A stretch of DNA of 64,000 nt, taken from assembly GCA_963721805.1 (NCBI GenBank), contig CAVRJY010000001.1, forward strand, positions 544,001 through 608,000. Direction: 5' to 3'. Positions 1 to 64,000 of this stretch are shown here, in pieces (position 1 is the stretch's first letter; each line of letters opens with the position of its first letter). The DNA comes from Nitrospirota bacterium. Lineage in GTDB: Bacteria; Nitrospirota; Thermodesulfovibrionia; Thermodesulfovibrionales; JdFR-86. The position numbers were made by a program, and so were the translations under genes. Under the pieces are notes generated by a model. That model saw nothing but the letters and a program-made list of their open reading frames with translations. It ran no database searches and was not told where the DNA came from.

Positions 1-1399
<1,399 letters not shown>

Positions 1400-1407
1400 G
1401 GGCATAG

Positions 1408-2283
1408 ATGGCAACTCTACGCGACATAAAACGGCGCATCAAGGCGGTAACGAGCACACGGCAGATCACGAAGGCCATGAAGATGGTCTCGGCCTCGAAG
1501 CTCAAGAGGGTGCAGGGCCGGATGCTCGAGATGAGGCCTTACGCAACGAAGATGGACGAGGTCATAAAGAGCCTCGCACGCGGGGCTGACAAGGAATCCA
1601 GCCCGCTGCTGATAGAGCGGCCGCGCAAGAACGTCGAGGTGATCGTCCTTACAAGCGACCGCGGCCTCTGCAGCGCGTTTAACACCAACGTAATGAAGCT
1701 CGCGACCAGGGTCATGGCCGAAATGAAGACGCAGGGCGTCGAGAACGTCCAGATCAGCACCGTGGGCAAGAAGGCCGCTGACTTCTACAGGCGGCGCGGC
1801 ATAAAGCTTAAGAACTCATGGACCGGTTTTTCGGGCCGAGTGAGCTACGAAAACGCGAAGCTCGTCGCGACCTCGATGATCCAGGGCTACGTCTCTGGCG
1901 AGGTCGACGAGGTCGTGGTCATCTATAACAAGTTCAAAAACGTAGTGCAGCAGATACCGACCTCGGTGAAGTTCCTCCCCGCATCGATAGAAGAGGGCGA
2001 GGCCCCCGCGGAAGGCGGCGGCGCTGATTTCATCTATGAGCCCCAGGAGGACGTGCTGCTTGAGTTCCTGCTTCCGAAGAACATAGAGATACAGGTCTTC
2101 AGTGCGCTTCTTGAGTCGCAGACTTCCGAGGAGGCCGCCCGCATGGCCGCCATGGAGAACGCGACGAAGAGCTCCACCGAGATGATCGACAAGCTCTCGC
2201 TCAAATACAACAAGGCGCGCCAGGCCGGCATCACCGCGGACCTCATGGACATCGTCGGCGGCGTGGAGGCACTCAAGCAGTAG
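1408..2283 (+). CDS. atpG: ATP synthase subunit gamma
   Basis: QITKAMKMVSASK, SDRGLC, ARMAAM, YNKARQAGIT. Confidence 0.98.
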   Translation: MATLRDIKRRIKAVTSTRQITKAMKMVSASKLKRVQGRMLEMRPYATKMDEVIKSLARGADKESSPLLIERPRKNVEVIVLTSDRGLCSAFNTNVMKLATRVMAEMKTQGVENVQISTVGKKAADFYRRRGIKLKNSWTGFSGRVSYENAKLVATSMIQGYVSGEVDEVVVIYNKFKNVVQQIPTSVKFLPASIEEGEAPAEGGGADFIYEPQEDVLLEFLLPKNIEIQVFSALLESQTSEEAARMAAMENATKSSTEMIDKLSLKYNKARQAGITADLMDIVGGVEALKQ

Positions 2284-2360
2284 GGCGGTCCGGGGCAGGA
2301 TGCCCGGGCCGATGAAAAGAGCAATTAAGAAGTGATGAGAAATACACGGAGGTAATGTAG

Positions 2361-3785
<1,425 letters not shown>

Positions 3786-3810
3786 GAAGGCTTACGGAGG
3801 ATAGTGAAAC

Positions 3811-4221
3811 GTGGCTGAAACCATACAGCTTGAGATAGTGACCCCGTACGGCACGATATACAGCGAGCCGGTCGAGGAAGTGGGGGCATCCGGCACCGAG
3901 GGCGACTTCGGCGTATACCCGGGCCATGCCCCGATGCTCACCTCGCTCCGCGTGGGCGAGCTCTCAGCCCGCAAGGGCAGTGCGACCGAGTGGTTTTTCG
4001 TGAGCACCGGATTCGCCGAGGTCGGCTCCGAGAAGATCATCGTCCTGGCAGACAGCGCCGAGAACGCGTCATCCATCGACGTGGCGCGCGCGGCCGAGGC
4101 CAAGAAGAGGGCCGAGGAGCGGATCGCAAAGAACGACAATGTCGACTTCCGCCGCGCGGAACTCGCACTTCAGCGCGCAATCATGCGCATAGGCGTTGCC
4201 GAACATTCGAGTGGAAGATAG
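3811..4221 (+). CDS. atpC: ATP synthase subunit epsilon
   Basis: LEIVTP...GDFGVYPGHAPM...GFAEV; GTG start after GGAGG. Confidence 0.96.
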   Translation: MAETIQLEIVTPYGTIYSEPVEEVGASGTEGDFGVYPGHAPMLTSLRVGELSARKGSATEWFFVSTGFAEVGSEKIIVLADSAENASSIDVARAAEAKKRAEERIAKNDNVDFRRAELALQRAIMRIGVAEHSSGR

Positions 4222-4245
4222 GGCGCGGATAAAATTTAACGGCTG

Positions 4246-4309
4246 AAAATACCGGGGGCGTGCCGCAGAGATATGGGGGTGGGACCCGGCGGTACGCTCC
4301 CGGTTTTTT
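4246..4309. terminator. Intrinsic terminator after atpC with a large loop, probably bidirectional
   Basis: ACCGGGGGCGTGCCG pairs with CGGTACGCTCCCGGT (with G-U pairs), followed by a T-run and preceded by an A-run; lies between convergent genes. Confidence 0.7.
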
Positions 4310-4356
4310 GTTCGGCAGGTATACGAACCCGGCCGTGAGCGCCTTGGTACGAGTCT

Positions 4357-5250
4357 CTAGGTGAGGGACCGCGTCCCCTTCAGGAAATCCCTGAACGCGG
4401 AATATTTGGGCGGCAGAGCCCGCTTTTTATGCGTCGAGACATAAAACTCCCTCTTGAGCGTCGCGCCGTGTATCGGGATCTCAACGAGCGCACCATACTC
4501 CAATTCATCCTGTACCGCTACCCTGGAGATGAAGCTCACGCCCATCGCTGACTTCACGGCCTGCTTTATGCACTCGGTCGAGCCCAGTATGGCCGCGACC
4601 TGAAGCGAGCGCGGGGCTATGCCGTGGGATTCGAGGAACCGCTCCATGATCTTCCGCGTCCCCGAGCCGCGCTCCCTTATGACGAACGGGAGCCCGGCGA
4701 TCGCCCTAAGCGCGATCTTCTTTTTCCTGAGCAGGCCGGGCGAGGCGACCAGTATCATCTCGTCGTCCGCAAACGGCTCGTAATTCAGGCGTTCGGGCTC
4801 CATGACCGCCCCCACGCAGCCCATCATTATCTCGTTGCCCTGCACCCACTGGGCCACCTGCTGCGAGTCGCCGATGCGCACCTCGATCGAGACCTCCGGG
4901 TGCAGGGCCCTGAACCTCTGGAACAGCACCGGGATGATGTACGTCCCCGGTATCGTGCTTGCGCCGACGAGTATCGTCCCCGAGATGCTCCCGGACATCC
5001 TCTCGGCGGTGTCCTTAAGGGCCTCGGCCTCCTGGATGATCCTGATGACCTTGCGGTAGATGCCTTCGGCCTCGCGCGTCGGGACGATGTTGCGGTTGAG
5101 CCTGTCAAACAGGTTGCAGCCGAGTTCGTCCTCGAGGCCCTTGATGTGTTCGCTGATCGTGGGCTGGCTCAGGCCGAGTTCGGCCGCGGCCTTCGTGAAG
5201 CTCCTGTTGTTGAATACCGCAACGAACGAGACCAGCTTGCCGATGTCCAT
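4357..5250 (-). CDS. LysR-family transcriptional regulator (CysL / selenium-metabolism-associated type)
   Basis: SFTKAAAELGLSQPTISEHIKGLEDELG HTH; GASTIPGTY and RERGSGTR motifs; divergent from the yedF-like gene. Confidence 0.92.
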   Translation of the reverse strand: MDIGKLVSFVAVFNNRSFTKAAAELGLSQPTISEHIKGLEDELGCNLFDRLNRNIVPTREAEGIYRKVIRIIQEAEALKDTAERMSGSISGTILVGASTIPGTYIIPVLFQRFRALHPEVSIEVRIGDSQQVAQWVQGNEIMMGCVGAVMEPERLNYEPFADDEMILVASPGLLRKKKIALRAIAGLPFVIRERGSGTRKIMERFLESHGIAPRSLQVAAILGSTECIKQAVKSAMGVSFISRVAVQDELEYGALVEIPIHGATLKREFYVSTHKKRALPPKYSAFRDFLKGTRSLT

Positions 5251-5256
5251 GTCCTT

Positions 5257-5271
5257 ATAGCCTTTCTCGAT
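5257..5271. promoter_or_regulatory. Candidate LysR T-N11-A box
   Basis: ATAG-N7-CGAT just upstream of the LysR start, in the divergent intergenic region. Confidence 0.4.
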
Positions 5272-5376
5272 TCATATGGGTGCGCTCCATTATTTTAGGC
5301 TATTTGACTTGTCTATTGCAAGAATTGCTAATATCGATGTGAAGGCCTTGATAACAGGGCCGGGGAGGCCATTGAA

Positions 5377-5760
5377 ATGGGATGCGACAAGCCTGAAGGG
5401 GCCGGGAATGTGAGAGACTCTGCTGTCGAAAACGCGCTGTTCATAGTTGTGACCTCGGATGTCATGGGGCGCGACCCCGATATCGGCCGCGTGCTGATGA
5501 AGGGTTTCTTCGAGACCATGAAGGCCACGGCCGCATATCCGCGTGCGGTATTTTTCATGAACGCCGGGGTGAGGCTGACTACCGTGGACGAGGAGTTCGT
5601 CCCCCTGCTTAAGGCCATCGAAGAGGCCGGAGTCGAGGTGTTCTCCTGCGGCACCTGCCTCAAGCATTATGGGTTCGAGGAGGCCCTGAAAGTCGGATAT
5701 CGCGGCAGCACCGCTCAGGTGCTCGAGGGCATAAAAGAAGCCCGGACGCTATGGATATGA
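5377..5760 (+). CDS. YedF-like / DsrE-fold sulfur-selenium relay protein (no N-terminal SirA/TusA domain)
   Basis: MGRDPDIGRVLMKGFFETM...FFMNAGVRL...GVEVFSCGTCLKHYG...LKVG pattern. Confidence 0.8.
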   Translation: MGCDKPEGAGNVRDSAVENALFIVVTSDVMGRDPDIGRVLMKGFFETMKATAAYPRAVFFMNAGVRLTTVDEEFVPLLKAIEEAGVEVFSCGTCLKHYGFEEALKVGYRGSTAQVLEGIKEARTLWI

Positions 5761-5810
5761 ACGCTTTGCAACGGTTTCGGAGAGATGAAACTGTAACTTT
5801 AGGGGCCACT

Positions 5811-5839
5811 TTGCTTGTCAAGACTTTTTGTGCTAAACT
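5811..5839 (+). promoter_or_regulatory. Sigma70-like promoter of the cytochrome/Fe-S/NrfD operon
   Basis: TTGCTT-17 bp-TAAACT with an extended TG. Confidence 0.55.
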
Positions 5840-5848
5840 CAAAATGAA

Positions 5849-6310
5849 ATGAAAAACCATATATACCGTCCACTGTATGTCGTCGTCGCACTGATCGCCG
5901 TGATACTCATCGCAAGGGCGATTTATGTGCCGAAGGATTTCGGTATCCAGGCCAGGGGATACCGCTTCGGCTGGCACAGGCTGGGCAACGAGCAGGAATG
6001 GAAGGACTTCACTTCCAAGTATGCCCAGAAGGATTATTGCAAGGGGTGCCACTCGGACAAGGCAGATCAAATCGCTGCCTCGCCGCACGTGATCATCCCC
6101 TGCCAGGACTGCCATGGGCCCGCGTTGCAGCACCCGGATAACCCGCCGAAGCTGGCCATCGACAAGGCCCGCTCCCTGTGCCTGCGTTGCCACGCCAAGC
6201 TCGTGGACGTGGGTTCCGGAAGGGCCGGAATCCGGGGCATAGACGACTCTCAGCATAACCCGGGCGCGGAGTGTGTCAGCTGTCATAACCCGCATTCCCC
6301 CGTGATATAG
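5849..6310 (+). CDS. Membrane-anchored tetraheme cytochrome c (CbcS-like)
   Basis: N-terminal TM helix; four CxxCH (CKGCH, CQDCH, CLRCH, CVSCH). Confidence 0.9.
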   Translation: MKNHIYRPLYVVVALIAVILIARAIYVPKDFGIQARGYRFGWHRLGNEQEWKDFTSKYAQKDYCKGCHSDKADQIAASPHVIIPCQDCHGPALQHPDNPPKLAIDKARSLCLRCHAKLVDVGSGRAGIRGIDDSQHNPGAECVSCHNPHSPVI

Positions 6311-6315
6311 GTGCC

Positions 6316-7095
6316 ATGATGATAACGAGAAGAAATTTCATAAAGAATGCGTGTATCGGGGCGGCGGCGCTCGGCGCGGCCTCTCTGACAGGGATTAAAG
6401 GGGTGCATGCGTCCGAGCCCCCGAGCAAGGACTTGCGCTACGGCTTCCTCGTCGACACGTACAAGTGCGTCGGCTGCGGCATGTGCGTCAAGGCCTGCAA
6501 GCTGGAAAACGAGATACCCTGGAATATCCCGGCCTCGCGCACGTGGGTCGAGCGGTACGTCGTCAAGAAAGACGGCGAGGTGCTGGCAGACTCGCCGATG
6601 GCCGGCCGCGACGGGTTCACCGATCCAAAGATAGACCAGGGCGAGGACTTCCCCAAGGCGACCGTGGCCGAGGCCGATGTCTCCAAGACGATCTTCGTCC
6701 CCAAGCTCTGCAACCAGTGCGACAAGCCCGCCTGCGTGCAGGTCTGCCCGGTCGGCGCGACCTACCAGACCGCCGAGGGCATAGTCCTGGTCGACCGCAC
6801 CTGGTGTATCGGCTGCGGCTACTGCATCGAGGCCTGCCCCTACGGCGTGAGGTTCTTCAACCCCATCTACGGGACGGCCGAGAAGTGCACGTGGTGCTAC
6901 CATCGCATCTCCAAGGGCATGAAGCCCGCTTGCGTGGATGCCTGCCCGTTCGGTGCCAGGGACATCGGCAACTTGAAAGACCCCAACGACCCCGTGACGA
7001 AGATCATTATGGAGGAGCGCGTGCAGGTACTCAAGGAAGAGTTCGGAACTGGGCCTCAGGCCTTCTACCGCGGGCTTGATTGGAGGATCCGGTGA
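6316..7095 (+). CDS. Tat-exported 4x[4Fe-4S] protein (NrfC/DsrO/CbcT-like)
   Basis: TRRNFIK Tat motif; CVGCGMCVKAC, CNQCDKPACVQVCP, CIGCGYCIEACP, CTWC...PACVDACP. Confidence 0.93.
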   Translation: MMITRRNFIKNACIGAAALGAASLTGIKGVHASEPPSKDLRYGFLVDTYKCVGCGMCVKACKLENEIPWNIPASRTWVERYVVKKDGEVLADSPMAGRDGFTDPKIDQGEDFPKATVAEADVSKTIFVPKLCNQCDKPACVQVCPVGATYQTAEGIVLVDRTWCIGCGYCIEACPYGVRFFNPIYGTAEKCTWCYHRISKGMKPACVDACPFGARDIGNLKDPNDPVTKIIMEERVQVLKEEFGTGPQAFYRGLDWRIR

Positions 7096-8363
7096 TCGAC
7101 CCCAATACTATTACAGAAGTACACGGCTCCCTCTGGACCGTAAAAGAGCTGTTCGTATATCCCAACGAGTTCATCGTCTGGAGCATACAGATCGTCATGT
7201 ACCCTTACATGACCGGTCTCGTGGCCGGGGCGTTCGTGCTCTCGTCGCTCTACCATGTCTTCGGCCGCGAGGAGCTCAAGGGAATAGCCTCTTTCTCGCT
7301 CGCGTTCAGCTTCGCGCTCCTGCCGGTGGCCATGATGCCGCTGGAGCTGCACCTGCAACACCCCTTCCGCGGGGTCGAGGTCTTCTTCACGCCTCACTTC
7401 ACCTCGGCCATCGCTGCGTTCGGCATCGTGTTCAGCACCTATGGGGCCATAGTGGCCTCCGAGATCTGGTTCGTTTACAGGAAGTTCTTCGTCGAGGAGG
7501 CCAAGAGGCTTTCCAAGGCATCGGGCTTCGACGCGTTCAGAGGCAAGGTATACTCAATCCTGACCCTCGGCGCCTGGGACGTCTCAGAAGATGCGATACA
7601 CGCAGACCACAAGGCGGTCAGTCTGCTGGCCGCCATCGGCATCCCGGTCGCGTGCTTCCTGCACGGGTATGCCGGGTTCATCTTCGGCTCGGTCAAGGCC
7701 AACGCGCTGTGGATGACGCCGCTGATGCCGGTCATCTTCATCGTCTCCGCTATCGTCTCGGGCATCGCGCTTTGCATGTTCGTCTACACCTGCGTGCTCG
7801 AGATCGCGCGGCACCGCCACCGCAACGAGCCCAACCACAAAGAGGTCGCGCTCCAGCTGAGGGATACACAGCGCAAGACGATAGCCGATACCAGGAAATA
7901 TCTCCTCGCGTTCCTGATCGCTGCGATCACGCTTGAGCTGCTGGACCTCGTTTTCCGCGGCTATACCGCCGTCAAGAGCTGGAACATCCTCAGCACGGTC
8001 ATATTCCAGAGGGACTTCGTAAAGATCTTCATCCTGCAGTACACGGTCGGCGACCTGATACCCTTCGTCCTGCTGATCCTCCCCGGCAAGATCTCACTCA
8101 AGCGCACGATGGCCGCGCTCCTCATGATCCTGTTTGGCGTGTTCATGATGCGCTGGAACGTCGTCATCGGCGGCCAGTCGTTCTCGCTGAGCTTCGCCGG
8201 GTACATGGACTACGTCCTGCCGATCATCCCCCGCAGCTGGGAGACCCTGAAGGAGGGCGTCGTTGGGGCGCTCGCGGTCATCGCCACGCCGTTTTTGCTG
8301 CTTTACATCATCAGTTTCTTCATCCCTATCGTCCCGAAGCTCGGGAACAAGGCGGAGCACTAA
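7092..8363 (+). CDS. NrfD/PsrC-family quinol-interacting membrane subunit (CbcU-like)
   Basis: WSIQIVMYPYMTGLVAGAF, LHGYAGFIFG, RWNVVIGGQ; GTG start at 7092 overlaps the upstream TGA; GGAGG at 7082-7086. Confidence 0.92.
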   Translation: MIDPNTITEVHGSLWTVKELFVYPNEFIVWSIQIVMYPYMTGLVAGAFVLSSLYHVFGREELKGIASFSLAFSFALLPVAMMPLELHLQHPFRGVEVFFTPHFTSAIAAFGIVFSTYGAIVASEIWFVYRKFFVEEAKRLSKASGFDAFRGKVYSILTLGAWDVSEDAIHADHKAVSLLAAIGIPVACFLHGYAGFIFGSVKANALWMTPLMPVIFIVSAIVSGIALCMFVYTCVLEIARHRHRNEPNHKEVALQLRDTQRKTIADTRKYLLAFLIAAITLELLDLVFRGYTAVKSWNILSTVIFQRDFVKIFILQYTVGDLIPFVLLILPGKISLKRTMAALLMILFGVFMMRWNVVIGGQSFSLSFAGYMDYVLPIIPRSWETLKEGVVGALAVIATPFLLLYIISFFIPIVPKLGNKAEH

Positions 8364-8393
8364 GCCGTATAAAGCCTGCGATCGCGAAACCCG

Positions 8394-8423
8394 AGGGGCC
8401 CTTTTACAGGGCCCCTTTTTTTT
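8394..8423 (+). terminator. Rho-independent terminator
   Basis: AGGGGCCCT-TTTAC-AGGGCCCCT followed by a T-run. Confidence 0.88.
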
Positions 8424-8522
8424 GATCAGCCTCCCTCTGCGCAGACGACAAGCGCCTGTCTGAGGCCGGTCCCGGCAAGGCTTAGGCTGGCATGTTATAG
8501 TATTTGATGCTCAGGGGGGTGG

Positions 8523-9197
8523 ATGGATAAGGACGCAGCGTTAAAGCTCAAGGTCGTGGGTTTTTTCTCCGCCCTCACCGACGACGAATTCCAGCGGATC
8601 GGCCACCGCGTCAGGATCGAGAGGTTCCAGCGTGGGACCGCGATCTTAAACGAGACCGACACGAACGAGTATATGTACGCTGTAGTCGAAGGTGAGGTGA
8701 AGGCCTCACGCACCCTCGATGACGGCCGCGAGACTATCCTCGCCATACACGGCGCTGGCGAGTCCTTCGGGGAACTCGCTCTGATCGACGGCCGGACCGC
8801 CCCGGCCACGGTCACGGCCGCAAGAGACTCCATTGTTGCGCTCATAGCGAAGCGTGATTTTCACGAGATCCTTATGGCCGACCGGAAGGTGCTCTCCTAT
8901 TTTCTCCGCCTGATGTGCTCCCGCCTCCGCGAGGCCTGGCGCACGCATGAGATACTCCAGCAGCGGGACGCCTGCGAGCGGATCAGGATGATGCTCGGAA
9001 AGCTCGCCGCGGAGCGCGGCACACAGCTCCCGGAGGGAGTGCTGATCAACTCACGCCTGACCCACCAGGAGATGGCCGAGATGACCGGCCTGACGCGCGA
9101 GACCGTCACGCGCGTGATCGACCAGATGAAACTGGACGGCCATTTAAGGCTCGGCGAAGACCGCCTGTACGTACTTCTGAAAGATTTTTTTGCGTAG
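8523..9197 (+). CDS. Crp/Fnr-family transcriptional regulator
   Basis: cNMP-binding-like domain (GESFGELALID); HTH LTHQEMAEMTGLTRETVTR. Confidence 0.93.
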   Translation: MDKDAALKLKVVGFFSALTDDEFQRIGHRVRIERFQRGTAILNETDTNEYMYAVVEGEVKASRTLDDGRETILAIHGAGESFGELALIDGRTAPATVTAARDSIVALIAKRDFHEILMADRKVLSYFLRLMCSRLREAWRTHEILQQRDACERIRMMLGKLAAERGTQLPEGVLINSRLTHQEMAEMTGLTRETVTRVIDQMKLDGHLRLGEDRLYVLLKDFFA

Positions 9198-9327
9198 TCA
9201 GCTTCCGAAATAACAAAATCAATTGCCTTCCGCATCCATGCGCTGGGCCATGTTTGTGGGTGTTTCAATCAAAGGCTTAATCCACAATCCCGTTGCCTCC
9301 ATTTTTTATCCCGGAATGCCGGTCCAT

Positions 9328-9360
9328 TTCACAGGATATTCACATTGAGCATGTTACTAT
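9328..9360 (+). promoter_or_regulatory. Extended -10 promoter with 11-bp-spaced TTCACA direct repeats
   Basis: TTCACA 9328-9333 and 9339-9344; TGtTACTAT 9352-9360; same layout recurs at 11171-11202. Confidence 0.55.
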
Positions 9361-9389
9361 ACATGCGAAAAATCGAAACAGTATAAATA

Positions 9390-9489
9390 CTCTGCTCAGA
9401 GCAAACCGAGGGGAAACCCCGGGGCGCAGAGCAACGGGACTAAACAACGGGGACGCGGTTCCCGTTCCATGTCAGCCGGGCCGCCAGAG
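9390..9489 (+). ncRNA. GEMM-I (c-di-GMP-I family) riboswitch, A20 variant, predicted to sense 3',3'-cGAMP
   Basis: P1 CTCTG/CAGAG; GCAAACC...GAAA...GGGGCGCAGAGC P2; CGGGACTAAAC...GTCAGCCGG P3; aligning by eye to the Vc2 aptamer puts A (9400) at position 20. Confidence 0.88.
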
Positions 9490-9520
9490 GGAAGCGTACT
9501 CTGGCGGTTTTTCTTTTTTT
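9481..9520 (+). terminator. Riboswitch expression-platform terminator
   Basis: CCGCCAGAG (9481-9489) / CTCTGGCGG (9499-9507) followed by TTTTTCTTTTTTT; its 5' arm is the 3' strand of P1. Confidence 0.88.
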
Positions 9521-9714
9521 GGCTGCCTCTAGGGGAGGGAGCCGATCCGATGTGCGTGATGGCTGAGGTACAGTTGCGCCTTCACGAACATGGCAACGAA
9601 AACTCCGGATCGAAGGGAGGGGATAAGACGATTAGGGGCGTTTCCCAAATATGACAGTTTTTTTCTCAAGGACGTGAAACGAGTTCAACCAAATATAAAG
9701 GAGGCGTTAAGAGT

Positions 9715-11034
9715 ATGAGGAAATATTCAGCGGGCATAGCAGCGCTGGCCGTGTTATTCGCCCTGTCATTCGGCATGGGTGCGGTGGCGCATGCGGATGA
9801 CGGTGGCGACGGCGTGAGTGCAAAGACGATCGGCGCGGCATCAAGCGCATATGTCGTGTTCTCCTGGAACGACCTCGGCATGCACTGCATGAACCCCACT
9901 TACGACAAGGCGGTTATCCTGCCTCCGTATAACAACCTCTACGTACAGGTCGTGAAGCGCGGCAACCCGCCCATGATTGTCAACAGCGGGATCTCCGTCT
10001 CGTACAGCATCGCCGGCAATACGTATACCTACGGCAAGCGCAGCTACGGCCAGTTTTGGGACAATATGATGGAGCTGTTCGGCATATCGCTGCCCAAAAA
10101 CAAGGGGCTTAACCTGACGGACCCGACCGTCAATAACGGTCTTTCGGGAAAGATGCTTGCGAAGCCTGACTATTACGTCGCCAACGGCATACCCGTCTCT
10201 CCGGTCTCGGACAAGGGTGCCTGGAACCCCTACCAGGTAGCGAATATCACGGTCAAGAACAGCTCCGGTACGGTCATCGCCAGGACGCAGGCCACCATCC
10301 CGGTCTCGGACGAGATCAGCTGCTCGAAGTGCCACGGGGCCGACCCGTTCGACGATATCCTCACCAAGCATGACGCGATGCACGGCACCGACCTGATGAA
10401 CAGCAAGCCGGTCATATGCGCCGGCTGCCACGGCGATCCGATTCTCGGCCAGACCGACACGGGCGCGGCGGGCATCTACCTCTCCGCGGCGATACACAGC
10501 TCACACGCCGACAGGGGCGCAGCCTGTTATGACTGCCACCCGGGGGACAAGACGCAGTGCAGCAGGAGCCTCGCCCACACCGCACCTGACGGCAACTGCA
10601 CGACCTGCCACGGCCAGATGAGCGACGTCGGCGGCAGCATTCTAAACGGCACGCGCACCCCCTGGGCCGGCGAGCCCAAGTGCTATACCTGCCACAACGT
10701 CGCAAGCCAGGTCGACACCGGCGATGCCCTCTACCGCAACTCACGCGGCCACGGCAATATGTTCTGCTCGGCTTGCCACGGAAGCCCGCATGCCATGGTC
10801 CCCACTAGCAAGGCCTCGGATAACTATCAGGCCATACAGGACCAGAGCGCAGCCTACACGATCGGTGACTGCAGGGTCTGCCACCAGACCTCGCGCGGCG
10901 GCGGCAGCGCCTCTGAGTTCGCCGAGGAGCATGGCGGCAGCAACAAGAGCGCCTGCAACGTTTGTCACACCGGCTACAAGTCAGCGCGCGACACCACCAA
11001 GTGGCCGCATAACTTCCTCTGGAAGTCGAGATAA
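9715..11034 (+). CDS. Secreted octaheme cytochrome c, paralog 1
   Basis: Sec signal (AHA|DD); about 170-aa heme-free domain starting WNDLGMHC; 8 CxxCH; AGGAGG RBS. Confidence 0.92.
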   Translation: MRKYSAGIAALAVLFALSFGMGAVAHADDGGDGVSAKTIGAASSAYVVFSWNDLGMHCMNPTYDKAVILPPYNNLYVQVVKRGNPPMIVNSGISVSYSIAGNTYTYGKRSYGQFWDNMMELFGISLPKNKGLNLTDPTVNNGLSGKMLAKPDYYVANGIPVSPVSDKGAWNPYQVANITVKNSSGTVIARTQATIPVSDEISCSKCHGADPFDDILTKHDAMHGTDLMNSKPVICAGCHGDPILGQTDTGAAGIYLSAAIHSSHADRGAACYDCHPGDKTQCSRSLAHTAPDGNCTTCHGQMSDVGGSILNGTRTPWAGEPKCYTCHNVASQVDTGDALYRNSRGHGNMFCSACHGSPHAMVPTSKASDNYQAIQDQSAAYTIGDCRVCHQTSRGGGSASEFAEEHGGSNKSACNVCHTGYKSARDTTKWPHNFLWKSR

Positions 11035-11063
11035 GCACAAACATATAGCCACGCCGCACCGCT

Positions 11064-11101
11064 ACACGGCCCCGCATGGATGTGCGGGGCCGTGTTTTTT
11101 T
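11064..11101 (+). terminator. Rho-independent terminator
   Basis: ACACGGCCCCGCA-TGGATG-TGCGGGGCCGTGT plus a T-run. Confidence 0.88.
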
Positions 11102-11170
11102 CGCCGAAGCCCCTGTGCGGAATACGTTGCATCGCATAGGCGTGCCGGTTCCCGCGATTGCGCGGCCCGG

Positions 11171-11202
11171 TTCACAGATTATTCATATTCAGGTGTTAAA
11201 AT
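11171..11202 (+). promoter_or_regulatory. Promoter of paralog 2 with the same direct repeats
   Basis: TTCACA 11171-11176, TTCATA 11182-11187, TGtTAAAAT 11194-11202. Confidence 0.55.
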
Positions 11203-11272
11203 ATTTCGAACAATCTAAACTGAAGCGGCCCTGTTCAGGGCGAACTGTTTCACAAAACCAACAGGAGGCACA

Positions 11273-12574
11273 ATGCGGAAAGGCTTAATAGTCTCGCTCG
11301 CGGCAATCGCATTATTGTTCTGGTCATTCGGGATGGCGTTTGCGGATGACGACGTCGGGTCCAAGAAGATCGGCGCGGCCAAGAAACCATACGTTGTGTT
11401 CGCCTGGAACGACCTCGGGATGCATTGCCTGAACCCCACTTACGACACTGCCGTGATCCTGCCTCCGTATAACAGCCTTTACGTTCAGGTCGTCAAGCGC
11501 GGCAACCCCCCCACGATAGTCAACAGCGGGATCTCGGTCAGTTATAGCATCGCCGGGAATACCTATTCATACGGCAAGCGCAGCTACGGCCAGTTCTGGG
11601 ACAACATGCAGGCTCTGTTCGGGATAACGCTCCCGCATGACAAGGGCCTTAACCTCACGGACCCGACGGTCAACAACGGGCTCTCGGGCGGGATGCTAGC
11701 CAAGGGCGACTACTATGTCGCAAACGGGATACCAGTGACGCCGGTCCTCGACAAGAAGCTTAAATGGAACCCCTATCAGGTCGCCAATATAACGGTCAAG
11801 GACGCAAGCGGCAAGGTCATCGCCAAGACCAAGGCGACCATCCCGACCTCGGACGAGATCAACTGCGCCAAGTGCCACGGGGCCGACGCTTTCAACGATA
11901 TCCTCGCCAAGCATGACGCCCTGCACGGCACAGACCTGATGAACAGCAAGCCTGTAATCTGCGCCGGCTGCCATGGCGACCCCATCCTGGGCCAGACCGA
12001 CGAGGGCGCGGCGGGCATCTACCTCTCGGACGCGATCCACAGCTCTCACGCCGACAGGGGGGCGGCCTGCTATGACTGCCACCCCGGTGAGACCACGAAG
12101 TGCAGCCGCAGCCTCGCCCATACCGCCGCGGACGGCAACTGCACGACCTGCCACGGCCAGATGAGCGACGTGGCCTCGAGCATCGAGGCCGGCCGCATAC
12201 CCTGGAGCGGCGAGCCCAAATGCTATACCTGCCATAACGTCTCAAGCCAGGTCGATACCGGTGACGCCCTCTACCGCAACTCGCGCGGACACGGCAACCT
12301 GTTCTGTTCGGCCTGCCACGGGAGCCCGCACGCCATGGTCCCGTCAAGCCAGAAGTCCGACAACTACCAGGCCAAGCAGTACCAGAGTGCGGCCAGGACG
12401 ATAGGCGACTGCAAGGTCTGCCATAGGACCTCGCGCGGTGGAGGCGGCGCCTCGGAGTTCGCCCATGAGCACGGGGGCGGCAGGAAGAGCGCGTGCAGCG
12501 TCTGCCATACCGGATTTACCGCTGCCGCCGACTCCTCAAAATGGCCTCACGCCTTCCTCTGGAAGTCGAGGTAA
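11273..12574 (+). CDS. Secreted octaheme cytochrome c, paralog 2
   Basis: Signal peptide (AFA|DD); 8 CxxCH; colinear with and highly similar to 9715-11034. Confidence 0.92.
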   Translation: MRKGLIVSLAAIALLFWSFGMAFADDDVGSKKIGAAKKPYVVFAWNDLGMHCLNPTYDTAVILPPYNSLYVQVVKRGNPPTIVNSGISVSYSIAGNTYSYGKRSYGQFWDNMQALFGITLPHDKGLNLTDPTVNNGLSGGMLAKGDYYVANGIPVTPVLDKKLKWNPYQVANITVKDASGKVIAKTKATIPTSDEINCAKCHGADAFNDILAKHDALHGTDLMNSKPVICAGCHGDPILGQTDEGAAGIYLSDAIHSSHADRGAACYDCHPGETTKCSRSLAHTAADGNCTTCHGQMSDVASSIEAGRIPWSGEPKCYTCHNVSSQVDTGDALYRNSRGHGNLFCSACHGSPHAMVPSSQKSDNYQAKQYQSAARTIGDCKVCHRTSRGGGGASEFAHEHGGGRKSACSVCHTGFTAAADSSKWPHAFLWKSR

Positions 12575-12607
12575 GCCCGGCAGGCCATCACATTTAGTTA
12601 GCGGATG

Positions 12608-12642
12608 ATACGGCCCCGCATGGAAGTGCGGGGCCGTATTTT
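12608..12642 (+). terminator. Terminator, near copy of 11064-11101
   Basis: ATACGGCCCCGCA-TGGAAG-TGCGGGGCCGTAT-TTT. Confidence 0.8.
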
Positions 12643-12649
12643 ATATGGG

Positions 12650-13768
12650 TTAGAGCGTGCGCTTGAAGGTCAGGATCGACAGCGTCAGCATTATGGTGGT
12701 GAATCCGGCAAGAAAAAATATATCGCCGGATATGCCCAATAGCCCAGCATCCCTGAACAGCACCGCCTTAAACGCGTCGACCGCGTAGGCCTCGGGGTTT
12801 ACCTTGGCAAACGCCTTGAGCCATGGCGGGAAGCTCGCTATCGGATAGACCGAGCCGCTCGGGAAAAACAGTATCACGTTCAAAAAACCGCTCAGCACGC
12901 CGACGATCCTCGGGTGGTTGACCCTGCCGAGCATGACGAACATCAGGCTCAGGAGGCAGAGCGTTGTGAGCACCATCACGATAAAAAGCGGCAGGAAGTG
13001 CGTAAACCCGTGGGCCAGCGGTATGCCGGTCAGGAGCATGCTCACTACGAGTATGAACGTAGCGGTGACGAGCGTGACCGAAAGCCCGCTGATGATCAGG
13101 CCGCTCACGATATGCGCCTTCGTCAGCGGCGTCAGCAGGTAGCTCTCGTCCGTGCCCATAAAACGGTCCATTACGAGGTTGAACACCCCGGTGGTCAGGG
13201 TGCCCAGGAATATCGCCATGATTACTACGCCTGGCACGAGGGACTGGTAATAGTCCACCTTGGGGTACAGGTTGATGTCACGCAGGAGCACTGTGTTCGT
13301 GACCTCCCTTATAGGCACGTACTCGGCCTGTATCGATTGCAGCGCGGCGTTTACGAGGTTGCGGATCATCTCGGAGGATATGGCGTCCGTGTTGTCGAGG
13401 AACAGCCCGACCTCCGGCCTGGATGTGAGCGCGACCTTTTTGCTGAAGTCCCTGGGTATGACGAGCGCCGCCTTGTATGTCCCGTTTTTTACGCCGTCGA
13501 CTGCCCGCTGCTCGTCCGAATCGCCCAGGAGTGTGAAAGTCCGCGGCCCGGCCGCGATAGCGTGAAGGTTTTCTATGACACGCTTGGCCGACGGCCCCGA
13601 GTCGTTGTCCACGATGACTATCGGGAGGCCCACCAGCTTCCCCTGAAACGAGTTGCCCAGGATTAGCAGATATATGATCGGCATAAGGACGCTCATGCCG
13701 AGGACGACCGGGTTACGCTTGAACTTCTTGAGGTCCCGCTCGACGACGGCCAGCAGCCTTGTCATCAT
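12650..13768 (-). CDS. ABC-2 type exporter permease
   Basis: Multiple TM segments; FFPSGSVYPIASFPPWL...NPEAYAVDA. Confidence 0.9.
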   Translation of the reverse strand: MMTRLLAVVERDLKKFKRNPVVLGMSVLMPIIYLLILGNSFQGKLVGLPIVIVDNDSGPSAKRVIENLHAIAAGPRTFTLLGDSDEQRAVDGVKNGTYKAALVIPRDFSKKVALTSRPEVGLFLDNTDAISSEMIRNLVNAALQSIQAEYVPIREVTNTVLLRDINLYPKVDYYQSLVPGVVIMAIFLGTLTTGVFNLVMDRFMGTDESYLLTPLTKAHIVSGLIISGLSVTLVTATFILVVSMLLTGIPLAHGFTHFLPLFIVMVLTTLCLLSLMFVMLGRVNHPRIVGVLSGFLNVILFFPSGSVYPIASFPPWLKAFAKVNPEAYAVDAFKAVLFRDAGLLGISGDIFFLAGFTTIMLTLSILTFKRTL

Positions 13769-14766
13769 CTCCCGAAGCCCTGCGGTATGCCCGCGCCGGC
13801 CAGGACGTTGAACTTCCTGACCTCTTCCTGACGTATGGACTTGCCTGTGTAGTGGATGAATACGTCCTCAAGGGACTGCTCGTGCAGCGAGGCCGAAAGC
13901 ACGGTGTTGCCGGCCTTTCTCACTGCGTCGATGAGCATCGGCAGGTTCTTCGCGCCGTTTTCGACGTATACCCTCAGCGCGTCGTCCTCTGCCTTGACGC
14001 TGTGCACGAACTCGAGCTTCCCGATCTCGCCTGCGAGAGCCTCCGAGGGGTCCGTGACCGTAAGCGATATGATGTCGTTGCCTGGTATGTTGGCCTTAAG
14101 CTCCGCCGGGCTGCCCATCGCGATGATCTTGCCCGCGTCGATGATCGCGACCCTTCCGCACAGCGTCTCGGCCTCATCGAGGTAATGGGTCGTGAGGAAT
14201 ATCGTCATCGAGTCGCCCTTGATGAGTTCCCTCAGGAAGTCCCAGACGACGTGCCTGGCCTGGGGGTCCAGTCCGATGGTGGGCTCGTCGAGAAACAGCA
14301 TGGCGGGCCTGTGCACCAGCACGCGCGCGATCTCGAGCCTTCGGCGCATGCCGCCCGAGTAGGTCACGACCAAGTCGTTCGCGCGCTGCGTCAGGCCGAC
14401 CATCTCAAGCAGGTACTTAACGCGTTCGGTCCGCTCTTTTTTGCGTATGCCGTAGAACCGGCCGTAGAGGTCCATGTTCTCGTAGCCCGTGAGGTCGAGG
14501 TCGCTGGTCATCGCCTGCGGCACCACTCCGATGCGCTTGCGGACCTCTGCCGGCTCCTGGGCCACGTCAAAGCCTGCGACCGTGGCCTTGCCGCTCGTGG
14601 GCCTGCGCAGGGTATTGAGCATCCTGATGAGGGTCGTCTTGCCCGCCCCGTTCGGGCCTAGGAACCCGAAGAACTCGCCCTCGTCGACGTCGAAGCTCAC
14701 GTGGTCCACGGCGGTCATTTCGCCGAACTTCATGGTAAGCTCAGATACCGTGATGGCCTTTCCCAT
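13765..14766 (-). CDS. ABC transporter ATP-binding protein (DrrA-like)
   Basis: GPNGAGKTT, YSGGMRRRLEIA, LDEPTIGLDP. Confidence 0.95.
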   Translation of the reverse strand: MGKAITVSELTMKFGEMTAVDHVSFDVDEGEFFGFLGPNGAGKTTLIRMLNTLRRPTSGKATVAGFDVAQEPAEVRKRIGVVPQAMTSDLDLTGYENMDLYGRFYGIRKKERTERVKYLLEMVGLTQRANDLVVTYSGGMRRRLEIARVLVHRPAMLFLDEPTIGLDPQARHVVWDFLRELIKGDSMTIFLTTHYLDEAETLCGRVAIIDAGKIIAMGSPAELKANIPGNDIISLTVTDPSEALAGEIGKLEFVHSVKAEDDALRVYVENGAKNLPMLIDAVRKAGNTVLSASLHEQSLEDVFIHYTGKSIRQEEVRKFNVLAGAGIPQGFGR

Positions 14767-14778
14767 GGCGGCCGGGCC

Positions 14779-15840
14779 TCAGTGTCCGGCCGGGAACGCG
14801 ACGTCGACCGTCATGCCGGGCTTCAGGATGCCGCCGCTGTCATCGAGCCGGACCTTGACGCGGAAGGTCTTGATGTCCTCCCTGCCCCTCAGCACGTCGC
14901 GCTGTGTCGCGAACTCCGCGTACCTGCCTATCTCGCTGACCCTGCCGCTGAAGGTGCGCCCCGGCAGCCCGTCGACCGTGATCACGGCCGGGGCGTGGAG
15001 CTTTATCTCGGCTATGCGCGACTCGTCTATGTCCACGCGGGCATATAGGCCGCCGAGGTCCACTAGGGTCATCATCGTTACGCCGGGACTTACGGTCTCG
15101 CCCGCCTCTACGGATTTGAATATGACTACGCCGTCGATAGGGGCGTTGATTATCGTGTCGCCGAGCTTCGAGCGGTTGAAGGCGAGGTTCGCCCCGGCCT
15201 CCCTTAGCGCGGCCCTCGATGAGTTCAGCTGGCCGAGAGCGGCCTTAAGCTGGCTTTCCGAGGCGTTCTTCCTCGAAGCGGCGGAGTTCAGCTGCTCCTT
15301 TGCAGAATCGTACGAAGCCGTGTCCGCCTTATACGCGGTGACGGACTGGTCGCGCGACTCTTGAGATATGAACCCGCTGCTGAGGAGCTTATCGGCCCGC
15401 TCGGATTCTCGCTTCGATTCCTCCATCTGTGCGCGGGCCTTGTCCATGTTTGCCGAGGCGCTTTTCATGTCGGCCTCTGCCCCGGAGATATTGGCGCGCG
15501 CGGCCTCGGCGGACGCCCCGGCCGCAGCGATGTCAGCGTTAGCACGCTCGACCCCTGCCGCGGCCTGATCGACTGAGGCCTGCAAGTCCAGGCTCTCGAG
15601 CGTGATCGCGCGCTGTCCGGCCTTTACCGTGTCGCCTTCCCTGCAGCACATCCACGATACCTTGCCCGCGACCTTCGACGACAGGTTAACCTCAGGGCCG
15701 TCAACGACCCCGGTTGCATGCAGCGCAGTGACCTTGTTGTTATGCAGCAGATAGTACGCGAGGCCGCCTGCGAGGGCGAGGACAATAAGGACGGCGATCA
15801 TCTTGATGGGCATTTTCTTCAGGGTGCCAGTGATATTCAT
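14779..15840 (-). CDS. HlyD-family periplasmic adaptor (YbhG-like)
   Basis: N-terminal TM, lipoyl-like halves, coiled coil, LKPGMTVDV. Confidence 0.9.
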   Translation of the reverse strand: MNITGTLKKMPIKMIAVLIVLALAGGLAYYLLHNNKVTALHATGVVDGPEVNLSSKVAGKVSWMCCREGDTVKAGQRAITLESLDLQASVDQAAAGVERANADIAAAGASAEAARANISGAEADMKSASANMDKARAQMEESKRESERADKLLSSGFISQESRDQSVTAYKADTASYDSAKEQLNSAASRKNASESQLKAALGQLNSSRAALREAGANLAFNRSKLGDTIINAPIDGVVIFKSVEAGETVSPGVTMMTLVDLGGLYARVDIDESRIAEIKLHAPAVITVDGLPGRTFSGRVSEIGRYAEFATQRDVLRGREDIKTFRVKVRLDDSGGILKPGMTVDVAFPAGH

Positions 15841-15920
15841 AGGCTAACTATACAATAATACGCCTGGGCGTTCAACCGGCGCGGCTGGGGTTGCGGCACG
15901 CGTTGGGGCTGGACCTGGCC

Positions 15921-16895
15921 TCAGGCAGTCGCCCGGGACGCTCCGTAAAGAAAAGAGTTGACGCTGAAGAGTATGACCTCCGGTTTTACCGGTTTTCTTA
16001 GGTAGTCCACTGCCCCGAGGTTCCGGGCCCTGACGACGTCCTCGTCCGCGGTGCGTGAGGTTAGGATGATAAACGGCAGGTCCATCTTACGCTGGCTGAT
16101 GACTTCCATCAGCTTGAAGCCGTCCATGTTCGGCATGTTTATATCGGAGATTACGAGGTCGAACGGGTATTGGGTGTTAAATAGCACGTTGGCTGCCTCG
16201 ATGCCGTCGGTGGCGATGTCGACATGATGGCCAGCGGCCGAGAGGATATCAAACAGGAACGTGCGCGTGAATAGGCTGTCCTCGACTATCAGTATATGGC
16301 CCTTGCGTGCGGCAGGCGTCTCGGCCGTGCCTTCGGGACGGAGGGCCATGCTATCGACGGCCTCGGGCTCAGGTTTTAGTTCCTCGGGTTTCACCCCAAG
16401 GTCCATGAGCGATTGAGCGAGTCCCGCAGGGACTGCGATTCCGCGCGATGCGATGAACTGCTCAAGTTCCCTGTAGTGCTCCACGTACTTTCCGCCGAGG
16501 TTCCCCATCATGGCCGAGAGGTCTCCACTGACCTGTGCGATCGCGGTGACGTAATAGACCGCTGCGGGGTTGCGGTCGATCTCGAGACAGGCCCCGAATG
16601 CCTCCCCAAGCGAGATGCCCGGCATCTTTGCGGAAGCCACGAGACCAAGCACGGTGTCGATATTGCCAAGGGTGACGGTTACGTTGTCGAAGTTGAGGCG
16701 CGAGTTTCTGACCAGGCGCTTCTGGAACCTGACGACGTCGCGGTGCGCGATCTCGTCCATGTTCATGCGGTAGAAAAACGAGGCGGCCTCAGGGTCGGCT
16801 TTGAAATTCTCTCTGAGCACGTCATACATCCCGGCGATGCGGGATTCCATATCCTCGATGCGGTCAAGGAGTTTATTTAGCTCGATTTCAGTCAA
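15921..16895 (-). CDS. Ferritin/rubrerythrin-like domain fused to a C-terminal receiver domain
   Basis: N-terminal E...DEIAH helical motif; ILIVEDS...DLVISDINMPNMDG...LTS...DYLRKP. Confidence 0.8.
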   Translation of the reverse strand: MTEIELNKLLDRIEDMESRIAGMYDVLRENFKADPEAASFFYRMNMDEIAHRDVVRFQKRLVRNSRLNFDNVTVTLGNIDTVLGLVASAKMPGISLGEAFGACLEIDRNPAAVYYVTAIAQVSGDLSAMMGNLGGKYVEHYRELEQFIASRGIAVPAGLAQSLMDLGVKPEELKPEPEAVDSMALRPEGTAETPAARKGHILIVEDSLFTRTFLFDILSAAGHHVDIATDGIEAANVLFNTQYPFDLVISDINMPNMDGFKLMEVISQRKMDLPFIILTSRTADEDVVRARNLGAVDYLRKPVKPEVILFSVNSFLYGASRATA

Positions 16896-16975
16896 CGCGT
16901 CCCCCGATCAATGCGCCCACCCGTGAGCACAAGGTCAACGAAAAAGCACTTTATTAAACCCATTGTACGCCAATT

Positions 16976-17005
16976 ATATTAAGCGGCAGGCAGGTTTTTT
17001 GTCAA
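16976..17005 (-). promoter_or_regulatory. Sigma70 promoter for the ferritin-REC gene
   Basis: TTGACA-18 bp-TAATAT on the minus strand. Confidence 0.5.
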
Positions 17006-17244
17006 CGGCGCGAGTGAGGCTTGGCTGGGAGAGCTTGATAATAGGCGGAAGGAGACGAGGCCCAAGGGCTCCGTCATGAGACGAGAGCCGTTGAGCCGCT
17101 TGGGGTGTTTTTTGTAACCGTCAGCACTATGTTCCTGCCGATGCTTTTCGCCGTGTCCCGCCGGGCACCGCGTGGACCATGTGCCGACGTTGGCGCAGTA
17201 CGCGTCGAGAGATTGCATGACTCAGGCTTCTGCGATTTCATTGC

Positions 17245-20200
17245 CTACGGCTGCGTGTTGTTGCTCATCCCGCTTGCAGAGGCCGTTTTCTGCTTAACCG
17301 TTGAGGTCTTCACCCCCTCGGTGTTGCCGGCCTTGTCCTTTGACTGATACCGGACGTACTGCGTACACGTGCTCCCCGAGGCGCAATTTACCTTAAACGC
17401 AGTAGAGTAGCTCGTTGCCGGTGTGCAGGCATTTGCCTTATCCACGCAGTATTTGGGGAATCCTGTAGCGATCCCTGAGCCCGAACCGTCTGTCGCTGTG
17501 AGCGTCACGCTTATTGAGTTAGATGAGCTCAACGCGCCGAACGTATAGCCGGCCGCCGAGGCCGTCGTGACCGGTTTTGCACCCACGTCCTGCTTTACCG
17601 TGGCGCTCTTTACAGTAGTGGTGTTGCCGAGCTTGTCCTTTGTCTGATACCGGATGTACTGGGTGCAGGCAGTCCCTGCGGCGCAATTGACCTTAAACGC
17701 CGTGGAGTAGCTCGCGCCCGGAGTGCAGGTGTTGGCCTTATCCACGCAGTACTTCGGGAATCCTGCCGCGATGCCCGAGCCCGCGCCATCTGAAGATATA
17801 AGCGTCACGCTTATCGAGCTTGATATGCTCCATGTGCCGAACGTGTAGCCCGCTGCGGTTGGCGTTGTACCGGGGGCCTGAAGGTCTTGCTTCACCACAG
17901 AGCTCCTTACGGCCTCGACGTTGCCCGCGTTATCTCGCGACTGATAGCGGACGTATTGCATGCACGCGCTGTAGGCGGCGCAGGTTGCCTTGATCGCCCC
18001 GGCGACATAGCTAGTGGCAGGTGCGCAGGTGTTCGTCTTATCCACGCAGTATTTGGGATACCCTGTAGCAATCCCCGAACCGTCTGCTGCCGAGAGCGTC
18101 ACGCTTATCGAATTAGACATGCTCCAAGTGCCGAACGTATAGCCGGCCGCCGAGGCCGCCGTGACAGGTTTCGCGCCCACGTCCTGCCTGACCGCAGCGC
18201 TCTTTACTGCCTCGGAGTTGCCGGCCTTGTCCTTTGACTGATAGCGGAAGTACTGAGTGCATGTGGTCCCTGCGGCGCAATTTACCTTAACCGCAGCCGT
18301 ATAGCTAGTGGCAGGCGTGCATGTGTTGGCCGCATCCACGCAGTACTTCGGATATCCCGCCGCAAGCCCCGAGCCCGCCCCGTCGGCTGCCGAGAGCGTC
18401 ACGTTAATGGAATTGGAAATGCTCCATGCGCCAAAAGTATAGCCCGAGGCGGCTGCGATACTCACAGGCGCTTGAACGTCCTGTTTTACGACGACGCCCT
18501 TCAGCCCCTCGGCGTTGCCGGCCTTGTCCTTTGACTGATAGCGGACGTACTGGGTGCAATTAGTTCCGGCAGCGCAATTTACCTTTATCGCAGTCGTATA
18601 GCTAATGGCAGTCGCGCACGTGTTGGCCGCATCCACGCAGTACTTCGGATATCCCGCCGCAAGCCCCGAGCCGCCCGCGCCATCCGTAGCCGAGAGCGCC
18701 ACGCTGATCGAATTGGACATGCTCCATGCGCCAAACGTATAACCCGTGGCGGACGGCGCGCTTACAGGGGCTTGAAGGTCCTGCTTTACGATGGCGTTCT
18801 TAATTGCCTCGGTATTGCCGATTGTATCTTTTGACTGATAGCGGACGTACTGAGTGCATGTGGTCCCTGCGGCGCAATTCACCTTAATGGCCGCGGTATA
18901 GCTCGTGCTGGGAGAGCATGTATTAGTTAAGTCCATGCAGTACTTGGGATATCCCGCCGCGATCCCAGGACCTGCCCCGTCGGCTGCCGAGAGCGTCACG
19001 TTAATGGAATTGGAAATGCTCCATGTGCCAAATGTATAGCCTGCTGTTGAGGCCGTGGTCACTGGCGGGGCGTTCGTCGCGAATGCGGCGCTGACAGTCT
19101 TTGCGCCGCTGATCAGTATCGGGCATGTGCTTCCAACGGGGCTGCTGCAGCCCGTCCACCCGGTAAATACGAATCCTGCGCCGGGTGTAGCGGTGAGTGT
19201 CACGGTCGAGCCGGAGGCGTAAAATGCCGTACCGGTCGAGCCCGACCACTCGATCGCGCCTTTATCCGGAGAGACGCTGCCAGAGCCAGTGATGTCTACG
19301 GTAAGGTCATGATGCTCGTACAGTTCCGCGCTCGATAGAGAGTCAATCGCTGCGGTGCCGCCCGCAACGAGGACCCTGCCGTCATTAAGTAGCGTGGAGG
19401 TCTGGAAGGACCGGGCGTCCTGCATCGGGCCTGCGAACTGCCACCCTTTAGATGACGGGTCATAGAGTTCGGCGCTTCTGTATGAGTCATAGCCGTTGCC
19501 CCCGCCCGAGACCAGTACCTTCCCCTGAACAAGCGTGGCGCCCTGGCCGTACCGGCCGGTGTACATCGTCTCCGCCTGGCTCCATGAGTTTTCGGCTGGG
19601 TCATATATCTCCGCAGTGGCGAGCGCATCGCTCTGGTTAAAGCCTCCGGCGACCAGAACCTTGCCGTCCGGCAGTAATGCGGCGGTGGCTACGTAACGCG
19701 CGTCCGTCATCGTCCCGGCAGCGCTCCATGAGTTGTCTGCCGGATCGAATATCTCGGCGCTTGCAAGCGGGCCTTCCCAGCCGTAGCCGCCCGCGATCAG
19801 CACTCTGCCATCGGGGAGCGTGGCGACAGCGGGCTTGTAACGATAGTCCAGCATGGGGTCGATAGTGCTCCAGGTATTGTCAGCGGGATTGAACAGCTCG
19901 GCGGTGTTGGTCGAGCCGTCCCAGTTCATCCCGCCCGCAACGAGCACTTTGCCGTTTGCGAGCAATGCCGCGGCAGGCCCCCCGTGCATGTCCGACATAG
20001 GTCCGGTGGCGCTCCAGCTGCCGGTTGCCGGGTCGTAGACCTCGCCGCTCATGTCCGAGCCGCTTGCGATCAGCACCTTGCCGTTTTTAAGGAGCGTTGC
20101 AGAGTGGTCGGCGCGCTCGGCGAGCATCGGCGCGGCTGGGCTCCAGGTGTCCGCGGCCGGGTCGTAAAGCTCCGCGCTCGACAGCAGGCCGTTGTCAGCG

Positions 20201-22572
20201 TATCCTCCGGTGACCAGGACCCTGCCGTCTGGGAGCAGCGTGGCGGTGTGAAGCTGACGGGCCGATAGCATCGGGGCTGCCGGGACGAAGCCTCCGATAG
20301 GCGTGGATACGGTTATCGTGAACGCGGGCAGCGCGGCCGTGGCGCTTCCGTTGCTTGCGGTTATAGTGATTCCGGAGTAAGTGCCTGCGGTGATGGGCGT
20401 TCCGTCCAGCGTGCCGGTTGTCGTATTGAAGATCAGGCCCGGCGGCACGCTGCCTGTGATCGAGAAGCTCGCTGCGTTTGTCGCGACCGGCGTGAAGGCG
20501 TAGGGCACTCCTATGGCCGCACCGGTTGGCGGTGTGCCGCTTATAGTTGGCGCTGGCGGTGTGACCGTGATCGAAAAGACCGGGAGCAGCGCCGAGCCGC
20601 TGCCGTTTATCGCGCGCAAGATTATTCCGTTATAGAGCCCTGCAGGGGTTGCGATTCCGCTTAATGTGCCATCCGTAGTATTGAAATCCGCCCATGCGGG
20701 CTTGTTAAGGATCGAGAAACTTGTGGCGTTGCTTGATGATGGGGTGAAGCTGTATGAATCCCCGACGGTCGCGCTCGATGCCGGCGTCCCGCTGATCATG
20801 GGCGGGGCTATCAGGACCGTGATCGAGAATTCGGGGAGAGACGCCGAGCCCGCGCTGTTGAAAGCGGTTATAATGATGCCGCTGTACGAGCCTGCGCTCT
20901 CCGGTGTGCCGCTAAGTGCGCCGTTGGCCGTATCGAAGTCCGCCCACGCGGGTTCATTAAGTATGCCGAAACTCGCGGCATCGGTCGCGGTCGGTGTAAA
21001 ACTGTATCCGTCCCCCGTGGTCACGGCCGTGGCCGGAGTCCCGCCGATGGCAGGCGGGGCCAGGGCGAGGGTAGTCGCGCTGAACGTCCCGCTCACGCCG
21101 CCGATCATCAGAGTTGCGGCCGCGACGCTGGAATAAGATGCCGGAGTATGGAGCCTGACCCTGACCGAGTCGCCGTCCTGCACCCAGCCGGTGACATCGG
21201 TAAACCCGCCAGCGTTGACTGAATACTCGCCGCCGATGACCGTGATCGGGGCCGCGACCGAGATCCCGTTTACTGTGATGGGATCTGACGCGACAAGCGC
21301 GCTCGTGGCGGCGTTTGTAGTTGCTGCGAAGGCGAAGCCATCCGGGGTGTCCTCCTCGGCGCCTCCAGCCAGCATCGGGAGCGTGAAGTCCCATATGTAG
21401 CTGTCGTCGCAGTGCATGTATCCGGGGAGGGCCGCCTCGGTGCCGTGGACGTCGTTGCAGCCGCTCGATATGTCACCGGGCAGGTCAGTGTCGTACTCCG
21501 TGCCGTCAAATACGTTGACCTTGAGCCAGTCGTACCGTTGCGCGATCATCGGGCTTTCGAGCGCCGCAGCCCTGAAATCCCTGCCTGCCGTTATATATAC
21601 GTGGAAGGAATCCGCCCAGTCCTCAAGCTGGGGCCCCATGTTTCCGGTGCATCCGTCGTAGCCCGGGTTATAGGCGTACTTCGTTATCCAGTCCATAGGG
21701 CTTGCGCTGCGCCGCGCGTAGCAGCCGCCCGTGGTGCTGTTCGAAAGGTCATACCCGATGCTGTAAAACCCTGTGGTGTTTATCAGGCCGATATGCGGCT
21801 GAAGGCCGTCTTTTGCCCACTTCATGAAGCCGTCGAGGTAGTGGCCGTATTCATGGACTACGGTGCCAACGTGCACCGCGGCGCTCGGCATCCGGCTGTT
21901 ATTGACGAGGGGGTCGAAGTACGCGCCGACGAACCTGTAGTCCGAGGCCATATCGATCGGGACCGGCCATGAGGAGAGCTCCACTGCGGCCGAGTTTTGG
22001 ATGAAACCGTCGCACTGCCCCGCGATGCACTGCACGGTTTCGTATGCCGACATGTGCAGCGACTCGGGCATGACCGAGATCGGGAGGGAATAGATCACTG
22101 CGAGTGTGTCTCTTGAGATATCGTTTGGGTGCAGGGGCTGCATGTGGTCATAAAGCGGGAAATCCGGGGCAAGCGGGGCAAGCATAGCCTCGCGCACGGC
22201 CAGCTGGGCGTCCATCGCGGCCAGACATGTGCTGTCGAGCGAGTTTGAAATCGCGAGGCCGTTATTGGCCTGAAACGCCTTTATAACACGCAACTGCTGG
22301 CCGCTGCCGTAGTTGTAGCCCATCTCGGTCTGGTATCCGAGCATGAAGAGACCGGACATCACCTTGTATGCGAATGAGTCTTTGTTTATATCCCAGTTTG
22401 AGATCCACGCGGGATCATCCATGTCATAAGGGGTGCCGCTTATGACCTGGATGGCGTTCGTGTCAGAGCCGAAAAACTGGGAGTTCAGCGTGTCGGCAAA
22501 GGCGAGGCCGCCCGATATGCATAGGAAGGCCGAAAGCATAATCGCGATCAATGCGGCTGATTTGATTTTCAT
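17245..22572 (-). CDS. Large secreted modular protein (about 1775 aa): PG-binding-like domain, HEXXH metallopeptidase, Ig-like repeats, Kelch propeller, six Cys-containing C-terminal repeats
   Basis: Start MKIKSAALIA after AAGGAG; signal peptide (AFA|DT); VVHEYGH; 3 PxIxGTP Ig-like repeats; 7 Kelch blades. Confidence 0.85.
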   Translation of the reverse strand: MKIKSAALIAIMLSAFLCISGGLAFADTLNSQFFGSDTNAIQVISGTPYDMDDPAWISNWDINKDSFAYKVMSGLFMLGYQTEMGYNYGSGQQLRVIKAFQANNGLAISNSLDSTCLAAMDAQLAVREAMLAPLAPDFPLYDHMQPLHPNDISRDTLAVIYSLPISVMPESLHMSAYETVQCIAGQCDGFIQNSAAVELSSWPVPIDMASDYRFVGAYFDPLVNNSRMPSAAVHVGTVVHEYGHYLDGFMKWAKDGLQPHIGLINTTGFYSIGYDLSNSTTGGCYARRSASPMDWITKYAYNPGYDGCTGNMGPQLEDWADSFHVYITAGRDFRAAALESPMIAQRYDWLKVNVFDGTEYDTDLPGDISSGCNDVHGTEAALPGYMHCDDSYIWDFTLPMLAGGAEEDTPDGFAFAATTNAATSALVASDPITVNGISVAAPITVIGGEYSVNAGGFTDVTGWVQDGDSVRVRLHTPASYSSVAAATLMIGGVSGTFSATTLALAPPAIGGTPATAVTTGDGYSFTPTATDAASFGILNEPAWADFDTANGALSGTPESAGSYSGIIITAFNSAGSASLPEFSITVLIAPPMISGTPASSATVGDSYSFTPSSSNATSFSILNKPAWADFNTTDGTLSGIATPAGLYNGIILRAINGSGSALLPVFSITVTPPAPTISGTPPTGAAIGVPYAFTPVATNAASFSITGSVPPGLIFNTTTGTLDGTPITAGTYSGITITASNGSATAALPAFTITVSTPIGGFVPAAPMLSARQLHTATLLPDGRVLVTGGYADNGLLSSAELYDPAADTWSPAAPMLAERADHSATLLKNGKVLIASGSDMSGEVYDPATGSWSATGPMSDMHGGPAAALLANGKVLVAGGMNWDGSTNTAELFNPADNTWSTIDPMLDYRYKPAVATLPDGRVLIAGGYGWEGPLASAEIFDPADNSWSAAGTMTDARYVATAALLPDGKVLVAGGFNQSDALATAEIYDPAENSWSQAETMYTGRYGQGATLVQGKVLVSGGGNGYDSYRSAELYDPSSKGWQFAGPMQDARSFQTSTLLNDGRVLVAGGTAAIDSLSSAELYEHHDLTVDITGSGSVSPDKGAIEWSGSTGTAFYASGSTVTLTATPGAGFVFTGWTGCSSPVGSTCPILISGAKTVSAAFATNAPPVTTASTAGYTFGTWSISNSINVTLSAADGAGPGIAAGYPKYCMDLTNTCSPSTSYTAAIKVNCAAGTTCTQYVRYQSKDTIGNTEAIKNAIVKQDLQAPVSAPSATGYTFGAWSMSNSISVALSATDGAGGSGLAAGYPKYCVDAANTCATAISYTTAIKVNCAAGTNCTQYVRYQSKDKAGNAEGLKGVVVKQDVQAPVSIAAASGYTFGAWSISNSINVTLSAADGAGSGLAAGYPKYCVDAANTCTPATSYTAAVKVNCAAGTTCTQYFRYQSKDKAGNSEAVKSAAVRQDVGAKPVTAASAAGYTFGTWSMSNSISVTLSAADGSGIATGYPKYCVDKTNTCAPATSYVAGAIKATCAAYSACMQYVRYQSRDNAGNVEAVRSSVVKQDLQAPGTTPTAAGYTFGTWSISSSISVTLISSDGAGSGIAAGFPKYCVDKANTCTPGASYSTAFKVNCAAGTACTQYIRYQTKDKLGNTTTVKSATVKQDVGAKPVTTASAAGYTFGALSSSNSISVTLTATDGSGSGIATGFPKYCVDKANACTPATSYSTAFKVNCASGSTCTQYVRYQSKDKAGNTEGVKTSTVKQKTASASGMSNNTQP
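17290..19075 (-). repeat. Six tandem repeats of about 300 bp (about 100 aa) within the CDS
   Basis: Recurring GYTFG(T/A)WSxSNSIxVTLSAxDG...YPKYCVDxxNTC...KVNCAAGxxCTQYVRYQSKDKAGN; boundaries approximate. Confidence 0.9.
19310..20290 (-). repeat. Seven Kelch repeats
   Basis: ATLLxDG(R/K)VLVAGG...SAE(L/I)YDPxxxxW pattern x7; boundaries approximate. Confidence 0.88.
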
Positions 22573-22649
22573 CGCAGGCGATCTCCTTGCCAGGCGTTTT
22601 TGTGCACACCCCTGACACACCAATCCTATAGCAAGTTGAGTGTAATTGC

Positions 22650-22665
22650 TGTGATACAACTCACA
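22650..22665. promoter_or_regulatory. Consensus CRP-type site at -41.5 of a minus-strand promoter
   Basis: TGTGA-TACAAC-TCACA; -10 TAGGAT at 22628-22623. Confidence 0.75.
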
Positions 22666-22712
22666 TTTCGGCAAAATGGGAATAATTATTAACAAAAGGG
22701 GGGCAGCGAAGG

Positions 22713-23960
22713 CTACCCCCGCAGGAGGTCGGCAAGCAAGAGCACGTTTAGCGCTATCACGACAGCGACTATCGCCCAGAGCGTGGCCTTCGTAGGCGCG
22801 CGGTTGGCGAACTTGCCCATGACGGCCTTCGACGACGTCAGCCAGACGAGCGCTATAGCGGTCCAGGGCAGCTGTATGCTCAGCGCTATCTGGCTCCAGA
22901 TGATCCCGGTGAAGGGGTCGCGAAGGAGGAATATCGCCCCGAGCGCGCCGATCAGGGTGATGAGCACCCCTGCCTTCGAGTGGCTGTCCCTGATGTCGAA
23001 GGGCTCCATGTACATCCCTGCGAATATGCTCCCGCCGGCCAGCCCGGCCGTGATCGAGGACGAGAACCCGGCGAATATGAGCGCGAGCGCGAATACGGTC
23101 GAGGCCGGAGCGCCGAGGAGCGGCCGCAGCGTCTCCTGCGCCTGCTGAAGCTCGGTCACCTCTATGTGGTTCGTAAAAAACACGGCCGCCGCGACCAGTA
23201 TCATCGCGCTGTTGATGGCCCAGCCAAGAAGCATCGCAAACAGCGTGTCCGTGAACTCGAACTTCAGCTGACGGCGGATCACGTCCTCGCCTGCCAGGTT
23301 CCACTGCCTGCTTTGGATGATCTCGGAGTGCAGGAAGAGGTTGTGCGGCATCACGACCGCGCCTAGCACGCTCATCATTATCGGGATCGAACCGGCCGGG
23401 ATCGAGGGCGTGACCCAGCTTAACGCGGCCGCTCCCCAGTTAAGCTTCACTATCGCGAGTTCAAACAGAAAGGCGATGCCCACGAGCGAGACGAACCCTA
23501 TTATCCAGCGCTCGATCAGGCGGTATCCGCTGCTAAGCAGCATCCAAGCGCCAACCGCGACGGTCAGGCCCGATCCAATTCCAAGCGGCATGCCGAAGAG
23601 CATATTAAGCCCTATCGCGGTCCCAAGGACCTCGGCCAGCGCCGTAGAGACCGAAGCCGCGACCGCGCTTAGCAGAAACACGCGGCTTACGGGCCGGCTG
23701 AAGGTCTTGGTGCTGGCCTCGGCCAGACAGAGGCCGGTGGCGATGCCGAGGTGTGCGGCATTGTGCTGCAGGACGAAGAGCATGTAGGTCGAGAGCGTGA
23801 CCATCCAGAGCATCGAGTACCCGAAGCGCGATCCGGCCGCGATGTTCGAGGCCCAGTTGCCCGGGTCGATGAACCCCACCGTGACGAGCAGGCCGGGGCC
23901 TATGTACTTTAGGACTTCGAGCGCGCCGAGGCCTGGCCTATGCATGCCTTTGAAAAACAT
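22713..23960 (-). CDS. Nramp-family divalent metal transporter
   Basis: GFIDPGNW and GAVVMPHNLFLHS motifs. Confidence 0.93.
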   Translation of the reverse strand: MFFKGMHRPGLGALEVLKYIGPGLLVTVGFIDPGNWASNIAAGSRFGYSMLWMVTLSTYMLFVLQHNAAHLGIATGLCLAEASTKTFSRPVSRVFLLSAVAASVSTALAEVLGTAIGLNMLFGMPLGIGSGLTVAVGAWMLLSSGYRLIERWIIGFVSLVGIAFLFELAIVKLNWGAAALSWVTPSIPAGSIPIMMSVLGAVVMPHNLFLHSEIIQSRQWNLAGEDVIRRQLKFEFTDTLFAMLLGWAINSAMILVAAAVFFTNHIEVTELQQAQETLRPLLGAPASTVFALALIFAGFSSSITAGLAGGSIFAGMYMEPFDIRDSHSKAGVLITLIGALGAIFLLRDPFTGIIWSQIALSIQLPWTAIALVWLTSSKAVMGKFANRAPTKATLWAIVAVVIALNVLLLADLLRG

Positions 23961-23996
23961 GGTGATAGTTTACAGGATGAGGCGTAGGGAGGCTAT

Positions 23997-26048
23997 CTAT
24001 TCCTGAAGTTTCGAGATGTCCGCCGCGGCCGAGGCCATGGCCCATATCGCGCTTAGCAGAGCGAGGCGGTTGTCGCGCACGGACTCGTCTTTGTCCATCA
24101 CGAGGACTTTTTCGAAGAACGTATTTATCGGCTCGGTGATCGGTCTCATCGCAAGCAGAGCCTCGCTGAAGGCGCCACGGGCGCCCTTCTCCAAGGCATC
24201 CGAGTATGCCACGCCATAAGCCTTATATAGCGCGCGCTCCTCATGGGTCTGGAAAAACGACTCGTCCACAGGCGGCAGCGCGTGGCCGGGGATGATGTTG
24301 CGGGCCCGTTTTATCGCGATCAGAAACGGCGTATACCACGCCTCGCGCTTGAAGGCCGTGACCGCATCGCAGCGCGCCCTGAGCGTCGATAGCGGTTGCG
24401 TCGTAACAAACGGGAGCACCGACTGCACGACATCGTATGAATATCCCATTGAACCCAGAAGCGGCTCGAACCTCTGCTCGAAGAACGCGCGTATATCGGC
24501 CCCGGTCGAGGCAGGCGCCTTATTGAGCCCCTTAAGCGCGATGGCGGTCATCTCGCCAAGCGTGACCGGATAGCCCCGCTCCATCAATATCGCGATGACC
24601 GCGAGGCTGTGGCGCCTAAGAGCGAAGGGGTCCTCGGAACCCGTCGGCTTAAGCCCTATCGAGAAAAACGCCGCGATGTTATCCATCCTGTCAGCGAGGC
24701 TCACAACAGCGCCAAGATCGGTCTCGGGCACCTTTGCCCCCGAGCCAAGCGGCATATACTGCTCCTTGAGCGCGAGAGCGACGTCCCTGCCTTCTTCTTC
24801 GGCGTAGTACATCCCCATGATGCCCTGAAGCTCCGGGAACTCGCGCACGACGCCGCTTATGAGATCGCACTTCGATATCGAGGCTGCGCGCTGTGCGCTG
24901 GCTTTCTTGTCCGGGCAGATTAGATCAGCCAGAGAGCCCGCCAATTTCTCCATGCGCACTAGCTTGTCATATACCGAGCCGAGCTTGTCCTGGAACGTGA
25001 CCTTGCGGAGCTCCTCGCGCCTGCCGTGCAGCGGGTGGCGGAGGTCGTCCTTGAAGTAGAACCTCGCGTCGTCGAAGCGGGCCTTTATGACGCGGTGTGC
25101 GCCGCTGCGCACGGTCTCGGCGTTCTCCACTTTGGTGTTGCTCGTGATGATGAAGTGGTTTAGCAGCTTGCCGCCAGCGTCCGCTATCGAGAAATATTTC
25201 TGGTGTCCGCGCATCACGGCGGTCAGGAGTTCGTCAGGCAATTCAAGGTACTCGGCCGAGAACGTGCCCATAACGGGCACCGGGGACTCGACGAGACAGG
25301 ACACGATCGAGAGAAGCTCCTCGTCCTCGACGAGCGTGCCGCCGACGCTCCGGGCCAGCTCCCTTGCGCCCTCGGCGATCATGCGCTCCCTTTCGGCCTT
25401 GTCCACGACGACCGAGCGTGCCGCTAGTTCCGCTGCATAGGTATCCGCATCAGTAAACGAGAACTCCTCGGGGCTCAGGAACCTGTGGCCCCGGCTGGTG
25501 CGGCCGCTGGTAAGGCCTTCAAGTCCGAAAGTTACGGTATCAGCGCCATAGAGCGCAGCGATCCAGTGTATGGGCCGGACGAACTTCATCGTCCCGTCGC
25601 CCCAGCGCATGGACTTCGGGAAGTGCAGCGAGGTCACGATCTTCTTTAGAAGCTCGGGCAGGACATCCGGCGTCGGGCGGCCCTTGTCCTCGATCACCGC
25701 GACGACATACTCGCCCTTGTCCCTGGTCTTGACGATGAGCCTCGACATTTCGACGCCAGATGTACGGGCGAAGCCCTCGGCGGCCTTGGTAGGTTTGCCG
25801 TCCAGGGTGAACGCGGCCCTCTTCGGGGGGCCGAACGCCTCGCGCACGCGGTCGGGCTGCATCTGTGGGACATCCTGTATTATCACCGCCATACGGCGCG
25901 GCGTGGCGTATGTCTGTATCTCGCCGAACGTTAGCGCTGCGTCCTTTAGCCCTGCCTCAGCGAGCTCGCGCAGCATGCGGAGCGCCGGGGGTATGAACCT
26001 GGCCGGGACCTCCTCGACGCCTATCTCCAGAAGGATGCTCTTAGACAC
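23997..26048 (-). CDS. glyS: Glycine-tRNA ligase beta subunit
   Basis: [37 protein letters not shown]. Confidence 0.97.
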
Positions 26049-26925
26049 TGCCCCAACCCCCGTGCAGGAGCGGATGATTCATCTCCTCGCGCTGCTTGTG
26101 GAAGGCCTCGGCGCACATCCGCGCCACGGTGCGCACGCGCGCTATATATCCCGTGCGCTCGGTAACGGAGATCGCCCCGCGCGCGTCTAAGAGGTTGAAG
26201 TGGTGCGAGCACTTAAGGCAGCACTCGTACGCCGGGGTGACTAAACCGGCCTTGATAAGCCGCTTGCACTCGCTTTCGTAGGTCTCGAACTGGCGCATCA
26301 GGACGTCCGGGTCCGACAGGTCGAAGTTGTACTTCGAGCCCTCGACCTCGGTCATATGGTGTACGTCGCCGTATTTGAGGTGCTTCGACCACTGCAGGTC
26401 GTAGACGCTGCTTACGCCTTGAAGGTACATCGCAATGCGCTCTAACCCGTAAGTGATCTCGACCGTTACCGGCTTGAGGTCTATGCCGCCGACCTGCTGG
26501 AAGTACGTAAACTGCGTGATCTCCATCCCGTCGAGCCAGACCTCCCACCCGAGCCCCCATGCGCCGAGGGTCGGGGATTCCCAGTCGTCCTCGACAAAGC
26601 GGATGTCGTGCTTCGCCGCTTCGATGCCGATCTCCGCGAGACTTTTTAAATAGATCTCCTGGCTGTCGATCTGCGAGGGTTTTATCACGACCTGATACTG
26701 GTAGTAGTGCTGGAGGCGGTTGGGGTTCTCTCCATACCTGCCGTCGGTCGGCCTGCGCGAGGGCTGCACGTATGCGGCGGCCCAAGGCTCGGGCCCCAGC
26801 ACGCGGAAGAACGTAGCCGGATGGAAAGTCCCGGCGCCTACCTCGCTGTCGTATGACTGCATCAGCGCGCAGCCGTAGTCCGACCAGTAGCGGTTGAGCC
26901 TCAGGATCATCTCTTGAAACAGCAT
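26041..26925 (-). CDS. glyQ: Glycine-tRNA ligase alpha subunit
   Basis: Start MLFQEMI at 26925; [25 protein letters not shown]. Confidence 0.98.
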
Positions 26926-26966
26926 AGTCAAGGATGTTAAATAAAGGGCGGCAGGTTTGTCAAAGG

Positions 26967-28196
26967 CTATTCGTATCTGAGGGCCTGTATCGGATTCAGC
27001 AGCGAGGCCTTCCAGGCCGGATAGAACCCGAAGAACACCCCTACGAGCCCCGAGAACCCGAACGCAAGTATGACCGAGAAGGGCGATACGATAGTGGCCC
27101 ATCCGGTAAAGGACGACACGAGCATCGAGCCCCCGACACCGAGCAGTATCCCCATCAGCCCGCCCATGAGCGAGAGGATCACGGCCTCGACCAGAAACTG
27201 CATCCTGATGTCCCATGTCCGCGCGCCGACCGCCATGCGTATGCCGATCTCGCGCGTGCGCTCCGTAACCGAAACCAGCATGATGTTCATGATCCCGATG
27301 CCGCCCACCAGGAGCGATACCGAGGCTATAGCGCCCAGCAGGAGCGTCATGGTCTGCGAGGACTTCTGCGCGGTCTCCATGAGCTGCGAGAGGTTGCGGA
27401 CGGTGAAGTCGTCGTCCTGCCTGTTGGATATGTGGTGGCGCTGCCTTAGCAGCGCGGTGATCTGGTCCTGCGCCGGCCCGAGTTCCTCCGGGCCCCTGGC
27501 CTTGATCATGATGATGTTCACCATGCCCGGGAAGGTCGTGCCGAAGAGCATCTTTTGCGCGACCGTGACCGGGACCATTATGGTGTCGTCCTGGTCGCTG
27601 CCGTTGGCGGACTGGCCCTTTTCGGCGAGCACACCGATGACGAGAAACGGCCTGTTGGCGATCCGGATCGACTGCCCCACCGGGTCGGAATCCCCAAAGA
27701 GGTTCTCCGCCACGGTCTGGCCGAGTATCGCGACCTTGCTGGAGTTTCTGACCTCCTCGTCCGTAAACGGCCGCCCGGAGGCGAGGTCCCAGTCCCGGAC
27801 CAGCAGCATATTGGGCGTCGTGCCGCTGACGCCTGTGGACCAGTTCTGGTTTCCGTATACGATCTGGGCGACCTTGCCGTAGTGCGGCGCTGCATAGAGC
27901 ACGGCCGGACAGTCGCGCATTATCGCGTCGGCGTCGAAGCTCGTGAGCGTCGACTGCGAGCCCGCGCCCATGCGCACGCCGCCCGCCGTGGTCGTGCCAG
28001 GGATGATGATCAGCAGGTTGCTGCCCATCGTGGCTATCTGGTCGGCGATGCGCTTGCTTGCGCCGCTTCCGAGCGCTATCATCGCTATGACCGCACCGAC
28101 GCCGATGATTATCCCCAGCAGCGTAAGCGCCGAGCGCATCTTGTTGATCCTGATCGCCCTTAGCGAGATCTTAAACGCGGAGGAAATGTTCACCAT
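26967..28196 (-). CDS. MacB-type ABC permease
   Basis: [37 protein letters not shown]. Confidence 0.95.
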
Positions 28197-28202
28197 GGCC
28201 GG

Positions 28203-28892
28203 TTACCTCACCGTCTCGTCTTCGATCAGGCGGCCGTCTCTAAACCTAATCACCCTGCGGCAGCGCGCCGCGATGTCCGGCTCGTGAGTGACGAGGATGA
28301 CCGTGATATTGCTCTCGGCGTTCAGGCGGTCAAAGAGGCCCATGATTTCAACGCTGGTCTTGGTGTCGAGGTTTCCGGTAGGCTCGTCGGCCATGATTAT
28401 CGGGGGCGAGTTGACGAGCGACCTCGCTATCGCCACCCGCTGCTGCTGGCCGCCCGAAAGCTGGTTGGGATGGTGGTGGATGCGGTCGCCCAGGCCTACG
28501 CGGTTGAGGGCCTCCCTGGCCAGATCGTGCCTTTCGTGCGCCGGGATGCCGTCGGCGTACAGAAGCGGGAGTTCGACGTTCTCGAGGGCCGAGGTGCGGG
28601 CTAGGAGGTTAAACCCCTGAAACACGAACCCGATCTTCTTGTTGCGGATGCTGGCAAGCTCGTCACGGCCGAGGTCGCCCACGTCGATGCCCTCAAGCAG
28701 GTACGTGCCGCTAGTCGGCGTATCGAGGCACCCGATTATGTTCATGAAGGTGGACTTGCCGGAGCCGGACGGGCCCATGATCGCGGTGAACTCGCCGCGC
28801 TCGATCCCGACCGTGACGTCCTGAAGCGCGGGTAGCCCGCCCTCGCCGACGTCATATACCTTGATGAGATCGCGGACGTCTATGATCGGCAT
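28203..28892 (-). CDS. MacB/LolD-type ABC ATPase
   Basis: [31 protein letters not shown]. Confidence 0.95.
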
Positions 28893-30083
28893 CTAGAATC
28901 CCCTGGGTAATCGTGGCGCGGCGGAGTCCGGCTTGCCCTGCAACTTCTCCTCTACGATTAGCTGGTCGCCTTCCTTCACGTCTCCGGTCAGGAGCTCGGT
29001 AAACCTCGAATCACTGATCCCGAGCGTGACAGGCACGCGCAAGGCCTTGCCGTCGCGGAGCACCCAGACGGCCTTGCCTGCACCGCGTACCGGCTTGCCG
29101 CCGCCCTGCGGCTGGGCGGGTTTGCTCGGCGCATAACGGAGCGCCGCGTTGGGAAGCCTGATGACGCCGGTCTTTTGCATGACCTTGATCGTCACGTTGG
29201 CGGTCATGCCGGGCTTTAGTTTGAGGTCGGGGTTGTCCACATGCACCACGGCATTATACGTGACTACGTTTTGGACGACGAGCGGGGCGTTTCTGACCTC
29301 GTATATCGTCCCGTGGAAGACCTTATCCGGGTATGCGTCGACCGTGAACTCCACGTCCTGCCCGGCCTCGACGCGGCCTATGTCGGCCTCTGCCACGTTG
29401 CTGTCGACCTCCATCTTGGTCAGGTCGTGCGCGATGCTGTAGAGTGTGGGGGTCTGGAAGCTCGCGGCCACGGTCTGGCCGGCATCGACGTTGCGGGCGA
29501 TGACGATGCCGTCCACCGGCGAGACGATTCGCGTGTATCTGAGGTTGGCCGACGCCGTGGCGACAGACGCCTGGGCCTGGCTGACCTGGCCCTTCGCGGC
29601 CTCGACCTGAGTTGCCGCGGTATCGTTTGCGAGCGCGGCGGCGTCATAATCGGCCTGCGCTATCAGCCCGGCGTCCACCATAAGTTTGTTGCGGCCCAGC
29701 GTGCGCTCGGCGTCTTTCTGCGTGGCTATTGCCTTCAGCAGATTGGCGCGCGCGGATACGAGGGCCGCCTTGTTCTGGTCGAGCTGGGCCTGGTATAGCG
29801 TGGGGTCTATCTGGGCGATGAGCTGCCCCTGCTTGACCACCGTGTTGTAGTCGGCGTATATCTTCTGGATCGTGCCCGAGACCTGCGTGCCGACAGAGAC
29901 CATGATCACGGAATTGACATTGCCTGTCGCGGTGACTACAGCCTCGATATCGCCGCGCGACGCGGGTTCGGTCTTGAAGATGGGCTCGGACTTGCCGCTT
30001 CTGAACATGAGATAGCCCCCGGCGCCTAGCGAGGCAACGAGCAATACTACGATGACATTCCAGAGAGCGGAGCGTTTGGTCAT
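28893..30083 (-). CDS. MacA-like efflux periplasmic adaptor (start may be 30101)
   Basis: VGTQVSG, GQTVAASFQTPTL, LKPGMTANV. Confidence 0.92.
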   Translation of the reverse strand: MTKRSALWNVIVVLLVASLGAGGYLMFRSGKSEPIFKTEPASRGDIEAVVTATGNVNSVIMVSVGTQVSGTIQKIYADYNTVVKQGQLIAQIDPTLYQAQLDQNKAALVSARANLLKAIATQKDAERTLGRNKLMVDAGLIAQADYDAAALANDTAATQVEAAKGQVSQAQASVATASANLRYTRIVSPVDGIVIARNVDAGQTVAASFQTPTLYSIAHDLTKMEVDSNVAEADIGRVEAGQDVEFTVDAYPDKVFHGTIYEVRNAPLVVQNVVTYNAVVHVDNPDLKLKPGMTANVTIKVMQKTGVIRLPNAALRYAPSKPAQPQGGGKPVRGAGKAVWVLRDGKALRVPVTLGISDSRFTELLTGDVKEGDQLIVEEKLQGKPDSAAPRLPRGF

Positions 30084-30160
30084 GTTAGCAAACACTAACA
30101 TAGGAGCCCATAGAAATGCAAACCTCGCGGGCCCCGGGCGTGGCGTATTGCTGCGGCCTC

Positions 30161-31207
30161 TTACTCGTCCTCATCGTTTTCATTGTTCAGAGGCGGCAGG
30201 TCTTTTATCTGCGGCTTGACCTGCTTAATGCCGAGGAGGTCCTGCTCGAGGATCATCCTCTGAACCTCGGCCTTGAGTCCGCCCGCGCCGTCCAGCAGGT
30301 CATAGGCGATCTGGTTGTTCATGTCCACTGGCGATACGTCCGAGAGCTCCGGGATCACGTATATGCTCGAGCTGCCATAGGCCTTGGTGAGCGACACATA
30401 AAAGTCATCGAGGCACCTGCCGACGTACCCGCCGGTGATGTATACGTTCGTGGCCCGGATCGCGGCCAGAAAATCCATTAGCAGCGCGCCGTCATCCTCG
30501 GTCGCATACCCGCGGTTCGGAGAGCGGCTCTCGATGAACAGCACCGAGTCCGAGCCGTTTGTGACCTCGTTTAGATAACGCATGTACTCGTTCGGGCCCT
30601 GGCGGTAGACATAGCCCTTATACTTAGAATAATTCCTCGGGATGACGACGATGATCAGCTTGCCCTGCGTCGACTTGAACTCCAGGAAATCGCGCGTCCT
30701 GCGCTCCTGCGCCTGGAGCACGGCCATGAACTCGTCCCGCGGTTTCATTGCGAGGAACTTCTCGACCACGTTGAGCTTTGGGAGCTGTGCGGCGGTCTTG
30801 ACGTTCGGGATCCTGGGCGTCAGGCGCTTAAGCGTATGGAAAAACGGAAAGAAAGCAGGGTGGACGATGATATAGACCGAGCCGTTATCGAGGTATTTGC
30901 CGTAGCTCGCGTAGTCATTAGGCGAAACGTTATTGAGCCTCTTGACCATGAGCCCGGAATACGCCCGCCTGATCCATTCCTGGTCCTTCTCGACCGTCTC
31001 GTTACGAAGCTTTACGGCGTCGAGTATCTTCTGCCTCTGCTCGGCCGGGACGTCCGATACGACGATGGGCGCCACGACGGTCTCGGGATCAATCGGTCTG
31101 AAATTAAGCTTGCTGGGCCGGAATATGCATCCTGAGACGAGCGGCAGCGCGAGCATCAAAGCAATGAGCGCAGTTAAACGGAACGAATTTTCGGCAGGAT
31201 GTCGCAT
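30161..31207 (-). CDS. Hypothetical lipoprotein, possible cysteine-hydrolase-like fold
   Basis: Start MRHPAENS 7 nt after TAGAAT; lipobox LVSG|C; IIVHP and ITGGYVGRC motifs. Confidence 0.65.
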   Translation of the reverse strand: MRHPAENSFRLTALIALMLALPLVSGCIFRPSKLNFRPIDPETVVAPIVVSDVPAEQRQKILDAVKLRNETVEKDQEWIRRAYSGLMVKRLNNVSPNDYASYGKYLDNGSVYIIVHPAFFPFFHTLKRLTPRIPNVKTAAQLPKLNVVEKFLAMKPRDEFMAVLQAQERRTRDFLEFKSTQGKLIIVVIPRNYSKYKGYVYRQGPNEYMRYLNEVTNGSDSVLFIESRSPNRGYATEDDGALLMDFLAAIRATNVYITGGYVGRCLDDFYVSLTKAYGSSSIYVIPELSDVSPVDMNNQIAYDLLDGAGGLKAEVQRMILEQDLLGIKQVKPQIKDLPPLNNENDEDE

Positions 31208-31279
31208 AACCTTAATTCTACAAAATAACCCCGGCCCATTCCAAGTGAGCCCGGCGCGCGATGATGTATAATCCGGCAT

Positions 31280-33151
31280 ATGCGCTATGTAATCCTAGGC
31301 ACCGCCGGGCATATAGACCACGGCAAGAGCACCCTCGTCAAGGCCCTGACCGGCACCGACCCCGACCGCCTGAAGGAAGAGAAAGAGCGCGGTATCACGA
31401 TAGACCTCGGGTTTGCGGACCTGGCATACCCCGACGGGCTCTCTATAGGCATCGTAGACGTGCCGGGCCACGAAAAGCTCGTCCGCAACATGCTTGCCGG
31501 CGCCGGGGGCATAGATATCGTCCTGCTGGTAATTGCGGCCGACGAGGGCGTCATGCCCCAGAGCCGCGAGCACCTGCATATCTGCGACCTCCTCAGAATC
31601 AAGTCCGGCATAGTAGTCATAACCAAGACGGACATGGTCGAGCCCGAATGGCTCGCACTCGTGCAGGACGAGGTGCGCAGGTTCGTTCGAGGATCGTTTC
31701 TGGAGGGGGCCGAGATCGTCCCGGTATCCGCCAAGACAGGCGAGGGGCTCGTTGAGCTTAAAGAGAAGATCCACGCCCTCGCGCTAGCGGTGCAGCCCAA
31801 GCCCACGCGCGGGATCTTCAGGCTGCCTGTAGACCGCGTATTCACCCTTAAGGGGTTCGGCACGGTCGTGACCGGCACGGCGGTATCCGGCACCGTCTCG
31901 GTCGAGGACGCGCTAGACATCCTGCCGGAAGGGGCCGAGGCCAAGGTGCGCGGCCTCCAGAGCCACGGCAGGCAGGTCCGCACTGCCTATGCAGGGCAGC
32001 GCGTAGCTGTCAACCTCCAGGGGATAGAGAAGGAATCCGTCAGGCGCGGCGACACGCTGGCCGCGGCCGGGAGGCTTCAGCCCACCCGAGTCCTGGACGC
32101 GAAGATCTCGCTCCTCCCCGAGGCCCCACCTCTTAAAAACCGCAAGACGGTTCACCTGCATATCGGCACTAGCGAGGCCGTTGCAAGGGTCGTGCTCCAT
32201 GACCGCGACCACATCGAGCCGGGCGAGTCCGTCTTCTGCCAGCTCAGGCTCGACGTCCCGGTGGTATCGCAAAGCGGAGACAGGTTCATCATCAGGAGGT
32301 TCTCGCCGGTAGAGACCATCGGAGGCGGCGAGGTCCTGGACCCCACGCCCCCGCGCCGCAAGAGGAGCGAGGGGCGCGATGACCTCGCGGTGTTCGAGAC
32401 CGGAACGCTTACCGAAAAGATCGCGGTCAAGGTCCGGCGTGCCGGGCTTCAAGGCATTGGAAGCAGGACGATCGAGGGCTGGATAAATTCCGAGATTCCG
32501 GCCGTCTCGGCCTCGATTGACTCGCTGGCCGCAAAAAAGATCATCGTACGCCTCGGAGACCTGCTGATGCACGCCGAGGCGGTATCGGCCTTCAGGGATG
32601 CGGCCGCTGCCCGGCTCAAGGATTATCATGAAAAAAATCCGCTCAAGCCTGGCATGCCGAAGGAAGAACTCCGCACCGCGCTGCGCATCGAGGACGGCCG
32701 CGTCTTTGCCGAGCTGCTCGCGACAGCCGTTGACGTGGTGGTCGAGAAGGACACCCTAAGGCTAAAGAGCTTCAGCGCGGCCGCCTCCTCGGCGGAGCGC
32801 GACGAGATCTCGGCCATGCTCCTGCATGACGGCTTTCAGCCGCGCACCCCGGCAGAACTCGCCGCCGCGTCAGGGAAGACCGAGCGCCGGATCGAGGACG
32901 TGCTAAAGCTCATGCATAAAGAAGGCTCGGTCGTGCGCATATCGGGTGAGGTCTATCTCTCCCGCGAATACTATGACAGGATGCTCGCCGCTCTGCGCGC
33001 ACATTTCGGAGCAAAGGCCGATATGACTGTGGCCGAGTTCCGCGACCTGCTGGGCACCTCGCGCAAGTATGCCCTGCCGTACCTGGAATACCTCGACGGA
33101 AACCGCATCACGCTCCGCGTCGGCGACGTCCGCAAGCTGCTGTTAAAGTGA
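31280..33151 (+). CDS. selB: Selenocysteine-specific elongation factor
   Basis: [26 protein letters not shown]-terminal winged helix [20 protein letters not shown]. Confidence 0.97.
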
Positions 33152-33199
33152 TATCCGCTTAAATTGACATTTGGCGGAGCGATTAAATAGAATCAGAAG

Positions 33200-33826
33200 A
33201 TGCAGAACACGTTCATTGAGACCGTGCTCAATGCCGGTCCGGTAGTCAAGTTCATACTGCTGGTGCTCCTGACGTTCTCGGTGATTTCCTGGGCTATTAT
33301 CTTCTACAAGTTTTTTTATCTCTTGCGCGCCCGCAGGGAAAACGAGTCGTTCTACTCCGCGTTCCGCGCTACGCACCGTCTCGAGCGCCTCTCGGCCAAC
33401 GCCGAAGACCTCCATACCGGGCCGATGAGCAATGTCTTCCGGGCGGTCTATGCCGATTTCTCAGGCCGCGACCGGCAGGAGACCCGCCGCATGTTGCACC
33501 GCTTTGAGACCCTCGAGATCGAGAAGCTCGAGCGCTACCTGAGTTTCCTGGCCACCACCGGCTCGACCACGCCCTTTATCGGGCTCTTCGGCACCGTATG
33601 GGGCATCATGGACGCCTTCAGGGGCATCGGGGCGTCAGGCTCGGCCTCACTCGCGGTTGTCGCACCGGGCATAGCCGAGGCCCTGATCACCACCGCCGTC
33701 GGCCTGGCCGCGGCAATACCGGCGGTCGTCGCTTACAACTACTACGTCGGGCGCATAAGACAGGTCGTGGTGGAAACGCAGGACTTCTCGGAGGAGATCC
33801 TCGACCTCCTTTCGCCGGGTGCATAG
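33200..33826 (+). CDS. tolQ: TolQ
   Basis: PFIGLFGTVWGIM, VAPGIAEALITTA; first gene of the tol-pal cluster. Confidence 0.93.
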   Translation: MQNTFIETVLNAGPVVKFILLVLLTFSVISWAIIFYKFFYLLRARRENESFYSAFRATHRLERLSANAEDLHTGPMSNVFRAVYADFSGRDRQETRRMLHRFETLEIEKLERYLSFLATTGSTTPFIGLFGTVWGIMDAFRGIGASGSASLAVVAPGIAEALITTAVGLAAAIPAVVAYNYYVGRIRQVVVETQDFSEEILDLLSPGA

Positions 33827-33829
33827 CCT

Positions 33830-34231
33830 GTGAGGACGGAGCGCGGCCGCGGGCTGATGTCCGAGATCAACGTCACGCCTTTCGTAGACGTCATGCTCGT
33901 GCTCCTGATTATCTTCATGGTCACGGCCCCGCTGATGCGCCAGGGCCTGGACGTCAACCTCCCGGAGGCCAAGGGCAAGGCGCTCCCCGAGGAGCAGCGC
34001 ATAGATATCACGATCACTAAGCAGGGCGCCATCGAGCTAGACGGCAGCACGGTTACTATCGAACAGCTCGGAAGGAAACTGCAAGCGATGAAGGCCGGCC
34101 AGCCGAATGTCTTCCTGCGGGCTGACAAGGACGTGTCCTACGGCGTGGTGGCCGAGGTAATGGGGGAGATCAAGAGCGCCGGTCTCGAGCGCCTCGGCAT
34201 GGTGACGGAGCCAAAGCAAGCCCTGCGATGA
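33830..34231 (+). CDS. tolR: TolR
   Basis: EINVTPFVDVMLVLLIIFMVTAP. Confidence 0.94.
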   Translation: MRTERGRGLMSEINVTPFVDVMLVLLIIFMVTAPLMRQGLDVNLPEAKGKALPEEQRIDITITKQGAIELDGSTVTIEQLGRKLQAMKAGQPNVFLRADKDVSYGVVAEVMGEIKSAGLERLGMVTEPKQALR

Positions 34232-34983
34232 GAGGCAACGGCCTATACTGGGCTACGGTTATCTCGGCGTTTGTTCATGCGGCATTCTTTTTTCTGGCGC
34301 TTTTCATCCTGAAACAGTCGGACGTGCATATAAACGCCTCGGTATACACGGTGAACCTCGTTGACGCGATGCCTCGGCGCGCCGCCGAGCCCGCCAGGGC
34401 CCAGCTGAAGCCCGAGACAAAACCACAGGCCGAGGAGAAGAAGCTGGAGCCGCTTGAACAGCCCCCAACCGTATCGAAGAGCGCGATGGTCTATGCGGCC
34501 CAGAAGCTCAAGGCCATGGAGAAGCGGCTGTCCGAGGAAGTGCGCGCCGCGCAGCGGATTCAGGAGATCGCAAGGCAAAAGGCCGAGGAGAAGGACGCCG
34601 CGAAGCGGATCGCGGAGCTCAAGTCGAAGAAGCGTTTTGAGAACATAAGGCAGTCGGCCTCGGTAAAGGCCGATGCGGAACACGCAGTAGTGGACAGCTC
34701 GCGGGCCGAACGTACGCTCGATGAGTACACCTCAAAGGTCAACGACAAGATAAAGCGCGCATGGGTCTATCCGGACCTTGGGCAGATGGCGGGCATGGAG
34801 GCTACCGTATCGGTCACGGTGCAGGCAGACGGACGAATTATCGTTAACCGCATCGAGCGGACATCCGGCAATGCGATATTCGATCGCTCGGCGCTCAGGG
34901 CCATAGCCAAGGCAAGCCCGGTCGCGCCTCCGCCGTATGCACCGTTTGAGTTAGGAGTGAGGTTTTCCCCAGATGATAAATAG
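34228..34983 (+). CDS. tolA: TolA / TonB-family protein
   Basis: TM helix with SxxxH, charged helical linker, TonB_C-like C-terminus (SGNAIFDRSALRAI); lies between tolR and tolB. Confidence 0.82.
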   Translation: MRGNGLYWATVISAFVHAAFFFLALFILKQSDVHINASVYTVNLVDAMPRRAAEPARAQLKPETKPQAEEKKLEPLEQPPTVSKSAMVYAAQKLKAMEKRLSEEVRAAQRIQEIARQKAEEKDAAKRIAELKSKKRFENIRQSASVKADAEHAVVDSSRAERTLDEYTSKVNDKIKRAWVYPDLGQMAGMEATVSVTVQADGRIIVNRIERTSGNAIFDRSALRAIAKASPVAPPPYAPFELGVRFSPDDK

Positions 34984-36220
34984 ATTGCATAAGATCGTAT
35001 TGGCACTTCTCGTCGCCCTTTGCTTTACCAGCGCGGCCGAGGCAAAGGTTTACATAGACGTCGTGGCAGCGCCGCGCGTGATGCCGATAGCGGTGCAGCC
35101 GCTCGCCGGGCAGGGCGGGGTAGAGGTATCCTCCGTGATCGCCGACGACCTGCTATATACCGGCCTGTTTTCGGTGGCCGACCCTCTTAAGTGTTCCGAG
35201 CGGCCCGAGGAGGGCTTCTCGGCGGCCCGATGGTCGGCGCTTGGCGTCGAGGCCGTGGTCAAGGGGTTCGTCAAGGACGGGACAGTCACGGTATACCTAT
35301 ACGACGTGCTCGAAGACCGCGTGCTGATGCAGAAGCTCTACAGGGCCGACCAGCGCGGCATGAGGCCCGTAGGGCATCAGGCCGCGGCCGACATATATGA
35401 AAAGATCACCGGGGAGCACGCTGCCTTCACCTCACAGCTGGCCTACGTCGCTGGGAGGTCAGGGAGCAAGTCCCTGCGCATCTGCGACTGGGACGGCAAG
35501 AACGTGCGGCAGGCAGGGAAGCCCTCGCAGATGCTGGTCTCGCCGCACTGGGCCCCTGACGGGACGAAGCTCATATTCTCTGCCAACCGCTCCGGCACGT
35601 GGGGCATCTATATGTATGACCTCAGGACGGCCCAGGAGAGCGCGGTCTACTCCACTGACGGCATCTGCATCGCCGGGGACTTCTTCCCGAGTGGCGACGA
35701 GTTCACGCTCTCGTCATCGATGATGGGCACCGCCGATATCTATGTGTACAGCCTGAAATCGAAGCTCGCATCGCGCCTTACCACTGACCGCGGCATAGAG
35801 GTCACGCCATCCGTATCCCCCGACGGAGGCACCATAGCGTACGTCTCTGACCGCAGCGGCGTCCCTCAGGTTTACAGTATGGACAGATTAGGATATAATA
35901 GCGCGAGGCTGACGTTTACGGGCAGTTATAACACTTCGCCCGTCTGGTCTCCAAGGGGGGACAAGATAGCATTCAGCGGCCGGTTTGAGGGCAAAAACCA
36001 GATATTCGTCATGAACTCCGACGGCTCGAAGCCGGTCAGGCTCACGGACAGGGGCAACAACGAGGACCCGACCTTCTCGCCGGACGGCAGGTTCATCGCC
36101 TTCACCTCCGACCGCGAAGGGCCGAAGGCCGTCTATGTTATGAGGGCCGACGGCTCGGGCGCAAAGAAAATATCTTACCCCGGGGAGTCTGCATCGTCGC
36201 CCCGGTGGTCTGGAAGATAG
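34973..36220 (+). CDS. tolB: TolB
   Basis: Signal peptide, N-domain, PD40 repeats (P.WSPDG). Confidence 0.92.
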   Translation: MINRLHKIVLALLVALCFTSAAEAKVYIDVVAAPRVMPIAVQPLAGQGGVEVSSVIADDLLYTGLFSVADPLKCSERPEEGFSAARWSALGVEAVVKGFVKDGTVTVYLYDVLEDRVLMQKLYRADQRGMRPVGHQAAADIYEKITGEHAAFTSQLAYVAGRSGSKSLRICDWDGKNVRQAGKPSQMLVSPHWAPDGTKLIFSANRSGTWGIYMYDLRTAQESAVYSTDGICIAGDFFPSGDEFTLSSSMMGTADIYVYSLKSKLASRLTTDRGIEVTPSVSPDGGTIAYVSDRSGVPQVYSMDRLGYNSARLTFTGSYNTSPVWSPRGDKIAFSGRFEGKNQIFVMNSDGSKPVRLTDRGNNEDPTFSPDGRFIAFTSDREGPKAVYVMRADGSGAKKISYPGESASSPRWSGR

Positions 36221-36250
36221 ATAATTAAATTAAACCCTGGAGGTGGATTC

Positions 36251-36832
36251 ATGAAAAAAATCCTTGCTATCCTCATTGCGCTGATGTTGATGCTCTCGGC
36301 TTATGGCTGCGCCGAGAAGAAAGCCGTTGTGAAGTCCTCCGAGGAGACCGCTACGTCCGAGGCCCAGAAGGCAGCTGAGGCCCAAAAGGCAGCCGAGGCC
36401 CAAAAGGCAGCCGAGGCTCAGAAGGCCACGGACGCACAGAAGGCCGAACGCGAGGCCGCCGAGGCCCAGAGGGCTGCAGAGAAGGCCAAGGACATGTTCG
36501 GCGATATCCATTTTGATTACAACAAGTACGCGATACTCGACACCGATAAGCCCACGCTGAAGGACCTCGGCGCATGGCTCAAGGCAAACAAGGCCGCGAA
36601 GCTCCAGGTCGAGGGAAACTGCGACGAACGCGGCACGAACGAGTATAACCTCGCCCTCGGCGACAGGCGCGCCCGCGCGGCAAAGGAGTATCTGGTATCG
36701 ACCGGAGTGGCCTCGGCCCGCATCAAGACCGTCAGCTACGGCGAGGAAAGGCCGATCTGCACCGAGCACGATGAGGCCTGCTGGACGAAGAACCGGCGCG
36801 ACCACTTCACGGTCATCGGCGGAGCGCATTAA
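36251..36832 (+). CDS. pal: Peptidoglycan-associated lipoprotein
   Basis: Lipobox AYG|C; IHFDY, EGNCDERGTNEYNLALGDRRA, NRR. Confidence 0.96.
   Translation: MKKILAILIALMLMLSAYGCAEKKAVVKSSEETATSEAQKAAEAQKAAEAQKAAEAQKATDAQKAEREAAEAQRAAEKAKDMFGDIHFDYNKYAILDTDKPTLKDLGAWLKANKAAKLQVEGNCDERGTNEYNLALGDRRARAAKEYLVSTGVASARIKTVSYGEERPICTEHDEACWTKNRRDHFTVIGGAH
36359..36448 (+). repeat. 18-bp tandem repeat (about 5 copies, EAQKAA) in the Pal linker
   Basis: GAGGCCCA(G/A)AAGGCAGC(T/C) x3 plus two degenerate copies. Confidence 0.85.
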
Positions 36833-37749
36833 TGACGAAGATGCGGATGAAGGGGCTCCTGCTTGGGGCCCTCGCCCTCGTTTTGCTTGCGGCCTGCCAG
36901 GCGCAGGAGGAGATGAGGGCCGACATAAACGACATCCGCGCCTCGACGGTCGAGCTAAAACGCAGCAACGATGCACTCGCGTTGAGGGTCGACGCGCTTT
37001 CTAAGTCCGCCTCCGCGCTTGAGGCCAAGCTCAAGGATCTGCCGGACAAGGACACCGTCTCGGCGCTTGGCGAGAGCCAGACCTCGCTGCTTGAGCGCGT
37101 AAACGACCTTACCCAGCAGTTCCAGGAGATAAACGGCAAGGTCGAGGAGAGCAAGTACGGGATCGACCAGTCGATAAAGCAGACGGCGGCCGAGGTCGAG
37201 GTCCTTAAGAGCAAGGTCGAGGCCACTGAGGGTCACACAGTCGATCCGACAGCCTCGATCTCGGAACTCAAGACCCGTCTCGATGCGATCGAGGCCGACC
37301 TCGCAACGATCAAGGGCAAGGTCGCGATTTACGACGAGGCGCTCAAGCCCCAGCCGGCCGCCGCTCAGCCGAAAGAGGACCCCAAGCTCCTGTATGACAA
37401 GGCCCTTAAGGCGTTCAACGGCAAGCAGTACCCCGAGGCGCGCCAGGGGTTCAAGGATTTCATCAAGCAGGCCCCCGACAACAAGCTGGTCTCGAACGCA
37501 CAGTTCTGGATCGGCGAGACGCTCTTTGCAGAGAAGTCCTATGACGACGCTATACTTTCCTACGAAGATGTGATCCAGAAGTATCCCGACAGCCCCAAGG
37601 CCCCGGACGCGATGCTCAAGCAGGCATACGCATTTCTGGAACTCGGGGACAAGAAGGCCGCGCGCGGCATCCTGGGTGCGCTGATCGAGAAGTTCCCCAA
37701 GAACAAACTTGCCGAGACCGCGCGCAAGAAACTGTCCTCAATCAAGTAG
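36832..37749 (+). CDS. cpoB: CpoB/YbgF (coiled coil plus TPR)
   Basis: Lipobox; [21 protein letters not shown]; follows pal. Confidence 0.9.
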
Positions 37750-37765
37750 AGGCGCGCTAATAACC

Positions 37766-38251
37766 ATGGCGCGCCCAGGAAGGCTCACCCACCTTAACGA
37801 AAAGGGCGAGGCCCGCATGGTCGACGTATCCGCCAAGCCCCCAACCATGCGCGAGGCCACCGCATCCGCCCGCGTGTTCATGGAGCCCGCAACACTCGCG
37901 CTGATCTCCGAGGGCCGTATCGAGAAGGGCGACGTGCTCGCTGTCTCCCGGATCGCCGGGATCATGGCCGCCAAGCGGACGCCCGAGCTGATCCCGCTTT
38001 GTCACCCGATAGCGCTGAGTTCGGTTCAGGTAGAGCTTATCCCCAACCCCGAGGGCCCATCGGTCGATATCACCGCGACCGCGGCTGCCACCGGGCCTAC
38101 AGGAGTTGAGATGGAGGCTCTCATGGCCGCGTCCGCAGCGGCGCTCACGGTCTATGACATGTGCAAGGCCGCGGAACGCGGGATGAGGATCACGGACGTC
38201 ATGCTGCTTGAGAAAAAAGGCGGCCGGAGCGGCCACTGGAGGCGCAAGTGA
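37766..38251 (+). CDS. moaC: Cyclic pyranopterin monophosphate synthase
   Basis: LTH...[28 protein letters not shown]. Confidence 0.96.
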
Positions 38252-38847
38252 GCAATGGCACGCTTGGCGTCATACTTGCCGGCGGGCGGAACACCAGGTT
38301 TCCGTATCCGAAGGGCCTGATCCGAATCGACGGCCTGACGATCATCGAACGGCAGGCGGCCATGCTCGCGAAACTCACCGGAAGGGTTATCATCAGCACC
38401 AACATGCCCGAGCTTTACTTCCGCTATGGCCTGCCGATGATCGGAGACACCGTACCCTCGCGCGGGCCGATCTCGGGGATATTCTCGGCCTTGAGGTGGT
38501 CCGGCGCGGGCCGAGTGCTCGCGCTCTCAAGCGACATGCCCTACATCGGCGAAAACCTGCTAGAATATTTACTGAAGCATGCCGCGCTCGACGCGACCGT
38601 CTGCATGCGCGGCGGCTGGGTCGAGCCCATGCCCGGCATATACGCGGCGTCCGCCTTGCGCGCGATCGGGCAGGGCGTGCTGGGCGAGGGCAGCGGATCG
38701 ATGCTCAGGCTGCTTGGCTCGATCGAGACGCGATACATAAGCGACGCCGAGGTCCGCGCGCTGGACCCGGAGGGGAAGTCCTTCGTCAACATCAACACCC
38801 CGGAGGACCTGGAAGCGAACCTGAATCCAACAGCGGATCGCGCGTAG
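38248..38847 (+). CDS. mobA: Molybdenum cofactor guanylyltransferase
   Basis: [26 protein letters not shown]. Confidence 0.9.
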
Positions 38848-38880
38848 CGCCGAGCACTCACCGGCAAGGAGGCATTGGAG

Positions 38881-39099
38881 ATGGATTTTTTTAGTCTGCC
38901 GCATTTGTTGGTCATACTGCTTATTGTGCTCGTAATCTTCGGCGGGGCGAAGCTGCCCGAGCTCGGCAAGGGCCTGGGCTCCGCGATCCGCAATTTCAAA
39001 AAGGCCGCCGCGGGCGAGGACGAGATAGACGTGACGCCGAAGCCCAAGGTAGAGGGCAAAGAAAAAGAAGAAGCGAAGAAAGACGAGAAGGGTGCGTAG
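38881..39099 (+). CDS. tatA: Twin-arginine translocase TatA/E
   Basis: [23 protein letters not shown]. Confidence 0.95.
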
Positions 39100-40201
39100 A
39101 GGGCTCACAGCCGAGATCGACCTCGCCGCCGCCGGGCGCAACCTGGCTGCTGTCAGGAGAGCCGCGGGCGGGACGCCCGTGATCGCTGTCGTCAAGGCCG
39201 ACGCATACGGCCACGGGGCCGTCGAGCTGGGCCGGGCGTTTCAGCGTGCGGGGGCAGAGGCGCTTGCCGTTGCGTTTCTGCACGAGGCGCTGCAACTGCG
39301 CGAATCCGGCATAAGCGGACCCGTCATCGTCCTGTTTGACCGCACCGGCCCGGAGGAGTACTTCGAATACGGCCTCACCCCGGTCGTGCATGACATAAAG
39401 ACGGCCCTCATGCTCTCGGATGCCGCGACGCGCCGGGGTACGACGCTGGACATACACGTAAAGCTCGATACCGGCATGAGCCGCATGGGTTTTGAGGACC
39501 CCTCGGGGATATACGAGACCGCCTCGCTCCGGGGCCTGCGGATATCAGGGCTCATGAGCCATTTCGCCAATGCCGACATGGCCGACAGGGACTTCTCGCT
39601 CGAGCAGCTCAAGAAATTTAACGAGGTTAGAGAAGGGCTGATGAGAAAAGGGATATCTCCCGCGTGCCATATCGCGAACAGCGCGGCAGCGCTCAGCTCG
39701 TCCGAGTCGCGCTTTGATGCCATCCGGCCCGGTATCGCGCTGTACGGCTGTTCCCCGTTTGAGCCCGGGGTGGCGATGCCCGATGGCATCAAGCCCGTTA
39801 TGAGCCTGACCGCCCCCGTGCTGAGGCTCCGCCGCATACCCAAGGGCAGGCCGGTGAGCTACGGAGGCACGTTCATCACCGGCCGCGATACGCTTGCCGC
39901 GGTCGTGGCCGCAGGATACGCGGACGGCCTCGGGCGATGGGCATCGAACCGCTCGGCTGTGCTGGTTAATGGGAAGCGCGCCCCGATTCTCGGGCGCGTA
40001 TGCATGGACCTCGCGGTCGCGGACGTAACCGAAGCCGGGGAGGTCGACGAATTCTCGGATGCGGTCTTGATGGGCCGATCGGGGGATGAGGGCATCACGG
40101 CCGAGGAACTCGCCGCCGAGGCCGGGACGATCCCCTATGAGATATTGCTCCGGTTTGGGCGGCTCGCGAGTCGCAGGTTCGTAAACGGCGGCGAGGCATA
40201 G
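39092..40201 (+). CDS. alr: Alanine racemase
   Basis: [33 protein letters not shown]. Confidence 0.96.
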
Positions 40202-40202
40202 C

Positions 40203-40970
40203 ATGAACTTCATCGGTTATATAGGACGCATGCTTATAAGCTTCACGCGCGTATTCGGCAGCGTGCTCAGGCTGCTGCTCGATACCTTGCGCCAGATCGT
40301 CACGCCTCCGTATCAGATAAGGCTGATAATGAGCCAGTTATACGAGGTCGGCGTGAAGTCCGTCCCTGTGGTGCTGATAACGGGCGTATTTACGGGCATG
40401 GTGCTCGCTCTGCAGTCCTATACGGGTTTCAAGCGCTTCGGGGCCGAATCCCTCGTGGGCTCGGTCGTCGCGCTCTCGATGACTCGCGAGATGGGCCCGG
40501 TGCTCACGGGGCTTATCGTGACAGGCCGCGCCGGTGCTGCGATGGCCGCCGAACTCGGCACCATGAGGGTGACCGAGCAGATCGACGCCCTCGAGACGCT
40601 CGCCACCAACCCGGTCAAATATCTGATCGTCCCGCGGTTCATCGCGGGGGTGATTATGCTCCCGGCCCTGAGCGTGCTTGCCGACATTATCGGCATCCTT
40701 GGCGGCTACGCGATCACGGTGGGGCTGTTCAACTCAAGCCCTGCCCAGTACTGGAACCGCACCTGGGACATCATGAAGATGGAGGACATCTATAACGGGC
40801 TGCTGAAGGCAGCGTTTTTCGGCGCCGCGCTCTCGATCGTATGCTGCTACAGGGGGTTTTATTCCGAGGGCGGGGCCGAGGGCGTAGGCAAGGCCACGAC
40901 CGGAGCGGTCGTTGTCTCGTTCATGACCATACTGATATCCGACTACTTCCTGTCGGCCTGGCTGTTCTGA
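40203..40970 (+). CDS. mlaE: MlaE permease
   Basis: REMGPVLTG...AELGTMRVTEQIDAL, GGAEGVGKATT. Confidence 0.95.
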   Translation: MNFIGYIGRMLISFTRVFGSVLRLLLDTLRQIVTPPYQIRLIMSQLYEVGVKSVPVVLITGVFTGMVLALQSYTGFKRFGAESLVGSVVALSMTREMGPVLTGLIVTGRAGAAMAAELGTMRVTEQIDALETLATNPVKYLIVPRFIAGVIMLPALSVLADIIGILGGYAITVGLFNSSPAQYWNRTWDIMKMEDIYNGLLKAAFFGAALSIVCCYRGFYSEGGAEGVGKATTGAVVVSFMTILISDYFLSAWLF

Positions 40971-40983
40971 GGCTCATGGATAT

Positions 40984-41742
40984 ATGATCGAGGTCGAGGG
41001 GCTATATAAGGCATTCGGGGACAAGAAGGTGCTCGAGGGAGTCGACCTTCGGGTAGAGGACGGCCAGAGCATGGTCGTCATCGGCGGCAGCGGCAGCGGC
41101 AAGAGCGTGCTGATCAAGCACATCATAGGCATCCTCAAACCGGATGCGGGCCGCGTGCTCGTAGACGGAGAGGACGTCACCGCGATGGACGGCAAGGCCC
41201 TCCAGGGCGTCAGGCGCAAGTTCGGTATGCTTTTCCAGGGCGCCGCGCTCTTCGATTCGCTGCGCGTATGGGAAAACGTAGGGTTCGTCTACATGCAGGA
41301 GCGCAGGATGAAGGCCTCCGAGATACGCGCTATAGCCACGGAGAAGCTGCGCCTCGTAGGGCTCGTGGGCGTCGAGGACCTCATGCCCTCGGAGCTCTCC
41401 GGGGGCATGAAAAAACGCGTCGGGCTCGCCCGCGCGATAGCGCACGGCCCGAAGATCCTTCTGTACGACGAACCCACCACAGGGCTCGACCCTATCATGG
41501 CCGACGCGATAAACGACCTGATAGTAGAGATGAAGATGACACTCGGCGTGACATCTGTTACAATTACGCATGATATGCACAGCGCCTATAAAATCGCGGA
41601 CCGCATAGCCATGCTCTACAACGGAAAGATCGTAGCTGCCGGCACGCCTGAGGAGATCCGCGCCTCCGATGACCCATACGTGCTGCAGTTCGTAACCGGG
41701 AGTTCGGCCGGGCCGATCAAGGTTCAGGGGGCAGGTTTATGA
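40984..41742 (+). CDS. mlaF: MlaF ATPase
   Basis: GGSGSGKS, LFQGAALFDS, LSGGMKKRVGLARA. Confidence 0.95.
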   Translation: MIEVEGLYKAFGDKKVLEGVDLRVEDGQSMVVIGGSGSGKSVLIKHIIGILKPDAGRVLVDGEDVTAMDGKALQGVRRKFGMLFQGAALFDSLRVWENVGFVYMQERRMKASEIRAIATEKLRLVGLVGVEDLMPSELSGGMKKRVGLARAIAHGPKILLYDEPTTGLDPIMADAINDLIVEMKMTLGVTSVTITHDMHSAYKIADRIAMLYNGKIVAAGTPEEIRASDDPYVLQFVTGSSAGPIKVQGAGL

Positions 41743-43220
41743 AAGGTGCGCGCGCGGATATGGCGGTAGGGCTGTTCGCGGTCGCGGTCATCGCCGTCCT
41801 CGCCCTGATGACGTTCAAGGTCGGGGGGTTCATGTTCGGGGGGAAGAGCGGCTACAGGCTTTACGTGATATTCAATAACACCGGTGGGCTCGACGAGAAG
41901 AGCCGCATCAAGATCGCCGGTGTCGATGCCGGGATGGTCGAGAAGATCAGCCTAGATGACGGCCGCGCAAAGCTCACCCTGCGCATCAATAAGGACATCA
42001 AAATTTACTCCGACGCCTCCGCTTACATACGCTCTTCCGGCCTGCTGGGGGACAAATACCTCGAAATCAATGTGGGCTCCAGGCTCCCGCTGCTCAAAGA
42101 CGGCGACTACATCCCTGCCGCGCACGAGATGGCGGACATTGATGACCTTGTGCGCAACCTGACGTCCGCCTCGGCCAACCTGATGGGTCTGATCTCGGAC
42201 CTCAACCAGCCCCAGCTGAAAGAGAACCTCCGTGAGACGATCGAGAACATGAAATACATTACCGAGGACCTGCGCGGCACCCTCTCGTCCAACAAAGGCG
42301 GCATCAGCTCGGTTATCTCGAAGATCGACCACCTGGCGACCACCCTAGATTCGCTGGCTACGGAGAACCGCTACGCCCTCACCAACACGATAAACAACTT
42401 CGACGCGTTCTCGGCGAACCTGAAGGCCGAGACCCCGGAACTCATCAAACAGCTCAGCGAGGCCTCCATCGCGCTCAAGACCGTCATGAACAAGGCCGAG
42501 CCCATAGTGGCCAACACCTCGACGGGCATCTCAACGTTCTTCGGCACCGCAAACGATATCGCCAACAAGGTCGACAGCGGCCAGGGCACCATCGGCAAAC
42601 TGATCAACGACACCAAGCTCTATAACTCGATCACCAACACCGTGGACAGCCTGCAGTACATGCTGACCAGCGTCAACCGCTTCCATACGTTCGTCAGGAT
42701 GGACGGGCTGTACCTGAGCAAACTCAAGGACTCCCAGGGGAACTTCTACGTCACGCTCCAGCCGGTGCCCGACAAATATTACGTATTGGGCGTTTCGAGC
42801 GACCCGCTGGGCATTTCCACTACGACAATAAGGAGGAAGGACGGTGTCGTCTCGCGAGTTAAAAAGACCACCTCCGACGTTACATTCACGGCCCAGTTCG
42901 CCAAGCGATATGACAATACGGCCTTGCGGCTGGGTTTAAAACAAAACTCATTCGGGGCCGGCGCCGACCAGTTTTTCCTGAACGACAAGCTTAAGGTCTC
43001 GGCCGACGCCTGGGACTTCAGCGAGCACGAATACAGGTCCACGAACCCTCACGTGCGCGTCGGTGCGGACCTTTTCGTGTTTAAGAACATCTTCGTCTCC
43101 GGGGGCTATGACAACCCGTTTAACTCCCGCACCGGAGGCCCGTACCTGGGCGCCGGGGTGAGCTTCGAGGACGAAGACCTCAAATACCTCCTGAGTTCGA
43201 TGCCCAGGATTACCCCCTGA
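41739..43220 (+). CDS. mlaD: Elongated MlaD/MCE protein with helical stalk and beta-rich C-terminus
   Basis: MCE motifs (IAGVDAG.V, GLLGDKYLEI), long helical region, C-terminal alternating beta strands. Confidence 0.88.
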   Translation: MKGARADMAVGLFAVAVIAVLALMTFKVGGFMFGGKSGYRLYVIFNNTGGLDEKSRIKIAGVDAGMVEKISLDDGRAKLTLRINKDIKIYSDASAYIRSSGLLGDKYLEINVGSRLPLLKDGDYIPAAHEMADIDDLVRNLTSASANLMGLISDLNQPQLKENLRETIENMKYITEDLRGTLSSNKGGISSVISKIDHLATTLDSLATENRYALTNTINNFDAFSANLKAETPELIKQLSEASIALKTVMNKAEPIVANTSTGISTFFGTANDIANKVDSGQGTIGKLINDTKLYNSITNTVDSLQYMLTSVNRFHTFVRMDGLYLSKLKDSQGNFYVTLQPVPDKYYVLGVSSDPLGISTTTIRRKDGVVSRVKKTTSDVTFTAQFAKRYDNTALRLGLKQNSFGAGADQFFLNDKLKVSADAWDFSEHEYRSTNPHVRVGADLFVFKNIFVSGGYDNPFNSRTGGPYLGAGVSFEDEDLKYLLSSMPRITP

Positions 43221-43388
43221 TTACCCCGGCCTCCGGCCTTCGTAGGATAAGGGGTATAACGGCAGTCGGGGGATAAGGGGGCAGCGCGCCCTGAGAAAAG
43301 GGGTTCGTGACCCGCCTGCGTCTTTCCAAACCCCAGTATTTATGCTTATAATAGATATTGGACTATTGTGTCCATACATATATAGACA

Positions 43389-45113
43389 ATGGCGGACCAA
43401 AAAGGCATAAAGACTCAAATTACGCCTCTTGCTGCGGCGGCCTCCTCGCGTCCGCGCATCGGCGAGATCCTCCTCGGGCACGGCCACATCACCGATTCCG
43501 AACTCCAGCGCGCGCTCGAGCTGCGCAACGCTCCGGGTGAGACGCGGCGCCTGGGCGAGGTCCTACAGGGCATGTCGCTCACCGAGCAGCAGCTCGCCGA
43601 GGGCCTGTCCAGGCAGTTCGGCATCCCGATGCTCACGGAGGAGATGATCCCCGAGCATATGCCGCTTGAGAGGGTGTCATTCGAGTTCCTGCGCCGAAAC
43701 TCGGTGCTTCCTGTCTCGGTCGAGGGCTCCACGTTAACGGTGGCGGTCTCGGACCCCACTGATTCGGCGTGCATCGAGAGCCTGCGAGCTTCATACGATC
43801 TGGGTATCAGGACGCTCATGTCCACCCGCACCGCCATAGCCGACGCCCTCCAGAGGCTCCAGAGTTCCCAGGAGACTGTTATGCAGAAGCTCCTGGAGGA
43901 CGTGGACGAGAAAGACATGTCCATGGAGGTCGACGGCGAAGTCAGTCACCTGAAGGACCTGGCGCAGGAGAAGGGCATAATAAGCCTGGTCAATCACGTC
44001 ATCGAGCGCGCGACGCTGGAGCGCGCCAGCGACATACACGTCGAGCCCTCCGAGACCTCCGTGCGCATCCGCTACCGTATAGACGGCATCCTCTACGAGC
44101 GCGAGACCCTGCCCATAAAAATGCAGGCGGCCCTCTCGTCGAGGATAAAGCTCCTTTCGAACATGAACATCGCAGAGCGAAGATTGCCGCAGGACGGCCG
44201 CATGAGGGGGCGCTTCGGCGGCCGCGAACTCGACATGCGCGTCTCGACCCTCCCGACCATATACGGCGAGAGCATAGTCATGAGGCTCCTCGACAAGGAC
44301 GCCAAGACGATCACGCTCGAAGACCTCGGCTATGACGAAATGCTCCTCGGCAAATACGCCGAGATGATCAAGAAGCCATACGGCATGATACTGATCACCG
44401 GGCCCACGGGCGCGGGCAAGACCACCACGCTTTACGCATCGCTTGAGAAGATCAACTCCTCTGAAAAGAAGATCATCACTATCGAGGAGCCTGTGGAGTA
44501 CATACTCAAGGGCATAAACCAGATCCAGGTGCGGACGAAGATCGGGCTGACGTTCGCAAACGGGCTGCGCTCGATCGTCCGGCAGGACCCGGACGTGATC
44601 ATGGTCGGCGAGATCAGGGACCTCGAGACCGCCTCCATCTCCATACACGCCTCGCTTACCGGGCACCTGCTGTTCAGCACGCTTCACACCAACGACGCCG
44701 CCAGCGCGATCGCGCGCCTCATCGACATGGGCGTGGAGCACTACCTCGTGAGTTCGACCCTGATAGGGGTCGTGGCCCAGAGGCTCGTGCGCCGCCTCTG
44801 CCCCAACTGCAGGAGCGAGCACCCTGTGCCCGAAGACCTGACAGCGGTGCTCGGCGAGGGCGTCAAGACGGTCTGGCGCGGCGAGGGCTGCGACAACTGC
44901 ATGCACACGGGCTACAAGGGCCGCGTGGGCATATTCGAAATCCTCATGGTGGACGCCGAGATCAAGGAACTCATCATGGCCAAGGCCAACGCAAGCGAGA
45001 TCAAGAACGAGGCCGTGAAGCTCGGCATGCGCACGCTGCGCGAGGACGGCCTCGAGAAGATACGCTCGGGTCTCACCACGGTCGACGAGGTCATGAGAGT
45101 GACCTATGCGTAA
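43389..45113 (+). CDS. gspE: Type II secretion ATPase GspE/PulE
   Basis: N-terminal RIGEILL/RLGEVL (MshEN-like); ASDIHVEP; GPTGAGKTT; RQDPDVIMVGEIRD; CPNC...CDNC. Confidence 0.93.
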   Translation: MADQKGIKTQITPLAAAASSRPRIGEILLGHGHITDSELQRALELRNAPGETRRLGEVLQGMSLTEQQLAEGLSRQFGIPMLTEEMIPEHMPLERVSFEFLRRNSVLPVSVEGSTLTVAVSDPTDSACIESLRASYDLGIRTLMSTRTAIADALQRLQSSQETVMQKLLEDVDEKDMSMEVDGEVSHLKDLAQEKGIISLVNHVIERATLERASDIHVEPSETSVRIRYRIDGILYERETLPIKMQAALSSRIKLLSNMNIAERRLPQDGRMRGRFGGRELDMRVSTLPTIYGESIVMRLLDKDAKTITLEDLGYDEMLLGKYAEMIKKPYGMILITGPTGAGKTTTLYASLEKINSSEKKIITIEEPVEYILKGINQIQVRTKIGLTFANGLRSIVRQDPDVIMVGEIRDLETASISIHASLTGHLLFSTLHTNDAASAIARLIDMGVEHYLVSSTLIGVVAQRLVRRLCPNCRSEHPVPEDLTAVLGEGVKTVWRGEGCDNCMHTGYKGRVGIFEILMVDAEIKELIMAKANASEIKNEAVKLGMRTLREDGLEKIRSGLTTVDEVMRVTYA

Positions 45114-46029
45114 CAATGAACGGGGCGTGGTACTGCTGATGGCCATGTGGGCGCTCGTCATGCTCTCGGTGGTCGCGCTTAATTTCTCCCTCTCCACCCG
45201 CGCTGGTTCGGCCGGGGCGCGGAATTTCAAGGAGGACACCAGGGCTTATTACCTCGCCGAGTCAGTATACGAGGAGGCCGTAAATTACCTGCTCGCAGAC
45301 AGCGAGAGGGCGTATGACTATATGGACGAGGATGGCAACCTGCACGTCGACGATGAGCACCCGCCCATCAGCGGCGAGCGCGAGGTAGAGGGCGCCAAGG
45401 TAGTGCTGAACATCACGGACGAGGAATCCCGCCTGAACGTCAACAACATTAACGCGGCCACGATGACGAAGCTCCTCGAATACACCGGGGCGCCGACGGA
45501 CGAGGTGGCCACCATGATGGACTCTCTCGCGGACTGGATGGACAATGACGATATACCGCGTCCCTCCGGCGCCGAGGACGACTACTACGAGCCATTCGGG
45601 TACAAGACAAAGCCCGGCAGGCTTGAGACCCCGCAGGAGTTGCTGCTGATCAAAGGGTTCACGCCCGGTTACGTATACGGCAGCGACCGCAACCCCGGGC
45701 TCTACCCGCTGCTGACGACATGGGGCGACGGCTCGATAAACGTCAACACCGTATCCGAAGACCTGCTGAGCGCGCTTGGCCTCAGCGCGGTCGAGATAGA
45801 CGGCATCATAGGGCACCGCCCCCTGAAGTCGCTGCCAGGAGGCTTGCGCATCCCGGCAAAGACCACCTCGTCGTTTTTCAGGATCGATGTCGCGACCACG
45901 ATGCCGATGAGCGCCCAGACCGTGCGCATAACGGCAGTCGTCAAGCGCGAGGCCTCCAAGGACAATAAGGACGTGTACAAGGCAACGCCCGTATACTGGA
46001 GGGAAGACGTTGAAAACAGCGGGGCTTAA
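45106..46029 (+). CDS. gspK: Minor pseudopilin GspK
   Basis: Prepilin site RG|VVLLMAMW; DEESRLNVN, LADWMD.DD, INVNT. Confidence 0.9.
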   Translation: MRNNERGVVLLMAMWALVMLSVVALNFSLSTRAGSAGARNFKEDTRAYYLAESVYEEAVNYLLADSERAYDYMDEDGNLHVDDEHPPISGEREVEGAKVVLNITDEESRLNVNNINAATMTKLLEYTGAPTDEVATMMDSLADWMDNDDIPRPSGAEDDYYEPFGYKTKPGRLETPQELLLIKGFTPGYVYGSDRNPGLYPLLTTWGDGSINVNTVSEDLLSALGLSAVEIDGIIGHRPLKSLPGGLRIPAKTTSSFFRIDVATTMPMSAQTVRITAVVKREASKDNKDVYKATPVYWREDVENSGA

Positions 46030-47266
46030 CATCGAGGGCCTCAAGCTCGGGGTATCCGTGATGTCGCGGTCCATCGGCATGCTCTCGCATGTTAAATCCG
46101 AGGAATACGCCCTGCCCGCCGACCCAGTGGAACATCCCGCGTTCATTCGCGAGGTACTTCTGGCCCTTAAGGCCGAACACGGGATAAGCGGATTTTCGGT
46201 CGGCCTGGAGCTGGGGCTGTTCGCAGCGCGGATCGTGGAGCTGCCGTTTAAGGGCCGCGAGGATATCGCAAACGCCCTCGCCTTCGAACTCGAGACCCAG
46301 CTGCCGCTGCCGCCAGAGGAATACCGCTACGATTTTATGACCCTAAGCACATCCGGGGCTTCATCGACGAACCTCATCTTCGCGATTAAGCGCGACCGGC
46401 TGGCGTGGCTCGCCGAGTGCGTCGAGGAGACGGGGCTTAAGCTCCATTCGGTGCGCTGCGCCCAGATAGAGGCGCTCAACGAGCTCCTCTCGATCCGCGA
46501 TGCCCGCCACTCGCTGTTCGTACAGCGCGTCGGGGAGGGATTCCATATCATAGGGCTCGACGCCGGAAAGCCTGTTCTATTTTTGTCTGCCCACTCGTTG
46601 GATGAGGCAGTGGCCAAGGCGACCGAGCATGCGGCGGCATTCAAGGGGCTCTATGTCAGCGGGATCCCGGACCTCGCGCCGTTTGCAGGGCTTACCCCGG
46701 CTTCGGTTTCATACGACCTCGCCTCACTCGTTGCCGCTTCGGACCTCAGGCGCAAACCCATCAGGCTGAACTTCATACCCGAGGCCCTCGCCCCTAGAAG
46801 GCTGGACCTGTTCCCATACGTGGCGGCCGGGCTCGCGGCGCTCTGCGTGCTGCTGTACCTCACCACCTCGGTCGTGGCCTACTATAAGGAGAAACGGGCC
46901 CTCGACGGCGTGAATGCCTCGCTCCAGGACATGGAGAAGGCCTCGCACGAACTCCTGCAGACCAGGAAGGAGAGCGAGACGATCCTGGACAAGCGCCGCT
47001 TCCTCCAGGAGTTCGTGGCCCGCAGCAACAGGAAGATCGGGTACATAAGGGACCTCAGCACTGCGCTGCCCGATAGCGCATGGCTGGTCTCGCTCAATAT
47101 AGACGGCAAGGGCAGGGTCGAGATCGAGGGCTACGCCGAGAGGACCGCTGATATCATAGGGCCGCTCGAGCACTCAGGGGCCTTCAAGCACGTCGAGATC
47201 ACCGCCCCCGTGCTGCTGCGCGAGGGCCTCGAGAGGTTCTCCATCAGGATGGAGGTCGCCCAATGA
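46010..47266 (+). CDS. GspL / PilM-PilN-like inner membrane platform protein
   Basis: Cytoplasmic actin-like region (AFELETQLP), single TM, PilN-like C-terminus (LPDSAWL...IEGYA). Confidence 0.75.
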   Translation: MKTAGLNIEGLKLGVSVMSRSIGMLSHVKSEEYALPADPVEHPAFIREVLLALKAEHGISGFSVGLELGLFAARIVELPFKGREDIANALAFELETQLPLPPEEYRYDFMTLSTSGASSTNLIFAIKRDRLAWLAECVEETGLKLHSVRCAQIEALNELLSIRDARHSLFVQRVGEGFHIIGLDAGKPVLFLSAHSLDEAVAKATEHAAAFKGLYVSGIPDLAPFAGLTPASVSYDLASLVAASDLRRKPIRLNFIPEALAPRRLDLFPYVAAGLAALCVLLYLTTSVVAYYKEKRALDGVNASLQDMEKASHELLQTRKESETILDKRRFLQEFVARSNRKIGYIRDLSTALPDSAWLVSLNIDGKGRVEIEGYAERTADIIGPLEHSGAFKHVEITAPVLLREGLERFSIRMEVAQ

Positions 47267-47785
47267 GCCGCACGAGGCTCGTGCTGCTGGTGGCCCTTGC
47301 GGTCGTCGTCGGGGCCATGCTCCTGGCCGACAAGCTCGACACCGAGCGCGCCGCGCTTCACGAGACGCTCGTGGTCAACCACGCAACTTACGTCAAGAGG
47401 AAGGCGTTTATCCAGCGCACCCTGAAGGCCGGCTCCGAGATCAAGGCCGCGCTGGAGGACCTGCAAAAGAGCGAATCGAAGATCATACCGCAGTCAGACC
47501 CCTCGCTTGGGTTTGCGGCGCTGCAGGCCCGGGTGCAGGACATCGCGCAGGGCACGGGCATGCGGATTTTTGCGATCAGGCAGCTCCAGAGCGTCACGGC
47601 CAGGGGCTACATAACCCTGCCGATCTTCGTCGAGATGCGCGGGGACATCGAGACGTTCAGCGCCTTCCTGCGACAGCTTGCGGCCGGCGAGGACTTCATC
47701 GGCGATCGACAACATGAACGTCACCACCTCGCAAGAAGGCGTCTTGAGGGTGCGCATGCAGCTCTCGGGGCTCATGAAGCCATGA
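47263..47785 (+). pseudogene. GspM/PilO-like gene with an apparent +1 frameshift near 47701
   Basis: Removing one G from TTC ATC GGCG ATC restores FIAIDNMNVTTSQEGVLRVRMQLSGLMKP-stop, whose TGA overlaps the next ATG. Confidence 0.7.
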
Positions 47786-48309
47786 TAAGGAAACTGGCGA
47801 TAGTCCTGCTGCTGCTGGCCGGTGCCGGCGTGCTCGGGGCTAACTTCGTCCGAAACGGGCTGTATTTCGAGCCCCTAGCCTCGATGGGCCAGACCGCGGA
47901 AACCCCCGAGGCCGGCCGCGAGGCCCTGGCGAACTCCGAAGTCGGCTGGGGCGAGGAGATCGTCCAGCACAACCTCTTCGACCCGGACAGGGCCGAGCCG
48001 GTAAAGGCTTCGGAAAAGGCCCAGCCCGCGGCTGCCGCGGCCGCGGTCAAGGAGAAGGAGCAGCCAAAGATCGATCTTAGTGGTATAATACTCAATCAAT
48101 ACGGGGAACTTGTCGCGTATCTCGCGATAAACGGCACCGCGCCCCGCGAGGCGCGCAAGGGAGATACCATCGATGAGATCAGGGTGCTCGACGTTACAAA
48201 GAAGGATGTCGATCTAATGTGGGACGGGAAGCCCATCTCGCTCACGATGGAGAAGATAAGGACCGTGAAAGACAAGAAAGACATCACAGACGGGACGCCC
48301 TCCAGATGA
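47782..48309 (+). CDS. GspC/PilP-like T2SS accessory protein
   Basis: Own hydrophobic N-terminus MIRKLAIVLLLLAG; NLFDPDR...LSGII...KGDTI. Confidence 0.65.
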   Translation: MIRKLAIVLLLLAGAGVLGANFVRNGLYFEPLASMGQTAETPEAGREALANSEVGWGEEIVQHNLFDPDRAEPVKASEKAQPAAAAAAVKEKEQPKIDLSGIILNQYGELVAYLAINGTAPREARKGDTIDEIRVLDVTKKDVDLMWDGKPISLTMEKIRTVKDKKDITDGTPSR

Positions 48310-50291
48310 GGCGCGCCATCATGGCCGTTTTAGCTCTGGCGCTCGCGCTGTCCGCGCTCTCGTGCGCCGCGCAAAAAGCTGTAAAACCCGAGCCCCAGAT
48401 GGCGGTGCCCGAGACCTTCAAGCTCCCGCCGGTCCTGCCTAAGCCAAAGTCCGCGCAGGCCGCCACTCAGACATCGCGAGTCGAACCTATACGCATCACT
48501 CAAGAAAAGGAAGAAAAATACATAGTCCTCAATTTCGACAACACGGACATCAAGACCATCATAGCCAGCTTCGGCGAACTGCTGAACATCAACTATGTGG
48601 TCTCCCCCGGCGTTACCGGAAACATCACCATACAGTCGTATAAGAAGATCCCGGTCTCCGAGCTCTTCCCGGTATTCCAGAGCATATTGGAATTAAACGG
48701 CCTGACAGCGATCAAAGACGGACCCTTCTACAAGATCGTTCCGATAGATTCCGCAAAGACCCAAAGCGTAGGGGTTGAGGGCGGCAAGGAGCTGAAGCTC
48801 GAGCTCGACTCGACGTTCGTAACGCAACTCGTGCCGCTTGAGCACATCAAGGCCAAGGACACGGAGGCTACCCTTGCGGGTTTCCTCCCCCGCGGGGCGA
48901 ATATCGTGGTCTACGAGCCCACGAACATGCTAATAATAACCGCGTTGCCCCCAACCATAGCGCGACTGATGAAGATCATCGAGGCCATCGACGTCGCTGA
49001 CATCGCGACCGAGTCCCCAAGGACCTATGTATATGACGTCGTAAACGGAGAGGCCAAGAAACTCGCCGACGTGCTGAAGTCCGTGCTCACAAGCGAGAAG
49101 GGCGCCGAGAAGCCCTCGACCTCGCCGGTAAGTGCTTTGAGGCCTCCCTCGACATTCCCGGCGCGCACTCCGGCCGCCCGGATGCCGATAACACCAGCCG
49201 CCACGCAGGCGCAGATCACGAGCGTCAATGCCGAGGGCATCTCGATCACCGCATACGAGGACATAAACGCTCTGATCATCAAGTGCTCACCCAAGGACTA
49301 CGTCGCGCTCCTTGACCTGCTGAGGCAGCTGGACCTCCCGCCAAAACAGGTCCTGATGGAGGTCATGATCGCCGAACTCACGCTCTCAGACGAGTTGAAC
49401 TTCGGGCTTGAATGGCTAGTGAAAAACAGCCATGGCAATCAATTCGGATCCCCAGGTGCCACCTTTGGCACGCCTGGCTCTGTGGGCATCAGCTCCTTCA
49501 CAGGATTCTCATCGCTGGTCTCGGGCGTGATCGACGACGCTGCCTTCCAGTCCATCCTATCCTTTGTCGAGGGTTCGAGCAAATTCAATATCGTCGCAAG
49601 CCCGTTGATCCTCGCTGTCGACAACAAAGATGCCGAGATCACGATCGGCAGCTCTGTGCCCGTTGCTACCGGCCTCAACCAGACGCAGTCGCTCGATACG
49701 ACCGTTGCCAACCCGACGCTGGTCTCCTCCGGTCAGATAGATTACAGAGACATCGGCACGATCCTTAAGATCACGCCGCACATAACCGAAAAGGGCAACG
49801 TCTCTCTAAGCATATACGTGGAATCAAGCAGTGTGGCCGATTCTCCGACCAAAATATCGGGAAATGACTTTACGGCCTTCAATAAACGCGACGCCAAGAC
49901 CAATGCGGTTGTGGGCGACGGCCATACGCTGTTCATCGGTGGCATAATAGACAACCAGGTCAACCAGTCCAATTCCGGTATACCGTTTCTGAGCAGGATT
50001 CCGATTATCGGACATCTGCTGATGAACCATGAACACATAAAAAAGGACAAAACGGAACTCCTCATAATGATTACGCCGCATGTGATCAGGGATCAGGAAA
50101 GCGCGGACGACCTGACCGAACGATATAAGAACAAGATAAGGGTCGTCGAGAAGGCTTTCTTAACCGGCGGCGACGATAAGGTCCTGCGCCAGTCCGATGC
50201 AGAGGAACGTGCCGAGCACAATCAGACAATCAAGTCCGAAGAAGCAGCAGAGCCTGCCACCCCGGCAGCCGCTCAGCCCGCGGCGAAGTAA
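48306..50291 (+). CDS. gspD: Type II secretion secretin GspD (lipidated)
   Basis: Lipobox LS|C; LNFDNTDI N0 domain; QVLMEVMIAE; SGIPFLSRIPIIG; KTELLIMITPHVI. Confidence 0.94.
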   Translation: MRRAIMAVLALALALSALSCAAQKAVKPEPQMAVPETFKLPPVLPKPKSAQAATQTSRVEPIRITQEKEEKYIVLNFDNTDIKTIIASFGELLNINYVVSPGVTGNITIQSYKKIPVSELFPVFQSILELNGLTAIKDGPFYKIVPIDSAKTQSVGVEGGKELKLELDSTFVTQLVPLEHIKAKDTEATLAGFLPRGANIVVYEPTNMLIITALPPTIARLMKIIEAIDVADIATESPRTYVYDVVNGEAKKLADVLKSVLTSEKGAEKPSTSPVSALRPPSTFPARTPAARMPITPAATQAQITSVNAEGISITAYEDINALIIKCSPKDYVALLDLLRQLDLPPKQVLMEVMIAELTLSDELNFGLEWLVKNSHGNQFGSPGATFGTPGSVGISSFTGFSSLVSGVIDDAAFQSILSFVEGSSKFNIVASPLILAVDNKDAEITIGSSVPVATGLNQTQSLDTTVANPTLVSSGQIDYRDIGTILKITPHITEKGNVSLSIYVESSSVADSPTKISGNDFTAFNKRDAKTNAVVGDGHTLFIGGIIDNQVNQSNSGIPFLSRIPIIGHLLMNHEHIKKDKTELLIMITPHVIRDQESADDLTERYKNKIRVVEKAFLTGGDDKVLRQSDAEERAEHNQTIKSEEAAEPATPAAAQPAAK

Positions 50292-50299
50292 CCCCGATT

Positions 50300-50351
50300 A
50301 AAAACACCGAGGCCTCCGGCGGGACGATCCCTCCGGAGGCCTCGGTGTTTT
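50300..50351. terminator. Bidirectional terminator between gspD and pfk
   Basis: AAAAACACCGAGGCCTCCGG...CCGGAGGCCTCGGTGTTTTT. Confidence 0.9.
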
Positions 50352-50358
50352 CACTATG

Positions 50359-51570
50359 CTAGAAGTGTCTTTCGATCTTGCCCTTGAGCTCGCTGAAGAC
50401 CGGCTTATACTCGACAGCCTTGCGGCCGAAGCAGACGCCGAGCGCCTCATACAGCGATATCTCGTCGAGGTCTACGTAGCGCTGCTTTATGACCTCGCTC
50501 GTGCTCTGGTAGAAGATCTCGTTGCCCCTGACGTCGACTACGGTAACGCCGTTTATCCCTGAGGTCATGAGCTTGACCGCTGCCGCTCCGGCCTCGAGGC
50601 CGAAGACCACGTCATAAGCTGAGCTCGCGCCCGAGCGCACGAGGTGCCCAGGGGTGACCTCGCGAATCTCGGGGCTTTCGTATACGCCGGGGACGAACAT
50701 GCCCACGTCCTTCATGAACTGCTTGACCTCGGGGTCAGGCTTCATGCGCGCCTCCAGCTGCTTGCGCACGTACTTCCCGGCGCCGGAGAGCTTGACGTGG
50801 CCGAAGGCATCGCGTTCGACCGAGTCGTCCGAGATGTTTTCGCCCCTTATGTCCTTCATGCCCTCGGCGGCGACTATAGTGTACGTCCCGGCCCTTACGT
50901 CGCTTGCGCGGATGCGGCTCATATAAAGCGACTTCATATGCGAGTAGACCGCGTCGAAGTCCACCGGGACCTCGGGCAGCAGGATGCAGTCCGCCTCGGC
51001 GCCAATGCCGCCCCTGTACGCTGTATGCCCGGCGTACCGGCCGAAGACCTCGATGACGAGGATGCGGTTGTGGCTCATGCCTGTGGTCTTGAGGTCGCGG
51101 ACCATGACGGCCACGCGGTTGATCGCCGAGTCGCCGCCGACGCTGTAGGACTGCAGGTCGAGGTCCATCGTCTTGGGGACGTGCACGCAGGATATGCCCT
51201 GTCCGCCCAGGTCCACCGTGACGCTCCCTGTGTCGTCGCCGCCGCTGATGATGAGGCCGTCGATGCCGAATTTTTTGAGTCCGTCCTTGATGCGCTGGTA
51301 CTTGTTCGGGTCGTCGATCTTCTTGATCTTGACTCGCGAGTGGCCTGCCTCGGAGCCCGCGACCGAGGCCTCGATCAGGCTCAGCCGCTCGGGGGTCATC
51401 TGGGTCAGTTTTTCCATGTCGAGCATGTTATAAAGGCCCGCGTAGCCGTTTGGTATGATGAAAGTCTCGATGCCCATCGATGCGGCCATCTTCGACACGC
51501 CCTTAATGACCGCGTTTAAGCCGCCGCAGTCGCCGCCGCTCGTAATGATGCCGAGTCTCTTTACCGCCAT
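50359..51570 (-). CDS. 6-phosphofructokinase family, PPi-dependent signature
   Basis: TSGGDCGGLN, GGDDT, PKTMD, EVFGRYAG. Confidence 0.9.
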   Translation of the reverse strand: MAVKRLGIITSGGDCGGLNAVIKGVSKMAASMGIETFIIPNGYAGLYNMLDMEKLTQMTPERLSLIEASVAGSEAGHSRVKIKKIDDPNKYQRIKDGLKKFGIDGLIISGGDDTGSVTVDLGGQGISCVHVPKTMDLDLQSYSVGGDSAINRVAVMVRDLKTTGMSHNRILVIEVFGRYAGHTAYRGGIGAEADCILLPEVPVDFDAVYSHMKSLYMSRIRASDVRAGTYTIVAAEGMKDIRGENISDDSVERDAFGHVKLSGAGKYVRKQLEARMKPDPEVKQFMKDVGMFVPGVYESPEIREVTPGHLVRSGASSAYDVVFGLEAGAAAVKLMTSGINGVTVVDVRGNEIFYQSTSEVIKQRYVDLDEISLYEALGVCFGRKAVEYKPVFSELKGKIERHF

Positions 51571-51612
51571 ATTAGCGCTCCTCCTGTTTTATCCGTATGA
51601 TTGCGCGGCGGG

Positions 51613-52566
51613 TCACTTGGCGTGCTGCCGCCACCACCTCTGATTGTCCACATACCACCTGACCGTGCGCTCGATGCCCTGCTCGAACGTTACGGACGCA
51701 CGCCAGCCGGTCTCGGCCTTCGCCTTTGAGGCGTCGAGGCTGTAACGGAAGTCGTGGCCCGGCCTGTCGCCGACGAACTCGATCAGGGACTCCGGCTTAT
51801 CGAGCAGCGCAAGTATGGCCCTCACGACCTCGATGTTCCTGCGCTCCTCGCCGCTGCCGATGTTGTATGCCTCTCCGGCCCGGCCGCGCTCAAGTACGCT
51901 TAGGACGCCACGCGCGCAGTCCTCGACGTACAGCCACTCGCGCACGTTGAGGCCTGCCGCATAGACGGGGATCGGCTTGTTTGAGAGCGCCCTGTGTATG
52001 ACCACCGGGATGAGCTTCTCCGGATACTGCCACGGGCCGTAGTTATTCGACGGCCGGACGATTACGGCCGGGAGGCCGTACGTGTGGTGGTATGCCCTGA
52101 CGAACTGGTCCGCCGCAGCCTTGCTGGCCGAATAAGGGCTGCTCGGGTTGATGGCTGATGTCTCCTTGAAACTGCCGCGGCTGCCGAGAGCGCCATATAC
52201 CTCGTCGGTCGAGATATGCACGAAGCGGCTGACCCCGTGCCTGCGCGCCGCGTCGAGGAGCGTGAGCGTTCCGCGGACGTTCGAGCGCTCGAATGGGTAG
52301 GGGTTTTTGATCGAGTTGTCCACGTGGGACTCGGCCGCGAAGTGCACGACTGTATCGATGCCCTTTTTGAAGACCTCGGCCACGGCCCGCTTCGAGCATA
52401 TGTCGGCCTCGATAAACGTGATGGCCGCCATGCAGGACTTGAGCCGGGCGCGGTCACCGGCATACGTGAGCTTGTCGAGCACGAATATCTTTGTATCGCG
52501 GCCAAGAAGCATTCGCACGAAGTTCGCGCCTATGAACCCGGCCGCGCCGGTGACGAGCAGTTTCAT
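51613..52566 (-). CDS. rfbB: dTDP-glucose 4,6-dehydratase
   Basis: TGAAGFIG, FAAESHVD, ISTDEVYG, YSASK. Confidence 0.96.
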   Translation of the reverse strand: MKLLVTGAAGFIGANFVRMLLGRDTKIFVLDKLTYAGDRARLKSCMAAITFIEADICSKRAVAEVFKKGIDTVVHFAAESHVDNSIKNPYPFERSNVRGTLTLLDAARRHGVSRFVHISTDEVYGALGSRGSFKETSAINPSSPYSASKAAADQFVRAYHHTYGLPAVIVRPSNNYGPWQYPEKLIPVVIHRALSNKPIPVYAAGLNVREWLYVEDCARGVLSVLERGRAGEAYNIGSGEERRNIEVVRAILALLDKPESLIEFVGDRPGHDFRYSLDASKAKAETGWRASVTFEQGIERTVRWYVDNQRWWRQHAK

Positions 52567-53411
52567 CGCGATGCGGCCTCTCTGAGAAACCTCTCGGTCG
52601 CGTCCTGCCACGCGGGCATCGGGGTGCCGATTGCATGCTCAAGCGGAAAATTGTCGAGTACCGAGTACGCTGGCCGCCGTGCCGGGGTCGGAAACTCGGC
52701 GCTCTTGCCTCGCTCCAGAACGCCGTCCCAGCCGATGCACTTAAGTATGTGGGCCGTCCACTCATATCGGCTCGCCGAGCCGGAGTTGGTCATGTGATAA
52801 AGCCCGAAGTTGCCGGTGGCGACGAGCCTTAATGTCGCCTCTGCAAGGTCCACCGAGTATGAGGGGCTCGATACCTGATCGTCAGAGACGCGGAGCTTGC
52901 GGTTCGCGGCGGCCCAGCCGAGCACCTTTAGAGGGAACGAGAATTTCCCCTGCCCGAAGACCCAGCTCGTGCGTATGAGGAAGAACCTCTCGCAGTGGTC
53001 CCGAAGCAGGCGCTCGCCCAAGAGCTTGCTCTTGGCGTAGCGGTTGAGCGGGGAGGGCGTATCCGCTATGGTATAGGGACTTGACGCGTTGCCGTCGAAT
53101 ACGAAGTCCGTGCTGTAGTGCACTACCATGGCGTTTGCTTCGCGTGCGGCGTTTGCGAGATTTCTAACCCCGATAGCGTTGGCCATGTATGCTGTCTGCC
53201 AGTCCGCTTCCGCGCCGTCGACGTTGTTATATGCCGCGCAGTTGATGACCGCATCGGGCCGGATATGCCTGAAGCGGGCCGAGACGCTGGCGTAGTCAGC
53301 GATATTCAGATCAGCGCGTCCGGCGGCTATAACGTCGTGGCCGAGCGTGCCGCCATGCTTTACGATCTCGCGTCCGACCTGTCCCTCAGCGCCCGTGACC
53401 AGAAGCCTCAT
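52563..53411 (-). CDS. rfbD: dTDP-4-dehydrorhamnose reductase
   Basis: TGAEGQVG, STDFVFDG, YAKSK, RRPAYSVL. Confidence 0.95.
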   Translation of the reverse strand: MRLLVTGAEGQVGREIVKHGGTLGHDVIAAGRADLNIADYASVSARFRHIRPDAVINCAAYNNVDGAEADWQTAYMANAIGVRNLANAAREANAMVVHYSTDFVFDGNASSPYTIADTPSPLNRYAKSKLLGERLLRDHCERFFLIRTSWVFGQGKFSFPLKVLGWAAANRKLRVSDDQVSSPSYSVDLAEATLRLVATGNFGLYHMTNSGSASRYEWTAHILKCIGWDGVLERGKSAEFPTPARRPAYSVLDNFPLEHAIGTPMPAWQDATERFLREAASR

Positions 53412-53878
53412 GCGTCCACCTTATAGATCGTATCCGGATCGTTTTCGTAGCGTATCTCGTCGATGGGCTCTTTGCGGTCCCGGCCGGCAAACAGGCGGTT
53501 GGGGAAATTATGCACAGCGCCTTCGGCCTGGCCGATGTTTTTATATGCGTGCACCACGCCCGGCGGGATGACCACGGAACATGGATTGCGCTCCCCGCAG
53601 AGGCTGACCATGCGGTGGTTATAGGTTGCCGAGCCCTCCCGCCGGTCCCACAGTACGAGCCTGAACTCGGAGGACATGAATACGAAGCGGTCGGTCTGAT
53701 GCACGTGCTCGTGAGGGCCGCGCGCGGTGCCCGGCAGGGTCATCGAGACGTAGCCCATTACGGGCATAAGCGCCCCTGCCGTGTCCTCTCGGAATATCTC
53801 GGTCAGCCAGCCTCGCCCGTCGGTTATGAACTTAAGGGGGCTTATCACGACGCCCTCGATTGGTCCGTCTATAAACAT
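53408..53878 (-). CDS. rfbC: dTDP-4-dehydrorhamnose 3,5-epimerase
   Basis: DGRGWLTE, RGPHEH, IPPGVVHAY cupin motifs; operon context. Confidence 0.88.
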   Translation of the reverse strand: MFIDGPIEGVVISPLKFITDGRGWLTEIFREDTAGALMPVMGYVSMTLPGTARGPHEHVHQTDRFVFMSSEFRLVLWDRREGSATYNHRMVSLCGERNPCSVVIPPGVVHAYKNIGQAEGAVHNFPNRLFAGRDRKEPIDEIRYENDPDTIYKVDA

Positions 53879-53879
53879 C

Positions 53880-54947
53880 TTAGATCGTGACCTCCGAGTC
53901 GTCCCCTATATGCACGCGCAGGGCCTTGTTGGCGCCCTTGCCCCTGGAGATAGTGGATTTCTTGCCTACCAGGCTCTCTTCGAGGCGCTCTATGTCCGTG
54001 ACCTTCGAGCCGTCGAGTATCACCGAGAACTCGACCGAGGTGCGCTCCAGCAGGCAGTCGTCCCCTATGCTCGTATACGGGCCCACGAAGGTGTCGCGCA
54101 CGACCGTGCCCGAGCCTATGATGGCGGGGCCCCGGACCTCGCTGTTTTCAATCAGCGAGCCCGCGCCGATACAAACGCGCCCGAGCACCTTGCTGCCGGC
54201 GTCTATGCGGCCCTTGATGTCGGTGGTGAGCATCTCGTCGAGCACGACGCGGTTGGCCTCCAGCATATCGTCCTTCTTGCCGGTGTCGAGCCACCATGAA
54301 TCGAGGATGTGGCTTCGGACCTTCATGCCACTGGTGATCAGCTGCTGTATCGCGTCTGTGATCTCAAGCTCGCCGCGCGCGGAGGGCTTTATGTTGTCAA
54401 TGGCCTTGTGTATCGCAGCCGAGAACACGTAGACGCCTACGAGCGCCAGATTGGACGGCGGCTCGGCCGGCTTCTCTATAAGCCTCACCACCGCGCCCTG
54501 CGCGTCCACCTCGGCCACGCCGAAGCGCTGCGGCTCCGAGACGGCCTTAAGCAGTATCACGGCCTCGGTCGGCTCGGCCTCGAACTCCTCGACGAATCTT
54601 TTGATGCCCGATCCGATGAGGTTGTCGCCCAGGTACATCACGAACGGTGAGTCCCCGAGAAACGGCCGCGCGGTCTTTACGGCGTGCGCAAGCCCCATCG
54701 GGGCATCCTGCTCGATGAACGTGATCTTCGCGCCCCAGCGGCTTCCGTCTTGGAGCGCGGCGCGCACGTCAGCGCCGGTCTCGGGGGCGATGATTACGCC
54801 GATCTCGCTAATTCCTGCGGCCACTATCGCGTCGAGCACGTAGTGGATAATAGGCTTGTTGGCGACCGGGATGAGCTGCTTTGCGGTGGTGTGCGTGAGG
54901 GGCCTGAGCCTCGTGCCCCTGCCGCCGCTTAAAACAAGCGCTTTCAA
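53880..54947 (-). CDS. rfbA: Glucose-1-phosphate thymidylyltransferase (long form)
   Basis: TTG start after GGGAGG; LSGGRGTRLRPLT, KQLIPVANKP, PSARGELEITD, C-terminal hexapeptide repeats. Confidence 0.94.
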   Translation of the reverse strand: MKALVLSGGRGTRLRPLTHTTAKQLIPVANKPIIHYVLDAIVAAGISEIGVIIAPETGADVRAALQDGSRWGAKITFIEQDAPMGLAHAVKTARPFLGDSPFVMYLGDNLIGSGIKRFVEEFEAEPTEAVILLKAVSEPQRFGVAEVDAQGAVVRLIEKPAEPPSNLALVGVYVFSAAIHKAIDNIKPSARGELEITDAIQQLITSGMKVRSHILDSWWLDTGKKDDMLEANRVVLDEMLTTDIKGRIDAGSKVLGRVCIGAGSLIENSEVRGPAIIGSGTVVRDTFVGPYTSIGDDCLLERTSVEFSVILDGSKVTDIERLEESLVGKKSTISRGKGANKALRVHIGDDSEVTI

Positions 54948-55048
54948 CCGATCTGACCTCCCCGAAGAGTTTTCCGAAGTATAACACAGCACTATGGTGT
55001 ATGCAATATTATGAGGGCGGCAAATACAGCAAATACGCCGATTTACGC

Positions 55049-55510
55049 TTAGGCGAGCGTCCCCAGCAGGTCGGCCATGCAGAGGCCGAGCACCGGGTGA
55101 GTGGTCTCGGGCGCGATCTCTGCCATCGGGGCCAGTACGAATATGCGCTCGTGCATCCGGGGATGTGGGATGGTAAGCTCCGGCGTGTCGAGGACGAGGT
55201 CCCCATATAGCAGGATGTCGAGGTCGATCACGCGAGGGCCCCAGCGCTGCTCGGTGCAGCGGTCGCGGCCCATCTCAAGCTCTATGGCGCGCAGCGCAAC
55301 AAGGAGTTCGTGAGGCGAGAGCGAGGTCTCGAGCCCGCAGGCGGCGTTGATGAACCGCGGCTGGTCGGCCACGCCCCATGGCTCGGTCTCAAATAGCGAG
55401 GAGCTTGCGGTTATCAGCCCCGCGCGCTGGCCTAGAAGCTCGACCGCACGCCTGACGTTTTCCTCGCGGTCACCGAGGTTCGATCCTATCCCGATGTATG
55501 CGATGGGCAT
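55049..55510 (-). CDS. folK: HPPK (dihydropteridine pyrophosphokinase)
   Basis: AYIGIGSNLG, RWGPRVIDLDIL, IPHPRM.ER.FVL. Confidence 0.96.
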   Translation of the reverse strand: MPIAYIGIGSNLGDREENVRRAVELLGQRAGLITASSSLFETEPWGVADQPRFINAACGLETSLSPHELLVALRAIELEMGRDRCTEQRWGPRVIDLDILLYGDLVLDTPELTIPHPRMHERIFVLAPMAEIAPETTHPVLGLCMADLLGTLA

Positions 55511-55612
55511 ATGGAATAATAGCGCATAAAGGGATGGAATTAAAATTATAAAGCTCACCGTTCTTGAATACAGAGGATTTATACATAGTTTTTTGCTGAA
55601 TGAGGGGGTGAA

Positions 55613-56257
55613 TTATTGTTTTTTGTTTGCGAGGTTATTGTTTGCTTCTTTGATGAGTATCTTATCGAAATCTCTGGGTGTCAGCTTCTGTGATAGTTGT
55701 TCCTCGAATTCAAGCTTTTGAGCATACGCTTTTAAGAAAAATGTGGCGTATTGGGTATCAACTTTATTATTCAAATGATCCTTATATTCTTTGGGTACAG
55801 TGGAGATTAACTTGCTGAGTGCGCTAACGGCACGAGAATCATAAATGAAGAATAAGTTGGGACAATGGAAATGTAAATATTTTGAGCTTAACGATCTATT
55901 GTGGTGCCCCGTCAGGCTATAAAATAAATCACACAAATACTTATGAATGAGCAATATATTATCTATCGATTCATCGGACAAGCTTGTTCTTATAATCGCT
56001 TTGAGACGAATATCGAGTTCAGATTTTCTGATAGAAGACGCCACTTTATATGTATAGAAATCATCATTGTTATATTTATCTTTGATTTTTCTTCTTTCAA
56101 TGGCTGCGGCGTATGCTCGCCCAATCAGCCAAACCTTCGCTATAATTATATCGTCTTTTTTGTGATAGGGATATTTTGAGCAGAGATCATACAAGACATT
56201 GTTGCCAAAATCCCATTCTTTTTCCTGAATGGCTTTTAAAATCATTTCATTCTGCAT
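55613..56257 (-). CDS. AT-rich hypothetical protein, possible HhH-GPD-like fold
   Basis: Intact 214-aa ORF with sharply lower GC than its flanks; SLSSKYLHFHCPNLFFIYDSRA motif. Confidence 0.7.
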   Translation of the reverse strand: MQNEMILKAIQEKEWDFGNNVLYDLCSKYPYHKKDDIIIAKVWLIGRAYAAAIERRKIKDKYNNDDFYTYKVASSIRKSELDIRLKAIIRTSLSDESIDNILLIHKYLCDLFYSLTGHHNRSLSSKYLHFHCPNLFFIYDSRAVSALSKLISTVPKEYKDHLNNKVDTQYATFFLKAYAQKLEFEEQLSQKLTPRDFDKILIKEANNNLANKKQ

Positions 56258-56399
56258 GAGAGATTCTAATCATCTATTATGAGCCTGTCAATCTTGAAAA
56301 TGCGTAACCGTAGGCTGCCTGTTTCGGAATCATTTGATCGCGCACGAACTGGTAAGCCGCCGCATTGAAAATCAAAGCTAACGACTGAAGCGGCTTCGG

Positions 56400-56800
56400 G
56401 GAATGGATACCCGTTGACCTGTCCGAGCCATGGATGGCGAGTTGTCAACGGGTCGAAGGCCGCGAAGGTAGTGAGCGTCCCGAAGGGTTGATTTTTTTAA
56501 GCGGCGAGTTTTTATCCAACTTTTGGCGGCCCAAAAGTTGGCGCGGGTGTGGGAGCGCGCAGCTCCCACGGTTCTGAATTCATTTAGCGTTTTTACTGAA
56601 GAGGTTTAATCTAAGCGGGATGCTATGCGCTCCCGCGCCCAGCAGGAGGAGCCCTTTGCTGGCCCAAAGGGCTCCTGCCTTCTCAAAAGGGCCTGAAAGT
56701 ATGAAGGCATGCAATAGCCATCTTGAACGCCAGCGGGCCGAGAGAACCAAATATATCTATCATGAAACTCACGCGGACATGGGAGCGCGCAGTGCCCATG
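56400..56800. repeat. Cluster of REP-like palindromes
   Basis: Hairpins at 56409-56453 and 56516-56541; three copies of a GGGAGCGCGCAGCTCCC-like unit at 56545-56569 (+), 56615-56640 (-), 56775-56800 (+). Confidence 0.65.
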
Positions 56801-56814
56801 ACAAGCGCTATAAA

Positions 56815-56853
56815 TAAAAAACGGAGACGGAGAGGTCTCCCTCTCCGCCTCCG
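56815..56853 (-). terminator. Terminator downstream of dapL
   Basis: Minus strand CGGAGGCGGAGAG-loop-CTCTCCGTCTCCG followed by TTTTT. Confidence 0.8.
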
Positions 56854-56866
56854 CGACAGGTACTAA

Positions 56867-58027
56867 TTAAAGCGAGTTTTTGATCCGCTCGGCTGCCTCT
56901 TTGATCCGGGCCACCGGGACGGTGAGCGCGAAGCGGACATAGCCCTCGCCGGGGTCGCCGAAGCCGTTGCCGGGCGTGATCAGGACCCCGGCCTTCTCGA
57001 GCACGTGCGTGGCGAAGGTCGAGGAGTCGAAGCCCTTGGGGACGCGGGCCCAGAGGTAAAAAGTGGCCTCGGGCTTACGCATCGTCATCCCGGCCGAGAT
57101 AAGCCCTTCATAGAGCGCGTCGCGGCGGGCCTGATAGGTCGCGCGGATCTCGCCGAGCACGTCCTCGCCGGTGCCAAGCGCCACTATCGCGGCCTCCTGC
57201 ACGGCCTGAAACGCGCCGGAGTCGATGTTGGACTTTATCTTCGCGAGCCCTGCGATGATCTCGCGGTTGCCGACCGCATACCCAATGCGCCAGCCGGTCA
57301 TGTTGTAAGTCTTGCTAAGCGAGTGCATCTCGATGCCGACCTCCATCGCGCCCGGCACCTCGAGGAAACTCATCGGCCGCTTGCCGTCGAAATAAACCTC
57401 GGAATAAGCCGCATCGTGGCAAACGATGATGTCGTACTTCTTTGCCACCGCAATAGCCTCCTCGAAAAACCCGCGCCCTGCCGAGGCCGCGGTCGGGTTG
57501 TTGGGGTAATTGATCCACATGAGCCGCGCGCGCTTGAGTACGTCCTCGGGGATGGCCTTGAAGTCCGGGAGAAAATCGTTCTCATCCCGAAGCGGCATGA
57601 AGTGGCTCTCGCCGCCCGCGAACAGCGTGCCGATGTTATAGACCGGATAGCCCGGCGAGGGTACGAGCACGACGTCTCCCGGATTCACGAACGCCAGGGG
57701 CAGGTGTCCCACGCCTTCCTTGGACCCGATCAGCGAGACGACCTCGCCCTCTGCCCTGAGCGGCACGTTAAAGCGCCGCGCGTACCAGTCGGCCACGGCC
57801 TGCCTGAAGCTGAACATGCCGTTTGATGAGGGGTAGCGGTGGTGCTCCGGGTTCTCTACGGCCTTCTGCATCGCTTTTACGATATGCGCCGGGGTCGGGA
57901 TGTCCGGGTCCCCGATGCTAAGGTCTATGAGGTCCACGCCCCTGCCCAGCGCCTCGCGCTTCATCTCATCTATGCGCGCGAAAAGATACGGTGGGAGATG
58001 CTTAACCCTGTCTGCGAGTACCGGCAT
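56867..58027 (-). CDS. dapL: LL-diaminopimelate aminotransferase (class I/II PLP enzyme)
   Basis: [38 protein letters not shown]. Confidence 0.88.
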
Positions 58028-58100
58028 GATTCCTCCTGAGGGGATTGATTCAAAAAAGGTATTTTACACGAAAACGCAGGCTGGACGCACGAGGCGCTAT

Positions 58101-58718
58101 TTAGCTTTTCGCGACAAAGTCTTTGAAGCCTTTGAGAATGGAAAGCCCCACGGCCTGGGACTTCTCTGGGTGAAACTGTGTGGCGAAGACGTTGTCCTTC
58201 CAGATCATCGAGGTAAACTCGATCCCGTAGTCCGTGGTTGTGGCGACTATCGAGGCGTCCTCGGGCGCGACATAATATGAGTGCACGAAATAGACGAACG
58301 AGCCGTCAGGTATCCCGGAGAGTATCGGGGCGGGACGCTTAATATTGATCGAGTTCCAGCCCATGTGCGGGACCTTGAGCCCCATGTTGTCGGGGAACCT
58401 CGGGACGTGGCCCTTGAAGACGTCGAGGCCCTGCGTGCTCCCGAACTCCTCGCTGTCGGTAAACAGTGCCTGAAGCCCGAGGCATATGCCCAGAAAAGGC
58501 TTGCCCTTGGCGATGTTGCCCTTGATCGCGTCTATGAGGCCGAGTTCTCCCAAGTGGCGCATGCAGTCCCCAAAAGCGCCCACGCCCGGAAGCACGATAG
58601 CCGCGGCGTCATCGAGCGCCTTTGGCGTCGAGACGACCCGTACCTCGGCCCCTACGCGCTGTAGCGCCTTCTCGACGCTGCGCAGGTTGCCCATCCCGTA
58701 ATCGACTATCGCTATCAT
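58101..58718 (-). CDS. hisH: Imidazole glycerol phosphate synthase glutaminase subunit
   Basis: [33 protein letters not shown]. Confidence 0.97.
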
Positions 58719-58742
58719 AAGATTTATTTTAACACGTTGGTT

Positions 58743-59645
58743 CTATTCGAAGAGGGCGTCGACGAACTCTTTAGGGTTGAAGTCCCTGAGATCGTCGATC
58801 TTCTCGCCGATCCCGATCAGACGCACCGGGATGCCGAGTTCCTTGCGGATCGCGAATACGATGCCGCCTTTGGCTGTCCCGTCGAGCTTGGTAAGCGCGA
58901 TGCCGGTTACCCCGGCGGCCTCATGGAAGAGCTCGGCCTGGCGCATCGCGTTTTGCCCGGTCGTCGCGTCCAGCACGAGCAGGACCTCCTGAGGGGCGTC
59001 CGGCATGGCCTTCGTTATGACGCGCCGGACCTTTCGGAGTTCCTCCATCAGAGAGGACTTCGTATGAAGCCTCCCGGCTGTGTCGATCAAGACGACGTCA
59101 GCGCCGCGAGCGCGTGCGGCCTCGACCGCGTCAAACGCTACAGCGGCCGGGTCCGAACCGCTTTGGTGCTTAACGATCTCGGCCCCCGAGCGCTTGGCCC
59201 ATATCTCGAGCTGCTCTATGGCGGCCGCTCGGAACGTATCCGCCGCGCCCAGGACGACCGAATGGCCCTCGGAGGCGAAGCGGCTCGCGAGCTTCCCTAT
59301 CGTGGTCGTCTTTCCGGTGCCGTTTACCCCGACCGTGAGGATCACAAAAGGCTTCTGGCCGAAGCTCACGAGCGGGTGCGCATTGCCGAGGATGCGGAGC
59401 ATCTCCTGCTTTATGGCCTCGCGGATGCCGCCTGTCCGGCGTATCTCGTCCTCGCGCTCGCGGATGTGCGAGACTATATCGGTGGTGGCCGCAACGCCTA
59501 CGTCCGAGGCCAGGAGGATCTCTTCGAGTTCCTCGAGGCTCGTCTCGTCGACCGCGAAGTCGGCCTTGAATATGGAGTCTATCCGGCTTGAGAGAGTCTG
59601 CCGGGTCTTTTTTAGCCCTTCTTTAAGCCTGTCGAAAAATCCCAT
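58743..59645 (-). CDS. ftsY: SRP receptor FtsY
   Basis: [42 protein letters not shown]. Confidence 0.97.
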
Positions 59646-59690
59646 CGCTGCGGTTGACCTCCGAATTTGCGCAATCACATATAATACATC

Positions 59691-61076
59691 ATGGGTATTG
59701 CCCAATTCCTCATGCCCCGCCTAAACGGGGCGGATATCGGGCGCGAGATGCCGCGCCTTCTTGCTCTGGTGCGCGAGGGCATAGCCGGGTTCATCGTATT
59801 CGGCGGAGAGCTCGGCGAGGTGCGCGAGGGCATACTGGAGTTACAGTCCGCGGCCCCGGTGCCGCTGATCATCGGCTCGGACCTCGAGCAGGGCCTTGGG
59901 CAGCAGCTCCGCGGCGGGACGGTCTTCCCTCCGGCGATGGCGGTGGCCCGAGCAGGAAAGCTCGAGCCGGGGCTCATGGACGCGGCGTTTGAGCAGATGG
60001 CGGACGAGGCCGCATATGCCGGGATCAATACGGTCTTCGCCCCGGTGCTCGATATAAACACCAACCCGCGCAACCCGATCATCTGCACGCGCGCCTTCGG
60101 CGAGGACGCCGAGACCGTCTCTGACGCCGCGCTCCGCATGATCCGCGCCTTCGGCTCTCGCGGCATCGCCGCGTGCGGCAAGCACTTCCCCGGCCACGGG
60201 GACACAGAGACCGACTCGCACATCGGGCTTCCGGTCATCAATAAAACGCTCGAAGATCTGGAGTCGGCCGAACTCGTGCCCTTCCGCCGCGCGACAGGCG
60301 TCCCGATGCTGATGCTCGCGCACCTGAGCGTCCCGGCGCTCGACCCCGAAGGCACGCCGGTCTCTCTTTCAAGGCGAGCGGTCGGTTATCTTAGGGACAA
60401 GATGGGATACCGGGGCATGCTGATTACGGACGCGATGAACATGGGCGGCATAGGCGGATACTCTCAGGCCGACGCCTCTCTGATGGCGCTGCGCGCCGGG
60501 GTGGACATCCTCCTGCACCCGGACGATCCGGAGCGGCTCATTAAGGAACTCTCACCGCATGACCCGGAGTTCGATGCCCGCAGGCTCGATGCGTTCAGAA
60601 GCTCGATAAGGCTTGCTGGGCCAGTTGCCGCGCCGTCTTTCGACCCCGCGCTCAGCCGGAGGATTACGGGGCTTGCGATCAGGCTCGAAGGCACGCCCGG
60701 GCGGATGGCCCGGCCCCATCTGGTCATATTCAACGACTCCGGCGAGCCGGAGAAGGGAGCCGCGTTCGCCGCGGCATTGGGCGAAACGCTGGGCGGGCTC
60801 GAGGTCACCCGGTATTCAGGCGATGGGACGCTAAGCGTGCCGCCGGACGCGGACGTGATAGCCGCGATATTCTCGCCCGTGAGGGCATGGAAGGGCGGAG
60901 AGTCCGGCTGGATAGGGCGCGAGCTAAGCGCGCTCGGCCTGATGATACGCGCGGTGGTCTCGTTCGGAAGCCCGTATATACTGTCAGACGCCCCCGAGGG
61001 TGCGGCGCGGCTATGCGCATATTGGGATTCGGACGAGGCACAATCGGCTGCCGCCCGCAGACTCATCGGGCGATAG
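59691..61076 (+). CDS. nagZ: GH3 beta-N-acetylhexosaminidase (NagZ-like)
   Basis: FAPVLD, KHFPGHGDTETDSH, ITDAMNM. Confidence 0.88.
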   Translation: MGIAQFLMPRLNGADIGREMPRLLALVREGIAGFIVFGGELGEVREGILELQSAAPVPLIIGSDLEQGLGQQLRGGTVFPPAMAVARAGKLEPGLMDAAFEQMADEAAYAGINTVFAPVLDINTNPRNPIICTRAFGEDAETVSDAALRMIRAFGSRGIAACGKHFPGHGDTETDSHIGLPVINKTLEDLESAELVPFRRATGVPMLMLAHLSVPALDPEGTPVSLSRRAVGYLRDKMGYRGMLITDAMNMGGIGGYSQADASLMALRAGVDILLHPDDPERLIKELSPHDPEFDARRLDAFRSSIRLAGPVAAPSFDPALSRRITGLAIRLEGTPGRMARPHLVIFNDSGEPEKGAAFAAALGETLGGLEVTRYSGDGTLSVPPDADVIAAIFSPVRAWKGGESGWIGRELSALGLMIRAVVSFGSPYILSDAPEGAARLCAYWDSDEAQSAAARRLIGR

Positions 61077-61158
61077 ATTATAGATATAGTTGGCAGAGAG
61101 ACAGGGGCTTAGCCGCACCCCCGGTGGCGCACGCCGCTGCGAATCGTTATAATAACGC

Positions 61159-62496
61159 ATGAACCGGCTCATACGATTGCTGAGTTCGCGGAAGCTCGCG
61201 GTGGTGCTGCTGGCCGTGATGGTGGCTGCGCTGCTGGGCTCGACTTATTTCCCCAACAAGTTCACGATTTCATCCCCGGCGGGGTGGGAACAGCTCAAGG
61301 CCGATAAACCCTACCTCTACGAGCTTTCAAAATACCTGTCCACCGACGAGCTGGTAAAGAGCTGGCCGTTTATAGGGCTCTCCGCGTTCCTGTTCCTCTC
61401 GACGCTCACCTGCACCGTGCTGCGCATCCTGCAGTGGATGAGGCTCAGGAAGACTGAATTTGAGAAGGAGAAGGCGTTTTCGTTCTCAAAGGAAGTCAGC
61501 TCTGACATGCCGGTGGACGAGGCGCGGCGCACGGTGCTTGGCCGCCTGTCTGAAAAGGGCTGGCAGTATGCCGAGGACGGCGGCGGGGTGCAGGCCCAGC
61601 AGGGCATCGCGCTTGGATTCCTCGGGTCCATATTGTTTCACGTCGGGCTCATTTGCGTATTCCTTGCCGCGCCCATAACGGCGCTGACGTCCATTACCGC
61701 CTCTGTAGTCCTCACGGACGGGATAACGGAGCAGTCGCTGCGCGATGTGGCCGACGGCGCGGGAGCGCGCCAGCTGCCCGACGTACAGATCACGGCAAGC
61801 GGGCTCTGGGGCAAGTATTATGAAGGCTTCTATAACGTGGACTTCGGGGGCACGCTCAAGATCGGCGACTGGGAAGGCCCGGTGCTGGTCAATAAGCCGG
61901 CATATTACGATGGATTTCAGTTCGCGCTGACGCAGTACGGATATTCCCCGTGCGTTAACGCAGAGTCCGGGGACGAAACGCTGATGCACGCGTGCTTCAA
62001 GCTCGACTACGATAAAGGCATGATGGAGCCTGCCGGCGTCCTAGGGCCGGGCATGTCGATGTACCTGATGTTTTTCCCTGACTTTGACCGCGAGGGGGGC
62101 AATCTCATGAGCAGGGGCAATGAGGCCAAAAACCCGGTGCTCCTCATCAAGCTTTACCGTGACGGAAAGGCGCTCCATAAAGGGTTCCTGCTTAAGCCCG
62201 GCGAGGAGGGCGAGTTTGAGGGTATGAGGTTCAGTTTCCCCGAGCTCCGCAACTGGGGCGGTTTCATGGTCACAAAGGAGTTCGGGATGGTCGTAGTCCT
62301 GATAGGCTCGCTCTTCGGCATCCCCGGGCTTCTGGTGAGGTTCCTGAGCAACGAGCGCAGGATAGAGTTTGAGTTCAGAGAGGCCGGAGGCGGCAGCAAG
62401 GTGCTCATCAGGGGCTATTCGCGATACTATCCGGCGTTTCTCGAAAAGGAAGTCATCGAGACCGCCGAGCTGTTTGACCGGGAAAGGAATAAATAG
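61159..62496 (+). CDS. ResB/Ccs1-like cytochrome c maturation protein
   Basis: LLSSRKLAVVLL, STLTCT, GSILFHVG, VNKP motifs; adjacent to ccsA. Confidence 0.8.
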   Translation: MNRLIRLLSSRKLAVVLLAVMVAALLGSTYFPNKFTISSPAGWEQLKADKPYLYELSKYLSTDELVKSWPFIGLSAFLFLSTLTCTVLRILQWMRLRKTEFEKEKAFSFSKEVSSDMPVDEARRTVLGRLSEKGWQYAEDGGGVQAQQGIALGFLGSILFHVGLICVFLAAPITALTSITASVVLTDGITEQSLRDVADGAGARQLPDVQITASGLWGKYYEGFYNVDFGGTLKIGDWEGPVLVNKPAYYDGFQFALTQYGYSPCVNAESGDETLMHACFKLDYDKGMMEPAGVLGPGMSMYLMFFPDFDREGGNLMSRGNEAKNPVLLIKLYRDGKALHKGFLLKPGEEGEFEGMRFSFPELRNWGGFMVTKEFGMVVVLIGSLFGIPGLLVRFLSNERRIEFEFREAGGGSKVLIRGYSRYYPAFLEKEVIETAELFDRERNK

Positions 62497-62498
62497 CG

Positions 62499-63311
62499 AT
62501 GGGTACATATGAGGCCGTGTTCGTATGGGTTTCCATCTCGATATACGGCGCCGGCTTTCTGCTGTATCTCTCCGGCCTGGTATTCAAGAAGGAAAAGCAC
62601 CAGAGGTGGGGCTATGCGGCATCGCTGCTGGGTTTCGGGTTTCATACCGCGGCGATAGCCGCGCGCTGGATAGTGACCGGCCACCCGCCGGTGATGGCAA
62701 CGTACGAAAACGCCCTTATGGGCACTTGGGTCATGATGCTCACCTATATAATCATGTCGAGGGTGTTTCCGCCGGCCAAGGCCTTCGGGGTGGCGGTGCT
62801 CCCGCTTGCGCTGTTGATACTCGGCAACGGGGTGCAGACCGGCGGCGTGCTGAGGCCGCTTGAGCCCCCGTACAGGAGTCCCTGGCTGTATATACACGTG
62901 CTGTTTGCGTGGTTCGCGTTCGGCTCTTTCGTGACCGCGTTCGCCACAGGGGGGATGTATCTGCTGAAGACCCGCTCAAGCAAGGGCGTCCTGAGCCGCC
63001 TGCCCGAGCTAAAGGTGCTTGACGAACTCTCGCTGAGGCTCATACTATTCGGATTTTTCGCTATGGCCGTCACGATAGTATGCGGGGCGATATGGGCTCG
63101 CAGCCTCTGGGGCAGATACTGGGGGTGGGACCCGGTCGAGACCTGGTCGCTGATATCATGGCTGATATACGGCCTGAACCTGCATCTGCGCATAACGATG
63201 GGCTGGCGCGGCAAGCGCGCAGCGTGGCTCGCGATCGTATCGCTGGTCGGAGTAGGATGCCTGTTTTTCGGGGTTGGTTTCGTCTCGAACCTCCATACCG
63301 GGATTTTTTGA
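62499..63311 (+). CDS. ccsA: System II heme lyase CcsA/ResC
   Basis: WLYIHV; GAIWARSLWGRYWGWDPVETWS (WWD domain); C-terminal LH. Confidence 0.95.
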   Translation: MGTYEAVFVWVSISIYGAGFLLYLSGLVFKKEKHQRWGYAASLLGFGFHTAAIAARWIVTGHPPVMATYENALMGTWVMMLTYIIMSRVFPPAKAFGVAVLPLALLILGNGVQTGGVLRPLEPPYRSPWLYIHVLFAWFAFGSFVTAFATGGMYLLKTRSSKGVLSRLPELKVLDELSLRLILFGFFAMAVTIVCGAIWARSLWGRYWGWDPVETWSLISWLIYGLNLHLRITMGWRGKRAAWLAIVSLVGVGCLFFGVGFVSNLHTGIF

Positions 63312-63508
63312 ACCGTCCGCGCCCCGGGGGTTGCGCTTCAAGGACCGCGGCAAGGTCTGATATCTCGACCGGGGGCTGTGGCAAATCACACATCATGGGC
63401 TATATAGCCCATCTGTTTAGCGGATTTATAGTGACATAAAATGACAATATGAATATTGCATGAAGGAATTGTCTTTTAAATAGAGCGTATTTCTCTCTGC
63501 CATGATCA

Positions 63509-63524
63509 TGGCACGCCTATTGCA
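63509..63524 (+). promoter_or_regulatory. Sigma54 (-24/-12) promoter
   Basis: TGGCACG-CCTA-TTGCA, canonical spacing. Confidence 0.88.
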
Positions 63525-63575
63525 CTCGTTTATGCGGTTAAGGTTCTAAATCCAGATGGAAAGGAGGTGAAAACT

Positions 63576-64000
63576 ATGAAAAAGACAATAATTTTAGCCC
63601 TTGCGATTAGCATGGTCATCGCTGGCGTTGCTATGGCGTCGGTTGTAAGCTCCAAGCACGACATGCGTTACATCGCCCTTCCTGGGACCGCCCTGGCCAA
63701 CAGGATCACTGCAGGACCTACTGAGATGACCTCACAGGTCTGCGTGTTCTGTCACCATCCTCACCGCGGCGCGACCTCAAACGGCGTGACCAACACCCTG
63801 CTGTGGAACATCAATGCGGCGGCTCACAACTATCCGGTCTATGCGAATACCGCTACGCTGGATTACGCAACGCATGCCGATGGCTACACTGTAGGCACGG
63901 ACACTGGCGAGGATGCAAGGTACACCCTGCTTTGCCTGGGTTGTCATGACGGTACGACCGCAGTTGCTTCCAACTCGTTCATCCGCACGGCAGCTGACGG
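63576..64000 (+). CDS. OmcE-like secreted multiheme cytochrome c (3'-truncated; absent from the ORF track)
   Basis: AAGGAGGTGA RBS; hand translation MKKTIILALAISMVIAGVAMA|SVVSSKHDM...QVCVFCHHPH...LLWN...LLCLGCHDG, open to the window end. Confidence 0.85.
   Translation, partial: MKKTIILALAISMVIAGVAMASVVSSKHDMRYIALPGTALANRITAGPTEMTSQVCVFCHHPHRGATSNGVTNTLLWNINAAAHNYPVYANTATLDYATHADGYTVGTDTGEDARYTLLCLGCHDGTTAVASNSFIRTAAD

Follow-up and report, generated by a model that had tools for sequence, protein, structure and literature searches.

A predicted GEMM-I-type ON-riboswitch with adenine at position 20 upstream of an octaheme cytochrome gene

In the window (the whole 64-kb stretch of DNA that we analyzed), the features considered here all lie on the forward strand. 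The first is a Crp/Fnr-family regulator gene with cNMP-binding and HTH domains (8523-9197; Pfam cNMP_binding, 80 bits, and HTH_Crp_2). Its product is 42% identical to that of a Crp-like gene directly 3' of a riboswitch of the same sub-family in a relative (G003), and it may be linked to the riboswitch described below. The gene sits directly upstream of a promoter-like region (9328-9363), which contains the repeat TTCACAG-N4-TTCACATT and, as a -10-like box, TATACA. A promoter scanner did not find a sigma-70 consensus for this region. By alignment, the TTCACAG-N4-TTCACATT motif also occurs upstream of the second cytochrome gene and of both riboswitches at C1:325-328k. A GEMM-I-fold aptamer (9390-9489) and an intrinsic terminator (9479-9520) follow, and a leader of about 195 nt (9521-9714) runs from the terminator to the start codon and includes AAAGGAGG (9699-9706), which resembles a Shine-Dalgarno sequence. 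A permissive Rfam scan of 9200-9760 found no further matches around the leader at E ≤ 1.

Directly downstream, as the initial annotation had stated, is an octaheme c-type cytochrome gene (gene 1, 9715-11034, 439 amino acids), and the next open reading frame is a tandem paralogue (gene 2, 11273-12574, 433 amino acids) whose product is 80% identical; both have eight CXXCH motifs. The product of gene 1 has a signal-peptide-like N terminus, an N-terminal half that lacks heme motifs, and Pfam matches to Cytochrome_C7, Cytochrom_c3_2, and MtrC/MtrF domain II/IV; it may well have an extracellular role. No solved structural relative was found for it at E < 0.5. Between the two genes are an intrinsic terminator (11064-11101; a 14-pair stem with 10 G-C pairs, then T7) and the promoter-like region and short leader of gene 2 (11171-11272), with a TTCACAG..TTCATATT motif; cmscan of the window found no aptamer there. 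The initial annotation had placed the octaheme locus as a whole under riboswitch control. This seems right for gene 1 but not for gene 2: because gene 1 is followed by a terminator (11064-11095) and gene 2 has a promoter-like region of its own, control is probably limited to 9715-11034. Gene 1 is probably the controlled gene, and gene 2 probably lies outside the control of the riboswitch.

The aptamer belongs to the genuine GEMM-I (c-di-GMP-I) class. When we ran cmscan on the whole window, the sole Rfam match at the gathering threshold was RF01051 at 9390-9488 on the forward strand (45.0 bits, E = 1.5e-05), and the permissive scan recovered the same match. It covers model positions 1-87 of 87 and exceeds the gathering threshold of 35 bits, which bears out the earlier description of the aptamer as complete. 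Fold and covariation also support this assignment. P1 pairs 9390-9394 (CUCUG) with 9485-9489 (CAGAG); P2 pairs 9406-9412 with 9417-9422 and is closed by a GNRA-type GAAA loop (9413-9416); P3 pairs 9430-9440 with 9471-9482 and carries a distal helix. In a 100-nt transcript, the aptamer-like fold is at most 2.8 kcal/mol from the minimum (RNAfold).

The ligand-contact equivalents in the covariance-model alignment are A20 (9400), A47 (9428), and C92 (9484), and the A48 position is occupied by G (9429). The A at 9400 aligns with model position 11, an unpaired G immediately 5' of the two G-C pairs that form the P2 base, which we take to be G20 of Vc2 (in Vc2 numbering). Position 20 is therefore A and not G, as the initial annotation had claimed, and the G-C/C-G pairs of the Vc2-like P2 base that it had described are retained.

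The terminator was recognized from an RNAfold hairpin, its U-tail, and conservation. The hairpin (9481-9489/9499-9507) has nine Watson-Crick pairs and two G-U pairs (-20.4 kcal/mol), and U5CU7 follows directly (9508-9520). A simple terminator scanner missed it because the loop is 9 nt and the scanner's range is 3-8. The 5' arm takes in the last bases of P3, the C92 equivalent, and the entire 3' strand of P1. Since 9485-9489 is common to P1 and the terminator, the two structures are mutually exclusive; here the earlier claim holds. The full-length minimum-energy fold contains the terminator (-57.6 kcal/mol, vs. -40.8 kcal/mol for the P1/aptamer conformer), and with a difference of about 17 kcal/mol, the default state would be OFF. 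Judged by its sequence, the competition between P1 and the terminator is an ON-type expression platform, and ligand would be expected to switch expression on in vivo.

The genome contains four GEMM-I matches, compared to none in 14 control genomes. All four combine an A20 aptamer with the same terminator design, and secreted c-type cytochrome genes lie downstream of three of them. The copy at 9390-9488 scores lower (45 bits) than the other three, and a long leader follows it. These two features might point to a decayed or nonregulatory copy: a plain terminator or attenuator left after a duplication, with no response to a ligand. We think this very unlikely. The core positions and helices are all intact and identical to those of conserved members, the aptamer-like fold is close to the minimum (as above), and the element lies between the promoter-like region and the gene in the correct orientation.

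Across the order, the A20 sub-family was found in 14 of 317 genomes (21 sites), while a reversed-pattern control gave zero. The equivalents of A20, A47, and C92 are invariant in all 19 aligned members. When the aptamer fold was imposed on these sequences, 90.3% of cells were paired, vs. 32-47% in slid controls, and eight aptamer pairs were changed on both sides. The terminator helix was 95.3% paired across the same 19 sequences, and in one relative (G016), a single change in the shared strand is compensated in both its P1 partner and its terminator partner. The sub-family also departs from the Rfam consensus: G is invariant at the A48 position, 41-95 is noncanonical in all 19 members and 44-92 in 17 of them, and the two outermost consensus pairs of P3 are unformed. 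Its scores are correspondingly low (45-55 bits, vs. up to 93 bits for relatives' aptamers).

Metagenomes contain the same sub-family, in more than 121 stretches. In a scan that left position 20 free, 79 of the 81 matches had A there, two had C, and none had G; A was present in 79 of 79 riboswitch-like copies. P1 pairing was complete in 63 of 69 copies, and five or more covarying pair sets were seen (CGCUG/CAGCG, 27; CUCUG/CAGAG, 14; UCCUG/CAGGA, 5; UUCUG/CAGAA, 5; CUUUG/CAAAG, 4). The terminator arm tracks the shared strand, as in CCGCCAAAG/CUUUGGCGG: it was at least 8/9 complementary in 43 of 68 copies, and a T-rich run followed in 33 of these 43. Covariation is thus seen in P1 and in the terminator arm alike.

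The association with cytochromes appears to be peculiar to this genome rather than a trait of the riboswitch sub-family. Open reading frames with two or more CXXCH motifs were absent downstream of 36 riboswitch sites in relatives, none was seen in the other genomes with the sub-family, and the 81 metagenome matches, about 70 of them with 60 nt or more of downstream sequence, gave none either. Elsewhere, the sub-family is mostly upstream of secreted FN3/PKD-type proteins or of unknown proteins.

We also asked which signals the cell could make and degrade. Of its 21 aligned GGDEF domains, 18 have Asp at the guanine-reading position, so c-di-GMP is certainly made; the other three have Ser. A search for the Hypr-type Asp-to-Ser substitution led to a 493-amino-acid GAF-GGDEF protein (L011:511-1989) with Ser at the position of D344 in PleD and S348 in GacA. 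Its best solved relative is 6d9m, a T4-lysozyme fusion of a Ser-type GGDEF domain, to which it aligns (GHLVGS/GGDEF/LFNSRY) with 173.5 bits, vs. 119.6 bits for PleD. The active site is RYGGDEF, not GGEEF, and the cross-dimer residue is Ser (LFNSRY, vs. LFNYRY in 6d9m) and not Arg. In the Goldilocks model, Ser requires a GGDEF rather than a GGEEF active site, and Tyr, Ser, Ala, or Gln at the cross-dimer position favors cGAMP; Thr is not known to have been tried in that work (PMC6456294). By all three published signature features, the GAF-GGDEF protein is a putative cGAMP synthase. All 30 orthologues that we examined have Ser (28 with GGDEF and 2 with GGDEY), and among the 27 relatives in which the cross-dimer residue was readable, 8 carry Ser and the remaining 19 carry Thr.

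On the degradation side, 13 HD-GYP motifs could be read, and one of them, RPYQ, is the only one with neither K nor R: its taRpyQ aligns with sdRpyK of 4mcw/4mdz (R314/K317 of PmGH). Rxx(Q/N) in place of Rxx(K/R) is a signature of cGAMP phosphodiesterases (bioRxiv 10.1101/600031), which makes this protein a candidate cGAMP phosphodiesterase. In the same preprint, two of five active RxxQ/N enzymes degraded both dinucleotides. In the 94%-complete genome, we found no SMODS/CD-NTase and no c-di-GMP-II riboswitch.

Overall, we propose, with a probability of roughly 0.6, that the element is a transcriptional ON-riboswitch with a GEMM-I fold, from a sub-family in which A20 is fixed, that its ligand is most likely 3',3'-cGAMP, and that it controls cytochrome gene 1. 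Without ligand, the nascent RNA would form the more stable terminator (9479-9520), which would capture the 3' strand of P1 and the C92 equivalent, and transcription would halt before the cytochrome gene. If a cyclic dinucleotide were bound during transcription, P1 would be held together with the pocket nucleotides (A at 9400 and 9428, C at 9484), the terminator would be blocked, and polymerase would read into 9715-11034. The ligand would probably be made by the GAF-GGDEF Hypr-type cyclase and removed by the RxxQ HD-GYP protein, and the RNA may accept c-di-GMP as well. We infer the identity of the ligand and the products of these enzymes from sequence features.

The ligand might instead be another cyclic or linear dinucleotide, with A20 merely part of a remodeled pocket that also includes the invariant G48 and a weakened P3 base. 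The invariant departures from the GEMM-I consensus and the low Rfam scores could be read this way, and there is a precedent, in that GEMM-I variants form separate Rfam families of the same clan, one of which (RF03167) matched aptamers of other relatives. However, the A/A/C contacts are the combination of the Geobacter cGAMP class, in which A47 and C92 have described roles (PMC5888326, PMC6140456), and the SMODS query found no other dinucleotide synthase. We consider another ligand improbable.

A weightier alternative, although still clearly less likely than our proposal, keeps the ON mechanism but makes the RNA bispecific or mainly a sensor of c-di-GMP: a protonated A20 would pair with G-alpha, and the cytochrome would answer the c-di-GMP pool of the Asp-type GGDEF proteins. 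Those proteins are the majority (18 of 21), and the genome has neither a G20 GEMM-I aptamer nor a c-di-GMP-II riboswitch with which to read c-di-GMP. The P2 base is Vc2-like. Protonation of the adenine allows published A20 RNAs to bind c-di-GMP, and dual binding of cGAMP and c-di-GMP is described for Vc2 G20A and for several A20 RNAs found in nature (PMC6140456); the OmcST switch of Geobacter likewise responds to the two dinucleotides (PMC6456294). Furthermore, the cyclase does not track the riboswitch. It occurs across the order with or without an A20 riboswitch and matches at E ≤ 1e-40 in 51 of 61 genomes, while only 13 of the 34 genomes with GEMM-I have A20 aptamers; conversely, the cyclase query found nothing in G038, which carries A20 aptamers. 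The initial annotation had implied a Hypr-GGDEF/cGAMP circuit; the Hypr-type gene is indeed present, but cyclase and A20 riboswitch show no co-variation.

On the other hand, an adenine that is fixed in every riboswitch-like metagenome copy is hard to explain if G would serve equally well or better, and the genome carries signatures of both a cGAMP writer and a cGAMP eraser. Both types can be kept side by side in single relatives: G003, for example, has 8 A20 and 9 G20 aptamers, which argues against redundancy between the types. G003 also has closely related leaders whose sole difference is G or A at position 20; this may reflect either a change of ligand or a substitution that the RNA tolerates. 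In the Gmet_0970 switch, replacing A20 with G shifts selectivity from cGAMP to c-di-GMP (PMC6456294). By its sequence, the RNA could be either cGAMP-selective or bispecific, and selectivity for cGAMP is our inference.

More tentatively, the CUCAG-A-GCAAACC/G48 aptamers may be a distinct and widespread class with A20 fixed. Together with the order-wide GAF-Hypr cyclase and the RxxQ HD-GYP protein, they might complete a pathway for cGAMP in a lineage that bears dsr and is probably part of the Nitrospirota. In this genome, the pathway might have been recruited to extracellular cytochromes independently of Geobacter, a convergent wiring that is possibly cAMP-gated via the GAF domain and the Crp-like neighbor.

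How does this system compare to those already known? Experiments have so far tied cGAMP riboswitches and Hypr cyclases to metal respiration in Geobacter and to the behavior of Myxococcus and Bdellovibrio. Like known Hypr cyclases (GacA, GacB, and Bdellovibrio Bd0367), the candidate cyclase has Ser at the guanine-reading position, GGDEF, and a non-Arg cross-dimer residue, and it has an RxxD I-site five residues before GGDEF. Its GAF-GGDEF architecture is that of Myxococcus GacB, which is activated by cAMP, while Geobacter GacA is Rec-GGDEF. Unlike the known Hypr cyclases, it has about 170 additional N-terminal residues with no Pfam match, its orthologue is kept across the whole order, and its product is predicted from the signature. 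The candidate phosphodiesterase resembles PmxA-type HD-GYP enzymes in the RPYQ that aligns with R314/K317 of PmGH, but its architecture is DUF3391-HD-GYP, not Cache-HAMP, and its putative activity follows from the signature.

Compared to the Vc2 c-di-GMP-I riboswitch of Vibrio cholerae, the fold is the same, J1/2 (C-N-C-A-G) and the P2-base GCAAACC presumably match, and the Vc2 G20A mutant carries the same A. Vc2 itself has G20 and is selective for c-di-GMP, and its G20A mutant is bispecific (PMC6140456), whereas here the A is natural and fixed, and the expression platform is an ON terminator. If our RNA is bispecific, it is an ordinary GEMM-I variant. If it responds to cGAMP, then the sub-family, with its fixed A20, G48, and Vc2-like P2 base, could be used to probe determinants of selectivity beyond A20, and the natural G20/A20 pairs of G003, on nearly identical scaffolds, are useful for studies of specificity.

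The closest parallel is with the GEMM-Ib (3',3'-cGAMP, or c-AMP-GMP) riboswitches of Geobacter, such as Gmet_0970 (pilM) and GSU1761 (pgcA) (PMC6456294, PMC9262584, PMC6140456, PMC8835794). In both, a GEMM-I fold with A20 retains A47 and C92, the logic is transcriptional ON (a prediction in our case), and the terminator captures the 3' strand of P1 together with the C that pairs with the ligand; in the experimentally studied pilM cGAMP ON-switch, the terminator likewise sequesters that C (PMC9262584). Both are also upstream of an extracellular-type multiheme cytochrome gene in a genome with a Ser-type (Hypr) GGDEF protein. The differences are the CUCAG-A-GCAAACC sub-family, with its Vc2-like G-C/C-G P2 base, invariant G48, and mismatched P3 base; the mostly noncytochrome targets of this sub-family elsewhere; and the host, which has dsrA and is not known to be related to Geobacter. 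If the RNA responds to cGAMP, then the same wiring from signal to cytochrome exists in an unrelated lineage that bears a sulfite reductase, and a single 2.8-Mb genome holds a compact set (a writer, an eraser, and four readers) that could be reconstructed in a reporter host.

A covariance-model scan against Rfam 15 gave a single gathering-threshold match in the whole window: the c-di-GMP-I (GEMM-I) aptamer RF01051 at 9390-9488 on the + strand, which covers the complete model (positions 1-87 of 87; 45.0 bits, cutoff 35, E = 1.5e-05). A permissive Rfam scan of 9200-9760 yielded nothing beyond RF01051. The initial annotation had read from this DNA a GEMM-I aptamer with A instead of G at position 20, and all of the elements that it described are present in the sequence where it had placed them. 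P1 pairs 9390-9394 (CUCUG) with 9485-9489 (CAGAG). In the printed covariance-model alignment, the A at 9400 aligns with model position 11, an unpaired G that directly precedes the two basal pairs of P2; we take this position to be G20 in Vc2 numbering, and on that mapping the structural alignment bears out the claim of A20. The Vc2-like base of P2, which had also been pointed out, is kept. The accessible text of two papers supports the role of G20 and does not give the column mapping (PMC6140456, PMC6456294). The other ligand contacts described are an intercalating A47 and a Watson-Crick C92 (PMC5888326, PMC6140456), and the equivalents of both are kept, as A 9428 and C 9484.

A hairpin formed by 9481-9489 and 9499-9507 overlaps P1 directly: it takes in the 3' strand of P1, the C92 equivalent, and the last bases of P3, and a U5CU7 run comes next. 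(A simple scanner, which accepts loops of 3-8 nt, missed this terminator, whose loop has 9.) That P1 and the terminator exclude each other, as the initial annotation held, is supported by the shared strand, 9485-9489, which was found in the sequence. The computed stability of the terminator hairpin alone is -20.4 kcal/mol, and for a 132-nt RNA, the terminator conformer reaches -57.6 kcal/mol versus -40.8 kcal/mol for the P1/aptamer conformer. Because the terminator is about 17 kcal/mol more stable, termination should be the default, and it would therefore fall to cotranscriptional ligand binding to hold P1 and prevent the terminator. Such an element would be an ON switch under kinetic control, with the terminator blocked if ligand is bound during transcription. 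A promoter scan identified no sigma-70 promoter, and an Rfam search of the 195-nt leader for a further RNA element gave no match at E ≤ 1. Among the sequencing runs searched for 9250-10250, none of RNA was listed.

The element is conserved and is not a chance match. Its genome (2.78 Mb in 9 contigs, 94% complete) contains four matches to RF01051, versus none in 14 control genomes. All four copies have the 5' sequence CUCUGCUCAGAGC(A/U)AACC, A at model position 11, and the same design: GCCGCCAGAG, a spacer, CUC(U/C)GGCGG, and a U-run. Of 317 genomes of the order, 14 contain the pattern of this sub-family, in which A20 is fixed, at 21 sites in all; a reversed-pattern control gave 0. In a 19-member alignment, 90.3% of the cells in the aptamer structure are paired, versus 32-47% with slid partners; eight aptamer pairs have changed on both sides, and the terminator helix is 95.3% paired. 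In one relative (G016), the shared strand carries a single G-to-A change, and compensating changes are found on both of its partners, the 5' strand of P1 and the 3' arm of the terminator; this is one event only.

A scan of metagenomes with position 20 set to N found at least 121 stretches, and the 80 loci that were fetched gave 81 matches. Among the 81 matches listed, position 20 was A in 79, C in 2, and G in none; both matches with C are without the 3' half of the aptamer. The 3' strand was located in 69 of the 79 A20 copies listed, and 63 of these 69 have a fully paired P1, with compensated sets, among the matches listed, of CGCUG/CAGCG (27), CUCUG/CAGAG (14), UCCUG/CAGGA (5), UUCUG/CAGAA (5), and CUUUG/CAAAG (4). 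A downstream arm that is complementary to the shared strand at 8 or more of 9 positions was seen in 43 of 68, with a T-rich run after 33 of them (again among the matches listed). The remaining metagenome copies seem to use other platforms, for instance a CAGGAG that adjoins a Shine-Dalgarno-like GGAGG and a start codon. We also considered an OFF state in which the 5' CUCUG pairs with an internal CAGAG (9427-9431), as it does in the minimum-energy fold. We rejected this pairing because metagenome copies with the CGCUG/CAGCG P1 cannot form it, as GCAGAG stays fixed.

What ligand might the RNA recognize? Geobacter cGAMP riboswitches are described as having A in place of G20 (PMC6140456), and the A20G substitution in Gmet_0970 moves selectivity from cGAMP to c-di-GMP (PMC6456294). 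The same two sources describe Vc2 G20A and several natural A20 RNAs as bispecific via a protonated adenine (PMC6140456), and the OmcST switch as responding to both cGAMP and c-di-GMP (PMC6456294). Since published A20 RNAs are partly bispecific, the sequence of the 9390-9489 RNA predicts cGAMP recognition and does not imply selectivity. The fixed A in all 79 of the riboswitch-like metagenome copies listed would favor a distinct signal, as would the presence of G20 and A20 aptamers side by side in single relatives. We found 127 above-cutoff GEMM-I matches in 61 genomes, 103 with G20 and 24 with A20 (called by a script from the hit offset and checked against 14 printed covariance-model alignments). 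Of the 34 genomes with GEMM-I, 13 have A20 copies; one relative, G003, has 8 A20 and 9 G20 aptamers. Caution about the cGAMP assignment comes from other features of the sub-family: the A48 position is an invariant G, the two outermost consensus pairs of P3 are non-canonical, and Rfam scores are low. The Vc2-like P2 base is another point of this kind.

Two further patterns were seen among the aptamers of the relatives. In G003 (loci L180, L190, L196, and others), some of the A20 and G20 aptamers occur on nearly identical scaffolds (CACCGAAAAG-A/G-GCAAA), upstream of paralogous secreted beta-propeller/PKD proteins. The aptamer's 5' CCGAAAAG has its complement in the terminator loop at these loci (CUUUUCGG), and this suggests a different platform, possibly of the OFF type. 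Also, 43 of the 127 GEMM-I matches have a flipped 21-46 pair (GCC...CGG; for example, loci L047, L050, and L055), and their best Rfam model is c-di-GMP-I-GGC (65-69 bits, cutoff 59). They are not true GGC-pocket variants, because A is kept at position 47. Three of the flipped-pair aptamers have A at position 20.

The initial annotation also proposed a Hypr/cGAMP circuit. The genome has 23 GGDEF matches, and among the 21 domains that were aligned, the guanine-reading position is Asp in 18 and Ser, the expected Hypr substitution, in 3. Two of the three Ser-type domains belong to near-duplicates (94-96% identical). The intact one is a 493-amino-acid GAF-GGDEF protein (contig C3:994-2472); the other, at C1:1345463-1346926, is frameshifted; it may be a pseudogene, or else a variant (of strain or of assembly) of the copy on C3, a 20-kb contig. 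A second protein, of GAF-GGDE(Y) type, also has Ser. The best solved relative of the 493-amino-acid protein is 6d9m, in which a Ser-type GGDEF is fused to T4 lysozyme (173.5 bits, versus 119.6 bits for PleD); from a construct description that names 5VS9 (PMC6456294), we infer that 6d9m is the GacA domain of Geobacter metallireducens. GHLVGS aligns with GHLVGS, RYGGDEF with RYGGDEF, and LFNSRY with LFNYRY. The Hypr signature has been described as Ser348, a GGDEF motif in place of GGEEF, and a cross-dimer residue other than Arg (PMC6456294), and by alignment to 6d9m, the protein carries all three. It also has an RxxD I-site five residues before GGDEF. Its nearest protein-atlas clusters are from Acidobacteriota and Nitrospirota, which as atlas neighbors are no taxonomic test. 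ORFs with 13 and 29 CXXCH motifs (C3:9175-12309) are located about 7 kb away from the cyclase gene, on the same small contig.

As for an eraser, the HD-GYP motif is readable in 13 domains and is Rxx(K/R) in 12 of them. The exception, RPYQ, aligns with R314/K317 of PmGH, and RxxQ has been proposed as the signature of cGAMP-specific phosphodiesterases (bioRxiv 10.1101/600031). This predicted cGAMP phosphodiesterase is on the - strand at C1:330411-331661 (L217:2112-3362), about 2 kb from two of the genome's four A20 riboswitches (C1:325459-328472), with a B12/radical-SAM gene between. We found no SMODS/CD-NTase domain and no c-di-GMP-II riboswitch in the genome. The proposed circuit has a Hypr-signature cyclase in the same genome, but the spread of its orthologues does not follow that of the A20 aptamers: 51 of 61 genomes have one (E ≤ 1e-40), Ser is present in 30 of the 30 examined, including many from genomes without an A20 aptamer, and A20-bearing G038 gave no match to the cyclase query. 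This order-wide distribution would speak against a tight link between cyclase and riboswitch.

The riboswitch precedes tandem genes for octaheme cytochromes, gene 1 (9715-11034; 439 amino acids) and gene 2 (11273-12574; 433 amino acids). The two proteins are 80% identical, and each has 8 CXXCH motifs, a signal-peptide-like N terminus, a heme-free N-terminal half, and weak matches to c7/c3 and MtrC/MtrF domain II/IV profiles. We found no solved relative. Three homologous loci were found in genome contigs, all distant (57% identity in a Bacteroidales MAG, 43% in a Hyphomicrobiales MAG, and 32% in a Terriglobales MAG), and this search found none from the host's own lineage. Control of the cytochrome locus, as initially proposed, probably holds for gene 1, which is directly downstream, and probably does not extend to gene 2: a strong terminator (11064-11095; 14-pair stem and T7) lies 3' of gene 1, and gene 2 has a separate promoter-like region upstream, so the switch most likely governs gene 1 only. 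That region has the TTCACAG..TTCAYATT motif of the riboswitch promoter (also written TTCACAG..TTCATATT) without an aptamer, and gene 2 appears to be a duplicate that either lost the riboswitch or never had one. Within 11064-11272, there is also a short hairpin (CCCUGUUCAGGG) similar to the aptamer's first 12 nt. Five promoters were compared, and four of them have the direct-repeat-like TTCACAG-N4-TTCA(C/T)ATT upstream (window 9328-9346 and 11171-11189; on C1, ahead of 325553 and 328472). An activator common to them may bind there, and we would guess that the spacing of the motif is of the response-regulator type.

Just upstream of the riboswitch are genes for a c3-type tetraheme cytochrome, a 4Fe-4S protein, an NrfD-type membrane subunit, and a Crp-like regulator, a context that fits a role in electron transfer. 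The first three form a quinone-interacting module (5849-8363) directly upstream of the Crp gene and the octaheme cytochromes. The Crp-like gene (8523-9197) adjoins the riboswitch, and in G003, a homologue (42% identical) is directly downstream of a sub-family riboswitch (L187:3024-3773), which hints at a module of cNMP regulator and riboswitch.

Two other copies in the same genome precede tandem genes for 700-amino-acid secreted diheme-FN3 proteins (one gene is split), and the fourth precedes a gene for a 227-amino-acid secreted protein. Elsewhere, riboswitches of the sub-family are found ahead of genes for secreted FN3/PKD-type proteins, a Crp-like regulator, a MiaB-like enzyme, and proteins without an assigned family. 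No downstream ORF with two or more CXXCH motifs was found at 36 riboswitch sites in relatives or, among the matches listed, in the metagenome copies; therefore, the link to cytochromes characterizes this genome, not the riboswitch family. About 13 of the metagenome copies listed precede proteins with a recurring N terminus, M(P/T)F(T/K)(F/H)KLS.RLA (L247, L255, L257, L258, L266, L267, L269, L270, L300, L302, L303, L307, and L308).

The genome carries dsrA (532 bits, cutoff 393) and 36 ORFs that have at least three CXXCH motifs, and the nearest protein-atlas cluster of its GlyS is from Pseudomonadota, atlas neighbors again being no taxonomic test. It is plausible that the host is not Geobacter. 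Among the papers listed in a literature search, none joined Nitrospir* or Thermodesulfovibrio with cGAMP, Hypr, or GEMM, and A20 and Hypr lists from 2015/2016 may include the sub-family or the lineage; literature matches to "gemm" were rejected, as they refer to Gemmatimonadetes. The useful additions are a widespread sub-family with A20 fixed in a different pocket context, a complete predicted set of writer, eraser, and reader, and what looks like an independent recruitment to cytochrome genes. The defining biochemical feature of GEMM-Ib is cGAMP selectivity. By sequence criteria, the element would work like, and groups with, the A20 (GEMM-Ib-type) branch of GEMM-I. In the cGAMP switch of pilM (Gmet_0970), which has been dissected by experiment, the terminator is described as sequestering the ligand-pairing C, and aptamer and terminator exclude each other, as at 9390-9520 (PMC9262584).

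Follow-up and report, generated by a model that had tools for sequence, protein, structure and literature searches.

The accessible text of PMC13712944 describes solved OmcE filaments from two Desulfuromonadia species. Structure 9YUQ is the bundle of Desulfuromonas soudanensis OmcE, i.e., DSOUD_2954 (PMC13712944; 10.64898/2026.02.26.708365), and the loops that form this bundle are, according to the same text, not conserved among homologues. It also reports four conserved extra histidines in OmcE positions, and the available part of PMC9473688 describes that one haem per OmcE subunit receives a His ligand from the adjacent subunit. Among Desulfuromonadia, the OmcE/OmcP homologue group is the second most prevalent group (PMC11492766, available part). 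In its accessible sections, PMC13712944 furthermore reports putative homologues of OmcE from five phyla, Nitrospirota being one of them, picks likely nanowire genes by a nearby large outer-membrane barrel and a beta-propeller lipoprotein, proposes a five-haem 'leaky' OmcE-like family, and argues that four haems and nine His would be expected of a filament anchor. The presence of an OmcE-type gene in Nitrospirota is thus not new, the phylum being already named there. Our literature search returned no Nitrospirota filament structure; the CHHPH motif discussed below was outside this search, and Fig. 3D of PMC13712944 may include a member of the respective clade. Papers that mention omcE along with RpoN were listed as well, such that sigma-54 control may already be reported. 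As far as their available texts go, PMC12977616 cautions against function transfer between cytochrome paralogues, and PMC11077965 disputes cytochrome filaments as physiological conduits even in Geobacter.

The gene studied here is located at the edge of the window, i.e., the whole 64-kb stretch of DNA that was analysed (G000:C1:544001-608000, with G000 being the source genome; positions given without contig refer to the window). Its in-window part (63576..64000, plus strand) encodes residues 1-141 of an OmcE-family tetrahaem cytochrome c, as assigned from genome extension, motifs, homology and fold. The original prediction had reported a reading frame without stop inside the window, in which a signal peptide is followed by SKHD...QVCVFCHxPH...LWN...Y...CLGCHDG with two haem motifs. 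This description is confirmed: the in-window translation reads MKK...AMA|SVVSSKHD...QVCVFCHHPH...LLWN...Y...CLGCHDG, such that x is His, and the frame stays open up to a TAG stop at C1:608361, 361 bases beyond the window. The whole gene (G000:C1:607576-608361) encodes 261 aa with CxxCH motifs at residues 56, 120, 217 and 254, the last of which ends three residues from the C-terminus. That is, the protein holds exactly four motifs, as for a tetrahaem cytochrome, and no fifth one is found even when CX2-4CH spacing is allowed.

Residues 1-21 (63576..63638, plus strand) form a Sec-type signal peptide according to sequence and hydropathy, with an inferred A-M-A cleavage site whose A21 is nearly invariant. 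Since residues 1-40 lack Cys and thus a lipobox, and hydropathy shows no further hydrophobic segment downstream of the signal peptide (0.92 as the best mean over 19 residues), we rejected a reading as lipoprotein or membrane-anchored protein; membrane tethering was one of the alternatives that the original prediction had set against itself. To assess ligands, we used a family alignment of 100 rows, i.e., the window protein and 99 of the 119 other listed homologues. The putative distal haem ligand His28 (KHD, 63657..63659, plus strand) is found in 100/100 rows. Haem motif 1 (CVFCH) is directly followed by a clade-specific ninth His (His61) and the putative distal ligand His63 (63741..63764, plus strand; His63 in 100/100 rows), while haem motif 2 (CLGCH, 63933..63947, plus strand) was identified by motif scan and alignment. 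Past the window edge follow His171, haem motif 3 (residues 217-221), His224, haem motif 4 (254-258), the stop and a hairpin. Within the alignment, all eight Cys, the four proximal His, His28, His63 and His224 are invariant, and His171 is present in 99/100 rows. The core length of the window protein is 240 residues vs. 204-220 in its relatives, i.e., it carries insertions. Reading frames with at least two CxxCH occur 4 times in the real 64.4-kb region vs. once in total over 30 base-shuffles; given these counts and the completion of the frame by genome extension, a chance or truncated ORF was rejected. The window gene is a real and complete OmcE-family tetrahaem cytochrome gene.

When searching 177,635 solved sequences, the window protein matches only 7TFS (Geobacter sulfurreducens OmcE, E 8.8e-14) and 9YUQ (E 2.8e-12) at E<0.001. 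BLASTP identity to OmcE is 26.6% over 244 columns. The AlphaFold2 model (pLDDT 77.6, pTM 0.75) yields a single Foldseek match at E<=0.001, which is 7TFS (E 2.5e-5, TMq 0.40), and a second structure comparison with 48,161 chains provides Z>=2 for 7TFS alone (Z 8.1, rmsd 4.9, 188 aligned); the fit is modest in both programs. In genome G045, a 232-aa protein and the 7TFS chain agree within the compared stretch (by motif and by eye), and the eight conserved His of the window protein align with those of this 7TFS-identical protein. Pfam and NCBIfam scans of the window protein give no OmcE-specific match, with weak generic CXXCH matches alone, and the ESM Atlas places it in generic paired-CXXCH clusters. 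Based on the sequence matches, the conserved ligands, the fold match to 7TFS and the aligned eight His, i.e., as judged from sequence and model, the membership in the OmcE-like tetrahaem fold family is secure, and the OmcE homology claimed by the original prediction holds. A complex prediction with three copies and four haems scored 0.22 vs. a mark of 0.42 and counts neither for nor against a polymer.

Among 1312 candidates, 191 are homologues of the window protein at E<=0.001, and the named close ones are labelled Nitrospirae, Nitrospiraceae or Thermodesulfovibrionales. Using the single protein as query for the whole order, matches at E<=1e-12 are found in 49/151 genomes, including 6/9 other genomes of the family. 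OmcE-like genes are also present in Bacteroidota, Gemmatimonadota, Planctomycetota and others. With homologues this common in the order and the phylum already in print, the gene is an expected one as a sequence finding. Motifs of dsrA, aprA and sat are present in the genome and, together with the homologue labels, suggest that the source organism is a sulfate-reducing Nitrospirota bacterium.

The window gene has close company. Two further OmcE-like tetrahaems are encoded in G000, both on contig C4 (C4a and C4b), and three further OmcE-like paralogues are found in G045; all paralogue groups keep the eight ligand His. The motif order that the original prediction likened to OmcE is indeed found, but it is common to all of these paralogues and therefore does not single out the window gene as the filament subunit. 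By similarity, C4a appears at least as OmcE-like as the window protein if an OmcE orthologue is sought, with 27.8% BLASTP identity to OmcE over 291 columns and 43% of aligned pairs in a global alignment vs. 32% for the window protein. A sigma-54 site close to consensus is present for C4a as well, whose neighbours are a 914-aa NHL protein and a very large multihaem gene, as is the case for a G045 paralogue other than the 7TFS protein. The N-terminal domains of fused 10-11-haem proteins form a group together with C4b. In trees of 81 and 40 rows, the window protein, Geobacter OmcE and C4a each have a well-supported clade, while the order among them is unsupported. The sister group of the window clade, weakly supported (SH-aLRT 93), comprises compact tetrahaems encoded next to a PPIase/barrel gene (G014, G016, G026). 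Median core lengths are 217 for the window clade, 208 for OmcE, and 262 and 266 for the paralogue clades. What speaks for the window gene over its paralogues is the compact size of its clade, its own promoter and terminator, and the position of the sister genes of other families next to PPIase/barrel genes, while C4b goes with the domains of 10-11-haem fusions and C4a with the giant-cytochrome module. Besides, we observed in G025 a tandem duplication of the window gene's orthologue (G025:C5:131119-132684), each copy with its own sigma-54-like site. Furthermore, OmcE-like genes with five CxxCH (G015:C1:939152, G028:C43:19106, G029:C57:29839) form one tree group and are candidates for the five-haem family proposed in the available part of PMC13712944.

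His61 directly follows the proximal His of haem 1, i.e., the window protein reads CHHPH vs. CHTPH (Thr) in OmcE. It is present in 74 of the first 76 alignment rows, which are the closest, and in 3 of the last 24. Considering clades, it is found in 8/8 rows of the window clade and 0/29 rows of the OmcE, C4a, C4b and G045-paralogue groups, where Thr is found. In cytochrome c3, a His right after CxxCH ligates a neighbouring haem. His61 may be only a clade signature; we consider it unlikely that the CxxCH-H-PH clade is a distinct nine-His OmcE variant, i.e., a predicted filament anchor or terminator, or one whose extra His provides a new ligand or metal site between the subunits of a sigma-54-controlled Nitrospirota nanowire.

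Directly upstream of the window gene, we find a ResB-like cytochrome c maturation protein of system II (445 aa, 61159..62496, plus strand; Pfam PF05140, E 1.8e-33) and a CcsB/ResC-type cytochrome c assembly protein (270 aa, 62499..63311, plus strand; PF01578, E 8.7e-39), the latter scoring 177.6 bits for TIGR03144, which is below the cut-off of 187.6. Downstream, the hairpin is followed by tig, clpP and clpX, as recognised from sequence. Further upstream in the window, a 214-aa ORF (55613-56257, minus strand) has a high content of Lys, Ile and Asn; its composition differs from that of the folK-like and aminotransferase-like genes on either side, and it was possibly acquired.

A predicted sigma-54 (-24/-12) promoter TGGCACGCCTATTGCA (63509..63524, plus strand) is located 51 nt upstream of the start and matches the consensus perfectly. 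It is the sole match in the 64-kb window (0.01 expected), while a looser form occurs 12 times across the whole genome, which also holds an rpoN motif. The strict motif is found upstream of 10/11 clade genes with full upstream sequence (window gene included), 15/24 other tetrahaem genes of the order and 9/21 Geobacterales homologues, and was not found upstream of the 7TFS-identical gene of G045. A ribosome-binding site AAGGAGGT (63561..63568, plus strand) is read from the sequence just upstream of the ATG. At the 3' end of the gene, there is a terminator-like hairpin (C1:608388-608411); one was found vs. 0.9 expected, i.e., its position and not the count is the evidence. A sigma-70 scan of the plus strand found nothing, and an Rfam scan of 7 loci around the window gene and its orthologues gave no riboswitch or other RNA. 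Codon usage of the window gene is at the 24th percentile when measured against a reference of five genes only and shows no sign of very high expression. Two RNA libraries contain short contig pieces from relatives of the window gene, none of them 99% alike.

In G000, the window gene has no adjoining barrel or NHL gene; the respective cluster is located on contig C4. There, the gene run starts with two small DUF1670-like proteins, a large barrel, a SurA-like PPIase and an NHL propeller lipoprotein, and continues with tetrahaem C4b, a 7-haem protein, tetrahaem C4a, the 914-aa NHL/BACON/FG-GAP protein and an 18-motif cytochrome. In at least eight relatives (G001, G003, G004, G005, G009, G025, G161 and contig C31 of G013), the orthologue of the window gene is found beside this cluster, divergent to it and a few kb from the barrel, usually with one membrane-protein gene in between. 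The second copy of G013 (C40) is apart from any cluster; the survey leaves out G006, where the copy starts a short contig, and covers G015 incompletely. The best G000 match of the neighbouring membrane protein is about 0.7 Mb away on C1. Since orthologues adjoin the cluster in relatives, the block of window gene and cluster was, as judged from gene order, split in G000.

The G004 barrel model shows a long run of beta-strands and is a predicted large beta-barrel, whose listed structural matches are outer-membrane barrels, e.g., TonB-dependent receptors, ushers and MtrB. The barrel family has a C-terminal stretch in common with barrels beside Geobacter omcE (hhalign 95.8%, 71 columns). As assembled, the G000 barrel gene is frameshifted by four single-base losses in a long Gly-Asn repeat (G000:C4:73787-76389, i.e., L003:18787-20000 and L004:1-1389, minus strand). 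The breaks fall in the purine-rich part encoding this repeat and look like G runs that have been shortened, as is typical for assembly errors from long reads. Both barrel halves are open and homologous to the barrels of relatives, and G001, G003, G004 and G005 all retain the Asn/Gly-rich linker without a frameshift. The frameshift is thus probably an assembly error, with a slippage switch as a lesser option. A multihaem cytochrome region (G000:C1:1335580-1338731) is broken over several overlapping frames and resembles intact 13- and 29-motif genes on C3, which suggests further indel errors in the assembly.

Some observations concern the cluster itself. C4b and the 7-haem gene (G000:C4:69592-71618) together match fused 10-11-haem proteins, e.g., L064:15948-17663, and look like a split undecahaem. 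The two tandem DUF1670-like genes that head the barrel operon (G000:C4:76437-77041) are kept in relatives with a CHHPH gene and are possible regulators. Type II secretion and type IV pilus assembly genes (pilB, pilT and pilC types; G000:C4:77435-90000, L004), recognised from sequence, adjoin the barrel operon divergently, a link that may be incidental. The module of an NHL/BACON/FG-GAP protein (~910 aa) and a ~2000-aa cytochrome with 18 CxxCH is present in two copies (G000:C4:59725-68360 and G000:C2:454262-463020), and relatives' versions have up to 41 motifs.

Given these results, we lean towards the reading that the window gene product is an exported OmcE/UetA-type subunit polymerising into a haem-chain filament. 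The apoprotein would be exported to the periplasm, where its four haems would be attached by ResB/CcsB and the SurA-like PPIase and the NHL lipoprotein would handle the subunit. It would then pass through the large beta-barrel, which would act in trans with its gene on contig C4, and subunits would stack head to tail such that, like in OmcE, each supplies one His to a haem of the following one; the eight-His count appears compatible with such inter-subunit ligation. The outcome would be an insulated haem chain outside the cell, which the split 4+7-haem pair of C4 may link to periplasmic carriers, such that electrons could be exchanged with minerals or partner cells. Beyond the gene anatomy, we infer all of these steps. 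The reading is supported by OmcE filament subunits being the only solved sequence matches, the fold match to 7TFS and the aligned eight His. Further support comes from the orthologue-cluster linkage in relatives, the complete cluster on G000:C4, the barrel-family stretch common with Geobacter, the compact core length, the sister genes beside PPIase/barrel genes, and the resB-ccsB adjacency, which recalls the Geobacter omcE locus. It is weakened by the low identity of ~27%, C4a being as close or closer and having a sigma-54-like site itself, the unordered clades, and the eight His being kept in all paralogues. The lack of an adjoining barrel in G000, the frameshifted barrel, the codon usage and the OmcE-like genes in other phyla weaken it as well, as do the paralogue caution (PMC12977616) and the dispute about filaments (PMC11077965) in the available parts of both papers. 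The label of a candidate conductive-filament cytochrome given by the original prediction is nevertheless a fair one, which the conserved gene context supports; the presence in this lineage was already covered by the accessible text of PMC13712944.

The main competitor, possible although clearly less probable, is that the protein serves as the tetrahaem on the outer surface of a Uet-type porin-cytochrome conduit, i.e., as a monomer or short oligomer docked on a barrel-embedded 4+7-haem wire, with the missing ligand coming from a partner and no long filament. The cluster make-up is closer to what the available text of 10.1101/2022.05.06.490989 describes for uetA-J than to the Geobacter omcE locus, at which no PPIase homologue was found. 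The grouping of C4b with N-terminal domains of 10-11-haem fusions points to a use of the OmcE fold inside larger conduit proteins. On the other hand, the two solved structures with this fold are both filaments, having its own promoter and terminator would suit a subunit in excess over the barrel, and the Uet authors leave polymer formation open in that text. The ninth His raises the question of whether the protein is instead an anchor, terminator or tip subunit, with His61 as an extra ligand capping a filament that has C4a as bulk subunit. Here, the restriction of His61 to the clade, the retained CHTPH and OmcE-likeness of C4a, and the cytochrome c3 precedent meet the nine-His argument of PMC13712944 (accessible text). 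We nevertheless deem this quite improbable, given the position of His61 and the stand-alone expression signals of the gene. With its place at haem motif 1, just two residues before His63, His61 would be at the wrong end for capping the open haem of its own chain, provided that His63 is the inter-subunit ligand, as the analogy to OmcS would have it. Moreover, sister genes without His61 hold the same place beside PPIase or barrel, G025 has tandem copies each with a sigma-54 site, and C4a is located like a G045 paralogue other than the 7TFS protein. Finally, the separation from the cluster, the relatives' neighbouring membrane protein being far off on C1, the broken barrel frame and the insertions would also fit a gene orphaned in this strain, i.e., a broken-up cluster with the barrel as true pseudogene and a soluble periplasmic carrier or decaying protein. 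This is very improbable, since ligands, promoter and terminator are all intact, the barrel breaks are single-base losses as in long-read assembly error, and the barrel halves are open and homologous with an in-frame repeat in four relatives.

A filament from a Nitrospirota-like bacterium, if demonstrated, would mean that such sulfate reducers are capable of long-distance electron exchange with minerals or partner cells, which would bear on sediment sulfur and iron cycling. What the locus adds is a clade-wide ninth His, a conserved sigma-54-type promoter, and a subunit gene unlinked from its export genes, which would be missed by searches requiring a nearby barrel.

Compared to known systems, the clusters found here resemble uetA-J of Tenderiales, as far as described in the available text, in having tetrahaem, PPIase, large barrel and NHL proteins, an eleven-haem component and system II genes. 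They differ in that the 11 haems are split over two genes (4+7), the tetrahaem gene is detached in G000, and an NHL/BACON protein and a cytochrome with 18 to 41 motifs are appended; trihaem c7 and cupredoxin genes as in uetA-J were not seen in the fetched clusters. UetA is likened to the window protein by its description, and its own function is only predicted (10.1101/2022.05.06.490989, available part). Given the partial text of PMC11492766, the window protein would fall into the same broad OmcE/OmcP group, a grouping that mixes filament-forming and other members. DSOUD_2954 of 9YUQ matches the window protein over the full-length sequence with the same ligand pattern; since its bundle loops are not conserved among homologues, this likeness is no guide to bundling here. 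In contrast to the window protein, which is known from its gene alone, 7TFS OmcE has been seen as a filament. Further differences to OmcE are the low sequence identity, the ninth His and longer loops, and, at the gene level, the strict sigma-54 motif and the missing adjoining barrel/NHL gene in G000. With Geobacter sulfurreducens OmcE, the window protein has in common the signal peptide, four CxxCH and four distal His in the same order, the fold and a similar size, and both loci have resB-ccsB upstream.
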